A stretch of DNA of 63,224 nt, counting the filler, from Craspedostauros australis (lineage: Eukaryota): the NCBI GenBank assembly GCA_030167865.1. It is 7 parts of 7 records of this genome, joined end to end, with 100 filler letters (N's around TTAATTAATTAA, not from the genome) between each part and the next. Parts side by side here need not be neighbours in the genome. Positions count along the whole stretch, not along the records: positions 12,057 to 21,470 come from JALAGF010006657.1; 6 more parts are not named here. One strand, given 5' to 3'. A program made the position numbers and the translations under genes. Within the stretch, counting starts at the first letter, position 1. Each line of letters starts with the position of its first letter. The notes under the pieces are model-generated. The model saw only the letters and a program-made list of their open reading frames with translations. It had not been told where the DNA came from and searched no databases. Shown here piece after piece: positions 1 through 63,224 of the stretch.

Positions 1-1544
1 GAGCGGTGTGCGATGGTTCGACCAGAGGCGGGCATGCAAGAGTCTTTGGGCATACATACGCGGCGACGCCGGATCTGACTGAGTTTCGTCTCCTCTTGGC
101 GGTCGCTGCTGTCCGTGGACTCAAGGTGTATGGCTCCGATGTCACCAATGCTTTTGCGGAGGCGCCAGCAGGCAAGCAACGGTACTTCATGAACGTTGAT
201 GATCAGTACGCGTCCTGGTATCGTCACAAGTTTGGCACCGACATACCGCGAGGCCACGTCATCCCTGTCAACAAGAATTTGCAGGGCCATCCGGAGGCAC
301 CGCGACTATGGAGCAAGCACATCAATGGCATCCTCAAGGACTTGCGGTTCCTACCGACGACCCATGCTCCATGCCTCTACACAGGGTCCGTTGATGGTAC
401 TAAGGTGTTTGTGCTGCGACAGGTTGATGACTTTGCTGTGGCAGCGATCAACAAGACCGTCTTCGACAAGTTCTGCGACATGCTGGACAAGCGGCTCTTC
501 CAACCGATCACTCGTCAGGGTCTGATGGTGCACTACAATGGTCTGGACATTGCCCAAACGCAACATTATGTGCGTGTTCATTGCACTTCCTACGTCGACA
601 AAATGCTTGAGCGATACGAATGGCAAGGCATGAAGGCGACTCAGCGGCTCCCTATGCGGTTGGAGAACACGTATGTCAAGACGCTTGACAACGCCGAAGT
701 ACCGGCCACGGATGCGGAGCGCGAGAGTATCGCTGCAACGTTCAAGTTCAAGTACCGACAAGCCATTGGGGAGCTCATCTGGGCAATGATTTCTTGCCGA
801 CCGGACATTGCGTTTCCAGTGGTCAAGCTTTCTCAGTTCTCCACCAGTCCTGCGGCGGTGCACTTCGAAGGTGTGAAGTATCTCATTCGATACGTGGCGG
901 GCACTCGCGACTACGGCATCACCTACTGGCGAGTCCGACCGCTGGCGGATCTACCTGACATTCCAGCCCCACGGCCGCTTTCACCGCCTGACACCGAGGT
1001 GCATGATGCCAACCAGACGCGACCTGTTGGCGCTGCCACACTGTATGGCTTTGTCGACGCCGACTGGGGCGTGGATATTTGCCACCGCCGGTCCATTACT
1101 GGCGTGGTGAAAATGTTTGGTGGAGGTGCCATCGCATGGAAGACCAGGGTTCAGCCCACCATGTCCATGAGCAGCACCGAGGCGGAATTCATTGCAGCCA
1201 GTGACGCCGGCCGAATGGCGCTATGGCTGCGGTCGATTCTACATGAGATTGGCGTGGAGCAACAGTTCGCCACACTCATCTTCGAGGACAATCGCGGCGC
1301 AAGGCTGATGACGACAGCAAGTCAGCCTACCCGAAACTCGCGGCATATCGCAATCCGCGAGTTTGCAGTCCTTGACTGGGTGGAGCGCGATCTCTTAGCG
1401 TATCCCGACGTGCCGTCGGAGCTCAACGCATCTGATATCTGCACGAAACAGACGCCCGTCACACTGTTCTTCAGGCACATCGACCTCATTATGGGTCGCA
1501 ATGTGCCATCCTATGTGCACAGTTACAGGCGTCCGGATTTGTAA
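1..1544 (+). mobile_element. Ty1/copia (CoDi-type) pol 3' part: reverse transcriptase + RNase H, 5'-truncated by the window edge
   Basis: ORF 6..1544 has copia RT motifs (DVTNAF, LRQVDDF, CRPDIAF) and RNase H motifs (GFVDADW, SSTEAEF, IFEDN, RHIAIR, SDICTK). Confidence 0.95.
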
Positions 1545-1566
1545 CTTCCGCTGACTGCGTCAGCGT

Positions 1567-1938
1567 GGGGGGGGGTGTTGGTACACGGTCGGATGACAGA
1601 CGGAGCAGCAGCAAATCCCATGTTCACAGCCTCTGCAGAGACAATCAGAGTATCCATAATAATCTCACATCATCACACACACACAACACATCCGTATCGT
1701 CTCCCGATCATCACAGGATGACCGAGACACACCGACCAAAACAACGACCACAACAGAGGCCAACAAGATCGTCTGCGATACCCCGCCATCCGACCTCTTC
1801 CTTGCAACGCTGCCTCCGATCTCCACACAATTATGCAATACTCATACGTGTAGAGCATTATACTTGTGCATGGTACAAGTCGCCAAGCAACCTATCCAGC
1901 ATGTCATGAGAAAGACAGCAGTCACGACCATTCCAACA
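1567..1938 (+). mobile_element. Polypurine tract and probable 3' LTR of the copia element
   Basis: A G9 run (1567-1575) is followed directly by TGTTGG at 1576. A matching CCAACA ends at 1938, with an alternative at 1765, so the right end is uncertain. Confidence 0.55.
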
Positions 1939-4051
1939 GCCAAAGCCATGGCCACAACGATGGACCAATTCGAAGAACGCGACTAGCGCAGGTATGCCTC
2001 ACAAGTCACAGAGATCTTCCCATTCCGTTCATGTGCGAGCTAGAGTATCAGTACTATATGTAGAGTAAGCTATTCCACCACGACCTCCCGCAGGCATGGA
2101 CATGCGCGCATTCAGCCAGGAAGAGTCCAAGCGCAATGGCAGCGCAATGACAGCTTATTGTGTTATCACACGATCCAACGCTCGAGAGCAGTGACGAAGC
2201 CATTCATGAACCAGACTCTGAACCCAATTTGGAGATGAACATGAAAAATCACTCAGCCTCCCTGAATTGCTCAGTCGCAATCCTTCGTCACGATGGATCG
2301 CATGCATTCACGTTCGCAGTCTCTCCCGCGAGGGAGTTGTGCACTTTCAGTGCGCTTTGATGAGTGAGGCATCCATGGTCCATTGTGACACATGTTGGGT
2401 GGTGACGGTGTTGGTTCTGTGGAGGTTTCTCCGGAGCTCCTTGCGAAGATCGTGTCCGTTCCAAACGACGATGATGATGACTTCAACACTGGCGACAAAT
2501 ACGATGATGCGCAGGAGATGATCGACCGCATGGCCAGAGCGAACGAGCGATGATTTTACCATGAACCAGCTACACTGAAAGGGGCTTAGTCTCCCCGACC
2601 ATTCACGTGTCATGAAACTGTTATTGAACAACCCAGCTGAGCTCTTCGTGTATCAGGCCATGTCAGATCATCCGCCGGCGTACAAAGATGGGAGCATCGC
2701 ATCACCAGTCCGTCGAAGCTATCAAATGAATGCGATGGATTGCTTTGCTTTGTTCCTGTTGAGCTTGCGACTGCCAATGCGCTACTACCGATGCCACACT
2801 CTCTCACAACTTCATCGACTCTCTTCTGATGTTTGATCCCATCTCATCACATCATAATGAACAGTGGCATAGCGAGCATGCACGAGTCTCTCTACAGGAC
2901 GACCGCATGCAATGAAACGCACGGCGATATCTTGCTGACATGCGGTTGCATGGGAAGGGATGTCCACACCTGGTGCTCTGCAGGACTGGCCTGAAGCACA
3001 GGCAGGATCATCAAAGCGCGGCTTGCTTTTCAGGTCACCGATTTGTGTCGACAAGAGGTTGCAACCAACATCGCGCAGTTGCACGCCATGGGAACCACAC
3101 TCCGTTGTCGGAGGTGGCTGAACGTGCGCCTTCGTAGATGTTCAGCCAAATAGGGCAGCTGTGGTATGTCGAGTTGGCCGAATCAACGTACGGAATGCAA
3201 CGAAATGAGGCAAGATGGGGGGCGCAACGCATCGATAGTGATCGCCACATCCAAGTGAATCCACATCAGTCCATGATTCAACAAGCAGGCTTGTCACGGA
3301 AATGACGTCGGCGCATAAACTGATCACAGCAGTTCTGTACTATTCAAATCTTGGTCATACTTGTGTGAGTAACTCGTAGAGTAACTTGTAGACTGGTGCT
3401 GCCGATCCTGACCTTGACATCGAAGATGATGGGATCGGTGTTGCATTTCTGGACGCAGCGCCGTCCAGGTCTCTAGCTTCATTTCACAGCCTTTTTCTGT
3501 GGTTTGAATTACTCACGAGTGCAAGTATCATACACGACTGGGTAACCACCGAGAGAAGCTAATTTTGGGTCAACGGTCGCCCAATGTGCAAAACAGAACA
3601 CAATCACTGTCATAGTCCATGGGATCGTACTCATCACAACATCAACAACAGCAAAGGCAGCACCAACACAGACATCAAGCCAGATACTCTCTCTCTCTCT
3701 CTCTCTTTCGAGTGTCATTGCCAGCATCAGAGCGGCGACGATTGACGGTTGAATCAAGATCGAGATCGAGTGATCTTGGACATCTATTGTACAACCCTCC
3801 AACGATCTTGTCACATCTGTGCCTCCCATCAAATTTCTCTTTCGGTGGATCAGCAATCGAAGAAACGAGCACGGTTGCATTGGTCCCTCCCCTCCGCCCG
3901 CACTGTCGTCGACCTTTCGTCGTTCTGCATGCAGCAATCACAAGAGAAATCACTTGAGGAGACAGCAGATTGGGAGAGTGAGGCACAGCACACAACGAGC
4001 ACACCACCAAGCCAGAATCCCATCGCGGCCTTCATCACCTTTGTCGTCACG

Positions 4052-6659
4052 ATGAACAGCCGCAGCCACATCAGAAGCAATCAAGCATTGGCGGCGATCT
4101 TCGGCTTCACGATCATCCTCACGGCGATCACTGATATCACAGCAACGGCGACGGCTACAACGACAACGACGGGGAGTGGCCAATCGATCAGCAACGATGA
4201 CATTCCGTACGGATTCGATTGCTCCTTCGCCATCATGTCAACAGATCTGTCCAACTGCCCACGAGATTTGGGTGACAAGGGCGCGTTCTACAAGGATTAC
4301 ATGGATGGATGCCGAGCTAAGTTCGGGGAGAACTGCGACGTCAACGAAGATGATCGCATTGCCAAGAACATACGGCAGCCTGCGTCGTTGAAGGTACGTA
4401 CTCGTAGAGTGTGCGATCATCTGGGCTCCATTTGTGTTGCGGCTGCGGTTACTTGGTTCGATTTCATGCACTCCATGGCGGATGGCTTGGAGCACTCTAT
4501 TTTGTGGCGACTTTTCAACGTGCCGTCGTACGTACGATCTACGAGTACTCACGCACCTCATCAATCGCATTGGTGATCCCAAGCATTCACATTCACATTC
4601 GCATCTACATCCATTTGCAGAATTTCACAGACACAGGTTTCATGAAGATCCGTGCGCCAGACAATGTCGTTGAGCTGATCAAGAACTTTTGGGAGAAGAA
4701 CAAGGATCACAGATCTGAGGAGGAATGGTTGCCTGGCAATATTCACACCAATCACTGGGCGATGCCGACAGTAAGTCAACTTTGGAGCGATGGGCTGTGG
4801 ATGGACCAGAAGATCATCCGTCACTATCATGTGCGCCAAATATATCCAGAGAGTACTTTGCGCTGTGCCGCTTGCATCAAGCACTCAATTCGTCATGCCG
4901 CTTCTACACATCGTCGTATTCTGGAAACATCCGTCCACAATTGCAACGTTCATTGCTGCGCCACGATCAGGACTTCGTATCTGTCGAGGACGAAGAATTG
5001 GAAGGTGGCGGGTGGGACTTGTCGAGTGCTATCGCCGATGCAGCGAAGGCCACCATCGAAGAGTGGACGGGGATGAAACAGCGGATGTCGAGCGTGTACG
5101 GCGTGCGAGTCTATAATGAGGGAGCAGTGTTGAGTCCGCACTGCGACCGCATGCCATTGATCTCCTCGGCCATCGTCAACGTCGCGCAGGATGTCGATGA
5201 AGACTGGCCAATCGAGGTGTATGGCCACGATGGCATTGCCGTGAACGTCACTATGAAGCCAGGCGATATGGTCCTGTACGAGTCCGGCACAATCATCCAT
5301 GGGGTACGTACGAGTGTGGACGCTGACGTTGCTTTGCACTGCAACAAGTGACTGAATTGGATTGGATTGGAATTGCTATCCTTGAATGGTGCAGGAGTTG
5401 AGTACAATCGGATTGAAAACGAGATACTCTCATGACATCAATCAACTCACCGAACCTCTTTGGATGACGCTGTATACTGCTCTGCCTTCCGTTCCTCTCT
5501 GCGTTCGATCCGCCTTGACTATTTGAAACCCACAGCGGCCGTTCCCATTGAAAGGTCGGTACTACGCGAACGTCTTCATTCACTTCGAACCAACCGGTTT
5601 CATGGACGGCAGTCCATTCTTGAACATACAAGATCCGGATCTCCCTCCATACATCCAAGCGGGCTCTGCCGAAGCCGATTACCAGCATGAAGAGTACCTT
5701 GATGTAAGTTGGCTGCGAATCGACACTCGATCGATTCGATCGTTTCCCTCTGAAGCACGCTACCTTTCCTCCCGGTTTCCATCATACTCGTGCGCACATG
5801 ACTTGGAGGACCACAGACTTGAAAAGCACCTCCGATGGATCAAACTCACCAGTGCCTCTCGCTCCCTCTCTCCTTCGGCGTATCCCCAACCATCCACGTG
5901 CTCGATCACCGAACGTTTCAGTGGCGGCAAAAACATGAATGTGCGCACGGCGGAGCCCATGAAGCGGTTTGTGAGGGCGACATCGACACTCTTCGCGAGT
6001 ACGTAGAAGAGGACGCGAATCACCTACATGTTTTGGACGCAGACGGTTGGGCGGTAAGTCCTTTGTGCTGCTGTTATGGGTATTCCATTGCTGTTGACGT
6101 GGCGTTGAAACGGCGTCATTTGTGTTTTTGTGCTGTCACATCATGCTGATGCAGACCAGTGTTCTCAGCACCAACGTGAATTGCATCTTCATTTCTCAAT
6201 CCAACCATCGAATGCATCATTGGACCGCATGATCACCATGGCATGCTCTACCGTTTTGTGACTCAAACTCAACGATGTGCGAAGCCGATCCATGAAGCAG
6301 CTCGTGTTGGCGACATTGAAATAATGAAGCTGTTGGTCGAACACGGCGGTCAAGTGAACAGCCAGAATGACTTTGGCCGAGGACTATCTCCGTTATCCCT
6401 CGCCATCAAGCACAATGGCCCAGATCACGAGCTAGTGAAGTACCTGTACGAGATCAAGGCCGAGGCCCACACGTGGGAACCAAACAATGAGTTCTACGAA
6501 GAAGATGAGTATGACAATGAGAATTCGTATGATGATGGTGAGTATGATGATGAGGACGAGGACGACGAAGAATATGAAGGAGAAGACGAAGAGGAGGATG
6601 AGGAAGATGATGACGACGACGAAGAAGAAGAAGATGAGGACAGCCATGAAGAGCTGTAG
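4052..6659 (+). CDS. ER-luminal 2OG-Fe(II) oxygenase-like + ankyrin protein, paralog 1 (~499 aa, ends HEEL)
   Basis: Exons 4052-4393, 4621-4770, 4971-5303, 5536-5703, 5922-6053 and 6285-6659 with GT-AG introns. Hydrophobic N-terminus, HCD...H...R motif (SPHCDR...IIHGRPFP), ankyrin PIHEAAR, acidic tail, HEEL. Confidence 0.85.
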
Positions 6660-7250
6660 CGGTGGGTGACCGAGCGTTGATACATCAAGTTTCACCAAGC
6701 TGCTTCCCCGGAATAACATCAAGCCGACAAGCTTCGTTTCACAATCGATCAACTGCGCCAAACGAAGAGAATGCAGTTGTCGCAATGATTCTCACAATTT
6801 TATAGAATAACAATGAGGGCTGGTCCTGCGTGCTCTACCAGATCGTCTCTATGGCGCCGTTGTTGTGCCATCTCCGAACGAATGAATCGCTTGCCTCGTG
6901 TCGGTAGTTAGATGGTGGACGATGAGATGATTCCAACAACACATCACGATTCGACTTGATTGACTTTACGGGATTGATTGATTCACGAACGCAACGACGG
7001 CTTCGGATTTCAAATTCAAAAATTGGCAATGACCGCAAATCAACGGCGATGGCACCAACACGAACAATTACGAGAGAAGAGAAGAAAGAAAGAAGCAACG
7101 ATGGTGGCATCTCCCGATCTCCTTTCTTTGCTATCCCCACTCTCTGCACAATTCGTATGGTTGGCGCCATGTCACACCCTGAGCACGTCGCATTCATGTG
7201 GGGAGACAGTAGCACCACAAGAGCAAGCTCAACAGAGAAGATCCGGCTCT

Positions 7251-7282
<32 letters not shown>

Positions 7283-7428
7283 CGAAGAGGTGGCAACTCC
7301 AGAGAGGAACGAGCAACAATCAGCCACTTGCCAGTCTTTCCGATCGAAGGACATCGAGTTTGAGAAGGTCAGGGTCGTTGATGTCGCAGACACCGCAACT
7401 GGATCATCAGTCAGCGGCAGCATCACCA

Positions 7429-10054
7429 ATGTCGAAATCAGTCATGCAAGCGTCACTGAGATGCAACTGTATCAAGCGATCAGTTAGGTTAGCCATCATT
7501 TTGGCAACTGCTTTGGTGTCCAACTGGGTGGCTGCTGCAGCATCAGCATCAGCGCAGATGCCATCGCAAGGTACTGCAGACGGTCCAGATGGAAAGCGAT
7601 ATGGCTTCGACTGCTCGTATCCAGTCTTCTCGACCGACCTGTCAAAGTGTGCGCAAGATTTGGGCGACAAGGCAAAGTTCTACAAGGAATATATGGATGG
7701 ATGTCGCAAAGTGCATGGTGAGATATGCGATGAGAATGAGGTGGAACGACTCGAAGACAATGCCCGTCAGCCGATGTCGATACGGGTGAGTGGACTTGCA
7801 GGATGCTTCGTGCTCTACGTCTGCGTTCATGTTCACATTGTGTGCGTTGCCATGGCTGCTGCTGTTGTTGCTGCTGTTGTTGCTGGAGCATGTGAGTGAG
7901 TCTATCGGGGAGGTCTGCGGGAAGTGCCGCAGGAATGTGTTGCCCTTGATGTACAACTCTCCTCAACATCCTCATATTCATGGCATGACATTTCATTTCA
8001 CTTCATTCATGTTCATCACTTGCCACCACGACCGCAGAACTTCACGGAGACGGGGTATCTCAAAATCCGAGCACCGAGCGAGGTTGTGGAGTTAGTCAAC
8101 ATGTTTTGGGAGAAGAACAAGCACCGAAGGCATGAAGAGGAAAGAAATATGAGCGACATCTACACGAATAACTGGGAGAGCCCAACGGTGAGTGACGAAG
8201 TGCAAAGTGGGAGGCATCGCCTGTGAGACAGGCATGCTCGTACGAGTAGCGAGTGGATAGCGAGCGGATAGTGTGGGATAGAACCATTCAGCGCAGCTGA
8301 CCAAATCCAACTCAATGAAATCTACTATCCTCCTCCGATTTGATTCCATTGCACCGAATATCATCATGTGCACACAAGGAAATGGTGAGCATCGACAACG
8401 ATGACCTCGAAGGTGGTGGATACACACTCCAGAAGGCCGTTGCCGAAGCTGCGCAAAGAACGATCGAAGAATGGACAGGGATGAAGCAGCAGATGTTCGG
8501 CGTCTACGGCGTGCGCGTCTACAACGAAGGTGCCGTGCTCATCCCGCACTGCGACACCTTGCCCCGCATCTCATCCGCGATTGTGAACGTCGCGCAAGAT
8601 GTTGATGAAGCCTGGCCTCTCGAAGTGTACGGCCGCGATGGGTTGGCAGTGAACATCACGATGGAGCCTGGCGAGATGATCCTGTACGAGTCCGCCACGG
8701 TTGTCCATGGCGTGAGTATCGTGCGGATTCGAATGTGAACGCGGCTGCAGATGTGTTGTTTGACCGAGCACTAAATGAAGCGGCAGAAACTATGGTTGAT
8801 GCTCCAGTGGTCGACAAGCGATGACCGAAGGGAGGGGACTTGACTTTTGCTGAATCGTTACGCCCGCTCTGGCTCACAACTATCATATCATACCATACCA
8901 TATCATACCATCGTGCTTTGTTCCTCCTATCAACTCTACTCGTACATACCGGCCATCACATCCATTTGCGCGATGAATCAGCGACCGTTCCCGCTGAAGG
9001 GCAGATACTACGCCAACATCTTCATCCATTTCGAACCAATCAGCTTCGTTGATGGACGGCCGTTTGTGAATATCGAGGATCCTGACCTTCCGCCGTACAT
9101 CATCGCTGGATCTCCCGAAGGTCAATACCAGCGCGAGGAGTACCTCGATGTAAGTGTTCGCGGACTCTGCGAGCTGATGACGGCTTGGTGATGAAGAATG
9201 GTGCTGCGATGAGCGTGGATGTGATCGTGCTCGGCGATTGTAAGTGCGGTCTCCATGGCACTTGCTTTGACCAAACCACCATACTCACACTCTGCATGCG
9301 TACCTACTTCTATCTCCATTCTGGGTGTGCATGACTCCGCTGCGATAGAGCCGACAAGATCACAACTGCTCAGAAACACAGGTCCATGCGGCTGTCTGTG
9401 ACGGTGACATGGATGCTCTCCGTCGATTCGCGAAGGATGACATCGAAAGCCTTCATGCGTTCGACAAAGATGGCTGGGAGGTGAGTATTAGTGCTTCTAC
9501 GGCTGCAAAACCCCATCGTTCAAACCGGCATCCCTCTGTCCTTGAGCCTATTCTTCTCCCCTTGAGCCTCCACTTGTGGGTGCTCACATGCTCTATTCCC
9601 GTCTTGCGTATCTGATCACCGATTTCGCCTCTACTTCTTTGCGATGGAATGAAACGGAACGCACATGCACTCGTACTATGTACCAATCCATTCGCAGCCG
9701 ATCCACGAGGCGGCACGGATGGGACGCACCGATGTTGTCGAGTTCCTGATACAACACGATGCAGATGTGAACAGCCAGCATGATTTCGGGAGAGGTCTGT
9801 CTCCGCTGTCTATCGCCATCAAATACAACGGCGTGAATCATGAGATAGTGGAGTACTTACAAAGTGTTGGCGCAGAGGGTCGTTGGTGGGAGCCAAACGA
9901 CGATTCCCACGACTTGGAGGATGAAGAATACCAGGACGAATACGTCTACGGATACGACTATGAATATGTGTACTATGATGAAGACGGAACTGATGACGAC
10001 GACGAGGAACATGACAGCAGTGCACCAAGCGACAACATGAAAGACGAGCTGTGA
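7429..10054 (+). CDS. ER-luminal 2OG-Fe(II) oxygenase-like + ankyrin protein, paralog 2 (~498 aa, ends KDEL)
   Basis: Exons 7429-7785, 8038-8187, 8379-8711, 8982-9149, 9349-9480 and 9698-10054. Internal exon lengths (150/333/168/132) match paralog 1. Motifs IPHCDT...VVHGRPFP; ends KDEL. The start could instead be the ATG at 7381. Confidence 0.85.
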
Positions 10055-10311
10055 CATGGACATGAACTTGGACTGCGCATCGTGGATGGGCCAAAGCTCG
10101 AAGACAGTTTTTGGGGCATGGTGGACACAGTCGAATGGATGTTTGTACCATACAGCTGCTCAATGGCAAGACATCGCGGAGTGGTTGTGCACAATTGCTT
10201 TGCTTTGGTCTGCCCTGCTCTACTCTATCTGTTCATCACTTCCTTGTACTCTAGTTTAGCCTACGTATTTTACTAGACTCTGCTGCGCATGCCTCTTGCC
10301 ATTATTCTAAT

Positions 10312-11940
10312 CTAACCCAGCGCCGAATCCGGCAAACGTTGGCACTGCAAGTCCGACTTGCCTGTGTCCACCATGAACGCATGGATGTGGTTCAGCGCAC
10401 CCTCGAATGAAAAATGGCTTTCTCGATACGATAGAATTCGTTGCTCTGTTTCTTCGATGTTGGCCAATGTCCACGAGCCGTGTTGCGACGACGACGACGA
10501 TGTTGATGTTGGTGTTGACGAAAGCGAGGTCAACAGGACGTTGCGCATAAGATTCTCGACTTCATCATAACGCACTGCGATCGCCAACTGCTCCCGTTGC
10601 ATGAAGTCAAGGTACGGAACCCACGGGACATCGCGATACACATGGATCGGGATCAAGCCCATCTGCAGGGCCTCGATGAAATGGTACGACGTCCTCCCAA
10701 AGCCACGAGGGCACAGCGAGAAGCAAGATCTGGCCATGAACTCCCTCCACGCGTGGCCTTTGTAGTAGGAGAATATCCTGAGCTTGCTCTTGTTGATGGC
10801 ATTCGCCATTGGATCTTCATCGAGTGCCTGCAGGCCTTTGATGAGGTTCTCTCTCATCATCGCTGGGGCGTTGGTGTCGCCTCCGACGTACGTTGCGACG
10901 AAGGTGCGGTTTGTTGGGTGTTTGCGCAACGGGCGCGGCACTTCGCTGGGCAAACCGTAAGCTGGCGGCGGCGCGGTTGCTTGTGTGGATGATGAATGAG
11001 TGACCAGCGCATCTTCAGCCTGCTTGAGCAACGGAACAGGAACATGGCCGTATCCACCAGCCGACAACACGAGCACGTTGGGCATTGCAGCCATGTTGAG
11101 ATTGACCACGGTAGCCTTCAAGCCCTGGGCGTTCTGCACGAGCAGGATGTACGGCACATTCGGCCGCATTTTGCGTTGCAACAGCGGCCACAGCCGGCGG
11201 ACATCCGGCACATGCATATTGACGGAGAGTAGTTGCCTGTTGACGTAATGATCCGTCCAAGGCACCAGAATGGGAATGTACGGCCCGAATACTTCCTGCA
11301 GGCAGAAATGAGACGCTCCTGGCGACGCCGACACCTCGTCCATTCGCTTGTCGTACATGGATTCGAGATGAGTGATGAAATGATTCTCAATCCACGGTCC
11401 TGCGTAGCCTCCCCAATCGTGATACTTGTGCCCGCCATGCTGCGCCCATTGGGAAGCGATCATCCGAAGCTCGTTGAAGTGTGCATGAGCATCGGCGATG
11501 GGATACACCAGCGATTCGGATGTCATCCGCGGTGCGCTCTTCCTGAGACAGTCGAATGCCGGGCCGACCAGCGCGGAGATCCTGGATTGCACGTTGGGAT
11601 CCGCCGAGCAGCGACGGTCCAGATCCGGGGACCGATTCAAGGCCCTCTGCACCTTCTCCTTGTATCGCTGCAGCGGCGCATGACCCGCCTGCCTGGTTCT
11701 GATGCGGCTTCCTGGCCGGGCTTTTGCTGCGGCTGGGGCGCTTCGAGATGCCGCGCTCACGTTCATGACGATCGTTGGCATTGAATCGTCAAACGTCTTG
11801 TCCATGGCCACCAGCGGCAGATCCGATTTGAGGAGGATGCAGATCACGATGGAACCGATCCAGACGAACAGCAGAAGCGGCCGATAGTTCTGCCCATGCT
11901 GCTGCGTGGATCCGAGAGGTCTGGAGTTGGCAGTGGACAC
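10312..11940 (-). CDS. Exostosin-like GT47 glycosyltransferase, type II membrane protein; 5' end runs into a linker
   Basis: N-terminal TM (LLLFVWIGSIVICILL) and the GT47 signature FSLCPRGFGRTSYHFIEALQMGLIPI. Confidence 0.75.
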   Translation of the reverse strand: MSTANSRPLGSTQQHGQNYRPLLLFVWIGSIVICILLKSDLPLVAMDKTFDDSMPTIVMNVSAASRSAPAAAKARPGSRIRTRQAGHAPLQRYKEKVQRALNRSPDLDRRCSADPNVQSRISALVGPAFDCLRKSAPRMTSESLVYPIADAHAHFNELRMIASQWAQHGGHKYHDWGGYAGPWIENHFITHLESMYDKRMDEVSASPGASHFCLQEVFGPYIPILVPWTDHYVNRQLLSVNMHVPDVRRLWPLLQRKMRPNVPYILLVQNAQGLKATVVNLNMAAMPNVLVLSAGGYGHVPVPLLKQAEDALVTHSSSTQATAPPPAYGLPSEVPRPLRKHPTNRTFVATYVGGDTNAPAMMRENLIKGLQALDEDPMANAINKSKLRIFSYYKGHAWREFMARSCFSLCPRGFGRTSYHFIEALQMGLIPIHVYRDVPWVPYLDFMQREQLAIAVRYDEVENLMRNVLLTSLSSTPTSTSSSSSQHGSWTLANIEETEQRILSYRESHFSFEGALNHIHAFMVDTGKSDLQCQRLPDSALG

Positions 11941-11956
11941 CGATGTTTCGGTTGCC

Positions 11957-12056
11957 NNNNNNNNNNNNNNNNNNNNNNNNNNNNNNNNNNNNNNNNNNNN
12001 TTAATTAATTAANNNNNNNNNNNNNNNNNNNNNNNNNNNNNNNNNNNNNNNNNNNN
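11957..12056. other. Artificial contig linker (same at 21471-21570, 30297-30395, 43056-43155, 47156-47255, 59235-59334)
   Basis: N44 + TTAATTAATTAA (stops in all six frames) + N44, repeated six times. Confidence 0.97.
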
Positions 12057-13472
12057 TGACGAGGTGCGGAAGGCGATGACGACGTCGGCTTGCCGACTGC
12101 GATCGGACTTCGTCTGCATGGCCAGGCGTAGCAGTACTGCGCCCGTGTTTGGTGGGAGGTCGTTGTTGCTGGCGTCTCGTGGGTCGAGAATGGTGACATC
12201 CGACCACGAGATACCGAAGGTTTCCGCCGCCCGTAGCCATCCCAGCCAGCCCATGAGGTTGATGACGCCCGCCATTGCTGCTGTCCGCCGCTGTTGTGGT
12301 GTGACTGCATGTTGGTATTGGTGGAGGAAGCTTCGGTCCATGAAGTGGACGTGACGAGAGAGCAAGGCGACCGAAGGTCGTGAGTCTTCGCCGAGTCGCG
12401 TGCGCATGCCCTGTGTCAGCATCGAATACCCGAGATGGTCCGTCGGGAGGCATGTGTCGACGGTGATGGGTCGCTGCTTGGCGTCGAGCATGGCGCGTTC
12501 GGGATGCGCGATGCACATATTCCACATGCCAAAGGCCGATGCCGCGCTGCGTAGCCCACGTACGGTGCTGAACTTGATGGCCTGGGCGTCGAGTGCGTTC
12601 TTGCAAGAGGGCGTCTGCGTGGCGTAGTGCTCCTGCACCCACATGATCGGGATCGTGTCGGAGCAGGGTGGCGATTGGATGTCGGGCGGTTGCATAGTCG
12701 GGATGCCATATTGCAGACCGAACTTGCGCAACACTTGAATCTTGCTGCTGTATGTGGTGAGTGTGCCGGCTGCCCAGTTGTGTGCCATGTCGATGATGCG
12801 CATGCGTTCTAGGCGGAGGAGGTGATAGTCTGTGGGGCTGGAGACCAGTTCCCGCTGGAGGTGCACTCGGACCGTGCATGCCTCACAGACAAAGAGACCC
12901 AGTATGCTGAGGTTGGGTGGCAGCACCAGACCTTTATGATTGCGGAGGCGCGTGCGGAAGGGAGGTCCGACTCGACAGCACAGTTTGTGGTATCGGGTGT
13001 AACATGGCTGGTAGGAGATACCGCCGTGAGTGAACCCAATGTCGGCGAAGTGACACTGGTGCGCGGCGGTGCGCCGATTGATACTCCTAGCACAGCCCGT
13101 GCAAACGCTCGGCGATCCGTTGGTGATGCCGCCGATTCCGGGAGCGGGGAGCAAAGTCCAATCTGGGAGGCGTGAGGGAACGAGTGTGTGGAGAGACGCG
13201 GAGGAGGAGGTTAGGAATGTTGAGAGGCGAAGAAGAAGAGAGAGAGAGACAGGTCGTCGTTGGTGAACACCCCAACCCGGATGAGATGACGTGAGAGTCG
13301 GACGAAAGTGCGTTGGAGCACTCTGGGGACGAGGATGACGAATCCGGTATCCAATGGTTGCTCCGCCCAGCATCCCAGCAGGAAGTAGATCAGCTGATAG
13401 GCCAGTTCTGGCGGCGGCGCCCACAGGGTGATGCAGTTCATGCAGCCCTCTGGGCTCCATGGGCGGTCCCAT
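12057..13472 (-). CDS. Tyrosine recombinase with N-terminal PHD-like zinc finger (C-terminus truncated)
   Basis: GWLGWLRAAETFGISWSDV (catalytic Arg box) and QTKSDR (catalytic Lys), preceded by WAAGTLTTYSSK and KFSTVRGLRSA (core-binding domain). Cys/His pattern CTGC..C..C...YHKLC..FVCEAC. Confidence 0.8.
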
Positions 13473-16400
13473 CGACGTAACAGTACAGTCGTGAGAGTGT
13501 CAGGGAAGGCGAGGGACGCGATCCGGGAGACATGCCGTTGTTGGAGTGGTGCCGGGGCCAGACATGCGGATAGGATCTGCGATGAGGTCGGTCTCTGATG
13601 GGCCGCATTAATCCAGATCCCACGGCTGAGTCCGTCCGTCCCTTCTGTGATGATGGCGGTGCCGGGGATGTGGATGACTTGGAGGTGGCACGACAGGTGA
13701 AGCTCGAGCTGCTTGATCTTTCGAACCATCTTGTGCAGTTCCGGTGATGTGGAAGTGCCTCCATCGACAACANNNNNNNNNNNNNNNNNNNNNNNNNNNN
13801 NNNNNNNNNNNNNNNNNNNNNNTGATGTGGAAGTGCCTCCATCGACAACACAGTAGGTGCACATGTTGTCGGTGAAGTAGAAGAAGGTGGCGCCGAAGAC
13901 GTCCATGGCAGATGCTGGGTTGTTGGCGACCTGCTGCAGAGTGCTGAGTAGGGTGCGTAGCTCCTTCCAGTTGGATGAGTGGCGTGTTGCCACGAGGGAG
14001 GACCATGTGCCCATCCACATACATGAGGGTTGACTGGGGAAGAGGATGGTGCCACCGGTGCCTGTGCCACTGCCGTCTCCAAAGCTGCTGACGAGAATGT
14101 CGGTGCGGGTCGCGCGACCGCTTCGTGCGGTATCGTTGGTGAGCGCTGATCGCCACCATTGGAGGTCTTGTGTGACTGCGAGGGTGATAGCTGTGTAGCT
14201 GAAGTATGGTAGATCAGGTTGGTCCCATTCGCCGGGATGGACGAGTGTGTAGAGAGCCCGCAGGTAGTTGCGACCGAGGTATGATGGTGTGGCCTCGGCT
14301 ACGCTCTCCAACATGCCCGCCAGAACCGCGAGGGCGAGTCGGGAGACTCTTGTAGGTGTGGCTTCGATGTAGTCCAACACCGCGATGATCTTATCCCGTT
14401 TCAGCGGAGGAATGCGTAGGCGTGGTGTGCTCGTGGTGTCGAAAATCAGTCCAGTGTACTTGACGACCTGGCCGGGTGGCGTGAGCTTGCCAGGGTGACA
14501 GAGTAGGCCACAGTCCACCGACAGGTCGAGGAAGGCCGACAATGCCGCTGCGGTCTTGTGGTGTGTGGGTCCATGGATGATGAAGTCATCACAGTGGGCC
14601 CACACGAGAGCGGCGGGCGATCCGTCGGGTCCGATGGCCACAAGTCCCTGTCCTCTGGTGTGATCATAGTCCAGGCCTTGGTCGAATGCGGTCCACCACA
14701 TATTAGATCGTTGCGTGCCTTGGTATATCGGAGAATGCTCGCGTAGTCGTCGGAGGAAGGCAGTTCCTAGCCTGCATGCGATAGCCGGTGATTGGCTAGA
14801 TCCCATGGGCAGCCCAGCATACTGGTACATTTTTCCCGAAATCGGATGTTGGATGCCGAGAAATCGCCTTTCGTCAGGACGCGTTCGAAATTGGTAAAAA
14901 TACTTCGAAGCGTCCACCACCGCCGACCATCCACCGTGATACATTTGTTTCAAAATGTCGCGGCTTTTTCGAAAAATGGTCGGGTCGGCCCCAATAAACT
15001 CGTTGGTGCGGTTTTCTCGCATGTTGGCGATGATGCGCCATTGATCGGGCTGCATGGGTTTCGGTAGAGCAAAGAGGGGAGCATTGACGACCACCGGATG
15101 GAGTGGGTCTTGCGGCTCGACGACGCCGAGGCTGAGTAGCTCGTCAACGAAGTCCGCTGCCACCTGTTGTTGTTCAGCGGTCATGTCGGTGTTGTCATGG
15201 TATCCTGATTCCGGAGTGCCCAGAAAATTCATCGGACTCCCTTCTCGTAGATGGTCCCAGTGTTGCTGAGGGAATTCCCACCAGAGCACTCGTAGCTGTT
15301 TGGGGTCGGGGTGTGTGTCCGTGTAGTTGGTGCGGTGAACGCGTAGGTCGTCGAGTCCATCCTCGAGTAGCGAAGCGGATCGTTCTCCGTACCGTGTACA
15401 AGCCTGCCGCAGGTTGCCCACACGGTGCCGATGCCAATCGCTGCCGGGAGCGAGGTCGGGTGGGGACCATTGATATTGGGAGTCGCCGTTGTTGTCCTCG
15501 GTGATGGTTGGCTGGGTCTGTCTTCGTCGTCTTCGTCGTCGTCGTCGTCGTCGTTCTGTCGTTGGTGTCGTAGGTTGGGAGTGTTCGGAGTGCCGATGTA
15601 CTTGGCGGGCCAAGTCCATCAGCGGTGTGGAGAGGTACTCCAGCAGATGTTGTGACGGAGTGTGGAAAAGCGCTCGCCATTTCGCCTGCTTCAGCACCTC
15701 TCCGGGGAGCGAGCTGCCCAGGGCTTTCCCTAACTCGTCTGGAAAGAGGCGTCGGACGCCTCTATCCGTCTGAATAAGGGCAAGCCCGTCCATTGGCATT
15801 GCAGATGTTGCGCTGTCAACGACCGACTGGGCGTTGCTCTTCGTTATATAGCATCGTCGAGGAACTCCGCAATGACGAAGACAGTTCGCCATGCTTCGCT
15901 CGGATGCAGGTTGGAGGTCTGGCCAGTCGATGCCAGATGCCGTCCACGTTGTTGCCGCCCTCACCACCACCGTATAAATCACCGATACCGCTCCACCCAT
16001 TCGTTGATTGGGGAGGGCCTTGATTTGTGTTCCATAACCGAAGTCCATCCAGAGCTTGCACTCCCGTTTGGAGGCTGCATGTTGTATCCATCCCAGGTGG
16101 GGTCCGGTCCATATCTCGATGATCAGCCGAGGTCGTAGGTTGACTTGGCAGTGGAGGACCCAACTACGCCATTCTGTATTCTGGACCCCATGGGCGACCA
16201 GAAAATCCACCGGAAGCTCGTTTAGAACCCGGTGAGACACTCTTGCCGTCGACCCAAGGAATTGGGTCGAGTCCGGGTACGTCCGAAACGTGTGGGGCAA
16301 GCCGTCGTCATGTGTGCAAAGGACATGCTCGAAAGCGGGCCAGATGCTGCTGGTCATGTGGAGACCGAAGTTCAGTGTTGCGTAGCGCAATGAACAGATA

Positions 16401-16576
16401 GAGGACGTGGGGAGTTGTTTCGTGGATAATGCAACAATATCTGCTAAGTTAGAGCTTAGTAGTATGTCGCTCGGGCCGTCTGGATTGTCGATGTGCGTGT
16501 GTGTGGTGTCTGGGATGGTCGGTGGTATCGGTGTTTGTTGGTTGGCGTTGAGGTGGGCACGAGTTGTGGGCAGCAC
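13211..16576 (-). CDS. Pol: C5-MTase-like N-domain + reverse transcriptase + DIRS-type RNase H + degenerate methyltransferase-like C-terminus
   Basis: RT: VVDASKYFYQF, YAGLPMGSSQSP, WAHCDDF (14585-14596). RNase H: FGDGSG, SSNWKEL, FTDN, HIPG...TDGLSR. C-terminal WAPPPE...VILVP resembles the DIRS NPP/lvvP region. The gap at 13773-13822 is an assembly overlap. Confidence 0.88.
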   Translation of the reverse strand: MLPTTRAHLNANQQTPIPPTIPDTTHTHIDNPDGPSDILLSSNLADIVALSTKQLPTSSICSLRYATLNFGLHMTSSIWPAFEHVLCTHDDGLPHTFRTYPDSTQFLGSTARVSHRVLNELPVDFLVAHGVQNTEWRSWVLHCQVNLRPRLIIEIWTGPHLGWIQHAASKRECKLWMDFGYGTQIKALPNQRMGGAVSVIYTVVVRAATTWTASGIDWPDLQPASERSMANCLRHCGVPRRCYITKSNAQSVVDSATSAMPMDGLALIQTDRGVRRLFPDELGKALGSSLPGEVLKQAKWRALFHTPSQHLLEYLSTPLMDLARQVHRHSEHSQPTTPTTERRRRRRRRRRRQTQPTITEDNNGDSQYQWSPPDLAPGSDWHRHRVGNLRQACTRYGERSASLLEDGLDDLRVHRTNYTDTHPDPKQLRVLWWEFPQQHWDHLREGSPMNFLGTPESGYHDNTDMTAEQQQVAADFVDELLSLGVVEPQDPLHPVVVNAPLFALPKPMQPDQWRIIANMRENRTNEFIGADPTIFRKSRDILKQMYHGGWSAVVDASKYFYQFRTRPDERRFLGIQHPISGKMYQYAGLPMGSSQSPAIACRLGTAFLRRLREHSPIYQGTQRSNMWWTAFDQGLDYDHTRGQGLVAIGPDGSPAALVWAHCDDFIIHGPTHHKTAAALSAFLDLSVDCGLLCHPGKLTPPGQVVKYTGLIFDTTSTPRLRIPPLKRDKIIAVLDYIEATPTRVSRLALAVLAGMLESVAEATPSYLGRNYLRALYTLVHPGEWDQPDLPYFSYTAITLAVTQDLQWWRSALTNDTARSGRATRTDILVSSFGDGSGTGTGGTILFPSQPSCMWMGTWSSLVATRHSSNWKELRTLLSTLQQVANNPASAMDVFGATFFYFTDNMCTYCVVDGGTSTSXXXXXXXXXXXXXXXXXVVDGGTSTSPELHKMVRKIKQLELHLSCHLQVIHIPGTAIITEGTDGLSRGIWINAAHQRPTSSQILSACLAPAPLQQRHVSRIASLAFPDTLTTVLLRRWDRPWSPEGCMNCITLWAPPPELAYQLIYFLLGCWAEQPLDTGFVILVPRVLQRTFVRLSRHLIRVGVFTNDDLSLSLFFFASQHS

Positions 16577-16606
16577 AGAAAGGAGAGAGACAAAGCAAAC
16601 ACAGGG

Positions 16607-17533
16607 TTAGGTATCATCCTCTTCTCCGCCTCCGCGCTTCGCGATTGCTTCCTGCAGGATGCGAGTGATAACGTCGGCGGCCTTCTCGCCTTGGTTCACA
16701 CATTTCGCGACCTGTTTGGCTTTCGCCATCGCCACCTTCTTCTTGAAGAGATACCCGAATGGGCATCCGCTGTCGCGGATCTCATGGACCTTGCTGGATC
16801 CTCCGCAGTGCTTGCACTTCTTCCGACCTGTTTCGGTTGGAGCAGTGTCAGTGTCATCCTTCGTTGCCGAGGAGGGACCGAGGGTGCCGATTGCGCGCTG
16901 CTGAAATTTCTCCAGGACCTTCAGGTTGCACCAACCGCCTCTTGCTCCTTCGCGTACGATGATGTACGTGCGAAAGATCATGAGATTGCGGGAGGACGCG
17001 AAGTTGCGTGCGTCAAAGAGAGCCTTGGCGTAGTGCTCGAGGTATACCTCGGCAGAGTCCTCCCATCCGTTGGCTGTCTTGAAGGCCTCCTCTTGGAGTT
17101 TGAGGAGGAGTTCGTGACAGTACATCAAGAACAGCTTGAGGATGGGTCGCCGTCCTCCGCCTTGCTGGTAGAGCGTGATTTGCTCATCAGTGTAGCAGCC
17201 GTGGCGGAGAATGTGACCCACATTGTTGAGATAGCGGGTCATCACGTTGTCGCAGATGCTGTTGAAGTCACCCGCGAGTTCGCTGAGGTCTTCAGAGGTC
17301 TTGATGCGGCCGAGAGCGTGGCGAGTCTTGGTGCGCCAGTTGGAGTCGGTGGCGATGAGACCGGCAGATCGAGCGGTTTGGTTGCGGATGTCTCCGAAGG
17401 CGGAGGCGAGTTCTTCAATGGATGTGCGTTCATCAGTGACCTTACCTGGTTGGCTGGTGACGTCGATGGCGGCTTTGGCGAGTTCAGTCTGGATCTCTTG
17501 GCTGGCGTGTGGCGGGGCGAGGTGTTTGAGCAT
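16607..17533 (-). CDS. Gag-like ORF, C-terminal part with zinc-knuckle-like motif; in frame with the upstream ORF
   Basis: KCKHCGGSSKVHEIRDSGCPF; separated from the upstream ORF only by TGA CGC. Confidence 0.6.
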   Translation of the reverse strand: MLKHLAPPHASQEIQTELAKAAIDVTSQPGKVTDERTSIEELASAFGDIRNQTARSAGLIATDSNWRTKTRHALGRIKTSEDLSELAGDFNSICDNVMTRYLNNVGHILRHGCYTDEQITLYQQGGGRRPILKLFLMYCHELLLKLQEEAFKTANGWEDSAEVYLEHYAKALFDARNFASSRNLMIFRTYIIVREGARGGWCNLKVLEKFQQRAIGTLGPSSATKDDTDTAPTETGRKKCKHCGGSSKVHEIRDSGCPFGYLFKKKVAMAKAKQVAKCVNQGEKAADVITRILQEAIAKRGGGEEDDT

Positions 17534-17536
17534 GCG

Positions 17537-18898
17537 TCATTCGTTGTCGATGGCTTCGCCGAAGATCTGTTTCTTATCGCCCTTGGACGAGTCTTCGCCC
17601 AGGAACTGTTCGATACCCATGCTGGTGGAGCCAGACGGGGCCCGCTCTGGGAGAGGGGCTGTCGCCGCTTGGGACTCGGCGGGTGTGTTTCCTGGGTATG
17701 TTGCTCCTGCCGGGTGTGGGCGGTCGTGTGACATCGGCTGGCTGTAGATGGGTGCGGTTGTCGTTGAGGCACGGAGGTAGGCATCGGCTTCAGCGAAGGA
17801 AGCACACCGAACAACTCGGGCGGTGCTTCCGGTGCCTGCTTGAGCGATGGCCTCAGCCGCCGAGGTGTACACCCCGGGGCGTCGTCCATCGATCGCCACA
17901 TACCATTCGGTGTCCGTGGTTGGGGCAGGCGCAGGAGCGAGACTCGGGGAGGGACGGCCATGTTGGAGCAGTTGCGTGATTTGCGCCTGCTGATTCGCCA
18001 GTGCCCGCAACATTGCTTGCCTGGTCTCCTCTGACTTGCGTTGGTGGAGCTCCATCGCTTCACGGTTGAGGGATGCTTGATGGCGCACCACATGCATGAG
18101 TTCGTCGGCTGCGGTGGTGGCCAGAGCAGGAGGAGAGTAGTGTGTTCCGTGCTGGGAGGAGAGGGCTGGACGGGAGACGACCGGGACGGGGCGCATCAAT
18201 GGTGCCGGGGGTGTGCGACCGGATGCCACTGGTTGGGTGGTCGGTGGCGGGCCAGCGGGGTTGGTCTTGATGCGGACGGGTGGCGTCGGTTGCACATCGA
18301 TGCCCGGTTGTACGTCGCTGCCGGGTCGTCCTGCCGGCTTGGTGTCGAGGTCGAATCCAACCACTCCGACGCTTTTGGAGTCGCTATCGTTGCGAGCAGC
18401 GGCATCCGTGATATCCATCTTGCCGACAGCTTCGAGATCGCGGAGCGCGGCGGCACGAGTAGAGTCGTATGCGGCGCGGCTCTGGTGGCTGCTCTCGATG
18501 AGATCGCGTCGGGGTGCTCCGCCAAGCGTGGTTGTGTCGAGGCATTGGTACACTCCCGCGAGTCCACGTCGGTCAGGGTTGCGGCGAAGGGCATGGTGGT
18601 TGCTGCGGCGGCACTCGCTGGCCAAGTTAGCGCAGAGTAGAGTGTGGCCGTCCTCCGACTTAGAGGAGAGGCGGACCAGACAGATGCGGTCGTCTGCCAT
18701 GACGTGTCCAATGGCCATTCCGATCCCGACTTGGTCGAGGAGAGTGTCGCTGCCCATGTCACCAGAGCGGGCGGATCCGCTGGCTACCGGGGATACAGTC
18801 TCGACTGTGATCCCGGGCCCGGAATCAGCCGGAGGCATGCTGGCGAAAGCGGAGGCTTCAGACGCAAGAAGCGAGGAGAGATTGGGTGGGTCGGTCAT
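17537..18898 (-). CDS. Gag-like ORF, N-terminal part: Cys/His motif plus RNase H1 N-terminal (viroplasmin-like) hybrid-binding domain
   Basis: CLVRL...CANLASECRRSNHH. WYVAIDGRRPGVYTSAAEA...CASFAEADAYL fits the yYaV..Gr.pGvy..w.e....F.t..eA..yl pattern. Confidence 0.65.
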   Translation of the reverse strand: MTDPPNLSSLLASEASAFASMPPADSGPGITVETVSPVASGSARSGDMGSDTLLDQVGIGMAIGHVMADDRICLVRLSSKSEDGHTLLCANLASECRRSNHHALRRNPDRRGLAGVYQCLDTTTLGGAPRRDLIESSHQSRAAYDSTRAAALRDLEAVGKMDITDAAARNDSDSKSVGVVGFDLDTKPAGRPGSDVQPGIDVQPTPPVRIKTNPAGPPPTTQPVASGRTPPAPLMRPVPVVSRPALSSQHGTHYSPPALATTAADELMHVVRHQASLNREAMELHQRKSEETRQAMLRALANQQAQITQLLQHGRPSPSLAPAPAPTTDTEWYVAIDGRRPGVYTSAAEAIAQAGTGSTARVVRCASFAEADAYLRASTTTAPIYSQPMSHDRPHPAGATYPGNTPAESQAATAPLPERAPSGSTSMGIEQFLGEDSSKGDKKQIFGEAIDNE

Positions 18899-19673
18899 GG
18901 TGAGGACTCAAGAAGAAGGTGAAAAGCGTGAAGTGGTGTAGAAAGGCGTTGTTTTGTTGCTAGGTTACCCCTGAGCAAGCGTTGCGGGAAGCGTTATCCG
19001 AAGCGAGGAGTGTGACAATTCTGTTGTCTTTTCCAAATTGTGCGCGTTTCGGTTGTTGCTTGTCTCATCGCTTCTCTTGCTTGTTGTTTCTTTTCTCTCT
19101 TTCTCCTTTCTCTTGCAGGCTCCTCAGTCTCCTCGTGTTCGATCTCTTTCGTTTCTCATTTGCTCGAAGCGGGTCTTGGTCCGGCTTCACTATCCGATTG
19201 CATCTCCTCTGATGGGTTTGCAATTGGTGTCCTCGATAGCGCATTCCGTGTTTTTCGAGTTTTTGTTTGTGTGTCGATTTGTCGCCGCGGGCGATCATTT
19301 TGTGAGCTCCGCATTGCCATCAAATGGCCGTTGTCGCACATGGTTCGAATTGTCCTTACTTAGGAATATGGCCCATGTGTGGCCGTTATAACCGTTAAGT
19401 TTGGGTCTCCATTGCGGGGTGATGCACATGGCTTGCATTCCCGCTTGTGTATCCCGTCTTCTTCCTGCGGATGATGCCCTGGAGTCGTATGGGTCGTCTG
19501 TATCAACCAGTCAATTATGTCTAGAAGTGACCCAATTGTTTGTGTTTGTGGTACCACTCTTCTGGAATCGCTAAATTGAAAAGGCGTACGTAGACCCAGT
19601 AGGTTTTGAATTCGCGTAAGAGTCAGTACTGAAACCTACGGTTATCGCCAACGGTTTCGGAACTCGCGAACGT

Positions 19674-20417
19674 ATGCAACAACCAATGACAGAAAACATA
19701 AAATTTAAAGACAAGACAAAGCGTCGAAGGAGCATCATTGCACCAGCAAAGGCAAGCAAAGACGGAGCTTCCGGTGGCGAAAAAACGCGTAAGAAACAAG
19801 TGAATTTCGGAGGAGTTACGGTCTCAAGCAACGACAAACAAGGCATCGCCAAAAAGCAGACGATGTGGACAGCAGCAGAGGAACGGAAAGCCAAGAGGAA
19901 GATGACGGAAGGGAGTGCCAAGCCGTACGCCGAGTGCGTGGGAGGAGGAGACTCGATCAATACGGCATGGAAGGTGATCCGCAACTACCTGAACAGTGAG
20001 AGAGGGGACATGGAGACGATGGAGGAGTGGATAGACGTGTTTACCAAAGGCAGAGCATGCCATTGGGACGCCGCCACAAACCAGAAAGTCCAAGAGACAG
20101 AAGCAAGGCTGCTGGCAACGCGGGCTGAGGTGTTCCCACCAACGTTTTGGGACGAAGGTTGCATCATCGGGAGCATCCTCACCAACCCATGGATAGTCGC
20201 TCGCATTGTCAACACGAGCTCAGCGTCGGAATCTCCGGAGAAGCGCAGGAAGACTGAGACGACACGTGAAGCCAAGACAAAGGCACCCAAGAAGAAGGCA
20301 CCAGATAAGGAGAAGACAAGTGGCGGAAAGGGAAAGGACGCCAACAAACAAGTCCAAGCCGACACCACTAGAGTCGCTGTCAAGGCAAACAACAAAGACC
20401 AAGCAAAGAACTGTTAG
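19674..20417 (+). CDS. Hypothetical Lys-rich protein (247 aa), divergent from the DIRS-like element
   Basis: Intronless ORF with basic low-complexity ends and a globular-looking centre (WKVIRNYL...FPPTFWDEG). No family recognised. Confidence 0.4.
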   Translation: MQQPMTENIKFKDKTKRRRSIIAPAKASKDGASGGEKTRKKQVNFGGVTVSSNDKQGIAKKQTMWTAAEERKAKRKMTEGSAKPYAECVGGGDSINTAWKVIRNYLNSERGDMETMEEWIDVFTKGRACHWDAATNQKVQETEARLLATRAEVFPPTFWDEGCIIGSILTNPWIVARIVNTSSASESPEKRRKTETTREAKTKAPKKKAPDKEKTSGGKGKDANKQVQADTTRVAVKANNKDQAKNC

Positions 20418-21699
20418 GGTTTACAGTAACCTGTAACCTTAGGGTAACAACCGTGTTATTTCAAAAAGTGACATTTCAACTCAATCGAAGACTGGTGATT
20501 ACAGCTACTGATCTGTATCCATGCACTGGCATGTTGTATTAGCGCACGCTAAATCTCTAACAATAGCGACACCCGTCGACCAATCAGAAATATCCACTTT
20601 TCTTACCTTTTCCGTTCCGAACGGAAATTTTGGTCGAAAATCCGTTGTGTCAAATTTGTGTCGCATTTCGCGTCGCAGGAATCGTTTTCCCGTCAAACAC
20701 AGTTCCAAAATGTCGTGGAAATTGATTTCTTGCCAAGATGAACCAATCTGCCCAATCAGGACAGACTTGGATCTTGGGTGTGACATGTGCGAATCTTACC
20801 NNNNNNNNNNNNNNNNNNNNNNNNNGTGCGAATCTTACCAAGACCTTCTCAAGTGAATACGATCAATCGTGTGATCGTACTACTAGCAACATCGTGAGAA
20901 GATGTAATTCACAACACGGGCTATCGCGATGTTTTGTTCATTGACCTTTTGCACCTCATCTTCACGCAGTAACACACACATTTGCCGTGTTGTCTCCGTG
21001 TTAATTTCACTTGCAATTTGCATGAGACCTGTCATGTCTCTCTCATGCTCACAGTTCTCAAGAANNNNNNNNNNNNNNNNNNNNNNNNNNNNNNNNNNNN
21101 NNNNNNNNNNNNNNNNNNNNNNNNNNNNNNNNNNNNNNNNNNNNNNNNNNNNNNNNNNNNNNNNNNNNNNNNNNNNNNNNNNNNNNNNNNNNNNNNNNNN
21201 NNNNNNNNNNNNNNNNNNNNNNNNNNNNNNNNNNNNNNNNNNNNNNNTGACAATCCATCCATCCTTCATCCCTCGTCCATCCACGAGCGATCCCTTCACC
21301 TTCCATCACGTGACGACGTGATTTCGGCTTTCCTTCGGCTTTCTCGCATTCGCAGAACGCCCTCCTTTCGGTTCCCCTGCTGAGTCCGGGCCTTCCCACT
21401 CAGCCATCCAAGACTTCCTGCAGCACCCTCCCGCACCAGAAGACGATTCAGTCAGTGCACTCCAGCCTCANNNNNNNNNNNNNNNNNNNNNNNNNNNNNN
21501 NNNNNNNNNNNNNNTTAATTAATTAANNNNNNNNNNNNNNNNNNNNNNNNNNNNNNNNNNNNNNNNNNNNGCAGGCCAAACATCCGAAACTGAACTAGTG
21601 AGTTGAGACTACTGAATTAAAAGGAGTATTCTATAGCCTATATTACTGTATTACAATGTGGTAAATTGGAGCATGGTGCTCTCTTGACTGCTTCATCTG

Positions 21700-22570
21700 G
21701 GCTGCAGCACTGCTGGCGCCATTGTTGTGTTGAAGCTGCATGTGGTGTTGCTGTCTTCTATTGCTGCTGCCTGCCACTCGTGTTGCTAAGGTTTCTGTGG
21801 CTGGGTTGCTGCAGTCTTCCACTTGTGCCATTGTCTGCTCTTGTTGCTGCATCCACTGCTGCTCCTATTTGTGCTCTTGCTTGTGTGTTCTGTTTGCGTC
21901 GCTGCTTGTACTCCTGCTCGCACTCCTGCTGTGTTGCTGCTGGCGCTCTTGCTTGTGTTTCTGTTTGTGTTGTTGCTTGTGTTTCTGTTCGTGCTCTTGC
22001 TTGTGCTCCTGCTTATGTCACTGCTCGGACTCCTGCTCGCACTCCTGCTTGCACTCCTGCGTGTGTTGCTGCATGTGTCGCTGCTCGTGCTTGTGCTCCT
22101 GCTCGCACTCCTGCTTGTGTTGCTGCTTGTGTTTCTGGTTGTGTCGCTGCTCGTACTCCTGCTCACGCTCCTGTGTGTGTTGCTGCTTGTGTTTCTGTTT
22201 GTGTTGCTGCGTGCGTCGCTGCTCGTGCTTCTGCTCGCACTCCTGCTTTGTTTCTGTTTGTATTACTGCTCGTGTTGCTGCTTGTGTCCTTGCTCGTGCT
22301 CGTGCTCGTGCTCTCGCTCCTGATCATACTCTTGCTTGTGTCGCTGCTTGTTTCACTGCTTGCGTTGCTGCATGTGTCGCTGCTCGTGCTTGTGCTCCTG
22401 CTCGCACTCCTGCTTGTGTTGCTGCTTGTGTTTCTGGTTGTGTTGCTGCTTGTTCACCTGCTCGCGCTCCTGCTGTGTTTGTGTTGCAGCTCATGCTCTT
22501 GCTTGTGTTGTGTTTGTGTTTGTGTTGCTGCTTGTGCTCCAGCTCGTGCTCTTGCATGTGTTGCTGGTGC
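21700..22570. repeat. Degenerate 6/12-nt minisatellite (TGCTCG/TGCTTG/TGTTGC) with an internal ~85-bp duplication
   Basis: Extreme T/G/C skew; 22059-22144 recurs at 22361-22443. Confidence 0.8.
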
Positions 22571-47155: not shown

Positions 47156-48034
47156 NNNNNNNNNNNNNNNNNNNNNNNNNNNNNNNNNNNNNNNNNNNNT
47201 TAATTAATTAANNNNNNNNNNNNNNNNNNNNNNNNNNNNNNNNNNNNNNNNNNNNACTACTACTACTACACGAACACTACCAGGGCGAGCACAAGCATGG
47301 AACACAACAGCGAGTGCGCATGGCATTGGCGAGGAAAGTTGTGAGATGGAGCGAAANNNNNNNNNNNNNNNNNNNNNNNNNNNNNNNNNNNNNNNNNNNN
47401 NNNNNNNNNNNNNNNNNNNNNNNNNNNNNNNNNNNNNNNNNNNNNNNNNNNNNNNNNNNNNNNGAGATCATGTCGCAGATGCTAACGTGTATTTAACGTG
47501 TACCAAACGAACGACTCCTTCCGGAGCAGGTCCGTGACTGATCACCCGGCGATAAATACTTCGGAACAGCATGGAACCTTCTGAAAAACAACCAGGAGTT
47601 TCATGGGGTCGACTCATAGGACTTTAGCATATCTTTGACTGTACATAAAACTTAAAATAGGATCTAACTTAAAAATCGATCGGTTAATTATTTATATGGA
47701 GATTACGAGGATTACGAATATGTGCTTGGTTTGGATCTACTAGATAAAAGTTATTGAGTCCCATGACAAAGTGCAGGTCGACTCACTGATCGGGCTCTTA
47801 ACGTTAATGCAATGAAACTCTGGAGCGGTATGTCGTGTCTTTGCGCTCTGCATCCCAGTAGGTCGTATTGTGTTTGTGATAGCTCTGGAGCACGATGATA
47901 GGCAGATGTACAATACAACATGAAGCAATGCAAGTGCTCATCGACACAGCACATACCACATGAAGAGTGCAATAGCGGAATTGTAGTGTTGTTTATCGTG
48001 TTGTTGTGCTGTACATGTTGGAATCGTGCGCAAA

Positions 48035-49950
48035 CTATCGCGGTGCCGCACTGTTGTTGGGCACGGTCGGTTGCTGAATCCACTGTTGCTGCGCCGCGGC
48101 GCCGGCCGGTTGTGGTGCGGGAGCTTGCGCAACGTACTGCGGCGGTTGTGTCGCATGCAGAGGAACGGCTCCCTGATGTTGCGGAATGTACATGGCTTGG
48201 TATTGCGGAGCCGGTGCTGGTTGTTGGATGGCATGTGTATGCTGTTGCTGGTACTGCGGTGGCAAGGCTGCCGTTGGTGCTTGCTGTGATGCCTGCTGCT
48301 GTCGCGGTGGTTGTTGTGCGTGCTGTATGTATTGCACCTGTTGGACTGGTTGTTGTTGTTGTTGTTGTTGCTGTTGTTGTTGCTGTTGTTGTTGCTGTTG
48401 TTGTTGCTGTGGCTGTTGTTGCGGTTGCGCTGGCTGTGGAATTTGCTGCTGGTAGTGCGTATGCTGCGTGGCAGGTTGATGTTGATGTGTCGGCTGCGCT
48501 GCCTGCGGTGGTGGTGCCTGTTGTTGTTGTTGCTGCTGTTGTTGGAGTTGTTCCTGCGACTGCTGCGCGTGATGATGGTGATGCTGCTGTTGTTGTTGCT
48601 GCATCTGATGATGGAGCATGCTGGCATCGAGCATGGAATGTGCGACTCCAGTCGCTCCCGGTCCCAATGCCTGAGCCGGCGCCGCCTGCGGGATGCCTGC
48701 CATCGGCAATCCAGGTGGCATGCCTGCTGGCACGTTCATGGCTGCGGCCGCCGCCACTGCTTCCGCTGCCGGTATCGGCGCCGGCTTCGGAGTCGTGACG
48801 CGGGGTACTATGTCAATGAGAAAGTCATACACCTCGCTTTCGCCGACGGCCGCATGGATGTCCTGCCGCTGCAACGTCCGTCGGCGGTTGCGCTCCGTGT
48901 GACGCCATGCTCGGAAGGACATATCCTTGATCAGCAACTCGCAGGCCTTGCTCATGAGCACCGGCGCTTCTCCCGATATCATGAACTTGACCGTCGATCT
49001 GAGCTCATTCAAACCGTTGTCGCCGGTCTCCGCCGCAGCCGCCCGCAATCTCTCCTTTTCCAGCTCCTGCATGATGAACTCCTCGCTCTTCATGATCTTC
49101 TTGATGCGAGCCAAAGGCAGAGTCTGGATCTTCCAGTTTTCGGTGGCTGTTGCGCAATGATCGAAAAAGTATTGCAAAGTATAGTGCGGTGTAGTATCGT
49201 ATGATATTGTGCATCATTTGAAAATTGAGACATATCATAGATGCATAGTCATCAATGGAGAGGCATCGATGGATAGACATGGATGCCAATGCAGAGAGCC
49301 AAGATTCAGGATGAAAGTGTGAGACCAGAGATTCGTATCGGAAGATACATTGTTCGACAATGCGTTGACAACTTTGGATGCGGAGTGCATGGTACCATCA
49401 TTGCACATGTACGCGTTGCCGTGATATACTTGCGTCTGCTGTGCATGATTATCCAAGAGTTGAAGAGATGTAGTGCCGGCATTCGCGAAACAGAATCCTC
49501 TCGAATGCTCCGATCGGATCTGTCGCGTATCTTCGGAAACCTTCACAGTTCGTGCTTGTGCCAACTACAGCCATGTCTCGTGTCATATGGATCGTCGCAT
49601 CCATGCAGTGCGTGGTTGCATCCATCATGATGACGCTGATGATACTAGAATCCTCTGTTGTCTCTGCATATTACTTGCTTGCACGCTTCCTTGTTTCGAT
49701 CGCTTGGTTGATGGCCTCCACGACCGTGCATCATGTGGTACCCGCAGCATTGTTCGTTTTTTTCGTGTGGATGGATTTCCGGTCGGAACACTTGTTCGTG
49801 CGTGCGTACGTACACCCACTCTATTCACGACTGTGGACCCATCAAAACACACGCACCACAGTCGCTGATGGTTGATGTGAACTCACCTGGGTCGATCTGC
49901 CCGATGGCCTGCGTGGATTTGTCCCACATCTCTTCCAATCCTTCGTCCAT
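48035..49950 (-). CDS. NF-YC: Nuclear factor Y subunit C (HAP5-like) with a polyQ C-terminus, ~391 aa
   Basis: Exons 49950-49887 and 49146-48035 (phase-1 GT-AG intron). Histone fold LPLARIKKIMK...MISGEAPVL...RRRTLQRQDI...YDFLIDIVPR. Confidence 0.92.
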
Positions 49951-50927
49951 GGTTGCGGTTGTTTGTTATCGTCTTGGATGGTGATGATGTCCCTTGATGT
50001 GGATGATGATGGTGTTATCGGAATGTGGATGATGCTGCTTCACTCTTTGCTTTGGCTGTTTCGCAATCACAGGTGTTGCACCTGTACAAATAGATGAAAG
50101 ACACTGGACACACACAATCGATGGGTTGACCGTTGATGGCACAAAAATGTGTGTGCGACCCTTTGTGAAAGATGATGTCTGTCGTGTTGGTGGGTGATTC
50201 CTTTCGTCTCTCTGCTCATGTGCGGCAAAACGCTTCGACGCCATGAAGCGACAACGCTGCGGGTAATACTACGTCACACGCGCCACAGACACAACGGAGT
50301 CCACAAAAAGAGTGAGCAACAACTAACAGACCGACGTGAAATCAGGCGCCAGAACCGTTTGGCCAGCACGCGATCCATTCTGGCAAACGTAATTGGTCGA
50401 CGGATTGACCTTCACGGATCGGGCTGTTGTCAGCTTGTCTGTGCAATACTCCGACTATCGCTGTCGTGACGTCAATGGCCTGAAGGGTGCGACATAAATC
50501 AGACACAGACAGATCACCACGTCACACAACTCCTGCAGAGAGATGTTTGGGTGGACTGGGCAGGAACTGTTCTCAGATTCCGAATTCCATCCATTTTGTT
50601 AGTCGCATGAGTCAACGAAGGAACAAACAGGAAAAGCGTTTTCTTTTGGCGCCAAAAGCTGAACCTTGATGCGCGTGAACACGCAGCGCAGCAACGCGGA
50701 TGATGATCGCGACACCTGCTGATCTTTGCTTCAGCATTTGCATTTGCTTCTGCCTTTGTTTCTCTCGTCTACAAATCTAAACCTACGGATTATTACGGCC
50801 ACGATGAAGCTGGACCACGTGTGTCCACATCTCATGTGACCGTCGCAACGGTGATGTTGCAGCACATCTGATGTGCTCTACATGCTTCATTGCTACTGCG
50901 ATTTTGGGGGCCGCGACTTGTTGCTGA

Positions 50928-53077
50928 TTAGAGCTCCTCTCCCATGCCATCCATGTCCAGATCGCTCAGGTCACCCAAGTCACCGTATTCTCCCATGCCG
51001 TTGTAGTCGTAGTCAGACTGTGGTTGAGATGTGTGTGTGCGTGTGTGTATGAATTTGCGTGGTTGTTGCGCAAGTGTGACGTTGTGAGAGATGGATGATG
51101 TGGAATTCATCACACGGCCACAACGAAGTGTGGAGAAATTGATTCAAGTTGTGGAAACGCTGCAGTGCTTTGCAAACACACAACGCCCTGCCATACGCAT
51201 ACATATACCCGCACATGGTCCAACACAACGCAACACAACACCATCAGTAGCAGCAACCCAACATGCATGCATGCATTCATCCATCCATCAATCATATTCA
51301 TCAGTACGCAATACAAGTTCACTCACCATGGCGGACTCGTCATTTTTCTGCTGCTCGGCGATGTGCTTGTCGTACATCTCCTTCTCTCCGTCCTTCTTCG
51401 CGAAGAATGTTTCCTTGGCGAATGCCTCGGCCTCTTCGACGCTGTCGGTGACGATGATATCATCGAAGATGGTTCCGGTGGTGACCTGCCACAGCTCGAA
51501 TCCGACGTGGCTGCATCCGTCCTTGCAGACCATGTACATGGTGTCGTCGTACTTGTAGTCTGGGTTGTCGATCATCGGTGCCTCCCACTTGCCCTTGTAG
51601 TCTGGGTTCGGGATCTTGTTCTGCTTCCACTCTCCCTTGAACTCTGGGTTGTCGATCATGGGTGCCTCCCATTCACCATCGTCCTCGTCATCCCAGTCAT
51701 CTGGCTTGGTGGCTTCCGGATCGATGATCTCGGCTGGAATGTCATCGTATCCCTCTGGCTTGACATCCTCTGGATCCAGCATCATTGCCTCGTCAACCCA
51801 GTCGGCTGGCTTGGTGACGCTGTCGTCCTTGATGTTCTTTGGCTCCAGGAAGTCGAACTCGTCATCCAGCTTTCCCTCTCTGACGTTCTTGTTGTCGAGA
51901 CGCACCTCGAAGGTGTTGTCCGGTCTGAGGATGAGTGTGTACAGATGTGTGACGTCGTCGAATTCGCAAAGGACTTCGTTGTTGACGAGGAGGTTTTCAT
52001 CCTTGGTGTTGGAGTGGAGGATGACGTGGGTCTTGCGGTTGGAGGTGCCGCAGATGTCCGGTCCGAACATGACACCGTATGGTGTGTCGCCTCCGAAAGC
52101 AGCGGCGTCGAATTTGTCACCGCCTGGAAGGAGTTTGAGGTAGGCGCCGCCGCAGTCCAAGTTCTGCTCGTGCTTCACGCTGTACTGGATGACCAGGGGC
52201 TTGTCGCCCGAGATGAATGGCTTGTCGAGCTTGGCGGAGAGTCCGTAAAATCGAGCGTCCTGGCCTGTCTGGATTCCCTTGTCGGCAGCATCGCCGTACC
52301 ATTTTCCGGCAGTGTGCTTCCACGTTCCCATCTCCGCCTTTGGCTTCCACTTTGTGGACTCGGTCCAGCGCGATGTCCAGGCCTGTCATTGAACATGTTG
52401 TTGAATAGGTTGTTCAACAAGAGCATGGCATGATGTCACAGCATGGAGTGGAGGATGCGAAATCAATTCGTATTCGCACGTGGTTGGTGTGCGAACAAGG
52501 CGAATCGTCATCCGTTGAATGCATGGACGGCGATTCACGTCATTGGCATTATCGGCATCATGGTTAAGATTAGATTGGCAACCCCGCCATCAACGTAGCG
52601 TTGAGCAGGAGAAATGGTGTTTGTGTGTTTGGTCGTCACAAATGATGCGATTGTGGAGTATGGCAGCGAGCGAGCAACGAAAAATGGAGAGAAGTGGAAG
52701 TGGTGAGCGCTGTGTTTGGAAGAGTCATTCAACGCAAAGCAGAGTATCTGCACTATCTCACTATCTCTTGTCAAACATCGCACACCCGACGTGGATAATG
52801 GCGAGTGTCTGCAGTAGCGGATAGCACGCGCAATGCAAGCATCCTCATCATCGTGGTCATCTCCTTTCACGCGAGAGTTCGCGTGGTGCCCAGAAAGGCG
52901 AAGAATCTGATCGAGAAATGACGGCCACCGTAGCCAAGAAAGATCCAAGGCGTTGGTTCTGCTTGTGCTTGTGCTTCTGCTTACATCGTCATTGAACTTC
53001 TCCTTGAGGTAGACCTCTCCAGCGACTGGAGTGATGATGGAGGCCGCAGCCAGGATGGTGGACAGGGTGAACTTCAT
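50928..53077 (-). CDS. CRT: Calreticulin
   Basis: Exons 53077-52985, 52382-51327 and 51017-50928. Signal peptide, KHEQNLDCGGAYLKL, MFGPDICG, KPDDWD P-domain repeats, C-terminal GEEL. Confidence 0.96.
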
Positions 53078-53651
53078 CTTGCGAGACAGTATTGTGTTGT
53101 TGCTTGGCTTGGACTATGACTTCACTTGGATGAACCCTTGAATTGCTTTCACTTGAGCAGTTGTGAGTTGCTGAGCGGTTTTGGATTCGGTTTGTTGCGC
53201 TGTTTGGATTGTCGTGTTGTTTCGTGGTTTTCGCCCTTCGCGCTTCGCGCCTCGTCGTTGCAGATCGGAAGAGCCGTTGCGTTGTGCGTTGGGAATGCAC
53301 CCGTTTTCTCATTCCATCCTTCTTGTTCCTTCAGCGGACACGGACGCTGGACAGACCAAAACGCGATTTCGGTCATTTTCGCGGACTGCTGTGACCGTAT
53401 TGAATCGTGCCAAAACTTACACGTGGAATAGGGTACGAACTGGAGAGGCGAACTTTGCCGGCGCACGACTCTGCTTCTCTCTGGGAAAGATGAATGCCGA
53501 GCAACTGCCCACGTTTCCAGATTGCCACAAGACATTCGTTGCCATCATGATGCAGAGTTGAGTTTCACCACCCCTGGAATGAAACGTCCAGTCTTGTAAT
53601 ATATTACACTCGTACTCCTGCGCTGCCTCGCTTCTCACCATGTGCACTTGT

Positions 53652-55592
53652 TCATCCATCCTCCACGAAACTCCTGCCGCGCCGCGTGGCCGTACGTCCC
53701 AGGTCGCCTTGCTGCCGGTCGTCGTCCATGCCGTACCGACGCGCGATGTTGCCCATCCAGCTCAACGTCTCCACGCGGATCGATCCGGGCGTTGCCACGG
53801 CGATGAGCGGGCGCAGGAACTCGTCGGCCTCCTTGCCGTCATCAGACGACGAGGACATGTGACCAAATCGTTGCAGGGCCTGTGCGGCCGCGCCGTCCAA
53901 CCGGATCTTGCCGCCGCCCTTCACCTTGCGATCGAAGCGGCTGTCAGGTTCGCCGCTCTTGTTGTCGATGTGACCAGAGACGTACTGTATGTTGGAGAAC
54001 GCGTTTTCTTGTCGCAGCTCGTCATCGACAACGAACGCTTTCGTTTGCAGATCGATGTTGCTGGAATCACGCGGTTGTTCCTCGGCAGCATCATTGTCCA
54101 ATGCCTTCAACGCATCCACCAGCTGAGGGTCGTCCGATTGCTCGCACAGCAGATCGTCGAGGTCCAGTTGGTCGGCGTTGTGTGCGGACAGCAATCGCAT
54201 GTCGGCTTCGATCTTGCGATCCACCGTCAAGGCGACATCTCCATGGTTGGTGTGGACCAAACTGACGGTGTCTGGCGACAGCGAGTCCATGTGGATCTGG
54301 CACGCCGTCCAGTCGCCTTCACTTGTCTCGTCTTGGTCGTTAATCCCTTTCTCGACGGGGTCTTCCGCGCCAGTCACATCCATCGTCACTTCGCAACTTC
54401 CGTTGACGCCGTTGATCTCCACCATCGGAATGATCTTGCCCGTCATGGGATCTACCATGGTGGGTTGCATCCCGGACGTCTCCACAACGACCGGTCCATG
54501 ATTGGACTTGATGCGTGCAGCACGACGATCCGTATGCGTCGAATGCACCTTGATGGAGGCCTGACCGGACGACAAATACATGGAGCTGATATCACACAAG
54601 GCTCCAGTATCGTCGTTGTCCAAATCCATCATTGCGGATTGTGCTGGCGCTCGCAAATCGTCCTTGTCGTTCTGGCCAATTTCGACTTGCACACTGCTGG
54701 CATGCACACGTTTCGCCCGCAATCGGCTGTTGGTCGAAGGCAAATTGACTATCAGTTTCTGTGCCTCCAGTAAACCTGTCGCATGGATGATGGCTGCTTC
54801 GTTGGAGGGAGGTGTGTCGCTCGTGTTGTCGCTCGTTTCCTGTTGTTGCCGCATTGCTTCTAGCTGAATGATGTGCCCACGCAACTTCTTCACAGTGATA
54901 TTGCCGTTGCTGGTTTTGAGATTGACGTCGCCTTCGATCTTCTCTTGAACTTGGATTGTCCCGCCGGCGTCCAACGAGCAATCCAGGTTCAATTTCTCCG
55001 GCACCTGGATGGTGAGGACGGAGTTGATCTGATCCTGCTGCGTCGGTGGTGGACCGTAGGTGTGTTCGTAATCTTCCTCCTCATCGTCGTCGTCATCATC
55101 GTGGGAGTTGTCTGACTGATGCATCATCTGGACATCATTCACGATGCCATTGCCAGTACCATCGCCATCTGGGCCATCTTTCTTTTCAGCAATAGAGCTG
55201 CTGGTGCTGTCGCTGCTGGTACTGATCTCCTCAAGCGGCTCGAAGGCATCAGTCTGCGTTGACAACTCCGACGGAGGATGGCCAGTCTCAATTGCTCCTC
55301 GCTGTTCGGGATGTTCCAACAGAACGGAGACGTGTGCTTCGGCGCGGCCGATCGATGTATGCAGATCCTGCTCCAACTGGATGGACAGATTGGATTCCTT
55401 GCCACCATTGCGCAGATACGTGGGATGGAACTGTTGCGTAAACGTGAGACCCCCATCGTCCCTCCATTGTGGTTGGATGTCGACCAACACGTTTGGAACC
55501 TGCGAACGGATGGTCAGCGTGCCTCCCTGCTTCAACGTGGGCAATGGATAGTTCTTCCACAGCCGGCGAAGCTGTCTCGTGATGCCCTTCAT
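53652..55592 (-). CDS. DUF4097/FAM185A-like beta-repeat protein (646 aa)
   Basis: LTIQVPEKLNLDC...GDVNLKTSNGNITVKKLRG and TNHGDVAL repeats; basic amphipathic N-terminus. Confidence 0.65.
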   Translation of the reverse strand: MKGITRQLRRLWKNYPLPTLKQGGTLTIRSQVPNVLVDIQPQWRDDGGLTFTQQFHPTYLRNGGKESNLSIQLEQDLHTSIGRAEAHVSVLLEHPEQRGAIETGHPPSELSTQTDAFEPLEEISTSSDSTSSSIAEKKDGPDGDGTGNGIVNDVQMMHQSDNSHDDDDDDEEEDYEHTYGPPPTQQDQINSVLTIQVPEKLNLDCSLDAGGTIQVQEKIEGDVNLKTSNGNITVKKLRGHIIQLEAMRQQQETSDNTSDTPPSNEAAIIHATGLLEAQKLIVNLPSTNSRLRAKRVHASSVQVEIGQNDKDDLRAPAQSAMMDLDNDDTGALCDISSMYLSSGQASIKVHSTHTDRRAARIKSNHGPVVVETSGMQPTMVDPMTGKIIPMVEINGVNGSCEVTMDVTGAEDPVEKGINDQDETSEGDWTACQIHMDSLSPDTVSLVHTNHGDVALTVDRKIEADMRLLSAHNADQLDLDDLLCEQSDDPQLVDALKALDNDAAEEQPRDSSNIDLQTKAFVVDDELRQENAFSNIQYVSGHIDNKSGEPDSRFDRKVKGGGKIRLDGAAAQALQRFGHMSSSSDDGKEADEFLRPLIAVATPGSIRVETLSWMGNIARRYGMDDDRQQGDLGRTATRRGRSFVEDG

Positions 55593-56101
55593 GTTCCAGA
55601 ACGCAACGGTCGATAGTCAATGCTTTGCTGAACCTTGTGTGACCAATGCGTGATGGCGACAGATGTGAACAGTACGATCTATGGTGCTTCTCTGTTGGTG
55701 TTGATGGTTTCGGTAAAGCAACTCAACAGCACAGACAGCCACACGATCGCTTTTGTTGATGTTGTGTTCGTTGCAAACTGAATCAGAAACACAGATCTTC
55801 GTTGGGAACGATCTTCGATTCGTTCGATCAATCAAGCAGACCCGAACCATCTCAATCATAGAGGGTTCACCATCGAAGCTAGAGACTAACGCTGAATGCG
55901 TCTGCAACACTCTCATGCTGTTCATCATTGCGAATGATAGGGCTGAGCGATCGCCTCTGATCGACTCTACTTGACTTAGGTCTGCATCCCTGTCTGCCCT
56001 GTACGTATCATCATTCAATCCGTTGCTCGCATGATGTTCAGTGAATAGCATTTGCAGATAGATGACCATCCGTTCTTCCGTGTTTTCAACTAACTAGTCT
56101 A

Positions 56102-57475
56102 TCATGGATTCCCCTTGCAGACGTTGTCGCCGATACACTCTCCATCGCCAATCTCGTCTGAGGTCGTCTCGCAGGCACTCGTGCCCACGCAAGAATTGTC
56201 ACCGATTTCCGTGGCGCTGCTGGTGGAGAAGCACGCACGGTACCCAAGGCACGACTCTTCGCCCACGTCGGCGCTATTGGAACGACAAGCATTGTCGCCG
56301 ATGCAGGAGTACGGCTTGATCAGACCAAAGTTCGAGTTGCACGCATCTGCGCCCTTGCAGGCACCATCCGTGATCACACCCAAGCTCTCTTCGCACGCAG
56401 ATGGTCCCACACAGGAGTTGTCACCAACTGCGCGATAGCTGAAGGTGCAGGCTCTCTCGCCAAGGCAAGATCCTGTCCCAACACTCTCGTAGTTGTAGAC
56501 ACAAGCGCTGATCCCAATGCAGGATCTGGTATGGATGTCGCCTTTGTTGCTCGCACAAGCGTCTTCGCCAATGCAGGAGCCCTTGGCGATGTGTCCAATG
56601 TTTCTATCACAAGCTCTCTCGCCGTTGCAGGAATTGTTCTCGACGTATCCGACGGAGCTGGCGCATGCGTCCTCACCGTTGCAGGAAACGAATCCAAAAC
56701 CGATGTTGGTGGTTGCATCTGTTCCCAACATGCAAGCTCCATCTCCGTTGCAGGAGTTGGCACAGACTCGCACATGTCGGTGGCTGGCCCAGCCGCATGC
56801 ATCGCGGGAGGCACCATCTGGTGTGACGCAGCAGTTGGCATTGGCCGATGCACAGGCTGCGGTGACGCCAGCAGCCGTTCCGGTGAAACAAAGCTCTGAA
56901 GCCTTGACCGATTTCGATGCCTTTCCCAAATCGGGAGACTTTGCCGACTTACCGCTTTCTCCCGAAGCGCCAGACTTGGAATCTTTTGCCAGCTTGCTTC
57001 TTGCGGATTTCGAAGACTTGAGATCGCGCGTTGCAGCCTCATCTTGGGCATCCGGATGGGAAGCATCGGCACCGAACGCCACGGCAGTGGAATCCACAAC
57101 CGCGCTGCTTCGCAAACGACCGGCGTCAACCAGTTGAGAAGGGTCCTGTCCATCAAACGATGATGACGACGCCTGCGGTTGACTGACAGGATTTTGAGCT
57201 TGCCTACCTTGCGTCACGAATGATTCAAAGTTGATCGCGTTCGATCGCTCCCATGGTTTCACATCATCGTGCTTGTGCACGTGGTTGGTGATATCCGCAC
57301 TTTCTTTGGTGAATCCGTGTATGAGCTTCTGACGGGATGCATGCACATCGTCAACGTCGGCGATGTGATCATCAGCTGCGACGGAGTCTTCCAAGAGAGC
57401 ATCGACGCCATGAAAGATGAGGCTGTTTGCCACAACCAAAGCGATGATGTCGTTCTTCATGCTCAAGATAGTCAT
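56102..57475 (-). CDS. Secreted protein with RXL site, KxxK cluster and 18-aa Cys repeats (457 aa)
   Basis: Signal peptide; RDL followed by KSSK...KLAKDSK...KSAK...KASKSVK; about twelve SCxGxxAC repeats. Confidence 0.8.
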   Translation of the reverse strand: MTILSMKNDIIALVVANSLIFHGVDALLEDSVAADDHIADVDDVHASRQKLIHGFTKESADITNHVHKHDDVKPWERSNAINFESFVTQGRQAQNPVSQPQASSSSFDGQDPSQLVDAGRLRSSAVVDSTAVAFGADASHPDAQDEAATRDLKSSKSARSKLAKDSKSGASGESGKSAKSPDLGKASKSVKASELCFTGTAAGVTAACASANANCCVTPDGASRDACGWASHRHVRVCANSCNGDGACMLGTDATTNIGFGFVSCNGEDACASSVGYVENNSCNGERACDRNIGHIAKGSCIGEDACASNKGDIHTRSCIGISACVYNYESVGTGSCLGERACTFSYRAVGDNSCVGPSACEESLGVITDGACKGADACNSNFGLIKPYSCIGDNACRSNSADVGEESCLGYRACFSTSSATEIGDNSCVGTSACETTSDEIGDGECIGDNVCKGNP

Positions 57476-58514
57476 TGTGGGGGGATGTTGTGTTGCGCTG
57501 TGCTTTCCGAATGCTTGGGGCAGTCTGTGCCGATGAGAACGATTTTATGGGTTGATTTGTGGAGGTTCGTGATCTTCGCAACGAGATCGCGCACCTCCAT
57601 CGTGGCTGCAAAGGCACATGAGAGTGGCCCGGCTGAGAATTGGTGTGTGATGCGGGGTGAGGTTGCCCACATGATGATGGCAGGGGTTGAAAATGGTTCC
57701 TCTCTTCTGTGATGGTTGCTTTGTGTTTGCATCACAATGCGTGTATCGCCACGTGCTGGTTTGTGTCCGCTTTGATGTTGCGAAGGAGAAGAACGCATTG
57801 TTTGACATCGAAAATTCAATCGTGTTGTGTTGTTCCTCTTCATTGTTCGTCAAAAGAACAACTCCTTGAAGCGGATTTGTTCACGATCTCCGTTTCCCTC
57901 CGCCCGACGATCGAACAAGAGGCTCTCTTCTCTTCCTATCTCGCAACGCAGTACCTGGACAGATCGTCAGTTGTCAAGCCTGACCAGTTCATCACGTGTT
58001 GTGTCATCGAATAGGCCCTCCCCAATCGACGAAAGAACTATTTTACGAGTCTGGCTGTTCAACAACAACCCACAGTGTTTGATCCGCAATATCCGAATAC
58101 ATGAGAACACTGGGCCGATCCAACTTCACGACATGTCCAACCAATTTGAGTACTCCATTCGTGCAAGTTATGGCAGAGTGGTAACATGGCACTTGCATTG
58201 CGCAACACAATACGTACATGTGTACTCGAACACCTGAGCATTTTCTGTTATTTGTGGCTATTAGTGTGTAGTAGAGTGTAGAGTACTCGTTCTCTTCGTC
58301 CCACCAATCAATCCGTTGCTGATGAGTGGGCAATGATGACGGTTTAGCTTTGCGCTCAGTTTTGGTGCTTATCCAATGCTCACTTCCTCATCACCGGTGG
58401 GCAGGTGATGATCGAGCACTGAAAGAACGCAATTACTCGTCGGAGGATGGTCAACTGCATTGCGTTGCATTGCATTGCCTTGTCGTGTATCAAATGAATC
58501 AATCGGCCAACATC

Positions 58515-59234
58515 TTATGCGACGTTCTTACAAACTTCGGCACCGATGCACTCTCCATCACTGACCTCATCTGAGCTCATCTCACAGGCACTCGTGCCCA
58601 CGCAGGACTCATCGCCAACCTCAGCGTAACTGGAGAGGCACGCACGGTATCCAAGGCATGAGGCCTCGCCGACGTCAGCACCATTCGAGCGGCAAGATTC
58701 GTTCCCAATGCAGGAGTTGAGATGAATGAGGCCAGCGTTGGACTGACATGCGCTCGAACCTTGGCAGGCGCCATCAGTGACTACGCCCAAGCTCTCTTCG
58801 CACGCAGATGGTCCCACACAGGAGTTGTCACCAACTGCGCGATAGCTGAAGGTGCAGGCTCTCTCGCCAAGGCAAGATCCTGTCCCAACACTCTCGTAGT
58901 TGTAGACACAAGCGCTGATCCCAATGCAGGATCTGGTATGGATGTCGCCTTTGTTGCTCGCACAAGCGTCTTCGCCAATGCAGGAGCCCTTGGCGATGTG
59001 TCCAATGTTTCTATCACAAGCTCTCTCGCCGTTGCAGGAATTGTTCTCGACGTATCCGACGGAGCTGGCGCATGCGTCCTCACCGTTGCAGGAAACGAAT
59101 CCAAAACCGATGTTGGTGGTTGCATCTGTTCCCAACATGCAAGCTCCATCTCCGTTGCAGGAGTTGGCACAGACTCGCACATGTCGGTGGCTGGCCCAGC
59201 CGCATGCATCGCGGGAGGCACCATCTGGTGTGAC
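58515..59234 (-). CDS. Tandem paralog of the Cys-repeat secreted protein, 5'-truncated by a linker
   Basis: 58786-59234 matches 56379-56827; the C-terminal repeats have diverged. Confidence 0.8.
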   Translation of the reverse strand, partial: VTPDGASRDACGWASHRHVRVCANSCNGDGACMLGTDATTNIGFGFVSCNGEDACASSVGYVENNSCNGERACDRNIGHIAKGSCIGEDACASNKGDIHTRSCIGISACVYNYESVGTGSCLGERACTFSYRAVGDNSCVGPSACEESLGVVTDGACQGSSACQSNAGLIHLNSCIGNESCRSNGADVGEASCLGYRACLSSYAEVGDESCVGTSACEMSSDEVSDGECIGAEVCKNVA

Positions 59235-59798
59235 NNNNNNNNNNNNNNNNNNNNNNNNNNNNNNNNNNNNNNNNNNNNTTAATTAATTAANNNNNNNNNN
59301 NNNNNNNNNNNNNNNNNNNNNNNNNNNNNNNNNNTATTAATAGTCAATCCAACCAGTCAACGGAGATGCGCGATGCCACGCGCGTGCACGGATCGCTTCA
59401 TCCACGAATCGGTGAAAGCCAAATAGCATTTCGCGACTGTCGCAACATGAACATCACCAAGGAATTGAACCAAAATGCTCCGCAGAGAAGATTCAGTTCC
59501 AGTTGTATTGGAGTGCTATGCCCACTGATCGAACCTCTTCAACGTCGGAGCAACAAAAGCTGATCTGGCCATTGGGTGACGATCGATCCTCGCTCCATCC
59601 TGTCATAAAATCAATCAATCAATCATCAGTTCAGACAACCACACCAGCAGCCACAACGACAACGATCTGTTTGCCCGCTCGTACACGTGCCCAAGATAAC
59701 CGAATACAAATAATAACGGACAACATTCACACCACTTCACGTGCCATTTGACCAACACCACCATCACTAACAACAGCAACAACAACACAATCGTAGTC

Positions 59799-60065
59799 AT
59801 GGTTTCCTTCGGAAAAGCAGCTCTCGTGCTATCCCTGATGGGCACAGTCTCTCAGTTCGCTTCGGCTGGAGGTACGCAGAACACAAGCTAAATAGTTCTA
59901 TATCCCTCTTCATTGGCACCTGCTCTGTTGTTGTTGTGTTGCTCTCGCTCGAGCAAGTCAATTCGTCGATGACCTCATCGGTGCATATTGCCGCCATTCC
60001 AATGATCGAGCAGCAACTGCAGTGGCAGCAGCACGAGTAACAACAACAGCACCAACAGTTCTTCA
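59799..60065 (+). pseudogene. 5' stump of a secreted-protein gene, cut at an internal telomeric repeat
   Basis: MVSFGKAALVLSLMGTVSQFASAG, donor G|GTACG at 59872, then S/N-rich coding-like sequence ending at TTAGGGTTAGGG. Confidence 0.45.

Positions 60066-63224: not shown

Follow-up and report, generated by a model that had tools for sequence, protein, structure and literature searches.

A probable DIRS-like retrotransposon of Craspedostauros australis with a cytosine-methyltransferase-like domain ahead of its reverse transcriptase

The locus studied here raises the question of whether three neighbouring frames in the Craspedostauros australis assembly form one retrotransposon that integrates through a tyrosine recombinase and, if so, whether the extra domains that these frames seem to carry set it apart from described elements. 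Both had been proposed by a sequence-only reading of the window, i.e., the whole 63,224-nt stretch of DNA analysed. We consider it very likely that positions 12057-18898 hold a nearly intact, incompletely assembled DIRS-like (tyrosine-recombinase) retrotransposon, and that it is a member of a large family. The novelty of its domain set is a different matter, and is best judged after the individual domains.

Layout of the element and extent of its family

The minus strand of 12057-18898 contains three consecutive frames: a gag-like ORF1, ORF2 with reverse transcriptase (RT) as well as RNase H motifs, and ORF3 (Table 1). The sequence-only reading had placed gag-like, RT-RNase H and recombinase frames in DIRS order, and these were recovered, the RNase H by motif pattern and the recombinase via the family; its assignment to a tyrosine-recombinase retrotransposon of gag - pol - recombinase order was likewise borne out, with the strand corrected to minus. 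The window consists of contigs chained via N44-TTAATTAATTAA-N44 linkers, and position 12057 is a contig end inside ORF3. Because the contig ends there, ORF3 breaks off once the second of its catalytic residues has been passed.

Table 1. Features of the element and of its upstream region, in the direction of translation
Feature	Position	Strand	Remarks
Upstream untranslated region	18899..20000	minus	5' boundary of the element undefined
ORF1, first part (gag-like)	17537..18898	minus	453 aa from ATG; stops at in-frame TGA 17537-17539
Cys/His cluster near ORF1 N-terminus	18593..18685	minus	C...C...C...H common to relatives; local MAFFT alignment, 18 ORF1 sequences
RNase H1 N-terminal (RNA:DNA hybrid-binding, Cauli_VI)-like segment	17774..17905	minus	lies in the variable ORF1 linker; degenerate here
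ORF1, second part	16607..17536	minus	309 aa, same frame as first part, TAA stop; conserved helical block
CCHC zinc-knuckle-like motif, ORF1 C-terminal end	16763-16816	minus	C-x2-C...H...C in most of 17 aligned relatives
ORF2 (pol)	13211..16606	minus	1131 codons stop to stop; in frame of ORF1, single TAA between
C5 cytosine-methyltransferase-like domain with target-recognition subdomain	15347..16438	minus	AlphaFold2 model, mean pLDDT 84.3
Reverse transcriptase	14387..15199	minus	motif A Asp in VVDASKYFYQF 14888-14920; HCDD 14585-14596; HPGK 14486-14497
RNase H-like region	13607..14104	minus	DGS 14048-14083; E in NWKEL 13958-13972; TDN 13865-13882; TDGLSRG 13619-13642
ORF2 C-terminal region, conserved	13211..13606	minus	W...PPPE...VPRV; W1046, P1064-P1066, P1094, R1095 invariant
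ORF3 (tyrosine recombinase, via family)	12057..13499	minus	overlaps ORF2 end in another frame; 3' end open, last residues ...AFRTSS
Cys4-His-Cys3 zinc-finger-like region	12843..13133	minus	ahead of recombinase core-binding domain; C133, C136, C149, C166, H171, C174, C205, C208

Some of the irregularities of this copy originate in the assembly. A run of 50 Ns (13773-13822) and a 28-nt duplicated flank add 26 in-frame codons to ORF2; since these codons are missing from all 24 aligned relatives, the run and its flank are regarded as an assembly artefact. The ORF1 of relatives is one continuous frame of 643-845 aa, and the TGA of the present copy falls in a conserved block that relatives read through, thus ORF1 is interrupted here. 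The first ATG of ORF2 (16357) lies within its methylase-like domain, with no ATG ahead of this first domain. Together with the premature TGA, this suggests that the copy may be dead. Farther upstream, the GC content drops and the strand skew shifts somewhere from about 18900 to 20400, and the ORFs in this direction (19571-20799) matched no Pfam family. No second copy was detected within the window by blastn or tblastn.

The same layout is repeated across 80 loci from metagenomes. Wherever at least 700 nt of room is available (50 loci), ORF3 comes after the RNase H-like region, on its strand; of the 42 loci with room for it, 40 have the methylase-like domain ahead of the RT; and upstream ORF1b-like sequence was found by tblastn in 15 of the 23 with room. 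Given this 50/50 synteny, we reject the idea that an RT gene and a recombinase gene lie side by side by chance. Homology, too, is far beyond chance level: at E<=0.001, ORF2 residues 420-1131 retrieved 317 database proteins (best 51% identity, E 5e-235). The methylase-like profile retrieved 1077 clusters (50% identity) under that threshold. An ESM Atlas query with the methylase-like and RT domains gave best scores of 0.85, which serve as leads only, and one related cluster of 130 members, 64% of which carry PF00145. Members come from metagenomes of marine and other aquatic settings and from at least one genome of a diatom, which is the only named host; the diatom origin given for the present element by the sequence-only reading is plausible. 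In the ORFs scanned, both of the window and of relatives, Pfam showed neither a protease nor a DDE integrase family.

In the openly searchable literature, we found no recombinase retrotransposon of diatoms or stramenopiles that was described as having a C5-methylase-like domain. The family is large, occurs in marine algae and is apparently undescribed. Its 8-10 kb units sit in the searched collections as hypothetical or unnamed proteins, since Pfam misses the recombinase and the majority of the domains. A description of the family, with profiles, would help repeat annotation in diatom and other plankton genomes.

Gag-like protein, polymerase, recombinase and repeats

In the ORF1 proteins of the family, a Cys/His cluster at the N-terminus and a CCHC knuckle at the C-terminus flank a variable linker, which in some members holds one or two hybrid-binding domains of the RNase H1 type. 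The Cys/His cluster had no profile match, and the whole ORF1, ORF1b and ORF3 of the window returned nothing from Pfam. A hybrid-binding domain in gag, as put forward from the sequence, is clear only in three relatives, and in the window it stays below the Pfam cut-off. PF01693 was matched above cut-off in 3 of 28 ORF1 or ORF1-like proteins of relatives: L050 (two copies, E 1.3e-19), L053 (E 3.4e-20) and L070 (E 1e-5). The segment of the window aligns with these three matches, and when a 61-aa piece was scanned alone, it covered profile positions 2-44 of 44 with E 0.0081 and 16.8 bits, under the cut-off of 21.

The RT of ORF2 matched Pfam RVT_1 with E 4.2e-5 and 23.8 bits, under the cut-off of 29.6, and PF00078 is precomputed on most of the 120 listed ORF2 relatives. 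The catalytic Asp residues (D565, D673 and D674) are invariant in 25/25 sequences. The HCDD noticed earlier in place of YxDD is present and fits the family pattern [HFWY][VC]DD. The RNase H-like region, broken by the gap artefact at 13745-13850, had no match in Pfam or in a PDB profile search and is assigned by motif pattern only, its D844, E882, D913 and D991 being invariant in 25/25. The conserved C-terminal region of ORF2 had no Pfam match.

Sequence searches with ORF1 and ORF3 against solved structures gave no meaningful match, so the recombinase was recognised by fold comparison. Two of the six catalytic residues are present in the ORF3 of the window, the box I Arg (R423, in 12216-12245) and the Lys (K464, in 12099-12116); the positions of the His-x-x-Arg, the His/Trp and the Tyr fall beyond the contig end. 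A full-length relative, L028, has an ORF3 that is 45% identical to that of the window, and its model (pLDDT 85.1) superimposes on Cre with Z 14.1 (rmsd 3.3 Å, 178 residues), on an archaeal Xer with Z 13.8 and on lambda integrase with Z 10.0-10.4. Tyrosine recombinases, type IB topoisomerases and Ndc10, a protein of recombinase fold, make up most of the other matches with Z of at least 8. Foldseek likewise matched this model to Cre (E 4e-5). Across the family, the catalytic Arg and Lys never vary; conservation reaches at least 90% for the second Arg, the second His and the Tyr, and the first His is the majority residue. Pfam Phage_integrase was found in 0/9 ORF3 proteins scanned, and a precomputed Pfam domain is missing from all 120 ORF3 relatives listed. 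As modelled, the ORF3 product of the family folds as a tyrosine recombinase, which the element would encode itself.

Ahead of the recombinase lies a finger whose eight ligands are invariant in 32/32 sequences. PHD fingers follow the ligand rule C-x2-C ... C-x2-4-C-x4-5-H-x2-C ... C-x2-C. The C-x4-H-x2-C and both C-x2-C pairs of the finger match this spacing, but ligands 3 and 4 sit 12-17 residues apart instead of 2-4. In Pfam, PHD_NSD was matched by 13 of the 32 sequences (best E 0.0038) and PHD by 10 of the 32 (best E 0.039), all below threshold and none in the window copy. The Pygo2 PHD ranks 40th against the L028 ORF3 model (Z 3.6), in a hit list filled by the recombinase domain, and the best PDB profile match of the finger is the MID1 B-box (E 0.022). 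The PHD-like finger of the sequence-only reading is therefore retained as an invariant C4HC3 finger, while its identity as a PHD is weakly supported by sub-threshold Pfam matches and a Z of 3.6.

The ends of the element were sought in relatives, where the repeats around the coding unit are direct, not inverted; no inverted repeats of at least 40 nt were found in 11 related loci. In the window the 3' end is missing, and neither termini, a target-site duplication nor a circular form of the element was seen. L014, L072, L008 and probably L050 contain two identical direct repeats of 727-913 nt between ORF3 and ORF1. These are always separated by a conserved C-rich spacer of 17-22 nt, and a purine run stands directly before the first repeat, like the polypurine tract before a 3' LTR. 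The motif of this spacer had only chance-level matches in the window. Two direct repeats and a conserved spacer, seen in three to four loci, fit split direct repeats but are not proof of them, and the two-repeat junction could equally be an LTR-LTR junction. This leads to the alternative that the element is an LTR retrotransposon of the Ty3/gypsy lineage whose integrase was swapped for a recombinase, and which makes linear DNA with two LTRs rather than DIRS-type split repeats. The identical repeats and the preceding purine run would be explained in this way, as would the four relatives' contigs that close on themselves through k-mer-length overlaps, as collapsed LTR elements do. The best PDB match of the family RT profile is also the Ty3 RT (E 2e-4). 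DIRS RTs, however, are close to those of Ty3/gypsy anyway, and a constant C-rich spacer is unexpected from independent LTR elements, whereas it fits the internal A-s-B junction of split direct repeats. An LTR-type element is conceivable but rather unlikely, and the DIRS-like organisation is preferred.

The methyltransferase-like domain of ORF2

The predicted fold of the N-terminal domain of ORF2 consists of a Rossmann-type catalytic domain and a target-recognition domain, complete as in C5 cytosine methyltransferases. Its model aligns with M.HhaI (VIA Z 21.6, rmsd 3.0 Å, 261 residues aligned, covering chain residues 3-327 of 327), and all 50 entries listed by Z are cytosine-5 methyltransferases or their homologues, with no DNMT3 among them. 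Foldseek also favoured M.HhaI (E 2.7e-12); DNMT3A and DNMT3B matched more weakly (E 3e-8 to 1e-7), below Dnmt2 and M.HaeIII as well. A PDB profile search with the domain returned M.HhaI at E 9e-7. PF00145 was matched by 9 of 31 relatives at E<=10 (best E 2e-7) and not by the window copy. The C5-methyltransferase-like domain that had been claimed ahead of the RT is thus supported as a homologue by fold and profiles, while methyltransferase activity is unlikely.

The doubt about activity comes from the motifs. At the motif IV position (16193-16216), the window copy reads LPVDFLVA and then HGVQ, without Pro-Cys, and the Pro-Cys nucleophile was found in 0/31 and 0/220 family sequences. The lists of invariant and nearly invariant residues contain no Cys anywhere in the domain. 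Since Pro-Cys occurs in no family sequence, the domain is, judged by these residues, probably not an active methylase. Even with Pro-Cys lost, some unusual chemistry or a role in the binding of S-adenosylmethionine is conceivable.

One may still ask whether the domain is an active methyltransferase of DNA, RNA or RNA:DNA hybrid that relies on a non-canonical nucleophile, with which the element would mark its own cDNA. The whole C5-methyltransferase fold, target-recognition subdomain included, is modelled at high confidence, and conservation over 1077 clusters argues for a selected function. Furthermore, the Glu of motif VI (E-x-W at 16109-16135) is nearly invariant in the family, and most members retain the motif VIII Gln and Arg and a motif IX-like RRL...E...G.P (15716-15754). 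Against activity, Pro-Cys is missing after strand beta-4 from all 220 sequences and no other Cys is conserved; both the Gln and the Arg of motif VIII are gone from the window copy; and, by our reading of the alignment, the consensus has Thr-Ser where the Gly-Asn of motif X is expected. Inactive methylase domains have, moreover, already been reported in DIRS1-class elements, according to the accessible part of PMC3537659. An active enzyme is accordingly very doubtful, and a non-catalytic domain is the reading followed below.

By analogy with DIRS, PAT and Ngaro, the full-length RNA would be packaged by the ORF1 protein and reverse-transcribed by ORF2, and the DNA product, either closed or with terminal direct repeats, would be inserted by the ORF3 recombinase with no DDE integrase. 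The methylase-like domain may act as a non-catalytic nucleic-acid-binding, possibly base-flipping, module on Pol, and the recombinase finger may help to choose or hold the target. A bolder and only tentative view is that the family is an old, separate and very abundant lineage of marine protists, which independently captured a bacterial-type C5 methyltransferase and made it a non-catalytic base-flipping or methyl-cytosine-sensing module of Pol. If true, this module, a chromatin-reading finger and the hybrid-binding domain of Gag would provide means to recognise or shield the cDNA and to choose chromatin for insertion, and DNMT3L-like pseudo-enzymes would have a counterpart among retrotransposons. 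The sequence-only reading had suggested a distinct lineage that may read or evade host chromatin. Cases of retrotransposons with DNA-methylation parts form a small and recent set, namely SymbioDIRS, SymbioLINE, Gypsy-Dnmt3 and those that bear Dam, MBD or TET domains. The family would add a case in which a captured cytosine methylase was kept very long after the loss of its nucleophile, over the 1077 clusters, which raises the question of what use a methylase fold is to a retroelement when methylation is impossible.

Comparison with known elements

In DIRS-1 of Dictyostelium, inverted terminal repeats are combined with an internal complementary region, and RNase H is followed by a Dam-like methylase. 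A gag-like ORF1, RT with RNase H (here by motif pattern) and a tyrosine recombinase are common to it and the present element, but features of the DIRS1 group proper are missing here: related loci lack inverted repeats of the length given above, and Pfam found no adenine-methylase in ORF2. In Ngaro and PAT-like elements (for Nematoda, see the review PMC4157794), gag precedes RT/RNase H, the recombinase comes last and the repeats are direct, not inverted; PAT also has, behind RNase H, a Dam-like methylase that Pfam does not detect here. The gene order, the direct repeats seen in relatives and the lack of protease and integrase are shared with these elements. Neither group is known to have a C5-methyltransferase-like domain before the RT, a C4HC3 finger on the recombinase or a hybrid-binding domain in Gag. 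In a diatom, Chaetoceros muelleri, some repeats were labelled 'LTR/Ngaro' by RepeatModeler, as given in the available text of bioRxiv 10.64898/2026.04.27.720831.

A stramenopile element offers a further parallel. The ALOG-type DIRS1-like element of Ectocarpus is, in the accessible account of Iyer and Aravind 2012 (PMC3537659), about 9 kb long with terminal direct repeats, and has in common with the present family a zinc knuckle in Gag, RT with RNase H (by motif pattern in the present family), a methylase that is inactive there and probably so here, and a zinc module ahead of the recombinase. Its inactive methylase is of the N6-adenine type and its zinc module is an FCS-type ribbon with an ALOG insert (PMC3537659), whereas here a probably inactive methylase of the C5-cytosine type stands at the N-terminus of Pol and the finger is a C4HC3 of cross-brace type.

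The closest described kind, compared by description, is SymbioDIRS-Dnmt3, DIRS-like elements of Symbiodinium whose Pol includes a C5 DNMT (de Mendoza et al. 2018, PMC5890265). According to the same text, they captured a eukaryotic Dnmt3 that retains its key catalytic residues and methylates CG de novo, their RT fits Pfam poorly, and their recombinase is labelled by Phage_integrase. A C5-methyltransferase-type domain in Pol next to RT and RNase H (the latter by motif pattern here), a recombinase in an ORF of its own and repeats that are direct (A-coding-B-A-B there, in relatives here) are common to both, as is the poor fit of the RT to Pfam, and one could hold on these grounds that the present element merely belongs to the described group and is nothing new. 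The comparison makes this highly improbable: the Dnmt3 of SymbioDIRS is catalytic (PMC5890265), whereas the domain here ranks by fold closer to M.HhaI, Dnmt2 and DNMT1 than to DNMT3 (DNMT3 at E 3e-8 in Foldseek against 2.7e-12 for M.HhaI, and none among the 50 entries listed by Z) and has Pro-Cys in 0/220 sequences; the recombinase here bears a C4HC3 finger and escapes Pfam, with Phage_integrase in none of the nine ORF3 proteins; and the SymbioDIRS hosts are dinoflagellates (PMC5890265), whereas the one named host here is a diatom. The family is therefore probably distinct from SymbioDIRS-Dnmt3, but the parts of the combination that the sequence-only reading did not recognise from described families do have precedents, in Symbiodinium (PMC5890265) and Ectocarpus (PMC3537659).

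The element copy and its contig

The contigs in the window are chained through N44-TTAATTAATTAA-N44 linkers, each of which provides a stop codon in all frames. Because the contigs are concatenated in this way, features on the two sides of a linker are not necessarily genomic neighbours. The contig with the element runs from 12057 to 21470, and all its coding frames of interest lie on the minus strand. ORF1 and ORF2 share one frame and are parted by a single TAA, and the relative frames of these two ORFs vary among relatives. The relatives' ORF1 is one frame, and thus the window ORF1 is regarded as interrupted by a TGA, either premature or read through, which falls in a conserved block of the ORF1 alignment. 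A run of N50 together with a 28-nt duplicated flank adds 26 in-frame codons to ORF2; as this insert is present in 0 of 24 aligned relatives, the run and its flank are considered an assembly artefact. No second copy of the element was found across the window. An antisense open frame opposite ORF1 and its continuation (ORF1b) is without support and is taken as a by-product of the element's strong GC skew. Among the other genes, the Copia-type frame belongs to a second, unrelated retrotransposon.

Coordinates of features in the window and, where a locus is named, in that related metagenome locus
Feature	Position	Strand	Basis or content
ORF1	ATG 18898 to TGA 17537-17539	-	open-frame reading
ORF1 continuation (ORF1b)	TAA at 16607-16609	-	open-frame reading; same frame, 309 codons
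ORF2	16606 to 13211	-	directly after ORF1, same frame
Earliest ORF2 ATG	16357		within methylase-like domain
HCDD motif	14585-14596	-	in ORF2
N50 run	13773-13822		in ORF2
ORF3	13499 down to 12057	-	other frame, overlapping ORF2 end; contig stops at 12057
Antisense open frame	16463-17731	+	422 codons
Linkers	11957-12056, 21471-21570, 30297-30396, 43056-43155, 47156-47255, 59235-59334
Copia-type reverse transcriptase	3-1544	+	Pfam RVT_2, E 2.3e-15; frame runs off window start
Ankyrin-repeat protein	25954-28950	+	998 aa, with BTB domain
AAA_16 / STAND-type NTPase protein	38731-43053	+	1440 aa
Frame with histone-fold match	48035-49093	-	PF00125, E 4.7e-9
Protein with four DUF7640 repeats	56102-57475	-	E 9.9e-45
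Direct-repeat pair, L014	4705-6198
Direct-repeat pair, L072	3096-4568
Direct-repeat pair, L008	7224-8280
Direct-repeat pair, L050	7706-8702
Repeated ORF3-end piece, L047	2558-2860 and 6913-7214		303 nt
Tandem array past ORF3, L003	8026-8436		27-nt unit
Tandem arrays past ORF3, L016	59-339 and 10107-10342		11-nt GGCGCCTATG-type unit

The recurring unit and its ends

A protein search with ORF2 residues 420-1131 (E<=0.001) matched 317 proteins, with the top match at 51% identity (E 5e-235), and most ORF2 homologues are 1000-1200 aa long. Only one host of a family protein is named, the diatom Cylindrotheca closterium, whose copy is annotated "unnamed product". For a host gene elsewhere in the window, on a different contig, the top named relatives belong to diatoms (Detonula, Pseudo-nitzschia), with a dinoflagellate and a pelagophyte next. 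The host is probably a diatom. Metagenome contigs were scanned as well; of the 102 places confirmed, 80 loci were retained. Gene order was examined by tblastn with pieces of the window as queries, and only loci with room were counted. ORF3 lies downstream of the RNase H on the same strand in 50 of 50 loci with at least 700 nt of room, the N-terminal ORF2 domain lies upstream of the RT in 40 of 42 loci with at least 1000 nt, and ORF1b-like sequence is found upstream in 15 of 23; several of the remaining eight still have a long alignable ORF1. The relatives' unit consists of three ORFs within 8-10 kb: ORF1 (643-845 aa), ORF2 (~1100-1190 aa) and an overlapping ORF3 (~515-635 aa). The order of gag-like, RT-RNase H and tyrosine-recombinase ORFs described in the sequence-only reading is therefore confirmed, with the corrections noted here for the split ORF1 and truncated ORF3. 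A chance arrangement of ORFs is ruled out by the recurring family unit and gene order.

The ends of the element were sought in the relatives. No inverted repeats of at least 40 nt were found in 11 related loci. Between ORF3 and ORF1, L014, L072, L008 and probably L050 carry a direct repeat of 727-913 nt twice, in identical copies; a C-rich spacer (17-22 nt, conserved) lies between the copies, and a purine run is found immediately upstream of the first. This repeat-spacer-repeat is a candidate recombination or circle junction of the element. The pair fits an A-coding-B-A-B layout walked twice by the assembler, and is compatible with the same layout reported for SymbioDIRS, the Symbiodinium DIRS-like elements; an LTR-LTR junction also fits the repeat pair. 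In four loci (L003, L009, L016, L058) the last 111-127 nt of the contig repeat its start exactly, closing a circle of 8.4-10.2 kb, and such self-closing contigs would be expected if terminal repeats had collapsed, if copies lay in tandem or if the circles were real. In L047, a piece of the ORF3 end is repeated ~700 nt beyond a complete ORF1, with ORF2 missing between; this locus may be a deletion derivative adjoining a full copy. Tandem arrays occupy the non-coding stretch past ORF3 in two loci.

Domains of the three proteins

Throughout the family, ORF2 is conserved over its first 400 residues. An AlphaFold2 model was built from window residues 57-420 and 30 relatives (mean pLDDT 84.3). Foldseek ranked M.HhaI at the top (E 2.7e-12), then Dnmt2, M.HaeIII and M.MpeI, with DNMT3A and DNMT3B lower. 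A second structure comparison aligned 261 residues with M.HhaI (Z 21.6, rmsd 3.0 Å), spanning M.HhaI 3-327, and the 50 structure matches listed are all cytosine-5 methyltransferases or homologues, with no DNMT3 entry among them. Searched against solved structures, the family profile also found M.HhaI (E 9e-7), the match covering motifs VI-VIII and IX. Of 31 members, 9 are recognised by the C5 methyltransferase model PF00145 (best E 2e-7), the window copy not among them. The conclusion is that this domain derives from a C5 methyltransferase and retains the fold, in line with the C5-MTase-like domain noted ahead of the RT in the sequence-only reading; judging from its motifs, it is most likely not a canonical enzyme. 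The strand leading toward motif IV reads PVDLLVV, followed by variable residues, and the motif IV Pro-Cys was found in 0 of 31 and 0 of 220 family sequences covering the site, the latter drawn from 262 aligned stretches of 265 proteins submitted. None of the domain's invariant or nearly invariant columns is a Cys. The motif VI Glu is kept, as E-x-W, and the motif VIII Gln and Arg are also lost in the window copy. The profile matches 1077 50%-identity clusters at E<=0.001 (683 at 1e-10, 274 at 1e-30), so the domain has been long retained.

The window RT matches Pfam RVT_1 with E 4.2e-5, at a score below the gathering threshold; against solved structures, the family RT profile found Ty3 RT best (E 2e-4) and MMLV RT next. 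Residues D565, D673 and D674 are invariant in an alignment of 25. The HCDD reported in place of YxDD is indeed present. At its first position, 13 of the 25 sequences have H, 7 have F, 4 have W and 1 has Y; at its second, 20 have V and 5 have C, the latter being the window copy and the related proteins P0001-P0003 and P0023. The family signature is thus [HFWY][VC]DD, and HCDD marks the subgroup of the window copy. After the RT follows an RNase H-like set of residues (D844, E882, D913, D991), all invariant, and profile searches of this region gave no confirmation. No match was found for the conserved ORF2 tail of ~130 aa.

Pfam gave no match on the whole window ORF1. The 18 aligned ORF1 sequences share an N-terminal Cys/His cluster and a C-terminal block that ends in C-x2-C...H...C, both conserved; the linker between them is variable. 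The RNA:DNA hybrid-binding domain claimed for gag (Cauli_VI, PF01693) is clear at the same linker place in L050 (two copies, E 1.3e-19), L053 (E 3.4e-20) and L070 (E 1e-5), but the window version appears degenerate: scanned alone, a 44-residue stretch of its linker covers the whole profile at 16.8 bits against a cut-off of 21. Since the linker of the remaining aligned members is Ser/Lys-rich and of low complexity, the hybrid-binding domain is viewed as an occasional Gag passenger.

No Pfam families were found in ORF3 of the window copy or 8 relatives, and no precomputed Pfam domains among the 120 ORF3 relatives listed, one of which is named 'integrase' by its source. The ORF3 alignment contains WLGWLR..E with an invariant Arg, ETKS with an invariant Lys, H..YRRG, EHGRW and a conserved Tyr, a series that corresponds to the classical pattern. 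The window ORF3 stops 17 residues past the Lys, so that four of the six catalytic residues lie beyond the contig. Because of this truncation, L028, which is 45% identical and the nearest relative of full length, was folded instead (mean pLDDT 85.1). Its residues 274-523 match Cre (Z 14.1, rmsd 3.3 Å, 178 residues), archaeal Xer (Z 13.8), XerH (12.5), lambda integrase (10.0-10.4) and type IB topoisomerases, and Foldseek aligned L028 ORF3 with Cre over ~400 columns (E 4e-5), core-binding domain included.

Before the core-binding domain, C-x2-C-x12-C-x12-17-C-x4-H-x2-C-x29-30-C-x2-C is kept in 32 of 32 aligned ORF3s. This finger had been called PHD-like. It shares the Cys4-His-Cys3 set with PHD fingers, but its third and fourth ligands are separated by a long loop, and the case for a PHD finger is weak: Pfam PHD_NSD (13/32, best E 0.0038) and PHD (10/32, best E 0.039) stay below cut-off and miss the window copy, and one PHD structure matches the L028 model at Z 3.6. 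The best PDB profile match is a B-box (E 0.022). The safest reading of the ligand pattern would be a conserved cross-brace-type zinc finger.

Comparison with described elements

The element is very probably a copy, truncated and possibly dead, from a DIRS-like family that is widespread and carries a pseudo-methylase domain; the functions of the domains are assigned with less assurance. The interpretation offered with the sequence-only reading is supported in part. No published description of the architecture was found in the literature, Repbase and subscription papers being outside the scope of the search. Every extra part has a precedent of its kind. As far as searched, what is without precedent is their combination: Pol begins with a C5 methylase that is dead and looks bacterial, the recombinase bears a C4HC3 finger, and Gag occasionally includes a hybrid-binding domain. 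The known DNMT-bearing elements are listed in a 2026 preprint about retrotransposon adenine methylases, with no diatom element named. Chaetoceros repeat libraries already tag some diatom repeats 'LTR/Ngaro', according to a preprint (bioRxiv 10.64898/2026.04.27.720831). As described by de Mendoza et al. (2018, PMC5890265), Symbiodinium DIRS-like elements carry in Pol a Dnmt3 that keeps its key residues and performs de novo CG methylation, whereas the methylase-like domain of the present family lacks the Pro-Cys.

Follow-up and report, generated by a model that had tools for sequence, protein, structure and literature searches.

The element lies on a 9.4-kb contig (JALAGF010006657.1, positions 12057-21470) of the Craspedostauros australis assembly, and it was the only copy found when the whole window, i.e., the complete 63,224-nucleotide stretch of DNA that was analysed, was searched. 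The contig is bordered by an artificial joiner (N44-TTAATTAATTAA-N44) at one end (11957-12056) and by another at the opposite end (21471-21570), and the contig end truncates the recombinase ORF. All coding features of the element are on the minus strand, and their coordinates below are positions in the window. On another contig of the window there is a glycosyltransferase ORF, the best named relatives of which are from diatoms, a pelagophyte and a dinoflagellate (35-38% identity). The element is best read as a tyrosine-recombinase (DIRS-order) retrotransposon with a pseudo-DNMT as the N-terminal domain of its Pol, and the long metagenome loci of its relatives show the gene order ORF1, Pol (with methyltransferase-like, reverse transcriptase (RT), RNase H-like and C-terminal domains) and recombinase ORF.

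ORF1, identified by ORF calling, has a gag-like position and about 763 codons (16607-18898). In the window copy it is split into ORF453 and ORF308 by one in-frame TGA (17537-17539); in related metagenome loci, the homologues of ORF308 are part of an uninterrupted ORF1 of 640-812 aa. The Pol ORF (13211-16576, 1121 codons as assembled; ORF calling and translation) shares the frame of ORF1, and a lone TAA (16607-16609) stands between them. No Pfam family was found for ORF1 of the window copy, and no relevant one for ORF1 or the recombinase ORFs of the relatives. Neither the four window-copy ORFs (E ≤ 1) nor 44 relatives (E ≤ 0.1) matched an aspartic protease or DDE integrase family of Pfam. With regard to inverted or split direct terminal repeats, the relatives showed only exact end overlaps of 111 or 127 nt and, in locus L009, an A..B..A.B pattern, which may be effects of assembly.

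Within Pol, the pseudo-DNMT is linked to the RT by a stretch containing a run of ten arginine codons (15524-15553, seen in the translation), and this linker was modelled with low confidence (pLDDT < 50 at model residues 301-311). The RT core (Pol 531-710, 14447-14986, with the motifs YFYQF and CDDF) was matched by Pfam RVT_1 with an E value of 4.1e-5 in the window Pol, which is under Pfam's cut-off, and in all 44 relatives examined (best E 8.2e-13); in the PDB, a profile search recovered RTs of retroviruses and Ty3. Further downstream, the motifs GDGSGTG, SNWKEL, FYFTDN and GTDGLSRG, invariant in the family, mark a region (13619-14083) that we take to be RNase H from its D-E-D-D pattern, with no database match. 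It contains a 50-N assembly gap (13773-13822) with an identical 28 nt on both flanks. Pol ends in a conserved C-terminal domain (13211-13600, ITLWAPPPELA), in which P-P-P-E is nearly invariant and for which neither the window Pol nor the 44 relatives gave a Pfam match.

The third ORF (12057-13472, truncated at 12057) starts with a region rich in Cys and His, followed by a tyrosine-recombinase-like domain of which the first half is present. Its recombinase-like motifs are WLGWLRAAE and TKSDRSR, and the sequence stops past the Lys of the recombinase residues. The residues R..K..HxxR..HGRW..Y are present in nine of nine full-length relatives, as WLR..TK(S/T)..HxYRRG..EHGRW..Y. The ORF of the window copy had no Pfam match, PF00589 failed for all four recombinase ORFs tested, and a search of the PDB with the recombinase profile returned nothing below E 0.15. 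The look-alike cluster of the recombinase in the Atlas scored 0.96, and 18% of the members of that cluster carry PF00589.

A predicted C5-methyltransferase fold in Pol

The pseudo-DNMT occupies approximately Pol residues 60-335 (15572-16399) and was recognized by AlphaFold2, Foldseek, VIA-align and profile comparison as a C5-cytosine-methyltransferase fold without the catalytic cysteine. An earlier note on this DNA, made from the sequence alone, had suspected a degenerate methyltransferase domain here, upstream of the RT and in an open frame, and the extent of the Pol ORF and the position of the RVT_1 match agree with this. With an alignment of 69 rows (the window domain and 68 relatives), AlphaFold2 gave a model of mean pLDDT 86.3 and pTM 0.76; the model from the single sequence (pLDDT 33.6) was unusable. 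Foldseek returned 237 PDB matches at E ≤ 0.001, all of them C5 methyltransferases among the matches listed, with M.HhaI as the best (E 7.6e-12, TM 0.60) and DNMT3B3 complexes also present. VIA-align placed model residues 2-278 on residues 5-327 of M.HhaI, i.e., on both lobes (Z 21.8, rmsd 2.9 Å over 259 residues), and gave Z scores of 21.1 for M.MpeI, 19.8 for HaeIII, 19.6 for Dnmt2 and 18.6 for DNMT1. Judged from the model and from the profile searches that follow, the domain is a complete two-lobe C5-methyltransferase fold and is homologous to the C5 methyltransferases, the likeness being much too strong for coincidence.

Profile searches recovered parts of the same relationship. A profile of the N-terminal domain only, searched against the PDB, matched M.HhaI over motifs VI-VIII (E 2.1e-4 to 1.4e-2) with a weaker stretch over motifs IX-X, and the remaining rows of this search were M.HaeIII and an L-asparaginase (E 0.21 each). 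Pfam DNA_methylase (PF00145) was not matched by the window Pol at E ≤ 1; it was matched by 11 of 129 related fragments at E ≤ 0.1 (three reaching the cut-off), always over profile positions of about 100-197, and by two of the 44 full-length relatives at E ≤ 0.1 (best 0.0083), failing in the other 42. When Pol 50-335 was used as the query of a word-based search, no homologue reached E ≤ 0.001, and relatives were recovered via the RT part and by an exhaustive search of representative sequences. The look-alikes of the domain in the ESM Atlas (recombinase clusters, scores 0.87-0.89) were under the meaningful level and were disregarded.

The five peptides that the earlier note had listed in C5-methyltransferase order are all found in the minus-strand translation of Pol within 15600-16400; both the HMM alignment to M.HhaI and the succession of secondary structures in the model agree with their assignment to motifs IV, VI, VII/VIII, IX and X. 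Strand beta-1 and a motif I-like loop (RYATLNFGLH, 16358-16387) were located from the model and the family alignment; the FxGxG signature is degenerate here and reads Y-G-T-I-D/G-G/C-G-L-E in the family. Two glycines of motif I are conserved (G14 in 58 of 59 and G19 in 54 of 60 family sequences with a residue at that place), so that some cofactor binding may persist, and position 18 of motif I is a Cys in 24 of the 69 family sequences. The acid at the end of beta-2 binds the cofactor ribose in HhaI; in the alignment of 69 sequences this place (motif II) is taken by R or G, with no conserved acid. The motif IV position, found by alignment, reads PVDFLVAHG (Pol 122-130, 16187-16213) in the window copy, where it runs on as VDFLVAHGVQN, and PVDLLVV-E/D-x-G in the family. 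Neither the window copy nor any member of the family has the Pro-Cys of this motif, the cysteine of which is, to our knowledge, used by every known C5 methyltransferase, and the loop that follows contains any Cys in just eight of the 69 sequences, at non-homologous places.

Motifs VI and VII/VIII were assigned by the HMM and family alignments. The motif VI-like RPRLIIEIW (Pol 148-156, 16109-16135) corresponds to RPxVVxE-S-W in the family, in which the Glu (68 of 69) and the Trp (69 of 69) are conserved, the middle residue is S, A or T, and the N and V of ENV are replaced, so the ENV that had been described as degenerate reads E-x-W. Aligned by the HMM without gaps, this Glu (E102 in model numbering, Pol E154) faces M118 of HhaI, one residue ahead of E119, and its equivalence to the Glu of ENV thus requires a shift of one residue. 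The motif VII/VIII-like stretch (FGYG...VVVR, Pol 179-206, 15959-16042) corresponds to G-G-A-I-x-Q-x-R-L in the family, aligned to G-I-P-Q-K-R-E-R-I of HhaI. Of the Gln-x-Arg-x-Arg of motif VIII the last Arg alone is kept (61 of 69), Q161 being replaced by I or V and R163 by Q; the kept Arg, R149 in model numbering (Pol position 201), is aligned to HhaI R165. It is absent in the window copy, where V and Y stand in place of a Q that 66 and an R that 61 of the 69 family sequences have, and the sub-clade of the window copy has W or Y in its place.

A lobe resembling the target-recognition domain (15761-15952) follows in the structural alignment, which spans HhaI 5-327, with the family motifs RPMSNLL (ERSMANCL in the window, 15863-15901) and DPMP (SAMPMDG, 15785-15805). 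The motif IX-like GVRRLFPDELGKALG (Pol 273-287, 15716-15760; HMM and family alignment) was matched to TRKLHPRECARVMGYPD of HhaI as a weak second HMM domain, and its R223, E229 and G235 are invariant in the 69 sequences. The motif X-like helix ALFHTPSQHLLEYLS (Pol 302-316, 15629-15673) was identified from the model and the HMM. Since the motif IV cysteine and most of the cofactor-binding signatures have been lost, we regard the domain as a pseudo-enzyme; its residues and predicted fold suggest that it is "dead", i.e., that it no longer methylates.

Spread and selection across the family

Homologues of Pol were numerous (252 at E ≤ 0.001, the best with 51% identity over the RT/RNase H part), and the domain itself was matched by 154 representative clusters (50% identity) at E ≤ 0.001. 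The relatives derive from environmental DNA or metagenome contigs; of six that were looked up by cluster, one is labelled as a bacterial MAG, a label that we take to be wrong for what would be a eukaryotic contig. Among 120 RT relatives, 88 match at least 200 residues of the domain, 17 match part of it and 15 show no match, the last all being sequences of 672-827 aa that start at or past motif X; judged from these sequences, every full-length relative carries the domain.

To follow selection, 40 pairs of lowest RT divergence, out of 396, were inspected. In seven close pairs dN/dS was 0.07-0.21 for the domain compared to 0.05-0.11 for the RT; more divergent pairs gave 0.29-0.68, with saturated synonymous sites. 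The domain evolves at about 1.3 to 2.3 times the rate of the RT. These estimates indicate that the domain is an integral part of Pol kept under purifying selection across a large family. As it is conserved among related elements, is under purifying selection and has a predicted methyltransferase fold, the proposal of the earlier note that a dead methyltransferase fold is kept in an open frame is supported, its suggested role as a DNA-binding or decoy module being conjectural, and the comparison of relatives that it had recommended extends the degenerate FxGxG, the missing Pro-Cys and the change of ENV to E-x-W from the window copy to the family.

Of 49 columns conserved in the domain, 12 are changed in the window copy, the Q and R of motif VIII among them, compared to 15 of 180 in the RT, and its nearest relatives depart from the family similarly (17-23%). 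In view of the in-frame stop in ORF1 and the several changed family-conserved residues, the window copy is probably non-autonomous, and the stop together with the departures of the domain from the family suggests that it may be decaying.

Proposed role and relation to known systems

We interpret the domain as a selected pseudo-DNMT in a DIRS-order Pol, non-methylating and most likely a nucleic-acid-binding module, and give this reading about three chances in four. The domain, no longer methylating, would grip DNA or cDNA on behalf of Pol. A flipped cytosine might possibly be held in the retained cleft, which would be formed by the motif VI Glu, the Arg aligned to R165 (in most members), motifs IX and X and the recognition lobe, and the purpose of such binding might be cDNA tethering, target choice or interference with host methylation.

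A bolder idea, which we consider speculative and rather doubtful, is that the pseudo-DNMT serves the transposon as an epigenetic tool and would be no relic but a base-flipping reader of cytosine or CpG without the chemistry. It might then occupy CpGs on new cDNA or on the target and so block host cytosine methyltransferases or, in a variant, redirect these enzymes in a DNMT3L-like manner; alternatively, it might guide the recombinase towards chromatin in a particular state of methylation, a task perhaps shared with the Cys/His-rich finger-like region that starts the recombinase ORF. If this were true, many "DIRS elements without DNMT" of marine protists would hide a module related to methylation, and these elements would have captured DNMTs earlier and more widely than the two described dinoflagellate events indicate.

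The non-methylating, nucleic-acid-binding reading has to be weighed against a possible descent from a described lineage. SymbioDIRS-Dnmt3 elements are retrotransposons of Symbiodiniaceae (de Mendoza et al. 2018, PMC5890265), the Dnmt3 (PF00145) of which, according to the text of that paper, has conserved catalytic positions and performs de novo CG methylation in yeast. The present family might be a diverged member of this lineage, going back to the same capture event with decay afterwards. As far as the paper describes them, SymbioDIRS-Dnmt3 elements share with it the DIRS-like character, a C5-methyltransferase fold in Pol beside RT and RNase H, a separate tyrosine-recombinase ORF, an RT poorly matched by Pfam and purifying selection on the DNMT domain, and a plot in it grades DIRS-like elements by their "degree of DNMT conservation". 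By the same description, however, it was PF00145 and PF00589 that led to SymbioDIRS-Dnmt3, the key catalytic positions of which are intact, whereas the present family is set apart by the missing Pro-Cys, by a domain unseen by Pfam (PF00145 fails for the window Pol as well as for 42 of the 44 full-length relatives) and by a recombinase unseen by PF00589 (four of four). The best structural matches, moreover, are enzymes with a large recognition lobe, with no DNMT3 among the best 50 by Z (a weak point), and the window has no relic of the dinoflagellate spliced leader (0 matches with up to 3 mismatches), which is weak as host evidence. Overall, we regard a shared capture event as unlikely.

The domain might also be a structural remnant that is kept solely for the folding, dimerisation or spacing of Pol and makes no nucleic-acid contact of its own. 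The loss of the catalytic residues, the faster change relative to the RT and the replacement of the R165-like Arg by W or Y in the sub-clade of the window copy would fit such a remnant, but the DNA-facing motifs (VI, VIII, IX and the start of the recognition lobe), and not core residues alone, are the most conserved, and the dN/dS of the close pairs is low for a mere spacer; we hold this explanation to be improbable. A still-active methyltransferase of DNA, cDNA or RNA with a non-canonical nucleophile or mechanism is most improbable, for although the two-lobe fold is complete, the motif VI Glu, an Arg aligned to R165 and two motif I glycines are conserved, purifying selection is strong and the SymbioDIRS-Dnmt3 domain methylates CG in yeast (as reported in PMC5890265), there is no conserved cysteine in the motif IV loop, the ribose-binding acid is missing, ENV has its N and V replaced and QxRxR two of its positions, and the motif I Cys occurs in merely about one third of the members.

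Dinoflagellates, a charophyte and some further protists are known to have retrotransposons with an active cytosine methyltransferase, which were discovered through Pfam; their occurrence in dinoflagellates and charophytes, which the earlier note had mentioned, matches the account in PMC5890265. In the literature covered, which took in text passages of that paper, we found no cysteine-less DNMT fold in a tyrosine-recombinase retrotransposon. The present family shows that the same fold can sit in a Pol undetected by Pfam and be retained by selection despite the loss of the catalytic cysteine, and methyltransferase captures may be counted too low where tyrosine-recombinase elements are surveyed as "DNMT-less". 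As a natural pseudo-enzyme, the domain offers a probe for the non-methylating use of a methyltransferase fold by a transposon, and because the family is large, many sequences are available for experiments.

DNA-methyltransferase domains in Pol have also been described in DAM-carrying DIRS elements and EpiLTRs (Fernandez-Moreno et al., preprint of 2026, 10.64898/2026.05.21.726589), with which the present family shares, as far as they are described there, a retrotransposon Pol with a domain of this type. The adenine methyltransferases of that study have a preserved catalytic pocket and are placed after RNase H, and in other elements of it the 3' end of pol carries DNMTs that are DNMT4-like and look active (10.64898/2026.05.21.726589); unlike in DAM-carrying DIRS, no Pfam match to a Dam domain was found in our 44 relatives. 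With M.HhaI and the bacterial type II enzymes the pseudo-DNMT shares the motif order IV, VI, VIII, IX, X and its best two-lobe match, and with M.HhaI also a hydrophobic "xxLL" stretch following motif VIII, but the identity is only 10-12%, it lacks the catalytic Cys, the N and V of ENV and the equivalents of Q161 and R163, and it is fused to an RT. DNMT3L and DNMT3B3 are catalytically inactive DNMT3 paralogues that act as host regulatory subunits by pairing with active DNMT3 enzymes. The pseudo-DNMT resembles them in having a C5-methyltransferase fold minus the catalytic residues and, presumably, a non-catalytic role; unlike DNMT3L and DNMT3B3, in which most of the recognition lobe is missing, it has a full second lobe and belongs to the polymerase of a transposon.

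Organization of the element and of its contig

The contig that carries the element (12057-21470) is 9.4 kb long. At least seven separate contigs make up the window, so that sequences on either side of a joiner are unlinked in the genome; the six joiners are identical (N44-TTAATTAATTAA-N44, with stop codons in all frames) and lie at 11957-12056, 21471-21570, 30297-30396, 43056-43155, 47156-47255 and 59235-59334. On the other contigs, long uninterrupted ORFs (3-1544, 10312-11940, 25954-28950, 38641-43053 and 56102-57475) gave a Copia-type reverse transcriptase (RT; RVT_2), an exostosin GT47-like glycosyltransferase (best named relatives in diatoms, a pelagophyte and a dinoflagellate, 35-38%), a 998-aa ankyrin/BTB protein, an AAA_16/STAND NTPase of 1470 aa and a DUF7640 protein. 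The CpG observed/expected ratio was 1.01 in the element (12057-18898) vs 0.64-0.69 on the contigs at 21571-30296 and 59335-63224.

Three ORFs of the element are on the minus strand. Pol (13211-16576) has 1121 codons according to the ORF listing and its translation, ORF1 (16607-18898) lies upstream of it, and the third ORF (12057-13472) lies downstream and is truncated by the contig end. In Pol, the N-terminal domain discussed below is followed by a run of ten arginines, an RT (Pfam RVT_1, E 4.1e-5, below Pfam's own cut-off; motifs YFYQF and CDDF) and RNase H-type motifs. A single in-frame TGA (17537-17539) splits ORF1 of the window copy into two parts (ORF453 and ORF308), and ORF1 of the relatives is unbroken (640-812 aa). 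Pol and ORF1 share a frame with a lone TAA (16607-16609) between them, as they do in one related metagenome locus (L023); a common read-through design is not evident, the frames being different in other relatives. A gap of 50 N interrupts Pol at 13773-13822, with the same 28 nt on each flank (region 13745-13850), so that VVDGGTSTS is repeated in the translation; an insertion is absent from the relatives at this point, and the gap is therefore an artefact of assembly, probably from overlapping ends that were left unmerged in scaffolding. The full order of ORF1 (ORF308-like), Pol (methyltransferase-like domain, RT, RNase H, C-terminal domain) and third ORF was found in 12 of the 19 metagenome loci of at least 6 kb; in the other seven, an ORF308-like or methyltransferase-like match was undetected.

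A degenerate methyltransferase fold in Pol

The earlier note had proposed, from the sequence alone, that a degenerate cytosine-C5 methyltransferase-like domain is fused upstream of the RT. All five peptides that it quoted are present in the N-terminal third of Pol (residues 122-130, 148-156, 179-206, 273-287 and 302-316 of the minus-strand translation of 13211-16576), in the order given. The query alone had no Pfam match, and its single-sequence fold prediction was useless. Through the RT/RNase H part, 252 related proteins were collected (E <= 0.001; top identity 51%), mostly of about 1100 aa and metagenomic; in a phmmer comparison of Pol residues 1-400 with the best 120 of them, the majority matched, down to E 1.9e-41. 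AlphaFold2, run on the domain (about Pol residues 60-335; 15572-16399, minus strand) with an alignment of 68 relatives (A1), gave a model with a mean pLDDT of 86.3 and a pTM of 0.76. Foldseek found 237 PDB matches for this model (E <= 0.001), and among the matches listed all were C5 cytosine methyltransferases, including M.HhaI (E 7.6e-12), Dnmt2, M.MpeI, M.HaeIII and DNMT3A/B. With VIA-align, the model and M.HhaI were superposed over 259 residues (Z 21.8, rmsd 2.9 A), and the span (model 2-278, HhaI 5-327) shows that both lobes are covered; the Z scores of the others were 21.1 (M.MpeI), 19.8 (HaeIII), 19.6 (Dnmt2), 18.6 (DNMT1) and 18.3 (DIM2). A domain-only profile (A2; the query and 85 short metagenome fragments) matched M.HhaI in the PDB at E 2.1e-4 to 1.4e-2, the remaining rows being HaeIII and an asparaginase (E 0.21 each). 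Pfam DNA_methylase was detected at E <= 0.1 in 11 of 129 related fragments (three of them at or above the curated cut-off) and in 2 of 44 full-length relatives. The sequence profiles and the predicted structure independently give the same answer, pointing to a C5 methyltransferase fold.

The motifs were examined by HMM alignment to M.HhaI and by column counts over 69 sequences. As the earlier note had stated, the catalytic Pro-Cys of motif IV is absent, here after the strand PVDLLVV, and a cysteine anywhere in the loop was seen in only 8 of the 69, at unrelated positions. The ENV of motif VI is degenerate, as it had also been read: the family has RPxVVxE-S-W (E 68/69, W 69/69), with the Glu one residue ahead of HhaI E119 in the ungapped alignment, so that equivalence requires a one-residue shift. 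Motif VIII reads G-G-A-I-x-Q-x-R-L, in which the Arg (61/69) stands opposite HhaI R165, the Gln opposite R163 and the Ile opposite Q161; in the window copy and in the relatives nearest to it, Y or W takes the place of the R165-like Arg. In motif IX (GxRRLxxxExxxGLG), R, E and G are invariant. Motif I is Y-G-T-I-D/G-G/C-G, and no conserved acid was found at the end of strand 2 in the 69 sequences. From these columns we infer that cytosine-C5 methyl transfer would be impossible and cofactor binding doubtful, the DNA-facing cleft being partly preserved.

The domain is kept in the relatives, again in line with the earlier reading. Among the 120 best RT relatives, the domain was covered over at least 200 residues in 88 and partially in 17; the 15 without a match are truncated gene calls, because all are of 672-827 aa and none starts before motif X. 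When 1.8 billion representatives were searched exhaustively, 154 clusters matched (E <= 0.001). For dN/dS (Nei-Gojobori, codon alignment), we took the window copy and 29 Pol ORFs from 80 metagenome loci; of the 396 pairs, the 40 least divergent in the RT were inspected (one of them identical). Seven close pairs showed 0.07-0.21 in the domain vs 0.05-0.11 in the RT (the RT values being those with unsaturated dS), and the domain is therefore constrained, somewhat less than the RT; deeper pairs gave 0.29-0.68 with saturated synonymous sites. The window copy is probably defective. It has changed 12 of 49 conserved columns in the domain vs 15 of 180 in the RT, a domain fraction that is the highest in the set, yet near the 17-23% of its closest relatives. 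The finding is real: a conserved pseudo-methyltransferase domain, whose function we infer, is part of Pol in tyrosine-recombinase retrotransposons that form a large family invisible to Pfam.

Third ORF, flanking domains and element class

The third ORF was recognized neither by Pfam (window copy and relatives) nor by a PDB profile search. In nine of nine full-length relatives aligned, it shows WLR, TK(S/T), HxYRRG, EHGRW and then a Tyr, which we take to be the R-K-HxxR-H/W-Y pattern of tyrosine recombinases; in a look-alike cluster of the Atlas (0.96), 18% of the members have PF00589. Pfam detected neither a protease nor a DDE integrase family in the ORFs of the window copy or in 44 relatives. 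On these grounds the element is filed under the tyrosine-recombinase (DIRS-order) retrotransposons, at the level of order and with terminal repeats unseen.

Four related loci (L007, L015, L019 and L079; 8.6-10.3 kb) have an exact overlap of 111 or 127 nt between their contig ends, and in L009 pieces of 127 nt (1-127/8010-8136 and 7224-7350/8154-8280) are arranged as A..B..A.B; split direct repeats, tandem copies or circular forms that the assembler collapsed would each fit this picture. The start of the third ORF (12870-13110, minus strand; alignment A5) carries an invariant C-x2-C ... C ... C-x4-H-x2-C ... C-x2-C, a pattern that recalls the cross-brace zinc fingers (PHD/RING-like). After RNase H, about 170 residues at the C-terminus of Pol (13211-13600, minus strand) form a conserved domain in which W-x-P-P-P-E is almost invariant and which has no match in Pfam or among PDB sequences. 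It occupies the place of the Dam-like adenine-methyltransferase domain of other DIRS elements, and by this analogy a second degenerate methyltransferase is conceivable. Residues 332-374 of ORF453 (17777-17905, minus strand) weakly match the RNase H1 N-terminal hybrid-binding domain in Pfam (Cauli_VI, E 0.23), which the stretch WYVAIDGRRPGVYTS...FAEADAYL also resembles by eye; in four relatives, ORF1 gave no Cauli_VI match (E <= 0.05).

Comparison with known methyltransferase-bearing elements

In SymbioDIRS-Dnmt3, DIRS-like elements of Symbiodinium, Pol includes a Dnmt3 domain (De Mendoza et al. 2018, PMC5890265). As described in the text of that paper, the domain is detected by PF00145, retains the key catalytic positions, evolves under purifying selection and confers CG methylation in yeast; "DIRS elements lacking DNMTs" are likewise described (PMC5890265). 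DNMT3 members within Copia and DIRS elements are restated in a 2025 text (PMC12344493), and a 2026 preprint deals with adenine-methyltransferase-carrying elements and DNMT4-like "EpiLTRs" (10.64898/2026.05.21.726589). In the literature covered (the text of PMC5890265 included), we found no report of a cysteine-less DNMT fold in tyrosine-recombinase retrotransposons. In design, the present family resembles a DNMT-bearing DIRS element. Unlike SymbioDIRS-Dnmt3, going by its published description, the present family is without the defining catalytic features and without Pfam-level membership, and the best structural neighbours of its model are enzymes with a large recognition lobe, not DNMT3, which is a weak sign of a difference. 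What is new here is a cysteine-less pseudo-methyltransferase version of the already known DNMT-bearing DIRS design.
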